DNA of 64,000 nucleotides from Welwitschia mirabilis (Eukaryota): NCBI GenBank assembly GCA_051453625.1, contig JBOZIK010000001.1:30392454-30456453 (forward strand). Direction: 5' to 3'. Shown in pieces: positions 1-64,000 of this stretch; the stretch's first letter is position 1; the number at the start of each line of letters is the position of its first letter. Both the position numbers and the translations under genes were made by a program. The notes beneath the pieces were generated by a model that worked only from the letters and a program-made list of their open reading frames with translations, searched no databases and was not told where the DNA came from.

Positions 1-40
<40 letters not shown>
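1..40. repeat. (GA)n microsatellite
   Basis: Perfect GA dinucleotide run at the window start. Confidence 0.98.
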
Positions 41-43
<3 letters not shown>

Positions 44-1889
44 ATCAAACTTATAGAAACTGAGATTACAAAACAAAAAATGCCTGCCATTTCAAAACTC
101 AAAAATAGTCCATGGTGACAGTTTCTTTATCATTATATTACAATTGATGAAAATATGAAATGAAACTTATAGAGCTTTAGGAGAGTCCACAGTAAGACTC
201 TATGGTCATATTGTGTGAAAAACCAGAGAGCCAATGCTAGTTGCCCAAGACAAAATGTATTAAATCTTTGAAGTAAAAATAAAAGGATACATTAGTGTAT
301 CTGGGATCCAAGAATAGACCTTAATAGTAATGACTGAATCTCTAGAGAAAAGTCTTTATAACTTGGTTAGAAATACATTCACAATAGGAAGAATGCATTT
401 AAGAATTGAAAGAACATTCGTCTCCTTGTTTATCTCATAACTTGATTAATCTACATCATCTTCAACAATTTCCTTTATTATTGATAAAATACTAGAAGTA
501 TTAGAAACTATATCTGTATTGGTATAATGCTTCTTGCATTTTCAAAAATAGATGTATCTAGATAGAAGACATATTCTCTTGTCAATGTCTTAAGAAAAAA
601 CTGTAAGTTGTGTTGTGTCTAGAAACTGAGAGTCTCTCACCTTTGTAAAATTATCTTGTAGAAGAAAATCACTGCAAGATATGCAAGGGCTAAATAAAAC
701 ACAAAGCACACTAGATTGCAACAAATAATTATTTAAATTCAGGCATTAGAGTGCTAAAAAAAGCTATGTTTCAAAGAGAAAGAAACTGGTTGAGGACCTA
801 AAACCCAAATCCTAGGTAAATGATGATGATAAAATGCAAAAGGCTTCATTTCAAATAGCAAGGCTAATTTTGAAGTATCCTTCCATATTATTAAATCCCT
901 TGAAAAAGAAAAGGAAACTCTAATTATCTATACTAGTAAATTAAAGAACAATAAATTCATCCTCTAGAAAATCTGATCCTAATTGCAGTAAGCATTAGAA
1001 GACAACTTGGAGGCTTAAAGCTAAGCCAAACAAGAAAAACCTAGTGGCATGTAAAGGGAGAAAGTCTAACTATAAACATTAGATTGAAGGTAGGACTTGG
1101 CACTACCCTCTTCTATTAACTACAACGATGCACATCATCTAGCTGCACTTATACGAGAGTTGAACCATCTGAGCAGGGCCTAGAAATAATTCTAAAGCCA
1201 TTGAACAAATCAGAAAAGAACACAAAGTACACCTAGTGGAATTCCGAATAGCCATCAAGTGAGAAAGTTATAGAAGATTAACTGTGTTGAGATGCTATGT
1301 AATATATCTAGAGCTAAATATCCAAACATCTTGTGTCTATACGTAACAATAATACAAAGGGTAGAGGAATGAACTTTACTTAAATAAGTTACAGTGCCTA
1401 AAGCCATGTACAAAATGACCACTACTTTTTCTCCCTCTGTTCACTAAGTAAGATACTTTAACCCCATTATTACTTTTCTTTACCCTGCTTTTTTGCTTCC
1501 TTGTAGACTAATCAATGAACCCAATTGACAAGAAATATTTACGTACTCTTGCCTATGTGGTCAGAAAATTCCTGTGCACTAAAATTATTAAAAGTCAGCA
1601 ACTCTAGTGCTACCTTCCCTCATGAGTTATTGTGGGCACAGGTTTTCTAGGATCAGTGGGTTACTTAAACGAATATGTCCATGAGGCACTCATATTTTCC
1701 TTCAAACAAATAGTTATCTCCTTTCTTTCTCATCAAACTTGTAGTGACCTTGTGATTAGTATTAGGGTTTCAAGCTCTTCTGCATCATAAAAATGAAAGG
1801 CAAAACACAAAAAATGGAACGTGCGAATGATTAACAGGAATTAAGGTAAAATAGCAAAGATGAAATTTAAGTCATTTTTTTATGTTATC

Positions 1890-2110
1890 TTTTAAGATGT
1901 TTATCAAAATAAATTCCTTAAAAACATTTCCCTCTTTTTTTAAAATAAATGTAGCTTTTTTAAGGCATTTATTTAAATAAATGCCTTTAAACGCATTTCC
2001 AGAAAGCTTTCAAGATGTTTGAGTAAACAAATGCCTTAAAAAGTTTCCTCATGATTCATTTAAGGTGTTTATCAAAATAAACACCTTAAAATCTCGCATT
2101 TCTAGTAGTG
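1890..2110. mobile_element. Terminus of a CACTA (En/Spm) DNA transposon with subterminal repeats
   Basis: TTTCTAGTAGTG at 2099-2110 is the reverse complement of CACTACTAGAAA. It is preceded by about four imperfect palindromic units (e.g. taaggtgtttatcaaaataaacacctta, taaggcatttatttaaataaatgcctt). Homology to the Athila 5' region begins immediately after 2110. Confidence 0.85.
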
Positions 2111-2564
2111 GTTTTTTGAATTGAAGTTTATTTCTCTATGTCACAAGGTTTTTGTTTTAAATTTTCTATTAAATTTTTAGGTTTTTAATTCCATCGTCTC
2201 CCTTTGTCGTCCAGACGACTAGGTAGACGACTGTCTAATTTCTAGATCTTTTCTATTAGAAAATCAGTTTTTCATTTTTGTTTTCTACTTTTCATTTTCT
2301 TGTGATTTTTGTGTTTCTGTCATTTAAGTTATTATCTAGATGATGAAAGAGACAACACTTTTATAGATTTAAAACTTAGTATAAATGATTAAGTCTGGAT
2401 AAAAAAAAAAAAAAACACTAGAGAGAACAACTGTTGATTGCTAAAAACATCAGAAAAGGTTTGATAAATCTTAAAATATAAATAGGTTAAAATAGTGAAG
2501 ATACACAAGATTTTGAATTTCCTACAATTTTTATTTTATTTCTGCAGAGTCTGATTTTACTATC

Positions 2565-5500
2565 ATGTCAACCTCAGAACAAGATCGTAAATAATCTATC
2601 TCTCCAAATCCACCCCCTGTCATTATAACCCTTACTTCTACTTCTTCTCAACCCAATACTCATGTTACCTTGAGAGATCTTATAGCAAATAAAAAACATT
2701 AAATCCAAGCTCTTTTCAACTTATCTCATGGTAATGATGTAAAAATTTAAAACTTGAATGCTTATCCTACCTTTAGTGGAGAACTTGATGAAGATCCTTT
2801 ATGACACATCGTCGACATTGAATAACTTGTCCTTATTTTTAGAAACGATAAGAAATGAATAAGTGATAAAACCTACATGGTTATCTTTCCCATTACCTTA
2901 AGAGATAAAGCAAAACTTTGGCTTATAACTATTCCTTATAAAGGCCTCAAATATTGGAGTCAAGTTTAAGAATCCTTCATAAAGGGATTCATGAGTGAAA
3001 CCATCATCTAGAAATGTAAGAAAGAAGTCACAAACTTCTAACAGTTACCTAACGAAGACTATGCCATTGCCTATGAGCACTTCTTTATTGCTTTACATTC
3101 AAACCCCATATATGCCTTTTTAGAAGTAGAGTTAGTTAACTATTTTTACAGTGGATTGAACAATCATACCAAGAAACACATAGATTTTTCTTATGGAGGC
3201 AATCTATAAAACCAAACTCTAAAAGATTCTTGAAAGGTATTGGAAGATTTAGTGGAAGTAAGTCAAACTTGGCCTAAACCCTTACTTAGATAAAATCAAA
3301 CAGTAGGCCAAATTATTAAGAACATAAAAGAAGTTAAACATAAGAAGAATAAAACCAAAATAGAAAATGAACCAACTAGCATCATTAAGGATTTCACTTC
3401 TACCTTAGAGAAACACACATAGATGATTCTTGATGCTAAAGTGACAATCAAGAAGAGTGAATTTTTTGTTCCAACATGTGANNNNNNNNNNNNNNNNNNN
3501 NNNNNNNNNNNNNNNNNNNNNNNACTTCCTACCTACAAAGAGAAAATCTATGAGGAAGTTTGTGCCTTTAACCCAAGACCTTTCAAATACATTCAAAACC
3601 AGAACCAAAGACAAGTCCAAAATCACAACTTTCAACATAGGATGAGTGAGAAACCAAACCCTACAAATCTTTAAACTCATCATCCTGAGTTTCAACCTTT
3701 CAGAAATAGATTTAAGCAGTTAAACTTTCAATCCAATAACCCAAACAACTTNNNNNNNNNNNNNNNNNNNNNNNNNNNNNNNNNNNNNNNNNNNNNNNNN
3801 NNNNNNNNNNNNNNNNNNNNNNNNNNNNNNNNNNNNNNNNNNNNNNNNNNNAATTAAGCAATTAAATTTGAGATATTTTCAAACATTTCATCTTAATTTT
3901 TAGCCTTTCAAAAATATATTTGAACATCCAAACTTTTAACCTAACCATCCAAATAACTTGGCAAGCCCTTCTAACTCCCAAAAACATAGTGATCCTCTTA
4001 GGAATTCCATTGAGGAGTTGAAAAAAACTCAAGAAAAGACAAATGCAAACATTAAAAATATTGTAAGTATCTTACAACAAACTATGCTTGCCAATCAAAG
4101 ACCATAAGGGACCCTTTTCATTCAACCTTTACTGAACTCTAACACAGTGTAAAAAGATTATAAAGTAATAACTAGAAGTGGAAATGAGACAACGCCCTCT
4201 ACCCATGAGGCTTTAACTTCCCAAAATGATAAAAATGATAAGGAAGAGGACATAGAAATCTTAGAAAACCATTCTTTACCTTCTTCACTTAGCAACAAAA
4301 AAAAAAGATCCATTACAAAAGAAACCTACTACCCCATGGCTTGATAGGCTTAACACAAATCCCATCTTTGATGATCATTTGAAAGCCTTAATGCAAAATG
4401 TAAGAATAAACTTGCCTTTTTGGAAACTTTTACAAGAAAATCCAAGATACTCCAAGCTATGCAAAGACTTAATAAGAAGAAAACAAAAACAAACCATCCC
4501 TTGTAAGCTCTTTCTAGCTCAATTTGTTAGCAACTTGGTATACCAAAAATATTTAAAGTTTAAAGATCTAGGGGTGGTAACCATAAGTGTCACTTTAGAA
4601 GGAAACCATAAAATTTAGAAAGCTTTGATTGACATAAGAGCTAGTATCAACATTATGCGTTTGACATTTGTTAACATCTTAATTTGAAAGAAAGAGTAGA
4701 GCCTATATGCATTGTCTTGGAGTTAGCCGATACATTCGTGAAGAAACCATTAGGTATGATCAAGGACTTGGTCATTTAGATTGAGAAAGCTTTCTATCCC
4801 ATTGATGTAGTTATTTTAGAAGTTGAGCACCATGGTGTATATCCCCTACTTCTAGATAAATCTTTCTGTGCAATATCACATTGCATAATATATATAAGCA
4901 CGAGATTGATGAAGTACCATTTTGGGAATAAATAGTTTTCAATAAGTGTATTTGATGTAGTCAAGAAAGATTTAGGCAATGATTTGAATGTGGAGGAAGA
5001 AATAAAATCAACCCTGTTTTTACAACACCATCTACTTGAGGAAAGATGGTTCATGTTTCCTGAGCTAACCTTGTTTGATAATAAATCGAAAGTAAACTAC
5101 CTTTATATGACTNNNNNNNNNNNNNNNNNNNNNNNNNNNNNNNNNNNNNNNNNNNNNNNNNNNNNNNNNNNNNNNNNNNNNNNNNNNNNNNNNNNNNNNN
5201 NNNNNNNNNNNNNNNNNNNNNNNNNNNNNNNNNNNNNNNNNNNNNNNNNNNNNNNNNNNNNNNNNNNNNNNNNNNNNNNNNNNNNNNNNNNNNNNNNNNN
5301 NNNNNNNNNNNNNNNNNNNNNNNNNNNNNNAGATAGTGGACTGAAGTACATTTTTCAGAATAAAGATCTAAATAAACCATTGATTATCAAAAAAATCTTT
5401 TACCTTAACAAGAATCCAATCTCTTCTCCCTTTTAGAATTAAAGGTTCATGCATTTGCTTGGTCCCATAATGATCTGTCAGCCATATCCACTTCTATTGT

Positions 5501-8500
5501 ACAACATAAAATCTACCTTAAAGAAAATGCTAAACCTGTGAGGTAACCCCAACATAGACTCAATCTAGCCCTAAAGTAAATTGTAAAAGANNNNNNNNNN
5601 NNNNNNNNNNNNNNNNNNNNNNNNNNNNNNNNNNNNNNNNNNNNNNNNNNNNNNNNNNNNNNNNNNNNNNNNNNNNNNNNNNNNNNNNNNNNNNNNNNNN
5701 NNNNNNNNNNNNNNNNNNNNNNNNNNNNNNNNNNNNNNNNNNNNNNNNNNNNNNNNNNNNNNNNNNNNNNNNNNNNNNNNNNNNNNNNNNNNNNNNNNNN
5801 NNNNNNNNNNNNNNNNNNNNNNNNNNNNNNNNNNNNNNNNNNNNNNNNNNNNNNNNNNNNNNNNNNNNNNNNNNNNNNNNNNNNNNNNNNNNNNNNNNNN
5901 NNNNNNNNNNNNNNNNNNNNNNNNNNNNNNNNNNNNNNNNNNNNNNNNNNNNNNNNNNNNNNNNNNNNNNNNNNNNNNNNNNNNNNNNNNNNNNNNNNNN
6001 NNNNNNNNNNNNNNNNNNNNNNNNNNNNNNNNNNNNNNNNNNNNNNNNNNNNNNNNNNNNNNNNNNNNNNNNNNNNNNNNNNNNNNNNNNNNNNNNNNNN
6101 NNNNNNNNNNNNNNNNNNNNNNNNNNNNNNNNNNNNNNNNNNNNNNNNNNNNNACTATATTTTGCCTTTTCTCAATCAAATTCTTGAAAGGATTCAGTGT
6201 CATGCTTTTTACTATTTCCTTGATGTTTATAATGGTTACAATCAGGTTTGCATTATCACTAAGGACTAAGATAAGACTACTTTCACTTCTTCTTTTGGTA
6301 ACTTTTCCTTTAGAAGCATGCCTTTCATACTTTTTAATGCTCCTGTTACTTTTTAGCATGCTATGATGGGTATCTTTTTTGATATGCTTGAGCATTCCAT
6401 TAATATTTTCATGGACGAATCATCTATCTACACTGAAACTTTTGAACATCTCTACTTAAGTTGGGAAAAGAGTCATTTTCTTATAGAGAATGGCATTGTT
6501 TTAGGTCATCATATTTCTCAGGAGGGGATTAAGATGGATGCTTCTAAAGTTGGTATTATTAAAAATCTTAGTCCTCTACAAATGTTAAACAAGTTTGATC
6601 TTTTCTTGGTCATTGTGGTTTTTACCATTATTTCATTCATTATTATGCTTCTATTTATAAATCCTTTCACTTGTTACTAGAGAAAGATGTCAAATTCAAA
6701 TGGAATGCATCTTGTTAACTTCTTTTTGATAGGCTTAAATGTAGATTATCGTATTCTTCTATAGTAATGGGATGGGTACTTGACTTTGAGCTTATATGTG
6801 ATTCTGGTAACTTTAATGTGGATGGGATTCTTTGCCAAAAGTATGAGAATGATTTTGAAGTCATATCTTATCATAGAAAATTATTTTCTATAGCTCAGAT
6901 GAATTACACCACTATAAAAAAAGAGATGCCTAACATTATCTTTTACCTTAATTCTCTTAAACACTATTTTTAGGCTTTCACATGAACTTTTATACCAACC
7001 ATGCTGTCATTCGTTACCTCATGACAAAGAAAGATTCTAGTATCCGTTTGATTAGATGGATCCTTCTTATGCAAGAGTTCAATTTGACCATCATAGATAA
7101 AGCAGGGAAACACAATTATATAGCTGATCATTTGTCTCGACTTCATTCTCCTCCATATGACATTCTCATTGATGATTCTTTTCTCAATGAGCAGCTTTTT
7201 GCTATTTCTTCTTCTCATCCTCCTTCATGGTATGCCAACATTGTGAACTATTTTGTAACCATGAAAACACCACAACATTGGACCTATTACTAATGTAAAT
7301 ATTTTCTCCATTATATAAGTGACTATGTGTGAATCAATCCACATTTGTACCATAGGTGCAAAGACCAAATTATGAGACAATGTGTGCCCGATTGGGAAAT
7401 ACCTCAGATTCTTCATCTTTGTTATAGTGGTGTTTGTGGAGGACATTTTAGTGGAAATAAAAATGCCATGAAAATCCTTCATTCTGACTTTTACTGCCCT
7501 TCTCTTCCTCGTGATTCATTTGATTTTGTTAAAAGGTATGATCCTTATCAGTGTTTTGGTAGCCTTATTTGTTCACACGAAATACTCCTTAGATCTATTC
7601 TTGAGTGTGAGCCTTTTAATTTTTGGAGTATTGATTTCATGGGCCCTATTCACCCACTTTCTTTTAATAAAAATTATATTTTAATGGCTTTTGATTACGT
7701 AACTAAATGAATTAAAGCCATACCTATTTCTCTAAATGATTCCCGAATTGTCTATTACCTACTTAGATATCATATCTTTCAGAAATTTGTTTTTTTGATA
7801 GTTATCATTAGTGATCAGAGTACTTATTTCATTAATTCACTTTTTAAGAAACCTCTTTTATCTATTGGTATTAAACATAGACTAGCTTGTGCTTATCATT
7901 CTTAGATGAATGGACAAGCTAAAAATGCTAACAAAGAAATAAAGAAAATGCTTCAAAAACTTGTCTTTGTTAATAAAATATCTTGGGCTTATAATCTTAA
8001 TGACTTACTTTGAGCCTACCGTACTACTTGATATACTTCTCTTGGTTTCTCACCTTATGAACTTGTTTATGATAAAGTTTTTGTCATACTAGTTGATGCG
8101 TATTACAATTCTTATCATACATCTCATTAACTAAACCTTATAGATTATGATAAAAATCTTAAGTATAGGTTAGCTCAATTAGATCATCTTAATGAAAAAA
8201 GAACTAGTGTCATACATGCTCATTAATTTATAAAACCCTAGCAAATTTTAAACATAATAAAAGGATTTTTCATAAAAAGTTTAAAATTGGTCAACTTATC
8301 TTATTGTATAACACTAGAGTTCACCTTTTGAATAACAAGTTGACCTCTAAATGGTTAGATCCTTATCTTGTACAAAAAGTGCATTTTAATGTCNNNNNNN
8401 NNNNNNNNNNNNNNNNNNNNNNNNNNNNNNNNNNNNNNNNNNNNNNNNNNNNNNNNNNNNNNNNNNNNNNNNNNNNNNNNNNNNNNNNNNNNNNNNNNNN

Positions 8501-9100
8501 NNNNNNNNNNNNNNNNNNNNNNNNNNNNNNNNNNNNNNNNNNNNNNNNNNNNNNNNNNNNNNNNNNNNNNNNNNNNNNNNNNNNNNNNNNNNNNNNNNNN
8601 NNNNNNNNNNNNNNNNNNNNNNNNNNNNNNNNNNNNNNNNNNNNNNNNNNNNNNNNNNNNNNNNNNNNNNNNNNNNNNNNNNNNNNNNNNNNNNNNNNNN
8701 NNNNNNNNNNNNNNNNNNNNNNNNNNNNNNNNNNNNNNNNNNNNNNNNNNNNNNNNNNNNNNNNNNNNNNNNNNNNNNNNNNNNNNNNNNNNNNNNNNNN
8801 NNNNNNNNNNNNNNNNNNNNNNNNNNNNNNNNNNNNNNNNNNNNNNNNNNNNNNNNNNNNNNNNNNNNNNNNNNNNNNNNNNNNNNNNNNNNNNNNNNNN
8901 NNNNNNNNNNNNNNNNNNNNNNNNNAAATTTTAATAGCTCAATTAAAATTTTAGATTTGAAAAATAAAGAGATTCAGAAGATTAATGGGTAATGGTTGAA
9001 ATTATATGAGGGATCTTTAGATGCAACTATAAACATGATAGAAGCACTTGTTATGGAGGTTTCCCTCAGTAAGGAGGACTTCCTTTCTATCATTGTTTAA
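2565..9100 (+). pseudogene. Degenerate Athila gag-pol, copy 1
   Basis: Gag (FSGELDEDP, FPITLRDKAKLWL), protease region (KDLGVVTISV, ALIDIRAS), RT (IFMDE at ~6405), RNase H (LIRWILLMQEFNL), integrase (GGHFSG, FNFWSIDFMGP). Many stops, frameshifts and N gaps. Confidence 0.92.
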
Positions 9101-11299
9101 GTTCTTTTTTAGCCTACTCCTTTGGTTAAATATTATGATATTACATGATCATCTTTCAAATTTGACTTGTGTATTACTTGATGAAGTATCATGATTAGTT
9201 TTATACTTAGTCATTTATAGGTGGTAAGATTGGATTCACTCAATCTTGAAAAATTCCCATGTTTATGAACATTATTTAAAGGAAGATGCCTTAGTTTCTT
9301 GTGTTTTTTCCAATGGTGTTTAAATCTTATATTATTTGGGAGTGTTCTTTTCTATCTTTTATCTTGCTTATTGACCTTTGTCTTTTTTTGAGTGTGTGAT
9401 CATGTGAGAATTTTATTCAAAAAAAGAAAAAAATAAAAAAAAAGAGTGTAATAAAGACCATGATATTTTTGATTTGTACTATCTCAAAAACATGGTTAAC
9501 ATTATGTCCTACCACAAGTACACTGGGGCAAATATTTTCAAGAGGAGCCTTTGGTAGTATAATATGATAGCTGTGGTAACTGGCCATGCTTCACGGGTCC
9601 TTACTTCTCTGATGGTGATTCCACTCCTCTCATTATGATAAAAGAAATAAACACTTTGAGGTTAGAGATCAGTGATGTTCCTAGTGTCATCAGAGGTATT
9701 GTTTATTTCCTAGACTCTTAGTATTCCCACTTGATCATTTCACTTTTAGAAATTCTAGTGAGTTTGTGGAATGAAGGAGATGAGTTCATTTCTAAGTAAC
9801 TTTTAGTTTTGAAATTCATTATTCTACATAGTTGAAGCTTTGGATATCGTCATAACCATTGCCTTTTCAAATGAACTTTATAGAGTTAATACATTTTGTC
9901 ATGCATATTTACTTAGATTATGTTATGATGTTTTCCTTAGGATTTTGCTAGGTTAGTACTTAGGATAGGTAAACAATCTTCTTCTTATTCCTTGTATCCA
10001 TTTTCACTCTAGTTTTCTTTGGTTTTTGAGTCTACTGTTTTAAAGTTATTTTTACATGTTCTTATTTATTTTTAGAACCTTAATTATTTAGTAGTTTTCT
10101 TACTATTCAATCCTCATAAAACATTTTTTTTAGAAATGCCTTTTTATAATGAATTATTTCAAAGTCCATCTTTTCATAATCTTTATGAGTTCTCTTGTTG
10201 GTTATTGAGTTCTATGTTTCTCATGCTTTCATTTTTCTATATGGGCACATTCTTTCAGTCTTTATTACAGGTCTTCAACCTAGATATTATGTTTTCTTTA
10301 GCCATAGTTTTTTTTTCTTTTATGTATTTCTATCCCTTTTTCTTGGTTTTCCTAGTTTTTTATGTTTTCTGTGTGATTTTTGGGATTCTATCTTTTTCCT
10401 TTTTAGAACTGTCATTTCAACGATCCTATCTAAGGCTAACTTTCATGGATGATGTTTCTTTTTAAAAAAATCTTTTTGGTATTTCATCATCCACATTGTT
10501 GTCTAGATGACAGGTGATAAATGATAGCCTAATTTTTTTCTATCAGTCATCCTAGGGCTATCGTCTGAATAATGCAATCGGACGACAGTGCATTAAAACT
10601 ACGTTCCAAACTATTTTTCCTCATTTTCACTTATTTTCTCATTGTTTTCCTTTATTTTTCTAAGAGACGATGACCTCTCTATCTAGTACTCGCTGTTCAG
10701 GACTTGTCCTACCTGATTTCATTGCCAAATTCACAATATTTCTATAAATTTGAAAAAATAAGGTATGTTTTTCTTTCCTCATAGTTTTTTACTTTTTTCC
10801 CCTTTTTTAGGCTTTCGACATTTAGTTTTGATATATTGTTTAGTTTTTTATGCTCTTCATTTTGAAACTTACATATTTGAATTTCACTATGTATTCTTTG
10901 AGTTATGATCACTTTTATGTATTATGAGGTATTTTCATATTTTTACCTTTAGCACTTGTTTTCTTGCACATCATAATTTGAATTGTAGTGGGTCTTTAGG
11001 CAAAATTGATTAGTGTGATGTGCTCTATGATTTACTAGCTTAGATTTTTTATTTGAATACTTCAATTTTTTACTTCTTATAGGACCCACTACATACACAG
11101 TTTTCAGACTTTTTCCATTTTTCTCTCATGATTAGGTAATTTGGGATGCATTGCATCTTTTAGAGTAGGGGTCGGGACATATTTTCAGTATTTTTGATAA
11201 ATTTTCATCAATTTTAGGGGTCGTTATTGTGCATCCATGCGATGTTTTCAACTTGTTTATTTATTTTTATATGACGCATTTATGTTTGCAATTAAGTAG

Positions 11300-12546
11300 G
11301 CCACATACATGTAGAGCTAGACAGGCAGAGGTTTTAGCTGAACTTGTAGAATAGGAGGCAGGCCCTTTGATCAATCTTAAGATACAACATGCAGAGCCCA
11401 TACATGTGCTACCTTAACACAGATGATCCTTGAGCATATAGATAGCTAGCATTCAGGTCGAGAGATACTTTAGAGATTTCATAAGCCACATAGAGCCAGA
11501 GGTTGATCAGATATTGACAGAATTATGGCTTAGATGGATAACATATGCACATGATGCATATTATGCTTCTGATATAAGAGAGTTCTATGATACTATGCAT
11601 ATAGAGAGGTGACCAGACACTCACGGTCAACTATAGGATATGATTGTTACATACATTTGATACCATGAGATAGCTATCCTTCCATCTCACATTACAGTCC
11701 TCACAGATCTTAGAGGACTTGGGAGCTTGCATAGTCATTCAGCTGGTGGGATAGAGGAGCGTCGAGCTTATGGTATTATTTTAGACATTCTATCTGATTT
11801 GACCACTAATCGATGGGGAACAAATGTTACCCAGCTGACCCTAACATGCAGAGTTTTGTACAAAGAACTGATTCATAACATCATTCCATCATACCATGAT
11901 AGTCATGCTATAGTCATGCATTTACACATTCTGACAACTATTTTTTAAGGGAAGCAAATGAATTTATCGACCTTTATCTGGAGAAGACTTAGGTCTATGA
12001 TCGAGACATGACATATACAGACACTTGGTTATCCATACCTCCTCTCAGATTTATTCAGACGATTTGGGATATCAAAGCCCATAGGTAAGCGATGTATCTC
12101 ATATATTCAGACTTCTACTCGCTATTTATAGGATATGAGTATACAAGTACTAGGAGAGGTAGAGAGACCTCAGGTACCAAGACCTACAGTTGGAGCTTTA
12201 TTAGAGCAGATCTAGGCCCGTATGGCTGATACTACCGAGATCCTCAAAGGTTTTGTTGATCAGAGGTTCCAGATCTTCGAGCAGAGACTTGAGTAGCGGA
12301 TCCTATCTATTGAAAGGAGAGTACAGCACACAAAGGATCAAATAGTGAATATGCGCCAGTGCATTATCTCCATTTAGCAGAGTATGACTATAGACATTCC
12401 AAAGTTGTATGTGTCCAGGGTGATGAGACAATCAGGTTTATTATAGCATCTTTTAATGTCCATCTCCTTGTAAATCTTGAGAATTCTTCTTCTTCTCTTC
12501 CTGCTCCTGAGCCAGTTATTGAACTAGAGTTCATCATGCATAGATG
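11300..12546 (+). pseudogene. Athila accessory ('env-like'/ORF2) plant-transposon protein, degenerate
   Basis: Higher-GC coding-like island between pol and PPT. Translation includes IREFYDTM, CRVLYKELIHNIIP, TLGYPYLLSDLFRRFGI and a coiled-coil-like C-terminus, with in-frame stops. Confidence 0.75.
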
Positions 12547-13063
12547 AAGGGAGAGATTTTACATTATATTTTATATATCTCCTTCTACACCTTTTTGTAC
12601 TAAATGCTCTCATTATTATATATACATATCATCTCTTTTTAGCATGATGTACTATTTCTATCTGACTTTTAGGTGATTGTCTTTTAAGTTTTATGATGAG
12701 GATTGCATTTTACTTAGGGTAAATCTTTATATTTAACTGTTTGTCATAGTGGAGGGCTATTTATCATGATTAATTAATTAAATGAAAAAATCAATTTTTG
12801 TTGTAGGTTCTAGTTTTAAAAACTCTTTGTAGAGCATGTCGTCCCTCTATCGTCTGGACGACGGTACCAGATGACCAATCTCTAATGCTTCATAAGTGTT
12901 TCTGTTCAGCGTTTTTAATTTTTCAAAAATCCAGTCTATCTCTGAAATATTCTTCAAATCTTTTTGAGATAATTTCTTTAGGTATCCTAGTTGTTTTTAT
13001 TGTCTAATAAGTCGGCTCATGAATGTGGTTTACTATCTGGTTTTGTTAGGGACTGTCAAAGCT

Positions 13064-13073
13064 AAGTGGGGGA
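13064..13073 (+). promoter_or_regulatory. Polypurine tract
   Basis: aagtggggga ends 3 nt before the LTR start. Confidence 0.8.
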
Positions 13074-13076
13074 CTA

Positions 13077-14136
13077 TGTTGTGCCGTTAACTTACACATA
13101 TTTGATAGGGTATTCTGAGTTGTTTTGCATGTAAATTGAGAAGTAAATGCTTGGTTTTCATGATAATGGAGAGCTAGGATGAAAAGCATTGAAATATGAA
13201 ACTTCGTTGATAAATTACAAGCATTCTGAGCAAATATGAATAATCTATATTTTGGATGATAAGTTTCTACAAATTACAAGACTAATGCACTGATTAAAGA
13301 TTTATTGAAGGTCATCATCCAAACGACTGTGTCAACTGGATGATAACTAAGGTCTGATTGGCAATCTAACTAGTAGCAGATGAGAATTTAACTATGAGAA
13401 GGCATCATCTCCTTTATTGTCTGGATGACCAGATAGATGACACTTCTTGTAACACTTGCACTAAATGTTCACCTAACTTTCATTACTTTCTGCATGGTGG
13501 TTAGGCCTTACTCATGCCTTTCTATCTATTATATTTTTTGTTTTGAGTCAATAAATAGAGGTCTCTCCTTTGACTCCTCCTTATCTTTATTTGCATTCAA
13601 CATACTCATGACAGGAGATCGAGGGGCTAGAGAACCATCTTGTAGTTTTAGAAAGATGTTTCCTTGGTATTGGGTGGTATTTCCTACATTGAGGTATGAC
13701 TACTTTATAATATAGATGTGGTGTGATTTTTAATGTAAACATTTCTTTTTATGCTCAATATATGAATGATCTTCTCCCTAATAGTTTATGTTGTTTGAGA
13801 TTTGGTGACAACTTCTCTTATGATATAGATTATGAGGGAAATCTTTGTCAAGGTTATTCTTGATTAGTTTTAGGTGCATTATTATTTTCTTTTCTAGATT
13901 AGCCTTACACAAGTGTGTTTTATTTTATTTTCATGCATTGCAACTTATTTTTATAGGTTAGGTTACAGTATTTATCATCTTAAAAGAAACTTTCTTATTT
14001 CCATCTTTTGACCTTCAACGGATTATGACATTTAGGTTACTCCCATCTATATTAGTGTGTTATGTTTGTGCATATTATTTGTGTTTAACAAGATTCTAAT
14101 CAAGACGTAAACGTTGTATAAATACACACCACAACA
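13077..14136 (+). repeat. LTR shared by Athila copies 1 and 2
   Basis: TGTTGTG...CACAACA 7-bp terminal inverted repeat, PPT before and PBS after; its 3' part recurs at 20188-20274. Confidence 0.9.
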
Positions 14137-14139
14137 TCT

Positions 14140-14157
14140 TAGCGCCATTACTAGGGA
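14140..14157 (+). promoter_or_regulatory. Primer binding site, tRNA-Asp type (decayed)
   Basis: tagcgccattactaggga differs from the Athila PBS tggcgccgttgccgggga only by G>A/C>T transitions. Confidence 0.8.
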
Positions 14158-14796
14158 AGGCTTCTTGGAGTTTGAGGGTTGTCGTTGCTTTGGTAGGTAT
14201 TTTGGTTTAGATGCTTCCTGCAATAGTAGTGTAATAGTACTTGCATTAGTGTAGGTTTTCTATTTTTGCTGAGTCAGTTTTCTATTTTTCAAATCAAAGT
14301 CTATTTTTCTATTCTGCAATAAAAATTCCTCGTCCGCTGCATTGTCCAGACGATGTAAGGCAATGATGGACTCTGGGCCGTGAGTTATCTATTTTACCTA
14401 TTCTATTAAATTTTTAGGGTTTTAGTCCCATTGTCTCTTTGTTGTTCAGATGACTCAGATGGAGATAATCTATTTTTTGGAGTTTTTCTGTCAAGAGTCA
14501 TTTTTTCATTTCTATTTTTTACTTTTCTTTTTTTTGTGGTTTTTGTGTTTCTTTCATTCAGGATATCATCTGGACAACGACAGGGATGATACTTTTTATT
14601 GATCTGAGACTGAGCATGAATGATTAAGTCTGGTAAAAAAGAAAAATACTAGAGAGAACGACCATTAATTACTAAAAACATCAGAGAAGATTTTATAAAT
14701 CTTGAAATAGATCCAGGTAAAAATAGTGAAGGTATGTAAGATTTTGAATTTCCTGCAATTTCCACTTTTATTTCTGTAGAGTTTGATTTTGCTACC

Positions 14797-17700
14797 ATGT
14801 CGATCTCAGCCTAAAAGTTTAAGCAACCTATCTCTCCAAATTCACCCCTTATCATTGGAACCCCTACTTTCATTTCTTCTTAACCCAGTACTCATGTTAC
14901 CCTTAGAGATCTTATAGCAAACAAGAAACATAAAATCCAAACTCCTTTTGACTTACCTTCTGGTGATGATGTAGAATTTTGAAACTTGAATGCTTATCCT
15001 ACCTTTAGTGAATAACTCGATGAAGATGACTTATAACACATTACTGACATAGAAAAAATTGTCCTTACTTCTGTAAATGATAAGAAATGAATAAGTGATA
15101 GAACCTACATGATTATCTTTCCCATCACTTTGAGAAATAAAGCAAAACTTTGGCTTCGAACAATTTTCTGTAAAAGCCTTAAATATTGGAGTCAAGTTCA
15201 AGAAGCCTTCATAAATAGATTCATGAGTGAGGCCACCATCTGAAAGCATAAGAAAGAAGTTACCAAATTTTAACAGATGCCTAATGAAGACTATGCCTCT
15301 ACTTATGAATGATTCTTTATTGCTTTACATTCAAACCCCGTAGATGGCTTTTCATAAGTAGAGTTAGTTAACTATTTTTACAGTAGGTTAAACAGTTAGA
15401 TCAAGTAACTTGTAGATTTTTATTATGGAGGCAACTTATTAAATCAAACCCTAGAAGACGCTTGAAAGGTGCTAGAGGATTTGGTGGAAGTAAGTCAAAC
15501 ATGGCCTAAACCCTCACTTAGACAAAACTGAACAGTAGGCCAAATCATTAAGGACCTAAAAGAAGTAAAACATGAGAAGAATAAAACCAAAATAGAAAAT
15601 GAGCCAACTAACATCATTAAGTGTTTCACTTCTACCTTAGAGAAATACACCCAGATGATTCTTGATGCTAAAGTGGCAACAGAGAAGAGTGAAGTTATTG
15701 TTCTAACATGCGATTTATGTAAAGATAGTTATCATGTTATAAAAAATTGTCTCTTACCTCCTACCTATAAAGAAAAAATCTATGAAGAAGTTTGTGACTT
15801 TAACCAAAGACCTTCAGACTACACTCAAAATCACAACAAAAACAAGTCCAAAATTATAACTTTTAACATAGGATGAGTAAGCAACCAAATTCTAGAAATT
15901 TTCAAACACATCATCCTAAATTCAAACATTTTAGAAATAGATTTGAGCATTTAAACTTTCAATCCAATAACTCAAACAACTTGGCAAAACTTTTCAACTC
16001 CCAAAACCATAGTAATCCTCTTACAAATTCCATTGAGGAGTTGAGAAAAGCTTAAGAGAAGATAAAAATCAACCTAGAAAATCTTACGAGTATTTATAAC
16101 AAACCATGCTTGTTAAACAAGGACCACAAGGGTCTCTTACCACTCAACCTTTACCGAACCTTAACTAAGTAAGAAAAGATTATAAGATGATGATAAAAAG
16201 TGGAAGTGACATAATTTCCCCTATTCATGAGGCTTCAACTTTTTAAAGTAGAAATAATGATGAGGAAAAGAACATAGAAATCCTAGAAAACCATTCCTTC
16301 CATTCCTCACTTAGCAACAAAAAGAAATATCCTTCACAAAAAAAAACCTGCTACCTCATAGCTTGATAAGCTTAACATAAACCCCATCTTTGATGATCAT
16401 TTGAAAGCCTTAATGCAAAATGTGAGTATCAACTTACCTTTTTTAAAACTTTTACAAGAAAACTCAAGATATTCTAAGCTATGGAAAGACTTAATAAGAA
16501 GAAAATAAAAATGAACCATTCTTAATAAAGTCTTCCTAGCTCAATTTTTTAGCAACTTGGCATGCCAAAAATATCTAAATTTTAAAGATCTAAGGGTGGC
16601 AACTGTAAGTATTACTTTAGAGGGGAACTATAAAATTAAGAAAGTATTGATTGATATAGAAGCTAGTGTCAACATTATACCCTTATACATTTGTCAACAT
16701 CTTAGTTTAGAAGAAAGAATAGAGCCTGCACACATTATCATGGAGTTAGTAGATACATCTATAAAGAAATCATTAGATGTGATCAAGGACTTATTCATTC
16801 AGATAGAGGAAGCTTTTACCCCATCTATGTAGTTGTTTTAGAAGTTGAGTACCATGGTGGATATCACTTACTTCTAGTAGAGCTTTATGTACAATAGTCC
16901 ATTGCATCATAGATACAATGAAGTGCCATTTTGGTAATAAACAGTCTTCAATAAGAGTGTCTGATGTAGGAAAAAATGATTTAGAAAAATATTTGAGTTT
17001 AGAGGAGAAAATTAAGCCAACCCTATTTTTATGGCACTGTTCACTTAAGGAGAGATGGTCTATATTTCATGAGTTAACCTTATTTGATAATAAATTGAAA
17101 GTCAACTAATTTATGGTCTTAACGATTAACTTGAGTTTGACCATCTGTCAATTGAGTTTTCTGATTTGGAAAGTAATAATCTAAGCTTATAAATTGTGCT
17201 GAATTCTGAGAAATTTAAAACCCTAAGATTTCTTATTTTGAGGTTGGTCATCCACTACTAATGTCTAGACGACGATCTAAGATGATAATCATCTTTTCTG
17301 AGAATTTGCCTAAAACCAAAAGTCTAAACCTAAACCTGAATCTAAAACCCTTAGACAATGGACTAAAATACATTTTTCTGAATAGATACCTAAATAAACC
17401 ATTAATTATCAACAAAAATATTTTCCCTCAATAAGAATTTAGTCTCATCTCTCTTTTATAATTAAAGGTTTATGCATTTGCTTGGTCCCATAATGATTTG
17501 ATAGTCATACCCACTTCCATTATGCAACACAAAATATACCTCAAAGAAAATGCTAAAGCTATGAGGAAACACTAACATAGATTTAATCCAGCCTTAAAAC
17601 AAATTGTAAAAGATGAAATCATAAAACATATGATGTTATAATCATTTACTCCATTATTGCTAGTGAGTGGGTTAGTCTCCCTTGATCTGATTCTTGATAA

Positions 17701-20087
17701 GATTCAGGGTCATGCTTTTTACTATTTTCTTGATGATTATAGTGATTACAATCATGTTTGCATTACCAGTGAGGACTAAGTCAAAACTACTTTCACTTCT
17801 CCTTTTGATACCTTTGCTTTTATATGCATGACTTTTGGACTTTGTAATGCTCCAGGTACTTTTTAGCGTGCCATGATGGGTATATTTTCTGATATGCTTG
17901 AGGATTTCATTGATAATTTTATGGATGATTTCTCTATTAATGCTGAAATTTAAACAAATCTTATATTATTTAGAAAAAGTTTTAGATCAATGCATTTCTA
18001 GTGGCTTCTACTTGAGTTGGAAAAAGAGTCATTTTCTTATAGAGAGTAGAATTAGTTTAGGTCACCATATTTCTCAAGAGGGGATTAGGATGAATGCTTT
18101 TAAAAGTTGGTATTATTTAAAGTCTTAGTCCTCCTACAAATGTTAAATAGGTTTGATCTTATCTTAGTCATTGTGGTTTTTACTATTAGTTCATTCATGA
18201 TCATACTTCTATTTATAAACCCCTTTCCTCATTACTAGAGAAAGATGTCAAATCTGAATGGAATGGATCTTATTAACTTGCTTTAGATAAGATTCAACAT
18301 AAATTCTCTTATGCTCCTATATTAATGAGACCCAATTGGATGCTTGATTTTGAGCTTATGTATGATGAAGTAACTTTGTTGTGGGTGGGGTTCTTTGTTA
18401 AAATTATGAGAATGATTTTAAACCTATATCTTACCATAGTAAATCTTTGTCTAGAGCTCTGATGAACAACACCACTATATAGAGAGAGATGCTAGCTTTT
18501 ATCTTTTGCCTTGATTTTCTTAGACATTATCTTTTAGGATTTTAGATAAATGTTTATACCAATCATGCTGTCATTCGTTACCTCATGACTAAAACATATT
18601 CTAGTTCCCATTTGATTAGAAGAATCTTCTTATACAAGAGTTTAATTTGACCATCATAGATAAAGTAAGGAAGTATAATTCTATTGTTGATCATTTGTCT
18701 CTACTTCTTTCTCCTCTAGATTATATTATCATTGATGATTCCTTTCCTGACGAGTAGATTTTAGCTATCTCTTCTTCCTATTCTTCTTCATAGTATGCCG
18801 ACATTGTAAACTATTTTATAACTATGAAAACATTACAACATTGGGCTTATAACCAACATAAATCTTTTCTCCATTATATAGGTAACTATGAGTGAATCGA
18901 GCCACATTTGTACCATAGGTACAAAGATAAAATTATAAAAAAATATGTGCCTAATTAGGAAATACCTAAGATTATTCATCTTTATTACAATGATTTTTAT
19001 GAAGGACATTTTAGTGGACATAAAACTGCCATGAAAATCCTTTATTCTAGTTTTTATTGGCCTTCTCTTTTTTATGATTCGTTTGATTTTGTTAAAAGGT
19101 GTAATTCTTATTAGAGTTACAGTGCCTTATTCATTAATGAGAAATGTCCCTTAGACTTATTCTTAATGTGAGCCTTTTAATTGTTGGAGTATTGATTTCA
19201 TAGGTCCTATTCACCCACATTCTTTTAATAAAAATTACATTTTAGTGGTTGTTAATTACATGACTAAATTGGTTGAAGCCATACTCACTTCTTTCAGTAA
19301 TATCTAAACTATCTGTTATTTTATTAGAACTCATATCTTTCAGAGATTTGGTTTTCCTAGCATCATCATTAATGATTAAGATACTCATTTCATTAATGCA
19401 CTTTTTAAAAAACTTCTTCTGTTCATTGGTATTGAACATAGAATAGCTTGTACTTATCATCCTCATACTAATGGATAGGCTGAAAATGCCAATAGATAAA
19501 TAAAGAAAATGCTCCAAAAACTTATCTCTGCTAATAAAAAGTCTTAATCTTCTAAGCTTAATGATTTACTTTGGGCTTATCATACTACTTGACATACTTC
19601 TCTTAGTTTTTTATTTTACGAACTTATTTACGGTAAAGTTTATGTCTTACTGGTTGATGATTGTTATAATTTTTATCATGCATCTCATCAACTTAATCTT
19701 TTGAATTTTGATGAAAATATTAAGTATAAATTAGCCCAATTAGATCATCTTGATGAAAAAAGAACTAGTGCCATACATCGTCAATCAATTCATAAAGCCC
19801 AAGTAAAGTTCAAACATGATAAAAGGATCTTTTATAAGAAGTTTGAACTCAATTAACTTGTCTTGTTATATAACACTAGAGTTTACCTTTTGAATAACAA
19901 GTTAAACTTTAAATGGTTAGGTCCTTATCTTGTAGAAAAAGTACATTTTAATGTCTCAATTGGAATTTTAGATTTAGAAACTAGAGAGATTTAAAAGGTT
20001 AATGTAGAACGGTTGAAATTATATGAGGAATATTTAAATACAACTATGAACATAGTAGAAGCACTTATTTTAGAGGTTTCTCTTGGT
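14797..20087 (+). pseudogene. Degenerate Athila gag-pol, copy 2
   Basis: Colinear with 2565-9070. FMDD at ~17918; an internal RT deletion at ~17680 joins WVS to the ILDKIQGH region; ends at an N gap. Confidence 0.92.
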
Positions 20088-20187
20088 NNNNNNNNNNNNN
20101 NNNNNNNNNNNNNNNNNNNNNNNNNNNNNNNNNNNNNNNNNNNNNNNNNNNNNNNNNNNNNNNNNNNNNNNNNNNNNNNNNNNNNNN

Positions 20188-20274
20188 ATTTAGGTTACTC
20201 CCATCTATATTAGTGTGTTATGTTTGTGCATATTATTTGTAGTTAACAGGACTCTAATCAAGACATAAACACTA
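20188..20274 (+). repeat. 3' fragment of the Athila LTR (3' LTR of copy 2), truncated
   Basis: Matches 14030-14115, with the first ~53 bp identical; lacks the last ~20 bp of the LTR. Confidence 0.85.
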
Positions 20275-20275
20275 T

Positions 20276-21876
20276 CCCTAATCTTTAAGAGTGAAGAATA
20301 AACTCATGAAGAAACCAATGAGGAAATATATGATAACCTTGAGTCTAAAAATGCATTATAAACTAAATAGTTATATGCAAGAAGGGTATACTTTGATGTG
20401 GGATTAAACATATCAGATGATGCGAAATCCTTAGGAAATAAGCAAGTATTTAAGAAAGTCTAGATCTTATAGAGTTACAAAGTAAAGGATAAGTTATTAA
20501 GCAACATCAATAGTGAGAACATTCAATTACAATTAGTGTCACTTAAGCAACCACATAAGAAGGAATCCCTTAACAATATTAATAAATAGGAGAACATTAG
20601 CAAAGAGTCCATACATCTTTGATCCTTTGAAGAACGTTTGTTTTTTTTTCTCAACAACTTCATGATCCAACTATTTTATATTCACCTTTATCTACTAAGT
20701 AAGATTCAAGCTTAATTAATAATATAAACCTTCTTTATAACTGGAACTAGCTTTCAAAGATCTTATACATAATTTTTCCATTAAAAATTTATCTTATTAA
20801 GTAATTTTCAATCCATCTTTGTCTTCCTCTTAAAGTGATGTCTTGCATGAGTTATTGAATGAACATACATAAGCTAAAGAATGGACTATTTCTAATTTAA
20901 AATGCATAAACATTTTTTCTTGTATAGTGTTGTTTCTAATTTTATGGACTCTTGCATAAAAATCTATATGGATTCTCTTCCATTTTAAATGCTTTATAAA
21001 ATTTTGAACCATCCAACTTGTATTTCCACACTCTTGAGCCTTTACACATATAACACCTTGGAATATTTTTAATTTTACTTTATGCTTTTAGATTAGATTT
21101 TTCTTGTAGGATAGATTTTTCTTTTAGACTAGATTTAGTTTTAAAAAAATAAAAATGCTAAAAAAAATTGTGCTTAATGGTCTCTCTTACCTAAAACCTT
21201 TTAAGTACTATCACTTGTACAATCATTGCCTTAAACCCTTTCACTTAAAAAAATCTTATATTTCATTTCCTTAAGCCATTTCATACATCAAATATGTCTT
21301 TAAACCATCTCATTAAGCTACAAATCATGCTAGCTAGCCATTTACTTATGAATTCATGAGACCTACATACTAAGGTTATTGGCTTTTAACAAAAACCAAT
21401 AACAAGATATCTCCTTATCACTCAAGTAATGGTTGTAATTGAGTATATTTATGGGTTTCAAGAAAACGTGATACCTATATTAACAATGATTATTAAAGTT
21501 ATGTTCACTTAAGGTCTTCGATTATAGTAAAACATGGCTAAGAAAAGTGGAATCTACCTTGATAGTATGTTTCTTATGTCTAAAGCTTTTGATGGGGACA
21601 AGATTCTTGTAATTAGGCTAATGAGCCAATGACCCTTTAAATGTGCATAAAAAATGAATATGAGAAGAGAATAAAAAGAAAAATAATATCTCTTTTCTAA
21701 ATACACATCTTATTAATCACTTAATTAGGTTTACTTAACTGCACCAGGGCCATGAATTCTCACCAGTAATGTAGCTCTAATGATTTAATTATGATATAAT
21801 CAACAGAACTTGGGCTATAAATGCTTGCTAGCATTGCAGAATTGATTTATTCATAAAACAACATGCTTAACTCTAT
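20276..21876 (+). repeat. 1.6-kb displaced duplicate of 26942-28554
   Basis: Colinear, highly similar copy from ccctaat..ttaagagtga to acatg.ttaactctatt. Confidence 0.93.
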
Positions 21877-23759
21877 TTTTAAAATAGATTCTATCACAAA
21901 AAATTATAGACATAATAATTAATTTAGAAAGGTTAGAAGTATGTAAGGATTTTAATTTATTGTTAAAAGACAAAATGTTGATTTAGATTAAGTAATGTTA
22001 AATACCATGTCTTTTAATTACATCCACTTGAAATACATGTTTATCATCTTTACTTACTTTCTATTAGCTAGATCTTAACCTATTTTTAAAACAAAAATGG
22101 ATTTTTATTAGCATGTTTTAATGGATAAAATATTTCAAACCTTCATAAGTATATGTATGGCTCTAAGAATCAAAGATGAAGCTAGTGCTACATCATCTTG
22201 GTTTGACATAGCTATGGGCATCGACCATTTCCAATGTTGTGAATTATCTAGCTATAAACATGTGTTGTTCGATAAAGGTAGGTTGTGGTTAAAGGTCACT
22301 GTCAAACTAAAGTTAGTAAGTGACAAGGTCATGGTGAGGACTTATAACTACTTATATGATTACCACATCAGTGTGTACATTATTATCAAAAATATGGAAC
22401 CAGGAAAAGTATTCTCTAGAAATTTAAACTAAGAAAAACTTATCTAAAAATAGAATACTCTGGAAAAAACACTAATAAGGAGTTTTTGGAGAAGGGGATT
22501 GTTTCTAAAGAAACCATTCATTTTCATTTTTTAGATGTTTTTTTTAAATAGACAAATAATCCATGTGAAAGTTATGAAGTAACCAATAATTGATATCTTA
22601 GTAAAACTTAGTAATCAGCTGTGAAAATTCCTTTAACAATTTACTATTGTGCTATTGAGTATTCTTGTAACTAGTAGAGAAAGCCAATGAGCATAAGTGA
22701 ACAAAGTATCAAGGTAAGTAACTAGCTAGCACTATGACACCGCAGTAATAGCCCCAAATGACTACCCACCTAGTGCTTCTAGAAATCTAGATAGATACAC
22801 CCTATTCCACCACACTTATTGCACTATAGTATTAGACAATTCATGATTCTACACTAAGAAAAGGAAAATATTCAAATCCAAAATGAATTTATCAAAAAAA
22901 TAAGAAATGATGTTGTAAATGTTAATCTTATTCTAGAAGTTATTCAATTTTCTTTCTTCAAGAGTGGAAAATGGAATTAAAGTAATATTAATCAACATTT
23001 CTTTATTTTTCTTACCTAATTCTTTTAGATAAGATTACACTAATGATACTAGCCCATGTATCCTTCTCTCTTTTAATGATTTATCTAAATTTAATACTTA
23101 AGTAGTTGCAATTTCATATCTATCATCAACGACAAAAAAGGGTATACAAGAAATTGTATATGATATTGAAATTTTTTTACAATCACAAATATTTTTAATA
23201 ATTATAGAAAATTTATGATCTAGAATTATCTAATATGTTAGAACTCGGTTTTTACCTAGCATTGATAAATGCTTCATTAATTAATGAAACCTAGAATTGA
23301 TAAATATTGCATTAATTAATAATTGGGAAGTTTAACATTAGGGAAAGAATTAAAATAAGTTTGATTATCATTAATGATAAAGGAAAATATTTTTCAGATC
23401 CAAATCATTTATTGATGAATAATCAAATTATGATTAAGAATATTAATAGAGCTAGAATAAGAATAAAATTAATCAAACAAACTCATAGAGGATAATGTTA
23501 AGGAACAACTTGTTGAAACCTAGGCTTTTGAGAAATCCATCAATTCACAAACTATGCTCGAGGAGATTGTCTTAGTCTATATAAGAATCTTTATTAATTT
23601 GAAGACTTTTATTTGATAGCTTTTGATTTTAAAGTATTTAGATTTAGTTATGCAGCTTTCTTCTTCAAGGTCTTTGTTTAAGAATGTAGATTTAATGTCA
23701 ATCTAGAATATGCTCTAATTAAATTAAACTAATAAATAAAGAATAACTCATATTTTATA

Positions 23760-24174
23760 TATCTATTTGTCTTGGTTATATTCAATATAAAATAACAATT
23801 TTCTATCAATTAGCTTCTTAGTTTATTTGTTGAGTTTCTAAGTTGAATTCTTTATGAGAATATAATATTTCTTTTACATTTCCTTTTCACTTTAGATTTT
23901 CAAGTGCTTTCTTTTATAGTGGTTACCTCTTTATCACTTTTTTCATTAACATTAAAAATAAATTCTCAACCACTTCATGTGGTTTGATTAGAATTTTATT
24001 TTATTAGAATTCTCTTATCTTTGATTTATAATAAATAAAAAACTTATCTATCCTAATATATAATTTTTGTTGTGGTATTTAAGATAGGGATCTCTTCATC
24101 ACATTCTTCTATGATAGTCACAATTTACTCTTTACTATTGATATGATTTATTATTTTAATGATCTAAGGATTTG
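23760..24174 (-). pseudogene. Very degenerate Ty1/copia fragment (post-integrase/RT start), left part
   Basis: Continues the copia remnant at 30772-31900 across the ATATC TSD; only faint motif traces remain. Confidence 0.4.
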
Positions 24175-24179
24175 ATATC

Positions 24180-25511
24180 TATTAACATTTAAAAAGAATA
24201 TTTATATCAAGTGTTTTAGAATAATTTATTAAAAATGAAGACATTAATTTAGTTATTTTAATTATTAAATATTTCTTCTATTATTTAAACTTAATTTTAT
24301 ACTTTTCTCTATAATAATTATACATATTTAGCCATGTTTTGGAATACATGGTAGACAATGGACATAACTTTACAGAAAACAATGATGGAAATGGAGATAT
24401 GAGATAGTGACACATAGCAGTAGCATTGAAAGACGTGTCAAAGGCATGTAAAGTGGAATTAGAGACAGGTGACAATAGCATCAATCGGTATAGGAGTCTA
24501 ACTATAAAGGACACATGTTGGACTCATCATGATGAAGGTTTTACCTAAATACTATATGATACTCTCCACCAAATACTACAAGATAACCTTTACCAAATGC
24601 TAAATGATGAAGATTCTACCTACCACTATAGGATAGAATATTATCTACCCAACACTATAAGAAAACCTCCATCAAATTCTATAGAATAGAATCTTATCTA
24701 CCAAATGCTAAAACATGAAGATTATACATAATGATACAAGCCAAAGGGTCTCTATCATCTTAATCCTACCCTCACCTATAAAAAGGCCTTAAGCCCTTAT
24801 TTATAAACATTATTTATTTTGGTTAAGTAGTAGAGCTCTTGGAATATTAGGTAGGCATGGCCTTCTGAGCATTTTCTTTGAAGAGTGGGCTTGTTTCAAG
24901 GATAGATTAAGGAATCTTATTTAGCTTCCTTCTCTTTTGATGTAATATATGTATTTTTGATTCAATACAAGTATATTTTCATTTTGATTTCAAGTCATAA
25001 ATAACTTCATACCTTTAATGCTTAATAAATCTATGCTATTAAGTCCTTTTATTAATCAATTAAGTTTATTAGTTAATTAGCCTATGTATTCTTTAATTTG
25101 ATATATTTTGAATACATTAAGTTCTTATTTTTCATGTTTATTTAGGATTATGAAGGACCAAATGACTTTTGAATCCATTAACTCTTATACAGTAAATGAG
25201 ATTATGTCATCATTACCTAAGTCATTATTACTTGATAATTTGAAGTGTGTTTTAGGAAAAGTATAGGATATCATTGGATTAAAAGATATGTGGTAAATAA
25301 GTTAGGTGTGGAGTTTATTTAGTTCCCTACATTTCCAATGAAGTTTTAAAACCAATTCTCAACTCTCTTCATTTTTTTGTTTCTTTTAATTATCAGTTAT
25401 AAGTTAAGCAAGTGTTGTATAAATTATAAAAACCTACCTAATTATTCTTATGAAAGAACGAGAGTAGGTTCTTACCTAGTTTAAATTTGGTTCATTGTAC
25501 TCAAATGAATA
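24180..25511 (+). repeat. 5' LTR of the LARD-like element
   Basis: Aligns along its length with 29341-30766; contains short tandem ccaaatgcta-type units. Confidence 0.85.
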
Positions 25512-28500
25512 GATTTTGGCACTTTTTCAAGGGATAATGGCATAGTAGCTACTCAAAAAGAGCATAAATTTTAGTTTCTTGCAAGATTTTCAATTCAGTT
25601 TTTGTTTTTCCATTGGTGTATATTGGTCCACTCTAGTGATACTGAACCTAGTTTAATTTCTTTTTATTTGATGTGTTTTTTTTTAATTTCTGTCTAGTGG
25701 TTAGTACTAGTCATTTTTAATGATATCCAAATTGATATAGTTTAGAGATTTCTTTAGTTTTTCTCCTCTAACTTGATCTACATTTCATATTAAAAATGTA
25801 TGTCGCAAGTTTAACAAAGCTTTTATAGGTTGCAACCAAAGAAACAAAAATTAGATTTAAACTTTAACATTTTTATGTATTCTATTTTCTATAAAAAAAA
25901 TTTTATAATGTGTTGTTTTTGTTATGTCTTTTCATAAAGTTGTAAAACTAAAAAAAAATTAAGGTCTATTTTTCTAGGTTGTATTTTTTAAATTTGTAGT
26001 CAATTTAATTTTTTGTTAAGTTTCTATGAGGATCCATAACATGAAATGCTTTACGTAGTTGAAGCTATAATTCTTCTATTTTTTTCAAATAATTTCTTTA
26101 AAAATGATTAGCATTTCCATGTATAGTAATCAATACCGCTAGCATTTTTGTGAGCTTTGCACTTAAATTTTATCTCTTAACATTTTTTGATATTAATCCT
26201 CTTCTAAAATATTAACAGTTATGAAAACATAATCCTCTAGTTAAATTTTTAGTCTATTCTCTAAAACTTAATATGGGTTAGAAACATAATTCCTTTGGAA
26301 GACTGGATAAAAGTACCTTCTAAACTCCACTATGCTAATGGAAATTATGAAAATCCCTATGACTTACCTAATTACATGTAACCTAAAACAACCCCTAGAA
26401 TTTTAAATCCCAAGATCCTTCTAACACTATGAAAATCTTGGAAGAATATCTTAAAATCTTATAATCCCCTCCATATAGATCATTCTCTTTATAACCTTGA
26501 GTCTAAAAATCATTATTTTGAATAAAGAGTATTCGATCCTATGCATTTCACTACCCCTCACAATCCTTACCTTCATCATTCTTTCCATATTCTTCATCAT
26601 TTGATTAATACTCTCTATTTTTCTATTCTCAATAGCCTTTTTTAAAATTATTAGAAGATACCCTACAAAATTTCTTAAAAAGTATTATCTAACTTTATTC
26701 TAGCATATCTTTTTCATAATCATCTTTACATTTTCTAAAAGAAAATATTGAATGAATCATAGAATCTGAAAAGAAAACCATGAAAAATCTTGAGAAAATT
26801 CTTTAATAAGTAATCTAATTCAATACTTAAATCACTAGTATTCTTAAACAATAAAAATAGAATGATATTCCAACATTTTAGAAACTTAAGAGTCTTTAAA
26901 ACCTTGAAATAAATAAGGGTAGTAAAATTAATGATACCTAACCCTAATATTTAAGAGTGAGGAAGAAACTCATGAAGAAACTAATGAGGAAATATATGAG
27001 AACCTTGAGTTTAAAAATGCATTAGAAAGTAAATAGTTATATTCAAGAAGGGTATACTTTGATGTGGGATTAAACATATCAGATGATGAGAAATCCTTAG
27101 GAAATAAGCAACTATTTATGAAAGTTTAGATCTTATAGAGTTACAAAATAAAGGATGAGTCATTAAGTAACATTAATAATGAGAATGTCCAATTACGATT
27201 AGTGTCACTTAAGCAACCATGTAAGAAGAAATCCTTTAACAATCTTAATGAAGAGGAGAACATTAGTAAAGAGTCCATACATCTTTTGTCCTTTGAAGAA
27301 TGTTTTTTTTTTCTTTTTTTTTTTTTCCAACAACTTCATGATCTAACTATTTTATCTTCACCTTTATCAACTAAATAAGACTCAAGCTTAATTAATAATA
27401 TAAACCTTTTTTATAATTGAAACCATCTTTTAAAGATCTTATACATAATTTTTCCATTAAAAATTTATCTTATTAAGTAATTTCCAATCCATCTCTGTCT
27501 TCCTCTCAAAGTGATGTCTTGCATGAGTTATTGAATGAACATACATAAGCTAAAGAATGGACTATTTCTAATTTTAAATGCATAAACATTTTTTATTGTA
27601 TTAGTGTTGTTTCTAATTCATGAACTCTTGCATAAAAATCTATATGGATTCTCTTCAATTTTAAAATGCTTTGCAAAATTTTGAATCATCCAACTTTATT
27701 TCCACGTTCTTGAGCCTTTACACATGTAATACCTTGAAATATTTTTAGTTTTATTTTATGCTTTTAGATTAGATTTTTCTTGTAGGATAGATGTTTCTTT
27801 TAGACTATATTTAGTTTTAAAAAAATAAAAATTCTAAAAACATTTATGCTTAATGGTCTCTCTTACCTAAAACCTTCTAAGTACTATCACTTGTACAATC
27901 ATTGCCTTAAACCCTTTCACTTAAAAAAATATTAAATTTTATTTCCTTAAGTCATTTCATGCATCAAATATGTCTTTAAACCATCTCATTAAGCTACAAA
28001 TCATGCTCACTAGCCATTTACTTATGAATTCATGAGACCTACATACTAAGGTTATTGGCTTTTAACAAAAATTAATAACAAAATATGTCCTTATCACTCA
28101 AGTAATTGTTGTAATTGAGTATATTTATGGGTTTCAAGAAAAAATAACACCTATATTAACTCTGATTATTAAAGTTATGTTCACTTAAGATCTTAGATTA
28201 TAGTAAAACGTGGCTAAGAAAAGTGGGATCTACCTTGATAGTATGTTTCTTATGTTTAAAGCTTTTGATGGGGACTAGATTCTTGTAATTAGGCTAATGA
28301 GCCAATGACCCTTTAAATGTGCATAAAAAATGAATATAAGAAGAAAAATAAAATGAAAAATAATACCTCTTCTCCAAATGCACATCTCATTAATCACTTA
28401 ATTAGGTTTACTTAACTGGACCAGGGCTATGAATGCTCACTAGTAATGTAGTTCTAATGATTTAATTATGATATAATCAACTAAACTTGGGCTATAAATG

Positions 28501-29340
28501 CTTGCTAGAACTGTAGCATTGTTTTCTTCACAAAACAACATGTTTAACTCTATTAAAAGAAAATGTCATAATACTAGATGCTCAATGTGATTCAAAGGCT
28601 TAAGATAAAGAACATATATGCTAGTAAAAAAGGAAACTAAAGGAAAGCAAAAATGGGGAATCGGAGGCCTTCTAAATTCTATTATTTCTAACTTTTATAA
28701 TTAATATTAGTTGTAATTTCTTAAATGCTTGTAAGTTACTTGATTGATATAACACTTATTTGATATTACAATCCATTAAAAATAACAAAAATATAATAAA
28801 GATCATTAACCTAGATAGGTTGCCTCCTTTATTCATTAGTCATGTGGTTGAGCCCTTTTCCATTTTTTCACTTTTCATCTCCATTACTCATTTCACTTCA
28901 CCCCCATTTTATGAGAAATATCATAAATCATATACCTCTTTTATGGATTGATTTTCACTTGGCATTTTAGGAAAAAATAAAAAATGGTTATCTCTCATGA
29001 GGTAATTTTTTGTTTTTGTAGATTAGTTTCACTACTTTGCATCTTTTTGTATTAATAAAAGAACTTATTAAAATATATCTAAGGTTATGTTTTCAAAAGA
29101 ATTAACACTTCTTGAGGATGAAGTTTAGTTTTAGTTGGTAATAATAACATCTAGTTTTCACATCATTTTTCACAAAATTTTTAAAATTTGATGCCTTAAT
29201 TTTAAAAATTAATCATAAAATTTTTCAAAAAGATATATCATTTATTATGCTTAAGTGTTCTTCCTTAGAGAATTTTTCCACATTGATCATTTTATTATCA
29301 ACTTTTTGCTAAGAGTCCCATAAAAGTATGATTAAGGGGT

Positions 29341-30766
29341 TTCTCAACATGCAAAAATTAACATTTATATCAAGTGTTTTAAAATGATTTATTATCAATA
29401 AAGACATTAATTTAATTATTTCAATCATAAATATTTATCTTCTATTATTTTAAATAAAAATTCATTTTATACTTTTTTCCATAATAATTATAGATCTTTA
29501 GCAAGATTTTACATAAAATAATAATGGTAGTGGAGACATAAGGTGGTGACTTGTAGCAAGATTTTACATAATTATAGAACACATGGTGGAATATGGACAC
29601 ACTTTTACATAAAATAATGTTGGTAGTGGAGACATAAGGTGGTGACTTGTAGCAGTAGCATTCGAAGACATGTGATAGAGGCATGTAGAGGTGGCATTGG
29701 AGACATGTTTCTATAGCATCAATTAGTAGAGAAATCTATATCTAAAGGTCACATGTTGGAATCATCATGAAAAAGGTTTTGCCTAACACTATATAACAAT
29801 CTCCATCAAATGTTATAAGACCACCTCCACCAAATGCTAAATGATGAATATTATAGATAATGCTATGGGGCATAATCTTATCTACCTAATGTTATAAGAC
29901 AACCTCTATCAAATGCTATAGGATAGAATCTTATTTACCAAATGCTAAAAGATAAAGATTCTTCCTAGTGCTACAAGCTAAATGCTCTCAACCACCTCAA
30001 TTTTAACCTCATCTATAAACAGGCCTTGAATCCTTATTTGTAAATATTTTCTCATTTTAAAAAAGTAATCGAGCTCTTAGTGCATCAAGTCAACATGGCC
30101 TTCTGAGCATTTTCTTTGGGAAGTAAGCTTGATTTAAGGATAGCTTGAGGACTTCTATTCAACTTCTTTCTTCCCTTAATATAATATATCTCTTTTTGAT
30201 TCAATATACATAGATTTTCATTTTTATTTTAAGTCATGCAAAGCTTCATACTTTTAATGCTTACTAAATCTATGCTATCAAGTTCTTTTGTTAACTGAGT
30301 AAGTTTATTAGTTAATTGATCCAAGTCTTTTACTCTTCTTTAATTTAATGGATCTTAAGTACATTAAGTCCCTACTTTTCATGCTTATTTTATGGTTCTG
30401 AAGGACTAAGTGACTTTTGAGTTTACCAACTCTTATATGGTGCATGAGATTATATCATCATGACCTAAGACATTATTACTTAATATTTTGAAGTATGTTT
30501 TAGAAAAAGCACAAGATATCATCAGAGTGAAGGATAGCTAATGAACAAGTTCAGTGAAAACTTGGATTTTGCTTACTTTCTTACTTTGCCATCAAAGTTT
30601 CAAAACCAATTCTTAACTCTCTTCATTTTCCCCTTTCTTTTAATTATAACTTACAAGTTAAGTAAGATTTGTGTAAATTCTGGAAACCTATCCTAATTAT
30701 TCCTATGGAAGAACGATACTAGATTCTTATCTAGTTTAAATGTGGTTTATTGTGCTCGAACGAGCA
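29341..30766 (+). repeat. 3' LTR of the LARD-like element
   Basis: Ends GAGCA followed by the TSD; has an internal ~50-bp duplication (29505-29557 and 29603-29654). Confidence 0.85.
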
Positions 30767-30771
30767 ATATC

Positions 30772-31900
30772 AAACACTTAGAATTTAGTTTATGTAATTT
30801 TTTCATAAAATGACATTCTTGATTAAAATTAAATCATCAAATGGGATGAATAAAATAGAATTATTAATATTTACTAATTTATTAAACAAAATATTTTTAA
30901 AAATTCCTCTTTCAAAATTTGAATCACATAATTGATAGACTTTGTTATCATCAAAATAAGTAAGAATAAAATACATTTTAGTTGTGTTTTATAGTTTGCT
31001 TTATTATTCTAATATGTACAAGAAACACTTTCTTCTAAAACTTCCAAAATTATTGGTTTATACTACCTCATTATAGAATTTTCTTATTGGTAGATATCCA
31101 TCTAGATATTTAGTAGCAAGTTTGTTATATATAAAGCTATTGTAATAACTTCTATACATAGCAATAATGAAATACATTTCTTATATACTATGCTTAATAC
31201 TCATTTCCATTATGATTATAATCTTTTCCATTAGATACTTTCTTGAGCTAGGGTATGTAGGGTGAAGTTACTTTATGTTGTACTTTAACTTTTTAAGTTC
31301 ATCATTAAACTCATTTAATACATATTATTTTCCTTCATCTGTTATATGTTTCTTAATTTATAAATTTTTATATGTCTTCATTAGTATATAAAATACTGTA
31401 AAAGCATCAAGGATATGAGACTTCTTTATAAGAACTGTATGAAACACATCTATTATAGCCACCAATGAAAGTGAGAAAGTATCTTTATATTTTTAGGAAT
31501 GAAATAGGCAATGATTCATTCAAGTTACTATGGATTAATTTGAATTTTATGTTTTCTTTTATTTCATTATTTTTTTGAAATAAATTAAGATGTATTTTAT
31601 CTATTTAACAAGCTTTATAAACCAATCCTTTAGTTTTGAGTTTTGAAATTTTTTCACTAATTTAATATAATCCTTGAGAAATTTAAGGTTGATATGCCCT
31701 AACAGGGGATGTAAAATCATTGATTCACGTATTTTAATAGTTGAAAAAGCTTCATGATTATCTTTTTTTAACTTGAAATAGAAATGTGCCACTATTTTAA
31801 ACTACTTTAATGTGCCTTTTTCATTTTTTTATGATAATAACATAGCTTGTTCTTCTTCTTATCAAATATAAATTTATAACCATCTTGAAGTAAACATAAA
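30772..31900 (-). pseudogene. Degenerate Ty1/copia GAG-pre-integrase and integrase
   Basis: ESMILHPLLGHINLKFL (LWHxRLGH motif), RYFLTFIGGYNR (YFLxFIDDxSR) and TSPYIP*LKKVS (TxPYTPQQNGVSE) on the minus strand. Confidence 0.75.
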
Positions 31901-31958
31901 AATAGTATTACATTTAATCTTGAAATTAGGAATGTAGAGTGTTTATGACACAAATGTG

Positions 31959-34290
31959 TATTTATTGTAGTGAATGTAAACTTTAATAAAAACTAGGTAA
32001 GTAACTAATATCATTCTCCCAGAGGGATAAATCAAGTTAGGATTGAAAAAAGGCAATAAAATGTTCTCTTATCTATAAGAAATTAAAACAAAAAAGCAAA
32101 AGCAAAGTTATGGTTATTTTTAAACTTGACTAGCAAGGTTGGAAAACAAACTATCTTTAAGGTCTAGCTTAAATCATCCAACCTACAAACATTCACTTCA
32201 CTAATGTCTTTTAACTTTTTTGAAATAATCATAAGATTATTAAGTCATTTAAGGCTCGGATCATGGTAACATAATTTTATTTGCCATATNNNNNNNNNNN
32301 NNNNNNNNNNNNNNNNNNNNNNNNNNNNNNNNNNNNNNNNNNNNNNNNNNNNNNNNNNNNNNNNNNNNNNNNNNNNNNNNNNNNNNNNNCTTTTAACTTT
32401 TTTGAAATAATCATAAGATTATTAAGTCATTTAAGGCTAGGATCATGGTAACATAATTTTATTTGCCATATGAGTATTAGTAAATTACTTAGTCCCTCTA
32501 AATCTTTATAGCCTTCACAAGCATGAAAAGTATAAACTACTATGCATAAGATCCATTAAATAATAGTGACTATAAATTGCAAAACTAACCTTAATAAACT
32601 CATTCGATAAATGAAAGAACTTAACAATCTAATTTTACTTGAACATTAAAAATATGATACTACTCACATTAAAAATAAAAATAAAAAATAACTACCATTC
32701 ATGAAATATTAGAAATTACATTGCATCAGAGGACAAAAACAAAGTAGGTATAGAATCCTTAAAGCTAGCCTCGAAGTCAGTCGCTATCAAAGGAAAGCTC
32801 AGAATGCCATGTCGACTTGATTCTTTAAGGATTCCACCTCTTTTCTACTAGTCAAAGTTATTTATAAATGAAGGCATAATTCCTTGTTATAGGTAAGCAC
32901 AGGGTAAATGTGATTGGGAGCCCTTTGGCTTCTAATGATAAGTGGGCAGGTATAATGTATGTCATGGAGCTTTAAGTATAGTTTTCATCTTCTTATATTA
33001 GATGAAAGCTTCATCATGTAGCATTAGAAATTAGATGGAATCTTCATCTTCTTATGAAAGGTGAAGGTTATCTTCTTGTGTGAGGAGGAGGTTGTTATGA
33101 TGAGTTCGACATGTGTCCTTTAGATCATTATGTCTCTATAAACCAATGCTATTGCCATGTGTTTCTAACGTCACCATCATGTCACTGCCACATGTCTCCA
33201 TCATGTATCACTACCATATGTTACTTTATACCTCCACCATCTTTCATTGAAGTTGATGGTTATTTTTTATTTAATACTAGACTAGCACACAAGTGGAATA
33301 TGATTCATTTCCCATAAATATTTTAAGACACAACTTTGGATGCAATCTAATTTAAAGAACTGCTAGTACTAGTAGGAAGTGGTGGTAGCACTAGTGTTTT
33401 TTTTTCAATTTTTAGCATGTTCTTCAGAAAGAAACAATTAATTTAAAATTGTTATGGAAAAGTTCATACTTCTACAAATCATATCAGAAAAAGTAGAAGA
33501 CATACTTTTATGATAAAATAGCCATTTTAATATCTTTTCCTATGCTAAATTGGTTAAATAAACTTAATTGAAATACCAATTTTTACATGTGAACATACCT
33601 CTTAACTATACAATTACTAGAATCTTGTTAAAAAGTTAATAAATGAATGATCAATATGGAAAAATTATTTAAGAATAGTACTCAAGTATGAAAAATGTAA
33701 TATNNNNNNNNNNNNNNNNNNNNNNNNNNNNNNNNNNNNNNNNNNNNNNNNNNNNNNNNNNNNNNNNNNNNNNNNNNNNNNNNNNNNNNNNNNNNNNNNN
33801 NNNTTATTTAAGAAAAGTACTCAAGTATGAAAAATGTAATATCTTTTGAAGAAATTTTTTACTTTTTTTTTAAAAATATGGCATTAAAATTAGAAAAAAT
33901 CTATGAAATATGGATGTCATATCCCTAACCAAAACTTACCTTCAAAAGTTTTAAAAGATAGAAAATTTTATACAACTTTTTAGAACATTCTAAAAAGGAA
34001 AAATCTGATCACATGAATTTTCATGATACTGTAAGCTTAGAAAATAACTTCGATGTAATACACTATATATATATATATATATATCTATATATATATTGCA
34101 CAAATTGATAAAATAGAGATACTCCCATCAATAATCATTAATCACTTACTTTTNNNNNNNNNNNNNNNNNNNNNNNNNNNNNNNNNNNNNNNNNNNNNNN
34201 NNNNNNNNNNNNNNNNNNNNNNNNNNNNNNNNNNNNNNNNNNNNNNNNNNNNNTTATACTGTAAGCTTAGAAAATAACTTCGATTTAATA

Positions 34291-34328
<38 letters not shown>

Positions 34329-37300
34329 CACAAATTGATAAAATAGAGATACTCCCATAAATAATCATTAATCACTTACTTTTCTAATTACGATTATTAT
34401 AAAAGTGAGAATAATGGAACTAAGTATGAAGGTAAAATTAATGATCAAAAATGGATTACAGTCAGTTTCTAGAAAAGTTTAATAGGGACAAAAAATCTTT
34501 AAAAAAACTATAAATGGGATGGCCAATGTTGTAGAAGAGTTTGGAAGTGAAAAGTGAAAAATGAATGGTGATGTTGGTAAGGACTAACAGTGGCACTAGT
34601 TTTTTTAGGATTTTGCAAGTGAAACTTTAGGAAATGGTTTATTAATTAAAATGATAAAATTTGGTATTAAAGGCTAAATTCAATGGTGAATGGAATAAAC
34701 AAAGTAAGGATGAGATAAAAATTTTCACTATATGATGAAAAATAATTAGGACTAGAGCTTTTAATTATATTACATGGTAAAGGAAATAAAAAATAATCCA
34801 AATACCTATTAATGCAAAAGATAGAATACCTAAATTAATGGTTACTTTATTGAAATTTTGGTGAATTTTATTTTTATTTAAATGGATTAATGTGTCAAAT
34901 AAGTAAGATATCCTCTAAGTACACATGTAAAAATTTAAAAATTAATAAGTAAATTTTTAAGTATATAAATTAAAAAAGGGTAATTACAAAATTATCTCTA
35001 AATCCCATATTTTCTTTTCATAATTTACTTTTTCCACAATTGGACATGTTTATTATTTTAAGAATTTGGATCACATGAAGCATCCAACATTATAATATAT
35101 TTTTCCAATAGAATTAAGTATATTGTTTGATAAAGAAATCATTGTTTCATTACCAGTGAGCATCTATAGCCCCATTATAATAAATCATTAGAACTATATT
35201 GTTAGCAAACATCCATAGTCCCAATGTAATTAAATAAACTTAATTAATTGATTATAGTAAGATGTGATTTTAGAGAAGAGATATTTTTTCTTTTAACATC
35301 TATGTCTCATATTCAATTTTTTTCCCCTAAAATAACCATAAGAGGGATCATTGGCTCATCAACCTAATCAAGAAATATCATATCCCCATAAAATGCTTAA
35401 AAATAGAGAACATACTATTAAAATAAATTTTAACTTTTTCAACCAGGTTTTCTAAAAGTTGGATAACTTAAGTAAAAGAAACCTTCATAAGATAAATAAA
35501 AAATAAACATAACCTTTTCTTGAAAAATACAAGCGAACTTAAATTCTACCTAAACTTGTACCAATAAGACAATTACTTATTAATCTTTTATTTATTAAGA
35601 GTCATTAACTAGGGTCATTAAACCTTAAGAATTCATAAATGAATAAAAGTTAAAGGATGTTGATGAGCTTTTATTAGATAGTGCCAAGTTGGAAGAGGTC
35701 AATGTGAGATTTGAGACAATGATGGATTATTCTATATTATAGATGATATTTTAGGTTTCCTAAATGAAAATCTTTAAGCCAATGATTATACAAGTGGTAC
35801 TGCTTAAGTGGTTTTAGGCAAGAGAGGATATCAAGAAAAAGTTTTTTTAAGGATTAAATTTTTCCATTATAAATCTAATATAAAAGAAAAATCTAATTTA
35901 AATAAAAAATATAAATTAAAAGCATACAATTGAGCTAAAAACTTTGAAATGATTTTTTTGAGGTGGTGCATGGAAAGTGGCTCAAGAGTGTGAAATTAAA
36001 GCTTGGATGATGGATAAAAGTTTTTCAAAGTATTTTTAATTTGAAAAGAATTCATGTATATTTTTATGGAATTAGGCCTAAAACAATTACAAAAAATAAA
36101 TTTTTAACCATTTCAATATTCAAGCAAAAAGTAAGAATTATAGCTATATACAATTAGGAAGAACATTAATATAAGCAGAAACATTTATGCATTCAAGGTT
36201 AGAAATAGTCCATCCTTTAGCTTATTTAAGTTTGTTCAACAACTTACACAAGACATCATTTTGAGGTGAAATTAAACATGAATTGCAAACTAGTTAACAA
36301 GGTTAATTCTAAATAAAGAAAATTACTAAAAAATGGTTCCAAACCTAAAGAATGTTTGTTTTCTTCATTAAGGTTTGGATCTGTCTTAGAAGATAAAGAT
36401 TAAAGTGAAATATTTAACTCATGAAGTTGTTAAAAAAAAAAGGCAAAAGTTCTTTAAAGCATAGATCATGTATGTGTTCTTTGCTAATATTCTTCTCCTC
36501 ATTAAGATTGCTATAATATATTTCCTTATGTTTTTGCTTAAGTGATAATAGTTGTAATTTAAAGAGAGGTTCTTCTTCAATGTTGTCCCTCTTATTAATG
36601 TTGCTTATTAACTTATCCTTTATTATATAACTCTAAAACGTATAGCCTTCTTTAAATAATTCTTATCTTTTAATGATTACTCATCATCTAGTATGTTTAA
36701 TTCCCCACTAAAGTATCCTTTTCTTAAATGACTATACTCTCGCTAGTGTGTTTTTAAACTTAAGGTCCTCATGGATTTCCTCATTCATTTATTTCTAACT
36801 CCTAAAGGATATGACTTAGATATCATCAATTTTGCTATTCTTAATCCCTTCAAAGTTTTCAAGATTCCTAGGTCTAGGTTTATGGATTGTAAGAATCTTT
36901 ATTATTAGTTAAGTATACTATTGATTTGTTAGAGAATTTTTTGAAGTTTGTTAAGGGAGAAAGTATGTTATTGGGTGGTTTGCTCAAAATTGCTCAAGGA
37001 GGAGAAATGTTACTTAAGAGTTTGTTCATGATCATAAATAATTTGGGTTTGGATTTCCATGAATTTTCTTAATGATTCCTTCAAAGGAGTAGATGAAGAA
37101 TGCTTTTATTAGATAGATAGATAAGGATGAAGGAGATTAATAAGTGATAAAGGAAAAGGATTATGACAGATGGTGGAATTCATGGGATTAAACTATTTTT
37201 GTTTAAAATACAAATTTTCAAACTCAAAGTTGTAAATATATTGATCTATATTTAGATAGAGCTCTAGGCTTTGAAGATAGTCTTGAAAGGATTACTAATA

Positions 37301-38218
37301 GTTAAAGGATCTCATGAGTTAAAAATGTATGAGGTTATTATATTTACATTAAAGGTAATCCCTTAAAGTTTCCTTAGATTGAATATAATCTCTTATAGTC
37401 TATTTAGATTGAACATGATTAGAAACATTATAATAATTTTCATAGTTCTCATAGATAAATTGGAGTTTAGGAGGTATTTCATAAACTGTAACAAATAGAT
37501 CACATGCCTAATGCATGTTGAGTTTTAGAAAATAATCAATAAAATTCACTATAAAACTACGTTTTTACAACCCTTTAACATTTCAGAAGGGGCATGATTT
37601 CAGAAAGGATTCAGAGTGTCCACAAGGGGTTGTATGCAAAATTTGAGCAAAAAATTTACAACAAAAATCAATAGTCTTAATTACTATTCATAGTAGGGCT
37701 AGACGTTTTGGGAGAAATGACTTGAAAAAAGAGGAGTATTACATTCCTAACTACGCAAACTAATTTGGATAATGGGCCACCAAAAATATATGAAATAAGA
37801 ATGGAAATGGCTAAGTAGATATGAAATGATTATCATGTAAAAACCTTTGGAAAATGTAAACTTTAAAAAAATAACAAAAATCTAAAAACTACAAATAAAA
37901 CTAAAACTAGCTACTCAAATAAAACTTACAACAAAATAAAAAGAAAACATAAAGAAAGGTGAGTTCTATTTTAGTTTAATTATTTTATTTTTTGGCCTCT
38001 TTTAGGTACAACCTACAAAAAATGCATTAGACCTATAACAAAAAAAATCTAATATTAAAATAATTGTCAAGTTCTATAAAAAGCTAAATAAAACTTAATA
38101 AATGATTAATTCAAGTATCACTCGAAATGAACTAGTGTCCACCACTAGAGAGAAAGGACAATAAAAGAAACACTCAAAATAAAAAGCACCAATTTGTGTA
38201 TTTGTTATATCCTATGTT
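31959..38218 (-). mobile_element. Inverted, more diverged copy of the LARD-like element
   Basis: 31959-~33260 is the reverse complement of the LTR (e.g. caaaggaaagctcagaatgccatgtcga); 33850-38190 matches the interior; PBS-like aaaagcaccaa near 38182-38192; cut by the Tekay LTR at 38219. Confidence 0.8.
34294..34326. repeat. (TA)n microsatellite (also at 34064-34096 as a gap-flank duplicate)
   Basis: TA dinucleotide run. Confidence 0.95.
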
Positions 38219-41200
38219 TGTAAACCTTAATTACTTGGATATTAAGCTTATTAATATTTTAATTAGATGATGAATTAATTTTATTCAAAGACCTTATCAA
38301 ATAAGATGGTATTTTAGATTAATCTTAGTTTGTAATTTTCATAATTTACCATGAAAATGATAATAATTATGTTATAATTTTTCATACTTATTACTTTATT
38401 CATTGGAATTAAAGAGTTTCTTTCATTATACCACATGATAATTTTGAGATTTTTGCATTTATTCTTTTGATGCATGTCTTAGATAAATTAAATGTACTTA
38501 TGAGTTTACAAAGGATTTAGAAGGAGCTAAGATGAGAAAATGATGCATATAATTAAAGCAAGAAGATTACTCATCCTAATTAGGTGTATAAGTCATAAAT
38601 ATGATCTCTTTTTATACTGTAATTCACTTATTATCCATCCCACTTATTAATGCTAAATTATGTGATCTTGTGATCTTGAGTTTTGTGCCTTTGTATATCT
38701 ATATATAGAGATCTTTTCCTCTCTTGTAAAGAGGAGATACTTTTCATTTTTTTTATATAATTACATTTTCTTATTTCTTCTCTCTTTCTTTCATTCTCTT
38801 GCTCATGAATCTTGGAACTTGGAATCTTAAAGCTAAGAAATTTTTGAGCTTTTATTTTCATCAATTTTNNNNNNNNNNNNNNNNNNNNNNNNNNNNNNNN
38901 NNNNNNNNNNNNNNNNNNNNNNNNNNNNNNNNNNNNNNNNNNNNNNNNNNNNNNNNNNNNNNNNNNNNNNNNNNNNNNNNNNNNNNNNNNNNNNNNNNNN
39001 NNNNNNNNNNNNNNNNNNNNNNNNNNNNNNNNNNNNNNNNNNNNNNNNNNNNNNNNNNNNNNNNNNNNNNNNNNNNNNNNNNNNNNNNNNNNNNNNNNNN
39101 NNNNNNNNNNNNNNNNNNNNNNNNNNNNNNNNNNNNNNNNNNNNNNNNNNNNNNNNNNNNNNNNNNNNNNNNNNNNNNNNNNNNNNNNNNNNNNNNNNNN
39201 NNNNNNNNNNNNNNNNNNNNNNNNNNNNNNNNNNNNNNNNNNNNNNNNNNNNNNNNNNNNNNNNNNNNNNNNNNNNNNNNNNNNNNNNNNNNNNNNNNNN
39301 NNNNNNNNNNNNNNNNNNNNNNNNNNNNNNNNNNNNNNNNNNNNNNNNNNNNNNNNNNNNNNNNNNNNNNNNNNNNNNNNNNNNNNNNNNNNNNNNNNNN
39401 NNNNNNNNNNNNNNNNNNNNNNNNNNNNNNNNNNNNNNNNNNNNNNNNNNNNNNNNNNNNNNNNNNNNNNNNNNNNNNNNNNNNNNNNNNNNNNNNNNNN
39501 NNNNNNNNNNNNNNNNNNNNNNNNNNNNNNNNNNNNNNNNNNNNNNNNNNNNNNNNNNNNNNNNNNNNNNNNNNNNNNNNNNNNNNNNNNNNNNNNNNNN
39601 NNNNNNNNNNNNNNNNNNNNNNNNNNNNNNNNNNNNNNNNNNNNNNNNNNNNNNNNNNNNNNNNNNNNNNNNNNNNNNNNNNNNNNNNNNNNNNNNNNNN
39701 NNNNNNNNTGAAGATACTTTTCATCTTTTCATGAAAATACATTCCTTCTTTTCTCTCTTTTTCTTCTCAATCTCTTTATTGTGGATCTTGGAGCTTAGAA
39801 GCTTAGAGCTAAGAATTCTTATGCTTAGATCTGTATCAATCTTTAACCTTTAAGGACTTACTAATCTTTTCAAGTAAGCTCTTTACTTATGTTATCCATA
39901 TGATCTCATTTAATGATTCTAGGGGAATGATGTAATACCACATTAGGGCATTATTTATGATTTTCATGCAATAATGTTATAAAATATTATTCCCTTCCAT
40001 TGGCTTTCAGCAAGATGTGGGGAAAATATGAGGGGTCTCTTATGCTTCATAATTGAGATTACTAATGAATGATTATGCTCAAGTGAGCAAGGGGTTCACT
40101 ATAAAGGACAAAAAAGGAAAAGAAGAAAAAAAAAAGTTAGGTACCCATGTTTATTTTGTATTATATACATAATATTATTTTTTAATTCATTATGCATTAG
40201 ACTTATCTTATTAGGGGTAAAGTCTGATCCTCAAAAATTTCCTTTAGGCTACTACTCCATGGTAGTCCTAAGACTCATAGTAAATGGTTTTTTTGAATTG
40301 ATTTAATTTTTATTTCTACATTGATTTAAATTAGTAAATTTAGTTAAGATATTTTATAAATAATTAGTTTAACTAATATATTCATTATTTTAATAAATTA
40401 AATTATTGGATAATCAGTTATAAAATCTTTATTATATTTTCTTTATAGTAAATATTAAATTTCAAGAATAGATGCATAGGTTAAAAACACCATATCTTAT
40501 TAATTAGTTAGATATAAATTAATGAAATGTTTTTTTATAAGCTTAGGATTATGTTATGACTATAAAAATTTAAAGATAGTAATTTTTTTAATGTGTAATA
40601 ATTTTTGAGAAATTTATTAGTTAAAATACATTAGGAATTAAATGCAGAAAATAGTAAATAATTAATTTACATTTTTGTTACTAATAGCTAAGATATGTAA
40701 AATGTTGAGTAGTGTAATAGGGCTGTAATTTCAAAAAATTTAATAGTCTTTAACCTTAAATTATGACCTCATAAATAATAGTTTTAGAATTCCAAGATAG
40801 CTTAAGTTAGTTTATAAAGATCCTATTATGAATCTAGTTTATGAGAAACTACTGTAATTTTTTTAATGGTTAACTAATTATTAATTTTTAATTATGATGT
40901 CTCCTTAGAGTCCAAAAACATTATAATTAATGTTTTAAATTATATAAACATTATTACATAAAATTTTATAGGAAATTTGAGCATCTAAGATAATTTTTTA
41001 TCAATAGCCTTAAGTTACATTACTTAGAAATAATATTTTATTTGGAAAAATATGTATTTTACCTCTTTCCTTTATCTTACTTTGAATTGTGCATGCTTGT
41101 AAGACTGTTCACCTTAGTAGTTAAGTAACATAAATAGTTCTTAATTTATCACTGATTTTCTTGATTTATAATATAGTAATGTGAGTTTTGGATAAAGTAT

Positions 41201-42349
41201 TATGTCTTAATAACCATTCTTAAGCTATACCTTTGTTTTTTAATTTATCTTCATTGCACCAAGCCATGGAGATTGTAATATCATCATGGAAGAATACTTG
41301 TAGGACTGAAATAGTTCCAAGTATAAATTAATTTCTTTAAGTACATGATTAAGATGTGATTTGATATATTTCAAACATTTTTATTATTATTGAAAGAAAG
41401 AAACGAAAATAACATTTCCTTTATTTAGATTTTTATTATTATAACCTTGAATATAAAGATGTTCTAGTATGCTTATTTTCTCTTTTATGATTGTTTCTAT
41501 AAAATGAACCTAATAATGAGTAGAATTATCATAACTAGGTAAGTAATCCATTAAATATTGACATTATTTAGAATTATATGCATGCATTTGTGTGGTGTAT
41601 TCATCAAATAGGACTAAATCAAGATAATCTTAATAATGTTCATCGTCATACTTAGATTTCATCACCAAGGTGTGTTGCATTGCTTTTTTTTTTTTCTAAC
41701 AATACCCTTTTAAAAGTGGATTTGATCATTACTCTCCTATCTTACATATGTATGAACTTGTCCTAACTTAATATCTTAAGCTTTTGGCATCAACGGATCA
41801 TATTGCACCATCTGGAGATGTTTCAAGCAAGTAAGGGTTATTTGTAAGTGTGCATCCATCTTACATACCACTTTTTACTTGTATTGGGGGTATATCAAGG
41901 TAAAGTGTAAGCCAATGAAGTTGAGCCCAACCATGTTTGTAGAGCTTAGAGCCTGAAGTAAAACCAACTCACATTTGGAGGGTAGCTAAATATTAAGTTA
42001 GAATGTCATTAATGGAAGTTCTAACCTCTAATTATATTGGTTAGATATTATTCTTAATATTATCTATGTATGTTTGTAACAAATTTACCTCTTCCCAACT
42101 ATTCATAAGATATTTTTTTATGTAACAAAAAACTAGGAAGAAATGGAGGATAGAAACATATGACATTGCTATTATTTGTAAACTAAAATAACCTAAGAAT
42201 TAATTATGGATAAATATATAATAAATAAATGATTTTTTTCTCCAAATACAATGTGTTTATTAAATAATAATATTAAAGAATGAAGAAAAAGAAAAGGGGA
42301 AAAAAGAAAAAAAGTGCTTCATTAGAGTAAGAAAAGATAGGGTATCACA
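38219..42349 (+). repeat. Long LTR of a Tekay/Del-type Ty3/gypsy element
   Basis: Starts TGTAAACC, ends GGGTATCACA, and is followed by a Met PBS; contains an ~840-N gap. Confidence 0.8.
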
Positions 42350-42352
42350 AAT

Positions 42353-42363
42353 TGGTATCAGAG
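42353..42363 (+). promoter_or_regulatory. PBS (initiator tRNA-Met)
   Basis: TGGTATCAGAG 3 nt after the LTR end. Confidence 0.9.
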
Positions 42364-43449
42364 TTCTAAGTTAACATAAATAATACTTATATTAAGTACT
42401 TATAAATTTATAAAAATATAAATCCAATTATATATTTAACAACCTTTCTTCTTAATAATCATAAATTTACTTGTAATCATAATAACCTTAATTCCTAATA
42501 GTTATAATGTTATTTATATTCCTAATAATTTCAAACCATGAGTAAAATTAATTATATTCTTGATACTACTAGATTTCAAAATAACTCTAACTCCTAGATA
42601 AGTATGAATTTAATCATATCTCTTAATAGTCATGAATTTTATTATACCTCTAATTTTTGACTTCTTAAATATATATCAAATTACATTTATGTTAATCCTA
42701 ATAATTATAAAGATTACACTAGTAATAATCTTAGCATCTTAATAATCATAAAAGTTGATTATATTTAGGATAGTTACATTATAATACTAACTCCTAGATA
42801 ATCATTATGCTAAAAGCATATTTATGATAATTTAAAATACCTAAAAAAATCAAGAACGATGATGAACTCAAGTCATTAAAGACTCTATTATGTTATAGCT
42901 ATAGATAATAATTACTTAAAAGAATTACAATTATCTTAAAAATTTAGGACAAGGACTTTATATGATTCTTTAAATAGCTTAACCTTTTACAAGAAATATA
43001 AATACATAAAATAATGCCTTATAATATATACCCTTAGAAATAATCAAATATCCAAGCAAGTTATTAATCCTAAATTATATGGTAACATAACTTTAAAGTG
43101 AAAACCTGTATCCATAACTTATAAACCTTATCTATTGAAAATAAAGAAAGGGGATAAACTTGATTGTGTACTTTAAATGAGGACCAATCACCTCATAATC
43201 ATAACAATGTTCTTCCTGAGATCATAAAAATATTTTTAAGCTTAACCTTTGATAATATTTATTCTATTTCCAAATGTTACCTCATAAAAATTACCACTTC
43301 TTTCAGATGTCTTATCATCATCAATTAATCCTTGAGGTTAGGTCAGTTACACTAGGTAATCAACATCAAGAGAATTTACAAGAGAGTCAACAACCTAGTG
43401 ATGGAAATCAACCCCCATTTAACCTTAATTTAGAAGCATTGATAAATAT

Positions 43450-44330
43450 ATTCATGTAGTTCCTATCACAAATAGTAAATAAAGTTCAAAACCCACAAGT
43501 AAACAAGGGTATTAATCAACCTAAAAAAGTGGATATGAGGAAATTAATTCAAATTTTTATTAAGGTAAATCCACTAAAGCCTATAGGAGGTTCATATCCT
43601 TCCAAAACAAAAGCATGACTAAGTGATGTTGAAAAGGTTATAGGTACCTTAAGATGTGATAAATACGAAAAGGCTTCTTTGGCCATTTATATGTTACAAA
43701 TAAAAGCTAACCTATGGTGGTAAACCAAAATGACCAACTTAGAAGATTTAGAACTTTCATGGAGGAAATTTCAGCACATCTTTAAGGATAGGTATATTAG
43801 GAAGTTTTATATTTACCAAATGGTTTTCAACAATTTAAGACAAGTTCTTAATGTAAACACAACATCTCATGAGTGCAAATTTATAGAGTTATTGAGATAT
43901 GTGTGACATATGCATCTAAGTAAAGAAGCTAAAGCAAATATCTTTATTGATAGTATTCTTCTTTTTATTGCTTCCAAAGTGTCCATTACTTAACCTAAGA
44001 ATCTAGTAGAGGTTGTAGAAAAGACAAAGAGAGAAGAACAAAATTGGTAAAGAGAGCAAGAAAATAAGATGAAAATTCCTCCATAGAAACATATCCTTAA
44101 AGGAAATTGATTACAAATGTATTATTAAAATAAGAATAATGTTAGTAGTAGTTATACTAGAAATAGGAATTTTAATCAACCTAAGTAGGCTCTATTCAAG
44201 AAATTTAAATGTTTCTTGTTAAGACTATGAAAATAATCAGCCTTAGAGATCTAATTTCTGGCATATTCCTAGTCAGTATCAGTATTAGAACCAGTATAAT
44301 GAATATAGATGCTTTTAATGTAAGAGAAAT
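43450..44330 (+). pseudogene. Degenerate Tekay/Del-type gag
   Basis: FIKVNPLKPIGGSYPSKTKA*LSDVEKVIGTLRCD..KASLAIYMLQIKANLWW..LSWRKFQHIFKDRY; zinc-knuckle remnant CF*CKRNH at ~44310. Confidence 0.8.
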
Positions 44331-47276
44331 CATTTATACATAGGCAGGGTAGGAGAGTGGTGATAAAATTCACCTCTAAAAGGGTATTTTAAAAAAATTC
44401 AATACAATCCACCTTGATGATGAAATCCAAGTATGGGAATGAATATTATTAGGATCATCTTAATTTAATCTTATTTGATGAATACACCATACAAGTGCAT
44501 GCATACAAATTTAACTAATGTGGATATTTAATGGATTATTTTACCTAGTTATAATAATTCTAATCATCATTACGTTAATTTTATGAAAACATTCATAAAA
44601 GAGAAAACAAGTAGACTAGAACATCTCTATATTCAAGATTATAATAATGAAAATATAAATAAAGAAAATATTATTTTCTTTTCTTTCTTTCAATAATAAT
44701 AAAAATATTTGAAATGTATCAAATCATATTTTAATAATGTACTAAAGAAATTAATTCATACTTGTAATTATGTCAATCATAAAATTATTCTTCCATGATC
44801 ATATGACAATCTCCATATATTTGTGCAATGAAGATAAATAAAAGAAAGTATAGCTTAAGCATGGTTATTAAGACATAATACTTTATCCAAGACTCACATG
44901 ACTATATTATAAGTGAAGAAAATTAGTGATAAATCAAGGATTATTTATGTTACTTAGCTATTAAGATGAAAACTCTTATAAGCACGCACATTCAAAGTAA
45001 GATAAAGGGAAAGGTAAAAGATGTATTTGTTTTAACAAAATATTATTTCTAATTAATGTAACTTAAGACTATTGATACAAACTTATCTTAGATGCTCAAA
45101 TTCCCTAAAAATTTCATGTTTATATAATTTAAAACATTAATTATAATGTTTTTGGGGTCGAAGAAGATATCATAATAAAAAATTAATAATTAATTAATTA
45201 CTAAGTTAAAAAATAAATTACAGTAGTTTTTAATAAACTAGACTCATAATAGAATCATTAGAAACTAACTCAAGCTATCTTGAAATTCTAAAAATATTAT
45301 TTTTAAGGTCATAATTTAAGGTTAGAGATAGTTAAATTTTCTAAAATTATAGCACCATTGTACTACACTAAAATAACCATAACTTTCAAAATATTTGAGT
45401 TTTTAAATGATTCAAGATTTTTTTTAAAGTCTATTTAATTCCCTACAACTTAGTCTAATCAAGTTTTTAGATATCATAGCTGTTATTTATATAATCGTAA
45501 ATTATTTACTTATTATTTCTTGCATTTATTTTTTATTTTATTTTAATAAATAATTTTTTAAAAAATTACTATGCATCAGAAAAATTACTATTTTTACATT
45601 TCTAAATGAAAACATGATCCTAAACTTACGAAAAAAATTTCACTACTTTATACCTACTAATTAATAAGCTATGGTATTTTCTATCTATGCCTCTATTCTG
45701 GAAATTTAACTTTGGCTATAAAAAATACAATAAAGTTTCTAAAACTAGTTATGTAATAATTTAAATAAGTAAATTAATGAATATAATAGCTCAACTAATT
45801 ATATAAAACATTTTAACTAAAAATCAATATATAAAGAAAAATCAAACTGATTCAAAAAAAACCATTTATTATAAGCCTTAAGATTACCATGAAGGAGTAC
45901 TATTCTAAAAGAGATTTTTGAAGATTAGACTTTACCCCTAATAAGATGGACTTAATGAATAATAAATAAAAATATATTGTTATATATATTAATACAAAAT
46001 AAACATGGGTATCTAAGTATATAGTAAATCCCCGAAGTGATCACTTGGCCATAATCAGCCTTTAGGAACCTCAATCGCTGCGAATAAGAGACCCCTTATA
46101 TCTCCTCAAAACTTTGTAAGAGTCAATGGGAGAGAATAACGTAATTTTATGAAATATCATAAATAGTAATCTAAAGCAAGTATTACATCATTATACTAAA
46201 ATATTAAAAGAGACCATATGGATAATATGAGTAAAGAGCTTACTTGGAAAATTAGTAAGTCCTGAATAGTTGAAGAGTAATGTAGATCCAAGCTCAAAAG
46301 TTTCTCAGCTCCAAGCTTCTAAGCTCTAAGTTCCAAAAGTAAGAGAATGAAATAAAGAAAGAGGAAATAAGGAAATAAAATTGTATGGAAAAATGAAAAT
46401 TATCTCCTCCTTGTTAAAGAGGGAAGGATTTCTATATATAAATAAATAAAGGCACATAACTCAAGATTACACGATTTAGCATTGATAAGTGGAATGGATA
46501 ATAAGTGACATTGGAGCACAAGAATATATCATATTTATGACTCATGCACCTAACTAGGGTGAGTTATCTTCTTACTTTAATTAGCAAGGCTAACCACATG
46601 CATCATTTCCTTATGCTAGCTCCTTTTTAATCCTTCGTAAGCTCATAAGTAAGTTTAATTTATTTGAGACATGCATCAAAAGAATAAATGCATAAATCTC
46701 AAAATTCTTATGTGTCATAATGAGATAAACGCTTTAATACAAATGAATAAAACAAGGATTGTGCTATAAACCAAGTTCCCTTACATATCTTAAGAACATA
46801 AAAGTTATGGTAAAGTAAATCTACTCATTTATCATCCGTGGTTCTATGTAAAAGTGCATGTAATTGTTCACATGCTCATTTATTTCATAATGCATAAAAT
46901 ATATCAATCACATAATACAAGAAAAAATGTTTATTCATAATATAGTATACCTATCACATTTACTAAGAATTTAAATAAGTAAATAAGATAAAAAAATATA
47001 TTATTATGTCCTCTTGAAATTTTTAGTATATTAGTCTTATTATATTATTTTAATTCCTCATATAATGGGGTTATCTAATTTTAAATGTTTTGACAGCTTA
47101 TATCATAAAAACCTTGTAACATAATTTCCATTATTTTCATGGTAAATTATGAAAATTTACAAACTAAGATTAATTTAAGATGCCATCTTGTTTTGATAAG
47201 CCATTTAAACAAGGATAACTAATTATTTGATCAAAAGCTTAATATACTTAATATCCAAGTAAATAATGTTATAACA
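44330..47276 (-). repeat. Inverted, 3'-truncated copy of the Tekay LTR
   Basis: Reverse complement of 38219-~41760. Confidence 0.85.
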
Positions 47277-47401
47277 ACATTCTAGTGAGAGCTACTCTTT
47301 TTTGACATTTGAAATTAACTCTCCTTCATAATTTGAAGAATAGCCCCTTAATAGTGAAGAAAACCTTGTGGAATTCACAATTGATTCCCTTAATATTATC
47401 T

Positions 47402-48256
47402 TGTGATACCCTTTCAAGATCTTGGATCTCTAACACTATGTAGTTAAGAGGGATCTCATTCATAAACATTACCTTTTGTCTCTCTACATTTACCTTAATC
47501 TTTATATTAAGGTTTTACATACAAGGGGGTGTAAGTTATTGAATATATATAAGAGCTTAAGGCCATATTGAAGGTCATTAAACATCTAGTTATGCATGCA
47601 CTAATCTACTTAAAAAACATGAATAAATTCCTTGACTTATTNNNNNNNNNNNNNNNNNNNNNNNNNNNNNNNNNNNNNNNNNNNNNNNNNNNNNNNNNNN
47701 NNNNNNNNNNNNNNNNNNNNNNNNNNNNNNNNNNNNNNNNNAAGTATGTTATGAATGAAGTGTCGTTATACATCTTAAGAAGATAAAAGTCATAGTAGAG
47801 TAAATCTACTATTTATCGTTCTTGGTTTTAGGTTAGAATGCATGTACTTATTCATATGTTCATTTATTTCATAATGCATAAAATCGATTAGTCACATGTC
47901 ACAAGGAAGAAAACGTCTATTCATAATATCTACACCTATGACATTTACCAAGAATTTAAATAAGTAAATAAGATATAAAATATATTATTATGTCCTCTTA
48001 AAATATTCAATTTATTAGTTTTATCATGTGATTTTGATTCCTTACATAATGAGTTTATCTAATTTTAAGTATTTGGATAGCTTTTCTTATAGAAGCCTTC
48101 TAACATAATTATTATCATTTTCATCATGAATTATGAAATTTATAAACTAAGGTTAACTTAAAATACCATCTTATTTAACACGGCCTTTAAAGAAGAGTAA
48201 TTCATCATCTAATTAAAATCTTAGTATACTTAATATCTAAGTAATTAAGGCTTACA
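47402..48256 (-). repeat. Third Tekay-family LTR (both ends present, middle in an N gap)
   Basis: TGTGATACCC at 47402 is the reverse complement of the LTR end; GTAATTAAGGCTTACA ending at 48256 is the reverse complement of the LTR start. Confidence 0.7.
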
Positions 48257-48479
48257 AAATATGAAATATGACATTAACGATGATAGTTTTTCTATTCTTC
48301 TCAACATCCCAAATTTGATTTTGATGGAGTTAGAATAATACGTAAGCTTGACCCTGAGTTCCTTGATTGTCTTCAATCCAGTATTTTGAATACATCTCAA
48401 GAAGGACATAGGTTATGTAACTATTTAAAATAGGAAATGACAATAATTTAGAAAGAATTCTCTGTCAAAAGAACAAAGA

Positions 48480-51362
48480 GTTTTAATATATAATTATAAT
48501 GTTAATTCCAACAACATTGAGAAGATCTTAAAAATTGGAAATGACATAAGCCCAAGCATAGAGATGGGACTAGAAAAATGTCCTTAAGGAAAATAAACTT
48601 ATCTTTATTTGGAATTATAAAGACATTCCTAGAATAGATAAAGAGATCATCATTGCAATAATACTAGTGAAATAAAAAGTGCAAAAACTCAATCTAAAGC
48701 TTGCTTTTGCAATCAAAGAAAACCTCCAATCTCTTCTTAAAGCAAGACTCGTTTAGTCAAAAGATTACTTAGACTGGGTCTCAAATATGATTATCATTAT
48801 AAAAAAGAATAGAAGTATTACAATTTGTATATACTTTCATGATTTAAATAGAGTAACCCTTAAAGATGGTTTTCAATTACCAAATATTGATATTTTGATG
48901 GATAATACTATAGGCTATGAGTTAATCTCCTTTATGGATGAATACTTTGGATATTATCAGATCTATATTAGGATGCAAAACTAATCAAAGATAACCATTA
49001 TCACACCTTTGGATGTATTTTATTATGTGATGATGTCTTTGAGCTTAAAGAATGAGGAACCAACATATAAACATGTAATAACACACATATTCCACAACTT
49101 CATGCACAAAACTATTAAAGACTTTATTGATGACATTATAGTGAAGTCAACCCGATCTAAGGATTACTTGCAACATTTGAAGAATCTATTCCACATTGCA
49201 TCTAGATTTGATATCAAATTTAATCCAAATAAATGTGTCTTTAGAGTTTTGTCAAGAACGTTATTAGGATTTATGATCTTAAAAAGAGGACTTAACGTTG
49301 ATAAAGCAAAGGCAAAAGAAATAATAAAAATACCTTCACCTAAAAACATGTCTAAGTTATGAAGTCTACAAAATCTGTTATAATCAATTAGAAGATTCAT
49401 ATCTACATTGACCAATAAATGTCTTTCTTTTTTTCATTTATTAAAAAAGGAGGTCAAATTGAAATGGGATGAAAAGTGTCAAAAAGCTTTTGATCAAATA
49501 AAATAACATTTACTTAAACCTTCATTATTGAATTCACCAATTTAAATCAATCATTTTATTTATATCTAGCACTCACGGAGCAAGTGGTAAGTGTAGTTGT
49601 CTTTTAATGAAACAATGATCTAAAAGATTTGCTAATCTATTATATAAGTAGGACATTGCATTAATATAAAACCAATTATTCTGATGCAAAAAAGATGTTT
49701 ATAAGCTTGGAATTTTATGTACATAAATTTATACATTATATGATAAACAACGGGACATATGTAATTAAAAATGAAAACATCTTGAAGCATTTGCTAGAAC
49801 ATTTAATAGGGATCATGAGGTTAAAAAAATGGTCTTCTATGTTGATAAAATTTGAATTGGAATTTAGACCTTAAAGTCAATAAAAGGACAATGTATGATC
49901 AATTAATTAGCACAGTTTTCAATGAAATAAGAATTAGATGAATCTAATTAAGATGAATTTCTAGATGAATTAATTCACATTTTCTCAACAAATATAACAT
50001 GGATGCAATAATGTACTTTGATGGTTTAAAGAACATTAATGAGTCAAAAGTAGGTATAATATTTTTCCTACTAACAAAAGTCATTATTCCAATATTTATT
50101 TGCTTTAATTTCCCTATACAATTAATGAAGTAGAATGTAAAGCCTTTGTTCATGGAATTGTGATCACTAAATCTTAGGGTTATTACAAAATTAAGGTCTA
50201 TGGAGACTCACATTTGATTATGAACTAAGTATTAGATAATTATGAATGTAAGTCAAATGCCTTAAGAAGATATCTTCAAGTAGTCCAATAAAAATTGTTA
50301 CATTTTAGTTAGTATCACATAGTATCCATTCCAAAACAAAATAATTAAATGGCCAATATTCTTGCAAATTTAGCTTGTTTCTCCATTACGAATGCAATTC
50401 ACATTGGTGTTATTTAATAAGAAGAAGTTCAAAATCCATTTTATGATACATTTCACTAAGGTCATAGCCTTGAAAATCTAGAGATCCCTTAGATCATTAC
50501 AAATCCTAAAAATTTAGATTAAATTCATTAAGATATCATGACATATCTAGAAACTCAGAAAACCCTAGATTACTTTATGAAATATCAAAAGGAATTATTT
50601 AAGCAAAAGGCTATTACATTCATAATCATAGTAGGAAAATTATTTAAAAAGTCTTTTGATGGTACCCTTCTAAGATACTTAAATTTACAAGAAGTTGCAC
50701 AAGTCTTGAAAGAAATCCATTTTGAGTTATGTGGATCACACCAAGGATCTAATACCTTAATTTTTTTACATGCTTTGTTTTGGATACTATCAGAAATGGT
50801 TGACATAAGATTATCACAATTTTGTCAAGAAATGCAAGGCTTGTCAAAAGCATGCATCACATTTACATCATCCATAAAATAAGTTATTTTCTATCAAGAT
50901 GATCTAGGTCTTTAAGAAGTGGGGCATGGATCTCATATGTCCAATGAGACTGTCATCTGTAGCATCACATGTATCATTGCTATGATTAAATATTTCACCA
51001 AGTGTGTGGTAGCAGCTCTGCTAACATCTATAACAACCAAAGCAATGCAAAAATTTATCATAGAACATATCTTTTTAAGATTTGAGATTCCTACACCATA
51101 ATCAGTGATAATGGACTGTAATTCATATGAAAAGAATTAGAAAACTTCTGACAAAAACATCACTTGAATATCCCCAAGTAAATGAACAAGTTAAATCCAT
51201 AAACAAAACAATAATAAAACTTTCAAAAAATCTTGTCCAAAAAAAATCCTAGAGATTGGCACAAAAAATTAATATATGCATTGTGAACATATAGGACATC
51301 TTATGAAATTGCAATAAATACAACTTCATTCAAATTCACATATGGAACTAAAGTCATGCCTC
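48480..51362 (+). pseudogene. Degenerate Tat/Ogre-type pol (RT-RH-aRH-INT)
   Basis: KDGFQLPNIDILMDNTIGYELISFMD, FIDD, KFNPNKCVF; second RNase H MYFDG...KVYGDSHLI at ~50010-50370; integrase LKEIHFELCGSHQG, IFLRFEIP, ending at YGTKVMP. Confidence 0.9.
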
Positions 51363-52150
51363 TGATTAATAAGTTCAAGTTGTAAAGTTTGCTTTCTATA
51401 ACTCCCATTAATAAGTTATTTATTCAGCTGTAACGGAAGAAAGAATATAATAAGAAATTCCGCTGTTCAGAAAAGAATTTTTCTTTGTGAAGATTTATGA
51501 TCGCTGTGCAAATTTACTCTTTCAAATCGCCTCTTCTCGATCATTCTTGAAGTTATCCATTGCTTTAAAAGAAACGTGTCTAAAATTAGCAAATGCTCCT
51601 TTTTTTTAAAAAAAAAAAAAAGGAAATACATGGGTTCACTACCTATAGAATTCATTTCTTGCTCTTTTTTCATTAAGAATTTATTTCGTTTACCATCGAA
51701 CCAATTTCCTTTTCTGTCTATCATTTGAATGATGATTTTATGTGAAGTTCTTTTAATATCCATAAGTTCCACATTCTAAATTTCTTTTAAAGTGCTTTCA
51801 CAAATGTCTTATTTCTAAATAGAAGGAAATTAAAANNNNNNNNNNNNNNNNNNNNNNNNNNNNNNNNNNNNNNNNNNNNNNNNNNNNNNNNNNNNNNNNN
51901 NNNNNNNNNNNNNNNNNNNNNNNNNNNNNNNNNNNTCTTTTAAAGTGCTTTCACAGATGTCTTGTTTCTAAATAGAAGGAAATTAAAACTTAAATGAAAC
52001 CTTTTTTAAATGATTTTGTCGTTTGCAGCAATCTTTGTACTATTTAAGTCTTGAAGTTGTCTTTTTGAAATATATAATAATTATAAACTAAAAAGCTGTA
52101 GAAATAAAGAAGACATTAAGAAAGGCAAATGCTTTATCTCAACATAATCT
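51363..52150 (-). pseudogene. ycf2: Probable plastid-derived insertion (NUPT), 5' part of ycf2 plus upstream spacer
   Basis: Abrupt change to CpG-retaining sequence. Minus-strand translation (KFRMWNLWILKEL, MNSIGS..YFLFF..KEHLLILD, FLIIFFLPLQLNK*LINGSYRKQTL) resembles the Ycf2 N-terminus as recalled; right boundary uncertain. Confidence 0.55.
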
Positions 52151-53539
52151 TTCTTTAAGAATTTAAGATTACTAGTTTAAATATATCCTATAAATTAATA
52201 AGAAGTAATTACAATATTACTAATTTTTAATTTTCTATAAGATGAAAAGGTTTTATTTATTATTTCAAGTTTTTATTTTATATTTTACTTGTCGTATTAT
52301 TAGTAGATCAATAAATAAAACTAAAAACTATTATTTTATTATGTTTAGTTTGTAAATAAATGGCACAATTAGTATGCCCATGTATCATTAGTTGTTTTCA
52401 TATTTTAATTAGAGACATGAGTCAATTTACATCTAAAGGAAATTAATCCATTTTTCAAGGAGTTGATCATAACCATTGTGATTAAATTATACTAAACTAT
52501 TTATTTTAAATGCATTAATGAAACCCATGATCTTTAATTTATTATGAAACCCTTCAAAAGTTCCCTCAATTTTTTTTTTGTGTTATTCAAGTTTTCTTTG
52601 CAAGGCCCTTAAAACCCTATAAACAGTATTAGAGATATAGGGAAGGAATTCTTGCTTTATTACAAACCCTTTGATTCCATTGAAAATATCTCATTGTGGA
52701 CCATCGGTACTCTATCTCGTGTAGTGTAATTCTATAGAGCCTTTTTATATGAGAGATCGTGTTTTATTATTTGTCATTTGATCCAAATGCATTCTCTTAG
52801 CTAAATTTATTTTTCCATGTAATTATCACCTTACCTTTTTACTCATTTTCATTATATCGAATGAGAAATCCCTTAATTTTATTCCATTTAATTTTATTTT
52901 TCCATAGCAACATGTATGTATTTAAATGAGATCACTTTGTGTTATAAAAATAGATTATTTAATTATGACCCTTTGAATCCTCACCCTTCAAGCCACACAC
53001 ACAATAGTTTTTAATTCTAAATCATATATCATAATTTGAATGTTATTGAATAAAGACCATAGAAGCCTCTATCTATAGATGTTACTAAGCATTTCAAAAG
53101 GCACCTACATTTGTTGATTTTAACAATGTTGGAGTCTCCTCAGAGTAACAAAAAAAAAAAAAAAGAAACATTCATTAGTCTATAGGGTGTGCTTTAAAAA
53201 ACATAAAGTGCATTAAAAGAAGGACTTGTGCATCTTGAAGATAAGAATTTAAATATCTTAGAACAGAAGTTAGATTAAGATACTTCATAGCTAGGCATAG
53301 TCCTAGTTCAACTTTCAAGTAAGAAGCCACTCTTCATTACATGCAACATTAAGCATAGACAGTTGGTTGGTCTAGAAATGGCATTTTGTAGAAAAGCAAA
53401 AAACTCTTATATAATCTACATTAGTCATCATGGTAGTCTTATTGAGAAGAAAATTACAACAGCACAAGTTTAAAAGCCCATGAACTTAAGTGCACATGTC
53501 TTTTCAAAAATAAGCTTTAATATCTTCCCAAAAGTTTTG

Positions 53540-55275
53540 TGTCAGGAAAAGGTCTAAATCTTTAATTAGGATAATCATTATAATTCCACACATCATTTTT
53601 TCATGAAGAAGAAAACTTTATGATTTCAAAGAAACCTCTCTATTGACAAATATAATTTTGATCATATCAATAACTTATCAAATTACGATCTTAGGAAAGG
53701 AAGAAAATAACAAATAAGCGAAGACATCTACACTTACAAAGACATCTAATAGGAAAATAATCATCTATAATTCATAGTCAATGTTTACTTAGAATTTTTC
53801 TTTACATCATACTTAAGTTAGACATCTAATAAAGGTAAGAAATGACATGAATACGAAGAGGATGATATTCAACAAAAGATGTCTATAACATCAGAGGATA
53901 TCTCCAACATTAGAAGATGTTTGTAAGGATGGAAAATTTTACAACATGGAAGACATCCAAATTGAAACTTAAGTATTTCACAACAAATGTCCAAAGCACC
54001 TAGAAGCCACCTTGGCTAATTGCAATATGGCATGAAGAAGATGTTTGCATTTTTAAATGACATGAAGAATATGTCTGGAGTTTTTAAGATGTCTATAGTA
54101 GAGGCTCTATCACAATAGGGATGACCATGGAGTTGAAGATACAAGCACAACCTTAGGATTCCTAAGTAAATATAACTAAATCTACAGTAGATGTTTATAG
54201 CTAGAGAAGAAAACTTAGATACTAGAATACATCTACAATCTTATGAAAACATCTGCTCACCTTCAATTTCAAAGTTATGCCAAACCTTTAGAAGATAGAT
54301 GTTACATCATTCAAATATGTCTCCACAAAGATAAAAAGGAAACTTTGGCAAAAGATATCTTAGCTATTGAAATATATTTACTATTGATAATAGATGTTTA
54401 TAGCCATGAGTAGATGTTTATGTTAATAAAATAATCATTAATTTAAATCTTACATGGTGATAATGGTTTTAGCACCACCATCAATAGTGCAACATAAAAG
54501 GACAACTTCACATGATTATTTTATTACTTTCTTATTTAATACTCTTTATAAAAATTGTTGAAGCTCTCTTTCAAGTGAAAACTGCTTAAGATTTATAAGA
54601 AGAAATTTGTGTCATCTAAGGATTTTTAATTTAGTTGAAGATTTCCTTTTTTATGATATTTGGCATAGGTTTTAAGCTTTCTGTCTTCATTATTGTGCTT
54701 TCATTATGTTTATGCTTAAAATTAAGGCAAGATATTAAGTTATAAAGTGTAAATTATAGACCATTCTTCACTAGAGATTATTCCTTGTTTTATCATCTAG
54801 ATTTTAAGTTTTATTGGTTACTAGTTTTTTGAGTTTAAGGTGGGTGTGTGTTAATCATGTGCATTATTAGAACTTACTTAAATTCATCATTGTATTTACA
54901 CATCTATTTTATACAACTTTGATTTAGCCTTAAGATATATAGAGGATCTCTTTATGAAGAGATTACAATTTGTACAAGTTTTGCGTCCTATGGAATTTGC
55001 ATGTGATCTTAAGGGATACATTCTTATTGTAACTTGAACTGGTAGGATTGGTGTTGAATCTTAAACAATGTTTTTTCGAGTTAAACTACCTAAATCCATC
55101 GTAGGTATTCATTATCTACATTTGGACATCTTCACATTGGAAAATCATGTTACATTAATAGGCCTATTCTTTATTATTGCATACTTAATCATTTGTTTTC
55201 AACAATGTAAAATTACTTATTTAGTAAGTTTCTAGTTAGCACTCATTCACCTCCCCTCTGATTTCAATGATCCAA
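53540..55275 (+). repeat. 5' LTR of a SIRE/Maximus-type copia (left end approximate)
   Basis: attcacctcccctct (55245-55259), a Sirevirus-like U5 motif, just before the PBS; many gacatcta/tagatgt motifs. Confidence 0.65.
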
Positions 55276-55278
55276 AAG

Positions 55279-55289
55279 TGGTATTAGAG
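55279..55289 (+). promoter_or_regulatory. PBS (tRNA-Met, one transition)
   Basis: TGGTATTAGAG 41 nt upstream of the gag ATG. Confidence 0.8.
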
Positions 55290-55330
55290 TGACAGTACTC
55301 TATTATAAGAATGACAATATAAAGTACACC

Positions 55331-58300
55331 ATGGAGGAATCGTCAACTGCAAGATCACCTCTCTTCAATGGTATCAATTATGCCTAGTAAAATATGAGGA
55401 TGTACGTGTACTTCTAGTTACTTGAGTTTGATGTGTGGCAGACTATTCTAAATGATTACATAAATTCTAAAATAAAAGTGAATAACTTTCTAGGTATTAA
55501 AATCCACAAAATCAAGCTAAGGTTGAAAATGAAGTCAAGGCAATAAGGACAAATATATGTTTAACTCAAAGGCAAAGAATGCTTTATTCTCTACACACTA
55601 AGCTAAATACTTTAACCATATTACCAAATGCGAAACTAGGAACTATGAAATGTATTGGAGTTAACATATGAAAAAGATTTAGGCATGAAGCAATTCAAAC
55701 TACTTGTTTAAAGTAATTAATTTAAGAACCTAAGGATGAACAAAGGAGTATGAATTCATCAGTAATTTGTGAAGAATAAATAATGTGGTGAATTTTATTC
55801 AAGGAATTGATGGATACCTATTCAAATCAAAGGTAATACAAAAAGTGAGATATTTTACTTCATAATACAAGATAAAAAGCCATTCTCATAAAATAATTAA
55901 GTAACTTCAATGTTATGAGGTTTAAGGAGCTTCAAAGTGCATTAACAACATATCAAATAAGCCTCATAAAAGATGGAGTAGTTAACAAAAATTCAATCAG
56001 TTTAAAGTTAAGTGCTAAAATATCAAGAAAATAAAAGAGTAAGAAGGAATTTAAGATAGATGAAGATGACTATGATAAAAATTATGAACTAGATCTAATT
56101 ACAAAGAAGGTTGAGAGAGTTTTATCATGAAAAAACAAGAGGAAAAAGAAATCATCACAATCAAGCAGAACACGTTTAAGAGGTAAGTTTAAAGGTAGAC
56201 CATTTTTTTATTCTTCTAAGAATGACATTACAAAGTTAGATTATTAGATTTATGGTAGACAACAATATTTGGCCTTAGAATGTCCTAATGTTAACCTTTT
56301 TAAGGAGAAATGAAAAAGAAATACTTCAAGAAAAAGAAGTTCTTCTTTACTAAATGAAATAATGATAAAGAAATAAGCAAAGAATAAGTGACTAAAGATG
56401 ATGCTAAGGAGTCTCACCATATTTTCTTGGCCATAGCACATGAAAATTGAAAAAATAAGGAGCAACCCTTATTTGATTATTAAGTGGTGATGAAATTAAA
56501 TTACCTCTATATGAAGGTAAGCTTTAATGTCCAAGAATTTTGAAAGTACACAAATTTTATGTCAAAATGAATAAGATACTCCATCATCATGATTTGGCTC
56601 CTAAGAAAGAAAAAGAAACTAAATCTAAGTGAGAACGCAGCCTTAGAGATTAAGGTTGGTAAAGTAATAAGTGAGATCAAGTGTTTTAAATATTACTAAA
56701 TGTTGTGAGGAAGATTAACTAACAATTTAATCATAGTGAAAGAATTATGAAAATCATGCTTGGAGAAGGAAGAAGTAGACTTAATAGAAGTGGACTTGAA
56801 TCACATCAAGCATCAACTGGTAGTTCTAATAGAAATTATTCAAAGTGGAACTACATGCCTAGATTGTAACATTTAGCGAGAACAAGAAATTTCATGTGCT
56901 ATTATTGTAAACAAAAAGGAAATTTTTAACATTTTTGTTCTTTGAGATTTAGATATTATGGTGCTACTAAGTTTGACTAAAAGAACAAGATTTTGGGTAA
57001 AACTCCTATACAAGTAAGAACCAAGTGGAGGGTGGTAAAGACAAGATAAAATATCATGCTTTTTCAATTTTTACCTCGTGCAATAAAGAAACACACATAA
57101 TACATGGACAGTAGGTGCTTTTGCCACATGATAGAAGACAAATTGCATTTTAAATCCATGGTTGAGAAAAATAAGTGTGTGATGATACTTGAAGATAATA
57201 CAGAGTTCTCAATTAGATGCATTAGTACTATAGGAGAAGGTTACCTCCCAAAGGCAAAGGATGTATTTTACGCTAAAGTTTTAAAACGTATTTACTTAAC
57301 ATTTGTCAGTTATGTGATTCAAAGTTTGAAGATACTTTTACCAAGAATGTCTATATCATTTAAGAATGCAATTCCAATAAAGTTTTACTTATTAGGTAAA
57401 GAAAATTAAATGTTTATATTAACTATTTATTTGATATTTCTAATAAGAGTCTCAAGTATCTACTTAGTACCACAGGTGATGTAAGGATATGACATAGAAA
57501 TCTTGGTCATGCGAACATGGATATCATGAAGACACTTGCATCAAAAAAATTTGTATGAGGCATTTCTAACATTAATAAATTCAGTAATTACTTATGTGAA
57601 GCTTGTTAAAATGGTAAATAAACAAGGTAAATCTTTGATGAAAAAATTCTATTTTACTTCTAATACCTTCAGATATATTGCATTTGGATATTATAAGACC
57701 CTCCAGGTCGAAAGTATTGGGAGAAGAGATGTTATCTTATAATAGATAGTGATGTTTTATGTTAAACATGGGTAGCCACCCTTGCACACAAGGATGAGAT
57801 ACTTCACTATTTTTCTAAGTTCTATATTAGCTTGTAAGATGAGAAGGGTTACTCTATTAAAGTACTCCATAGCAACAATGAAGGGAAATTCAAAATTCAT
57901 TGTCTAAGGCCTTTTTTGTTACATATTAGAATCAACATAAGTCCTTAGCTCTAAGTACATCACATTAGAATGAAGTTGTGGAATGCAAGAATGATCAATT
58001 GAGATGATAGGAATCATGGCTAGTTGAATGAGATGGTTCAAACCATGATCCATGATCAAAAGGTACCGTATCAGTTTTTGGGGAGAAGTCATCAAAATCA
58101 CGCACTATGTGTTAAGTTAAATAGTGGTATAAAAAATTCACAAAAAATAAATATTTAAGAATTATCACATGATAAGAAACCCCTAGTAAGATACTTTCAT
58201 GTATTTAGCTCCAGATATTACATTCTAAACGAAAATGATTACTTAAGGAAGTCTGATTCTAAGGCTAATGAAAGCTATTGTTGTGGTTATTCTATGGTTA

Positions 58301-59898
58301 TCAAGGCCTATAAAGGTTTTATCAAAAAGGACTCTATCCATAGGAGAAACCGTTAATATTAGATAAATGATGCAATTCTCAAAACATTTGCTTGTATAAT
58401 GGTGAAGCCCATATAAAAAGGTGACAATGAAGAGGAAGAACCTAAATCATCACAACCATTAATGATGATGAGACTCAATAAGGACCACTCCATAAGTGAC
58501 ATAATTAAAATTCCCTATAATGATGTGAATACCAAGAGAGCTACCAATGAACTATGTGCTTATAATGCTTTATCTCTAACAAGTGAAACTAAAGAAATTC
58601 AAAGAAGCTAAAGATGATGAAAATGGATTTGAGCCATGCAGAAAGAACTTAACCAATATGAGATATCTTATATATGGAAATTAGTTCCTAAGCTAGTAGA
58701 CAAATCTATTCTTAGTACTAAATAGATGCTTATAAATAAGACAATGAAAATAGTATAGTCATATAGAACAAGGCTATCTTAGTAACCAAGAACATCATCA
58801 ACATGAGGGAATTGATTTTAAAGAGACCTTTGCACTAGTTTCTCTAATGGAGTGAATTCATATGCTCATATAATTTTATTGCTATAAGGGTTTTACCTTA
58901 TAACAGATGAATGTCAAGAGTGCATTCCTAAATGGAGTAATTTAAGAAGAGGTATAGGCCAAATAGCTTAAGCGTTTTATGGATCTGCATCATTCTAATT
59001 GTGTTTACACATTGAACAATTATATGATCTAAAGCAAGCCTTTGAAGCATGGTATAAGCATTTGTCAGAATATATCTTAGATAATGTATTTAAGATAGGA
59101 GAAATAGATGTAACCCTCTTCACAAAATGATTTGATAGTGATTTAATGGTTATTCAGATTTATGTAGATGATATAATTTTTAGTGCCGCTAATAAATCTT
59201 TATGTAAGGAATTTTCTAGTCTTATGTAGAAGGAGTTTGAGATGAACATAATGGGTAAAATGAGAAACATTTTAAGGCTATAAGTGCACTAAACAAAATA
59301 AGGAACATTTGTGTTACCAATCAAGTGCATCAAGAACTTATTTAAGAGGTACAAGATTTAAGATGTTAAGCTAAAGGAGATACCAATGGCATTAGGCACT
59401 AAGTTAAACAAGAAGCCTCAAGGTAGAAAGGTCGATTAGAAGATGTATCAAGATTAGAGAGGTTACAAAGATGATAGAAGAAGAATAAGCAGCTGTTATT
59501 ACTTTATAGAGATGTGTCTAGTTTCTTAGAGTAGTAAGAAGCAAAAATCCATAGGTTTGTCAATTATAGAAGCTATGAACCTTATTATAGAAAGGTAATT
59601 TAGATAATTACTATGAATGAGATAGATATTAGAAGTCTTTATTTTTGATTTGAATAGAATTCCCATGCTATGTAATAACAAGAGTGCCATCAACATCTTA
59701 ACAAATACCATCCAACACTCAAGAACTATACACATTGAGATCTAATATCACTTCTTAAGAAAGCATGTATGAAGTGGTATAATAAAGTTGAAATACTTGC
59801 AAATAAAGGACCAACTAACAAATATATTCATCAAATCTTAGATGAAGCTATTTAACAAATTATATAGAGACATGAGTATTAGACTTATTCCAATTAGG
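55331..59898 (+). pseudogene. Degenerate SIRE-type copia gag-pol
   Basis: MEESSTARSPLFNGINY start; protease MDSRCFCHM; *HRNLGHANM; integrase; RT IQIYVDDIIF (~59150); RNase H QHSRTIHIEI. Copia domain order. Confidence 0.92.
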
Positions 59899-59999
59899 TA
59901 AGTGAAGGTAAATTTCTCTTATCTAACTTAAGTTTAACAGAGTTAGAATTATTACATATTATTTCATAGATAAAAATTTCTTAAAATTAATAGTATACA

Positions 60000-62057
60000 G
60001 TGGAGCACTTCTATAATGCACTGCAAGCCTAATGCTCAGATTGTTAATTCTTTTGTTGAATACTTCCAAAAATTGTTTACAAAGAAGCTGATGGTTCTCA
60101 ACAGTGTCCTAGTTGGCCCTCCTATTACTAAATAATAATAATGTTATTTGAGCCAAAGATTCACAGAAGATGAAATTCGAAACACCATCAACTCTATGAA
60201 AAAGAACAAGATGTTGGATCTGATGGCTTTACTATAGAGTTCTATCAAACTTTTGGAGATATTATCAAAGTGGATGTTTGTGATGTGATCCAAGAAACAT
60301 TCAAGAAAGGTATCTTTTACAAACCTTTAAATGACACTCTTATCACCCTAATTTCCAAAACAGAAGATGCAAAAAGTCCTCACCATTGCAAGGCAATCAG
60401 TCTTTGTAATATTTTCTATAAGGTTTGCACTAAGATTATTGTAGACAAGTTTAAAGTGCTACTCCCAGATATGGTAACCCTGTCTCAATTCAGTTTTATT
60501 TCAAGAAGAGTTATCTATAATCACATAATCCTCACCAATGAAATACTTTATCTACATCATAGAAGAAATAAACCTGCAATGTGCCTCAAGCTTAATATAG
60601 CTAAAGTGTTTGATAAAGTCTAGTGGGAAACAGTAAACTCTGTGTTAGAGGAGTGTGGTGTTCCCACACCTCTCAGGCGTCTAATTTACTTTGGTATCTC
60701 AATGCCAACCTTCTATGTTATAGTCAATGGAGAGAGATACAACTACTTTCAGGGGAACAGTGGCCTACGTTAAGGTTATTTCCTTTCTCCAAGTTTTTGG
60801 TTATGGTGATGGACTCCTTAGCCAGACTCTTCATTCAGAATTAGAATCAAAATTCTTCCATTGAGCTAGCTCCTTCATAGCCCACCCTTCAATTTGCAAA
60901 TGATACTCTTCTATCCCTAGAATCAAGCCTTCTTATGGCAAGACATACTCGCAATCTATTAAATAAGTTTCATGATTTCCCAGGTCTTACAATAAATTGG
61001 CACAAATCAAAACTCTTCCTTATCAACACTCCTTAAGCAAGGAAGACGGCTATCTCTCAAGTTTTTCAGTGCTCACAAGCCATGTTTCTTAATGCCTATT
61101 TTGGTCTTCCTTTTGATTTAGATCATATTGCTGATAACGTTTGGCCTTCTTTAGTGAGAAAAATTGCAACTCGTTTAACTAGATGGGAAAACAAAGTTTT
61201 ATCAAATGCAGGAAAAGTTCTTGTTGTCAAATCTCGCATACTAAGTATGACTATTTATCTCATTAATTGCTTTTCCATATCTAATAGGTATTCTAGCTTG
61301 ATAGATAACATTATCTGAGATTTCATTTGGTCGAGTGGCAAGTTCCACAAGAGGCCTCATCTTATAAACTTCGAGCAAATCATCATGCTAAAGAAAGCAA
61401 GTGGTCTTCTTATTAGAAAAACTATGGATATAAGCAAATGTATTTTCGCTAAGCACTACTATAGATTTCTATCTGACAACAACATTCTCTGGGTTAAATT
61501 CTTTAAAGAAGATTATGATAATAAAGAAAGGCATTCTAATTTTCAGAAGCACATGGTCCATTCTAGCAAAGAGGTTTGGCCACAAGTTTTTGAAAATCAT
61601 GCTCTTCCTATCCAAAATGGCAAAGCAAGCATCTCAGTAATATATCATAATTTATTTGATCTTGATCATAGATGGAAGAAATTTTGGAAGTTAAATATCC
61701 TAGATAAAATTAAAATATTTTAGTGGTATATGTTGAAAGTTTATATTCCCACAACAGATAAGCTTATTCAAAGAAACTTAAGAGTTGATCAAGATTGTCC
61801 GATGTGTCATGAAAATAATGAGTCTGAAAATCATCTTTTCATTCAATGTTCTACTAGAAAAGATCTCTGAAAAGGGCCAAATATATCTTCTCCTTCTCAC
61901 ATTAGCTTGGACACCTTTTATTTTTCAAGAAAAATGTCTCCATGACTGTTGGTGCTTAGCTCTTATGGAAACATAGATGCAACATTATTTTTCGGTAGGA
62001 AAAACTATCCATCTTAAAGTTGAAATTCAAAATCATTAGACAGATTGAAGAACTAAA
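60000..62057 (+). pseudogene. LINE ORF2 (RT and C-terminal zinc finger), endonuclease missing
   Basis: NDTLITLISK, AISLCNIFYKV, LKLNIAKVFDKV, LQFANDTLL, LSNAGKVLVVKS, CPMCHENNESENHLFIQC. Confidence 0.93.
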
Positions 62058-62217
62058 TCAAATTTAGGTCTATAAAAAACATGGCAACCCAAAACCTACA
62101 AACAAAATCGCGCCCAATTTACAAGAGAACGCGTAGCTAAGAGCATTAGAACTACATGAGAGAGGAGTGTTTGAACCATGTCCAAGCAGCTGATGTGACA
62201 TCAATGCATTAGAAGAT

Positions 62218-63234
62218 ATGGGAAAGGCTATAAGAATTAAACCTACTCAGCATGATGTGTTGTTGCATCATGAGAAAACTTAGGAGGCCTTTTATGCAGT
62301 AGGATGGGAGAGTTGCATGCTTATCCTTAGAGGACATGATCTTAATCTCTTCAAGTAATTTTTTAGAAACTAGAATGGCGGATCTACTCGGATAGGTAAC
62401 AATACCATTTTTATTGATATTCTTCCATCAATGATGCCATTTGCAGATGTCCTTAAGGAATTAAGTTAAAAAGGGGAGTCCCCCAGGCTTCCATTGTTTT
62501 TCACTTTGAAAGAATTGATTGGTAAAACCCTTAGAAAGAGAGGTGGAAGCTACAGAATAAAGGATTTTCTAAGGCCATTTGATTCTTGGGCTGCCTTGAT
62601 CATGAAATACTTCACTTTAAAGGGCCACTTNNNNNNNNNNNNNNNNNNNNNNNNNNNNNNNNNNNNNNNNNNNNNNNNNNNNNNNNNNNNNNNNNNNNNN
62701 NNNNNNNNNNNNNNNNNNNNNNNNNNNNNNNNNNNNNNNNNNNNNNNNNNNNNTAAAGGGTTGATTTGATTGTTATATCAAAGGAAAATGCATAACGATG
62801 CAGGCATCTTAGCTTGGTAAGATATCCCAAGAGAACCTGTGCAAAAGCTGCTACTATGGAATCCACTAAAGTATACAAAAAGTGATGAAGAGTGCAGCCT
62901 CCTTGCGCCTTCAAGACACACTGACAACGTGCCAAATATAGAACAGACAGAGCAATAGAAATATGAAAAAGAAGCTGTAAAAGAGGATGAATAGTAAGAA
63001 GAAGAAAACATTGAGGAGGAAAGTAAACCTTTGGCTCCTACCCCTATTGCCCAAATCCCCTTGTTCAACTATACCTCAAATGAATACAGTTTTGTTGTAA
63101 ATCCCTTAGGGTATGCTAGACTTAAACCTCTTTCTGATTGGAAGTTAGAACCTAAGTTGACAAAATTAGATGCTGATGTATGGGAGTTTCAATACCAGAG
63201 AGAATTTTATTATGCTTGGAAATCTAGCTCTTAA
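62218..63234 (+). pseudogene. Extra ~338-codon ORF inside the LINE insertion, resembling retrotransposon accessory proteins
   Basis: One frame from ATG 62218 to TAA 63234 with point-nonsense stops and no frameshift in the visible sequence (one N gap): MGKAIRIKP..AVGWESCMLILRGHD..RPFDSWAALIMKYFTLKGH..KGLI*LLY, then an acidic tract. Confidence 0.7.
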
Positions 63235-63310
63235 GCTTTATTGTAAATCTTTTTCTTTTTTGAGTTAATATAATCTATTTACTATTTCTCAAAGAAAATT
63301 TCTTAAAATT

Positions 63311-64000
63311 TATGCACATTATTATTTTTGTGAATTTTATTAAGTTATTAAGTTTTCAATTTAATATGTATTTGGTTAATAAAAGATGTCTATTATAGCT
63401 TTCAGATGTCCTGTATTAGAAAATGCTTTTTAAGTTTTTAGTATAGACATCTTCTATGTGAAATACATATATTGTGTTTTAAAGTTTTTTTCAATCACCT
63501 ATCAACCTAGACGTCTATAATAAAAAAGAAAATGTCTACTATGCATCAAAATACATGTCTTCTATATCAAGAATGTCTACAGTGTAGGCATGAATAAAAT
63601 AAAAAGCAAAGCAAAAATTGAGGGTTTAGACTTCTATAAAGACATGAATCATCTTAAATCTTTCATATTTTATTTTTAATCCTTTCCACAATAGAAATAG
63701 CCATAAATCGCCAAAATAATTTTAGACTCACTCATTGATGGAGTCATAAGTAGCCACAAGCGAAAAAATGGTGAGGACAAGTAGAGAGAAAAGGGCCAAA
63801 ATAGAGTAAAAATGCAAGGGAAAAGGCTCAAATGACCCAAAAAAAAATGGAAAAGAGATAGTGTCCAAATCTAATCATTAAATCTCCCATAAAGAAGAAT
63901 CTAATAGTTGAAGGAAGGAATACAAACTCTTATTTATTTTAAATAATGTCAGATAGTGTTTTACAACTTGAAAATCACTTAAAACCATAACAGAGAGAAC
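63311..64000 (+). mobile_element. Resumed SIRE 3' region and start of a probable env-like ORF
   Basis: The same gatgtcta/tagacatc/tagacgtcta motifs as in the LTR; MVRTSREKRAK begins at 63768. Confidence 0.6.

Follow-up and report, generated by a model that had tools for sequence, protein, structure and literature searches.

A long, high-copy 3' module behind ORF2 in a decayed LINE copy of Welwitschia mirabilis, possibly a former third gene

The stretch of Welwitschia mirabilis DNA analysed here (64,000 nucleotides in total, hereafter the window) carries a decayed Ty1/copia element into which a LINE copy has been inserted. The features of the locus are collected in Table 1. The host is recognised by its pol domains, which Pfam detects on the plus strand in the order gag_pre-integrs (57424-57618), SH3_retrovirus (58168-58326) and RVT_2 (58784-59388). 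The pol reading extends to about 59880 and the insertion lies about 100 bp downstream of the pol end. We consider the host a low-copy element because the raw-read depth of the flanks is just 1-5. A sequence-only reading of the window had taken the host for a SIRE element with an env-like ORF of its own at 63768. The Ty1/copia pol domains are indeed present in the proper order, but an env-like ORF behind pol was not found up to 64000. The ATG at 63768 opens 13 codons, which are followed by a TAA. In 63311-64000 there is no plus-strand stop-to-stop frame of at least 60 amino acids; the window ends at 64000, and a more distal or decayed ORF is possible. The host is a Ty1/copia element, while its assignment to SIRE and the presence of an env gene are unsupported.

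Table 1. Features of the insertion locus (positions in the window) and the basis of their assignment
Feature	Position	Strand	Basis and remarks
Host element, decayed Ty1/copia pol	57424..59388	+	Pfam on read-through frames; low flank depth
Target-site duplication, left copy	59973..59988		16-mer match, shuffle test, repeat listing
ORF2 remnant, decayed and 5'-truncated, L1-type by its sequence	59989..62056	+	Pfam domains, stop count, read depth
Spacer	62057..62217	+	A6 at 62074-62079, A-rich 37 nt, then GC-richer stretch keeping 4 CpG
Decayed sense frame (extra ORF)	62218..63234	+	338 codons plus stop, 9 internal stops, 42 codons under N, no known domain
Assembly gap of 123 N inside the frame	62631..62753		Conserved sequence here in other copies
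3' tail of the element	63235..63298	+	Family-wide 3' end at 63298, then poly(A) in other copies
Target-site duplication, right copy	63295..63310		16-mer match, shuffle test, repeat listing

The inserted unit is flanked on both sides by the exact 16-mer AAAATTTCTTAAAATT. At a tolerance of up to one mismatch these two copies are the only matches in the 64-kb window, with 0.17 matches expected by chance, and two or more matches occurred in 1 of 100 shuffles. The exact 16-bp target-site duplication proposed to bracket 59989-63294 is thereby confirmed. Direct repeats within 59500-63800 fall into 19 families, none of which joins the 5' flank to 62060-62230 or 62060-62230 to the 3' flank. Since the 16-mer surrounds the whole unit and no second pair of direct repeats accompanies it, one insertion event took place, not two, and 59989-63294 is a single insertion into the low-copy Ty1/copia element. 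Nested insertions are common in repeat-rich genomes, which speaks for two separate events, the second element having landed in the end of the first, with a 16-mer that stems from one of them only or arose by chance. Such a history is very unlikely, given that the 16-mer flanks the composite exactly against so low a chance expectation and that neither part alone is surrounded by a direct-repeat pair of its own. The last four A of the element (63295-63298) overlap the start of the duplication in this copy, which retains only A4 of the poly(A) end. We take the insertion site, TA/AAAA, to be compatible with the preference of the L1 endonuclease. Within the 64-kb window neither blastn nor tblastn detected a second copy of the element.

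The upstream part of the insertion derives from a LINE ORF2. Pfam reports RVT_1 at 60390-60800 in the frame of 59991 (36.3 bits at a cut-off of 29.6, E 6.2e-09) and zf-RVT at 61664-61861 in the frame of 59990 (55.9-56.8 bits, cut-off 27.5). A zf-RVT domain behind the reverse transcriptase is typical of plant L1 ORF2. Both domains lie in different frames, and the true frames of ORF2 (564 codons) are interrupted by 8 in-frame stops and by one or more frameshifts. The zinc-domain frame runs to a last stop at 62054-62056, in line with the ORF2 end at about 62057 read from the letters before. Endonuclease, ORF1 and RNase H (RVT_3) gave no Pfam match in the three frames of 59989-63294. The copy starts inside ORF2 and is therefore 5'-truncated, so that the missing endonuclease and ORF1 are uninformative on the family. 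Hallmarks of a LINE are the poly(A) loose ends of reads behind 63298 in three sequencing runs, the 16-bp duplication and a read depth that rises 3'-ward from 59923. Judged by its sequence, the element is an L1-type LINE, truncated at the front and stemming from an abundant family. Decay of this copy consists mainly of C>T and G>A changes, giving rise to stops and frameshifts. As a locus, it is a dead, ordinary LINE insertion.

Information on other copies of the element comes from public sequencing runs. Part of 61500-62630 is contained in 13 of the 18 runs listed, which represent two organisms. Four of the 18 runs were mapped on 59500-63700 at a likeness of at least 80%, namely contigs of the runs X1, X3 and X7 and raw reads of the run X14. 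Contigs of X1 and X7 span the 3' junction into the host flank (63264/63269-63700) and deviate from the window by 1 letter; having this junction together with the host flank, the runs of both organisms contain the same insertion. The depth of X14 in the flanks, counted in both directions, is 3-5 left of 59923 and 0.3-0.8 right of 63307. It amounts to about 48 over 59923-60063 and by 60205 has reached about 400, a rise per strand from about 20 to about 200; over 61615-62037 it lies at 380-490. Downstream of the spacer, the bins of 62320-63306 have depths of 227, 281, 203, 106, 189 and 298, the bin of the N run being omitted. In raw reads of the same species the segment behind ORF2, hereafter the module, is 100-500 times deeper than the flanks and reaches about 0.3-0.75 of the depth of the 3' half of ORF2. 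If the 3' end is integral to the family, the module should be at least as deep as ORF2, unless its conservation is lower or sister families contribute to the reads on ORF2.

At 63298-63306 the depth drops sharply from about 300 to less than 1. Here ends the LINE-style AT-rich tail that had been noticed about 60 nt behind the extra frame, and its sequence is as described. Loose ends behind 63298 number 52 in X1, 49 in X7 and 82 in X14. They begin with runs of A and then disagree with one another (agreement 0.44-0.49), which shows that many independent copies have the 3' end at 63298 in common. At 62320, 62514, 62630 and 62756 the loose ends are in agreement among copies (0.76-0.86) and, judged by eye, run colinear with the window (19 of 30 letters identical before 62320). 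At the N run, X14 shows 193 reads with loose ends behind 62630 (agreement 0.82) and 101 reads with loose ends before 62756 (0.81). Since these loose ends agree and are colinear, the module continues upstream, and the steps in depth reflect clipping at mutations of this copy or at the N run. The tail module of about 1.24 kb is a family-wide, high-copy repeat that ends in poly(A) at 63298. High copy number, common poly(A) end and the single pair of duplications together show that one RNA with ORF2, spacer, module and tail was reverse-transcribed here.

Several origins of the module were rejected. A private one-off chimera with unique sequence is ruled out, as other copies end at 63298 with poly(A) and unlike flanks. 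A unique transduced flank does not fit 62320-63298, in view of the high copy number and the common end which this segment has of its own. SIRE elements carry an extra ORF just behind pol, which is where the insertion lies, and this speaks for 62080-63294 being a part of a SIRE/copia host, e.g. its env-like region, with the LINE ending near 62070. Host origin is nevertheless extremely improbable. The segment exceeds both host flanks in depth by the 100-500-fold given above, other copies continue behind 63298 with poly(A) plus unrelated sequence, and the 16-mer lies beyond the segment and not at 62070. On the depth contrast and the common poly(A) end we reject it.

The spacer between ORF2 and the extra frame contains 3-4 stops per 52-53 codons in each of the three sense frames. 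The sequence-only reading saw no poly(A) tract between ORF2 and the extra ORF, which is almost correct. A longer tract is indeed absent, but the A6 of the spacer lies 18 nt behind the ORF2 stop in an A-rich stretch with 22 A in 37 nt (manual count). The observed to expected ratio of CpG is 0.65 in the spacer (4 CpG in 160 nt) and 0.14-0.22 in the rest. An A6 within A-rich 37 nt, together with a low-depth stretch retaining its CpG, resembles the remains of a 3' transduction, with the old tail of a LINE and unique flank behind it. The depth of X14 dips over 62038-62319 (bins of 159, then 67), with 12 reads at 62139. A comparable dip is seen within ORF2, where the bins of 60628-60909 have depths of 75 and 67, with a depth of 11 at 60794. 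As an equal dip exists inside undisputed ORF2, the dip of the spacer is no proof of a break. Position 62139 is covered by at least eight contigs in X1, at least four in X3 and at least eight in X7, and one X7 contig spans 61773-62146. Joints from 62079 to 62210 occur in one contig each of X1 and X3, their short sides comprising only 27 and 21 letters. Four contigs over the ORF2 end lose their fit to the window, at 62063 and 62102 (X1 records 5 and 6) and at 62146 and 62063 (X7 records 22 and 23), and continue for 111-227 letters unlike it. Among the 24 pieces listed of 36,069, no contig or read bridges ORF2 (up to 62040) to the module (from 62320 on). The best 24 of 6,690 loose-end places include no discrete LINE end near 62070, where a cluster of about 80 reads could rank just below.

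Two possible explanations had been put forward, a third ORF integral to the family and a chimera by template switch or 3' transduction. The family-wide occurrence of the module bears out part of this proposal, whereas a one-off chimera with unique sequence has dropped out. In mammals, L1 3' transductions and template-switch chimeras unite the LINE and downstream sequence in one duplication pair and end at the downstream poly(A) site. Transduced segments are usually unique flank. The segment described here differs from mammalian 3' transductions in that it is found in hundreds of copies with a common 3' end. A chimera would consequently have to join two repeated elements in one retrotransposition, i.e. 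the LINE upstream and a separate abundant poly(A) retroposon behind it in the same orientation, the latter non-autonomous and mobilised by LINEs. Read-through of the LINE to the polyadenylation site of its neighbour (3' transduction) or a template switch from retroposon RNA to LINE RNA would bring them together. The A6 in its A-rich surroundings right behind ORF2, the low-depth spacer with 12 reads at 62139 and kept CpG, the loss of fit at 62063-62146 in the contigs listed and the shallower module all favour this explanation, and one duplication around both parts suits it equally well. We nonetheless regard such a chimera as rather doubtful. Dips of equal extent occur within ORF2, the spacer is common to several contigs in three runs, and two joints, though weak, connect 62079 with 62210. 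Depths of the same order in ORF2 and in the module would be a coincidence, and the loose ends listed show no discrete LINE end near 62070, with the same reservation as to a cluster of about 80 reads. Moreover, the 3' UTR remaining to the LINE would be just about 17 nt long, compared with 189 bp in the poplar L1 element Celine according to the accessible part of its description (PMC11288735). That the module is unrelated to the LINE family as such, which the chimera would imply, is likewise rather unlikely.

With slightly better than even confidence, we favour a module that regularly forms the 3' part of this family of LINEs, or of one large subfamily. The depths of ORF2 and module in X14, being of the same order, were counted in favour of a regular junction, and we infer that the module stands directly behind ORF2 in most copies. 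On this preferred reading, one event of target-primed reverse transcription would have placed a 5'-truncated LINE copy of 3.3 kb into the Ty1/copia element about 100 bp behind pol, and would have duplicated 12-16 bp of the target. The RNA copied would have comprised the end of ORF2, a spacer of about 160 nt, a module of about 1 kb with a sense frame, a tail of 60 nt and poly(A). However it was first acquired, the module would now supply the 3' end of the family, where reverse transcription starts. Later on, the copy decayed and acquired stops and frameshifts, chiefly through C>T and G>A changes.

The frame within the module is present as it had been delimited before, on the same strand, at 62218-63234 and with 338 codons plus a stop. 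Its earlier description as a frame interrupted by stops only holds insofar as 9 internal stops were found, but the frame also crosses the run of 123 N, which that description did not include. The N run hides 42 of the 338 codons, leaving 296 readable, and the phase of the frame across it is arbitrary. One base at 62513 is missing from 29 of 56 raw reads of other copies. Stop density in the extra frame is 3.0 per 100 codons (9 in 296), compared with 1.4 per 100 in the true frames of ORF2 (Fisher p 0.12); the off-frames have 6-11 stops per 100 codons. The best sense frame of dinucleotide shuffles (n=3000) had 16.5 +/- 2.5 stops, and 9 or fewer were reached in 17 of the 3000. When both strands are allowed, 583 of 3000 shuffles match the stop depletion, which is then not significant. 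As the hypothesis concerned the same strand, the depletion of stops on the sense strand counts as moderate evidence of a former ORF. Stop statistics are the sole support for the coding status of the extra frame, which is moderately supported, and the chances that it once coded for a protein are about even.

No Pfam family was assigned to the six frames of 62058-63294, two antisense matches being at chance level (E 0.15 and 0.22), and Rfam gave 0 matches. A search for homologous proteins of near length with the extra frame, written with X at its stops, confirmed 0 of 395 candidates. The same holds for 0 of 36 pattern matches in viral contigs and 0 of 549 in metagenome contigs. HMMER against 1.84 billion representatives returned 1 match (E 9e-4), a bacterial inverse-autotransporter/invasin protein of 2004 amino acids; it arose via five near-identical repeats and was judged spurious. 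As a control, pieces of ORF2 with clear Pfam domains were searched in the same collections and gave 0 of 3,994 and 0 of 61. Since the ORF2 controls were missed too, these collections have no coverage of this plant family, and finding nothing in them does not argue for novelty or orphan status. AlphaFold2 without an alignment yielded a mean pLDDT of 39.3 and is uninformative.

In its furthest-reaching form, the preferred reading would make the family a tricistronic plant L1-type LINE. Its integral third gene, about 340 codons long, with an acidic, length-variable middle (acidic part at 62846-63079 in this copy) and without relatives in the libraries searched, would have been translated from the LINE RNA and maintained under selection as the family expanded to hundreds or thousands of copies in a very large genome. 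We consider this unlikely as a whole. If the extra frame did code, its translation would require either internal entry or reinitiation, the situation known from ORF2 of bicistronic LINEs.

Elements with long regions behind their last ORF are known from Drosophila. HeT-A and TART own 3' UTRs of kilobases, which are regarded as non-coding, and these elements are telomere-specific. They resemble the present element in the kilobase scale of this region, with no relation by sequence or host. Among plant elements, Celine offers a close comparison; as far as its description is accessible, it has two ORFs, the 3' UTR mentioned above, an A12 tail and duplications (PMC11288735). Like the element described here, it combines a reverse transcriptase followed by a zinc-binding domain with a poly(A) end, a target-site duplication, 5' truncation and high copy number. 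Unlike Celine as described there (PMC11288735), our element has about 1.24 kb behind ORF2 with a decayed frame of 338 codons and no known domain, and no RNase H (RVT_3) match lies behind its zinc domain. In the accessible portion of a survey of L1 elements in eukaryotes, primate ORF0 and reverse ORFs are the only extra ORFs mentioned (PMC5203782). ORF0 is similar in being an ORF of L1 beyond ORF1 and ORF2. As presented there, it has 71 amino acids and lies antisense in the 5' UTR, whereas the frame here lies on the sense strand behind ORF2 and has five times its length (PMC5203782). A full-text literature search found no plant LINE with an ORF behind ORF2, which is not proof of its absence from print.

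In existing descriptions, plant LINEs have two ORFs and only a short 3' UTR. The LINE family represented here has an unusually long, family-wide 3' module, which may be a former third gene. If true, a third, orphan gene would mean an accessory function added to the LINE toolkit, and one would have to ask by what means a third cistron is translated. Even if non-coding, a family-wide module of 1.2 kb shows a LINE lineage replacing or extending the end at which its reverse transcription starts. It also matters for annotating the repeats of very large plant genomes, in which modules of this kind may be entered as separate 'unknown' repeats.

The frame behind ORF2, a decayed sense frame within the LINE insertion, was followed in public sequencing runs carrying two organism labels, which were aligned to the insertion and its host, a low-copy, decayed Ty1/copia element, at no less than 80% likeness (contig sets X1, X3 and X7, raw reads X14). 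The window sequence itself, with a G+C content of 28.7%, is a draft scaffold rich in gaps: 13 runs of N interrupt it, the shortest 42 and the longest 840 bases long (3,018 N in total), and one of them falls within the frame.

Coordinates of the features discussed (window positions)
Feature	Positions
Span of the N runs	3482-62753
Depth rise, end of host pol	59641-59781
Spacer between ORF2 and frame	62057-62217
CpG in spacer	62110-62135
Frame	62218-63234
One-base length difference	62513
Acidic frame part	62846-63079
3' junction contigs	63264-63700

Where the host pol ends, read depth rises briefly to about 39, against 3-5 alongside, and this stretch is probably one conserved among copia elements. 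The spacer keeps 4 CpG in 160 nt, and its CpG o/e of 0.65, a value resting on these small numbers, compares with 0.14-0.23 across LINE, frame and host sequence.

Two contigs of different organism labels, X1 record 8 and X7 record 24, run from the LINE tail through the duplication into the host flank, each with 1 letter differing from the window over the junction. Either the LINE insertion is common to both taxa or the two labels denote nearly the same plant.

Copies differ in length within the acidic frame part, which is rich in glutamate: compared with the window, many contigs there jump 93 to 227 bases, and such skips make up 9 of the 15 joints listed for the aligned contigs. The LINE family divides into two length variants at a single position upstream of this part: of 56 raw reads, 29 lack one base there, as do 10, 4 and 8 contigs from three runs. 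This one-base difference would shift the frame.
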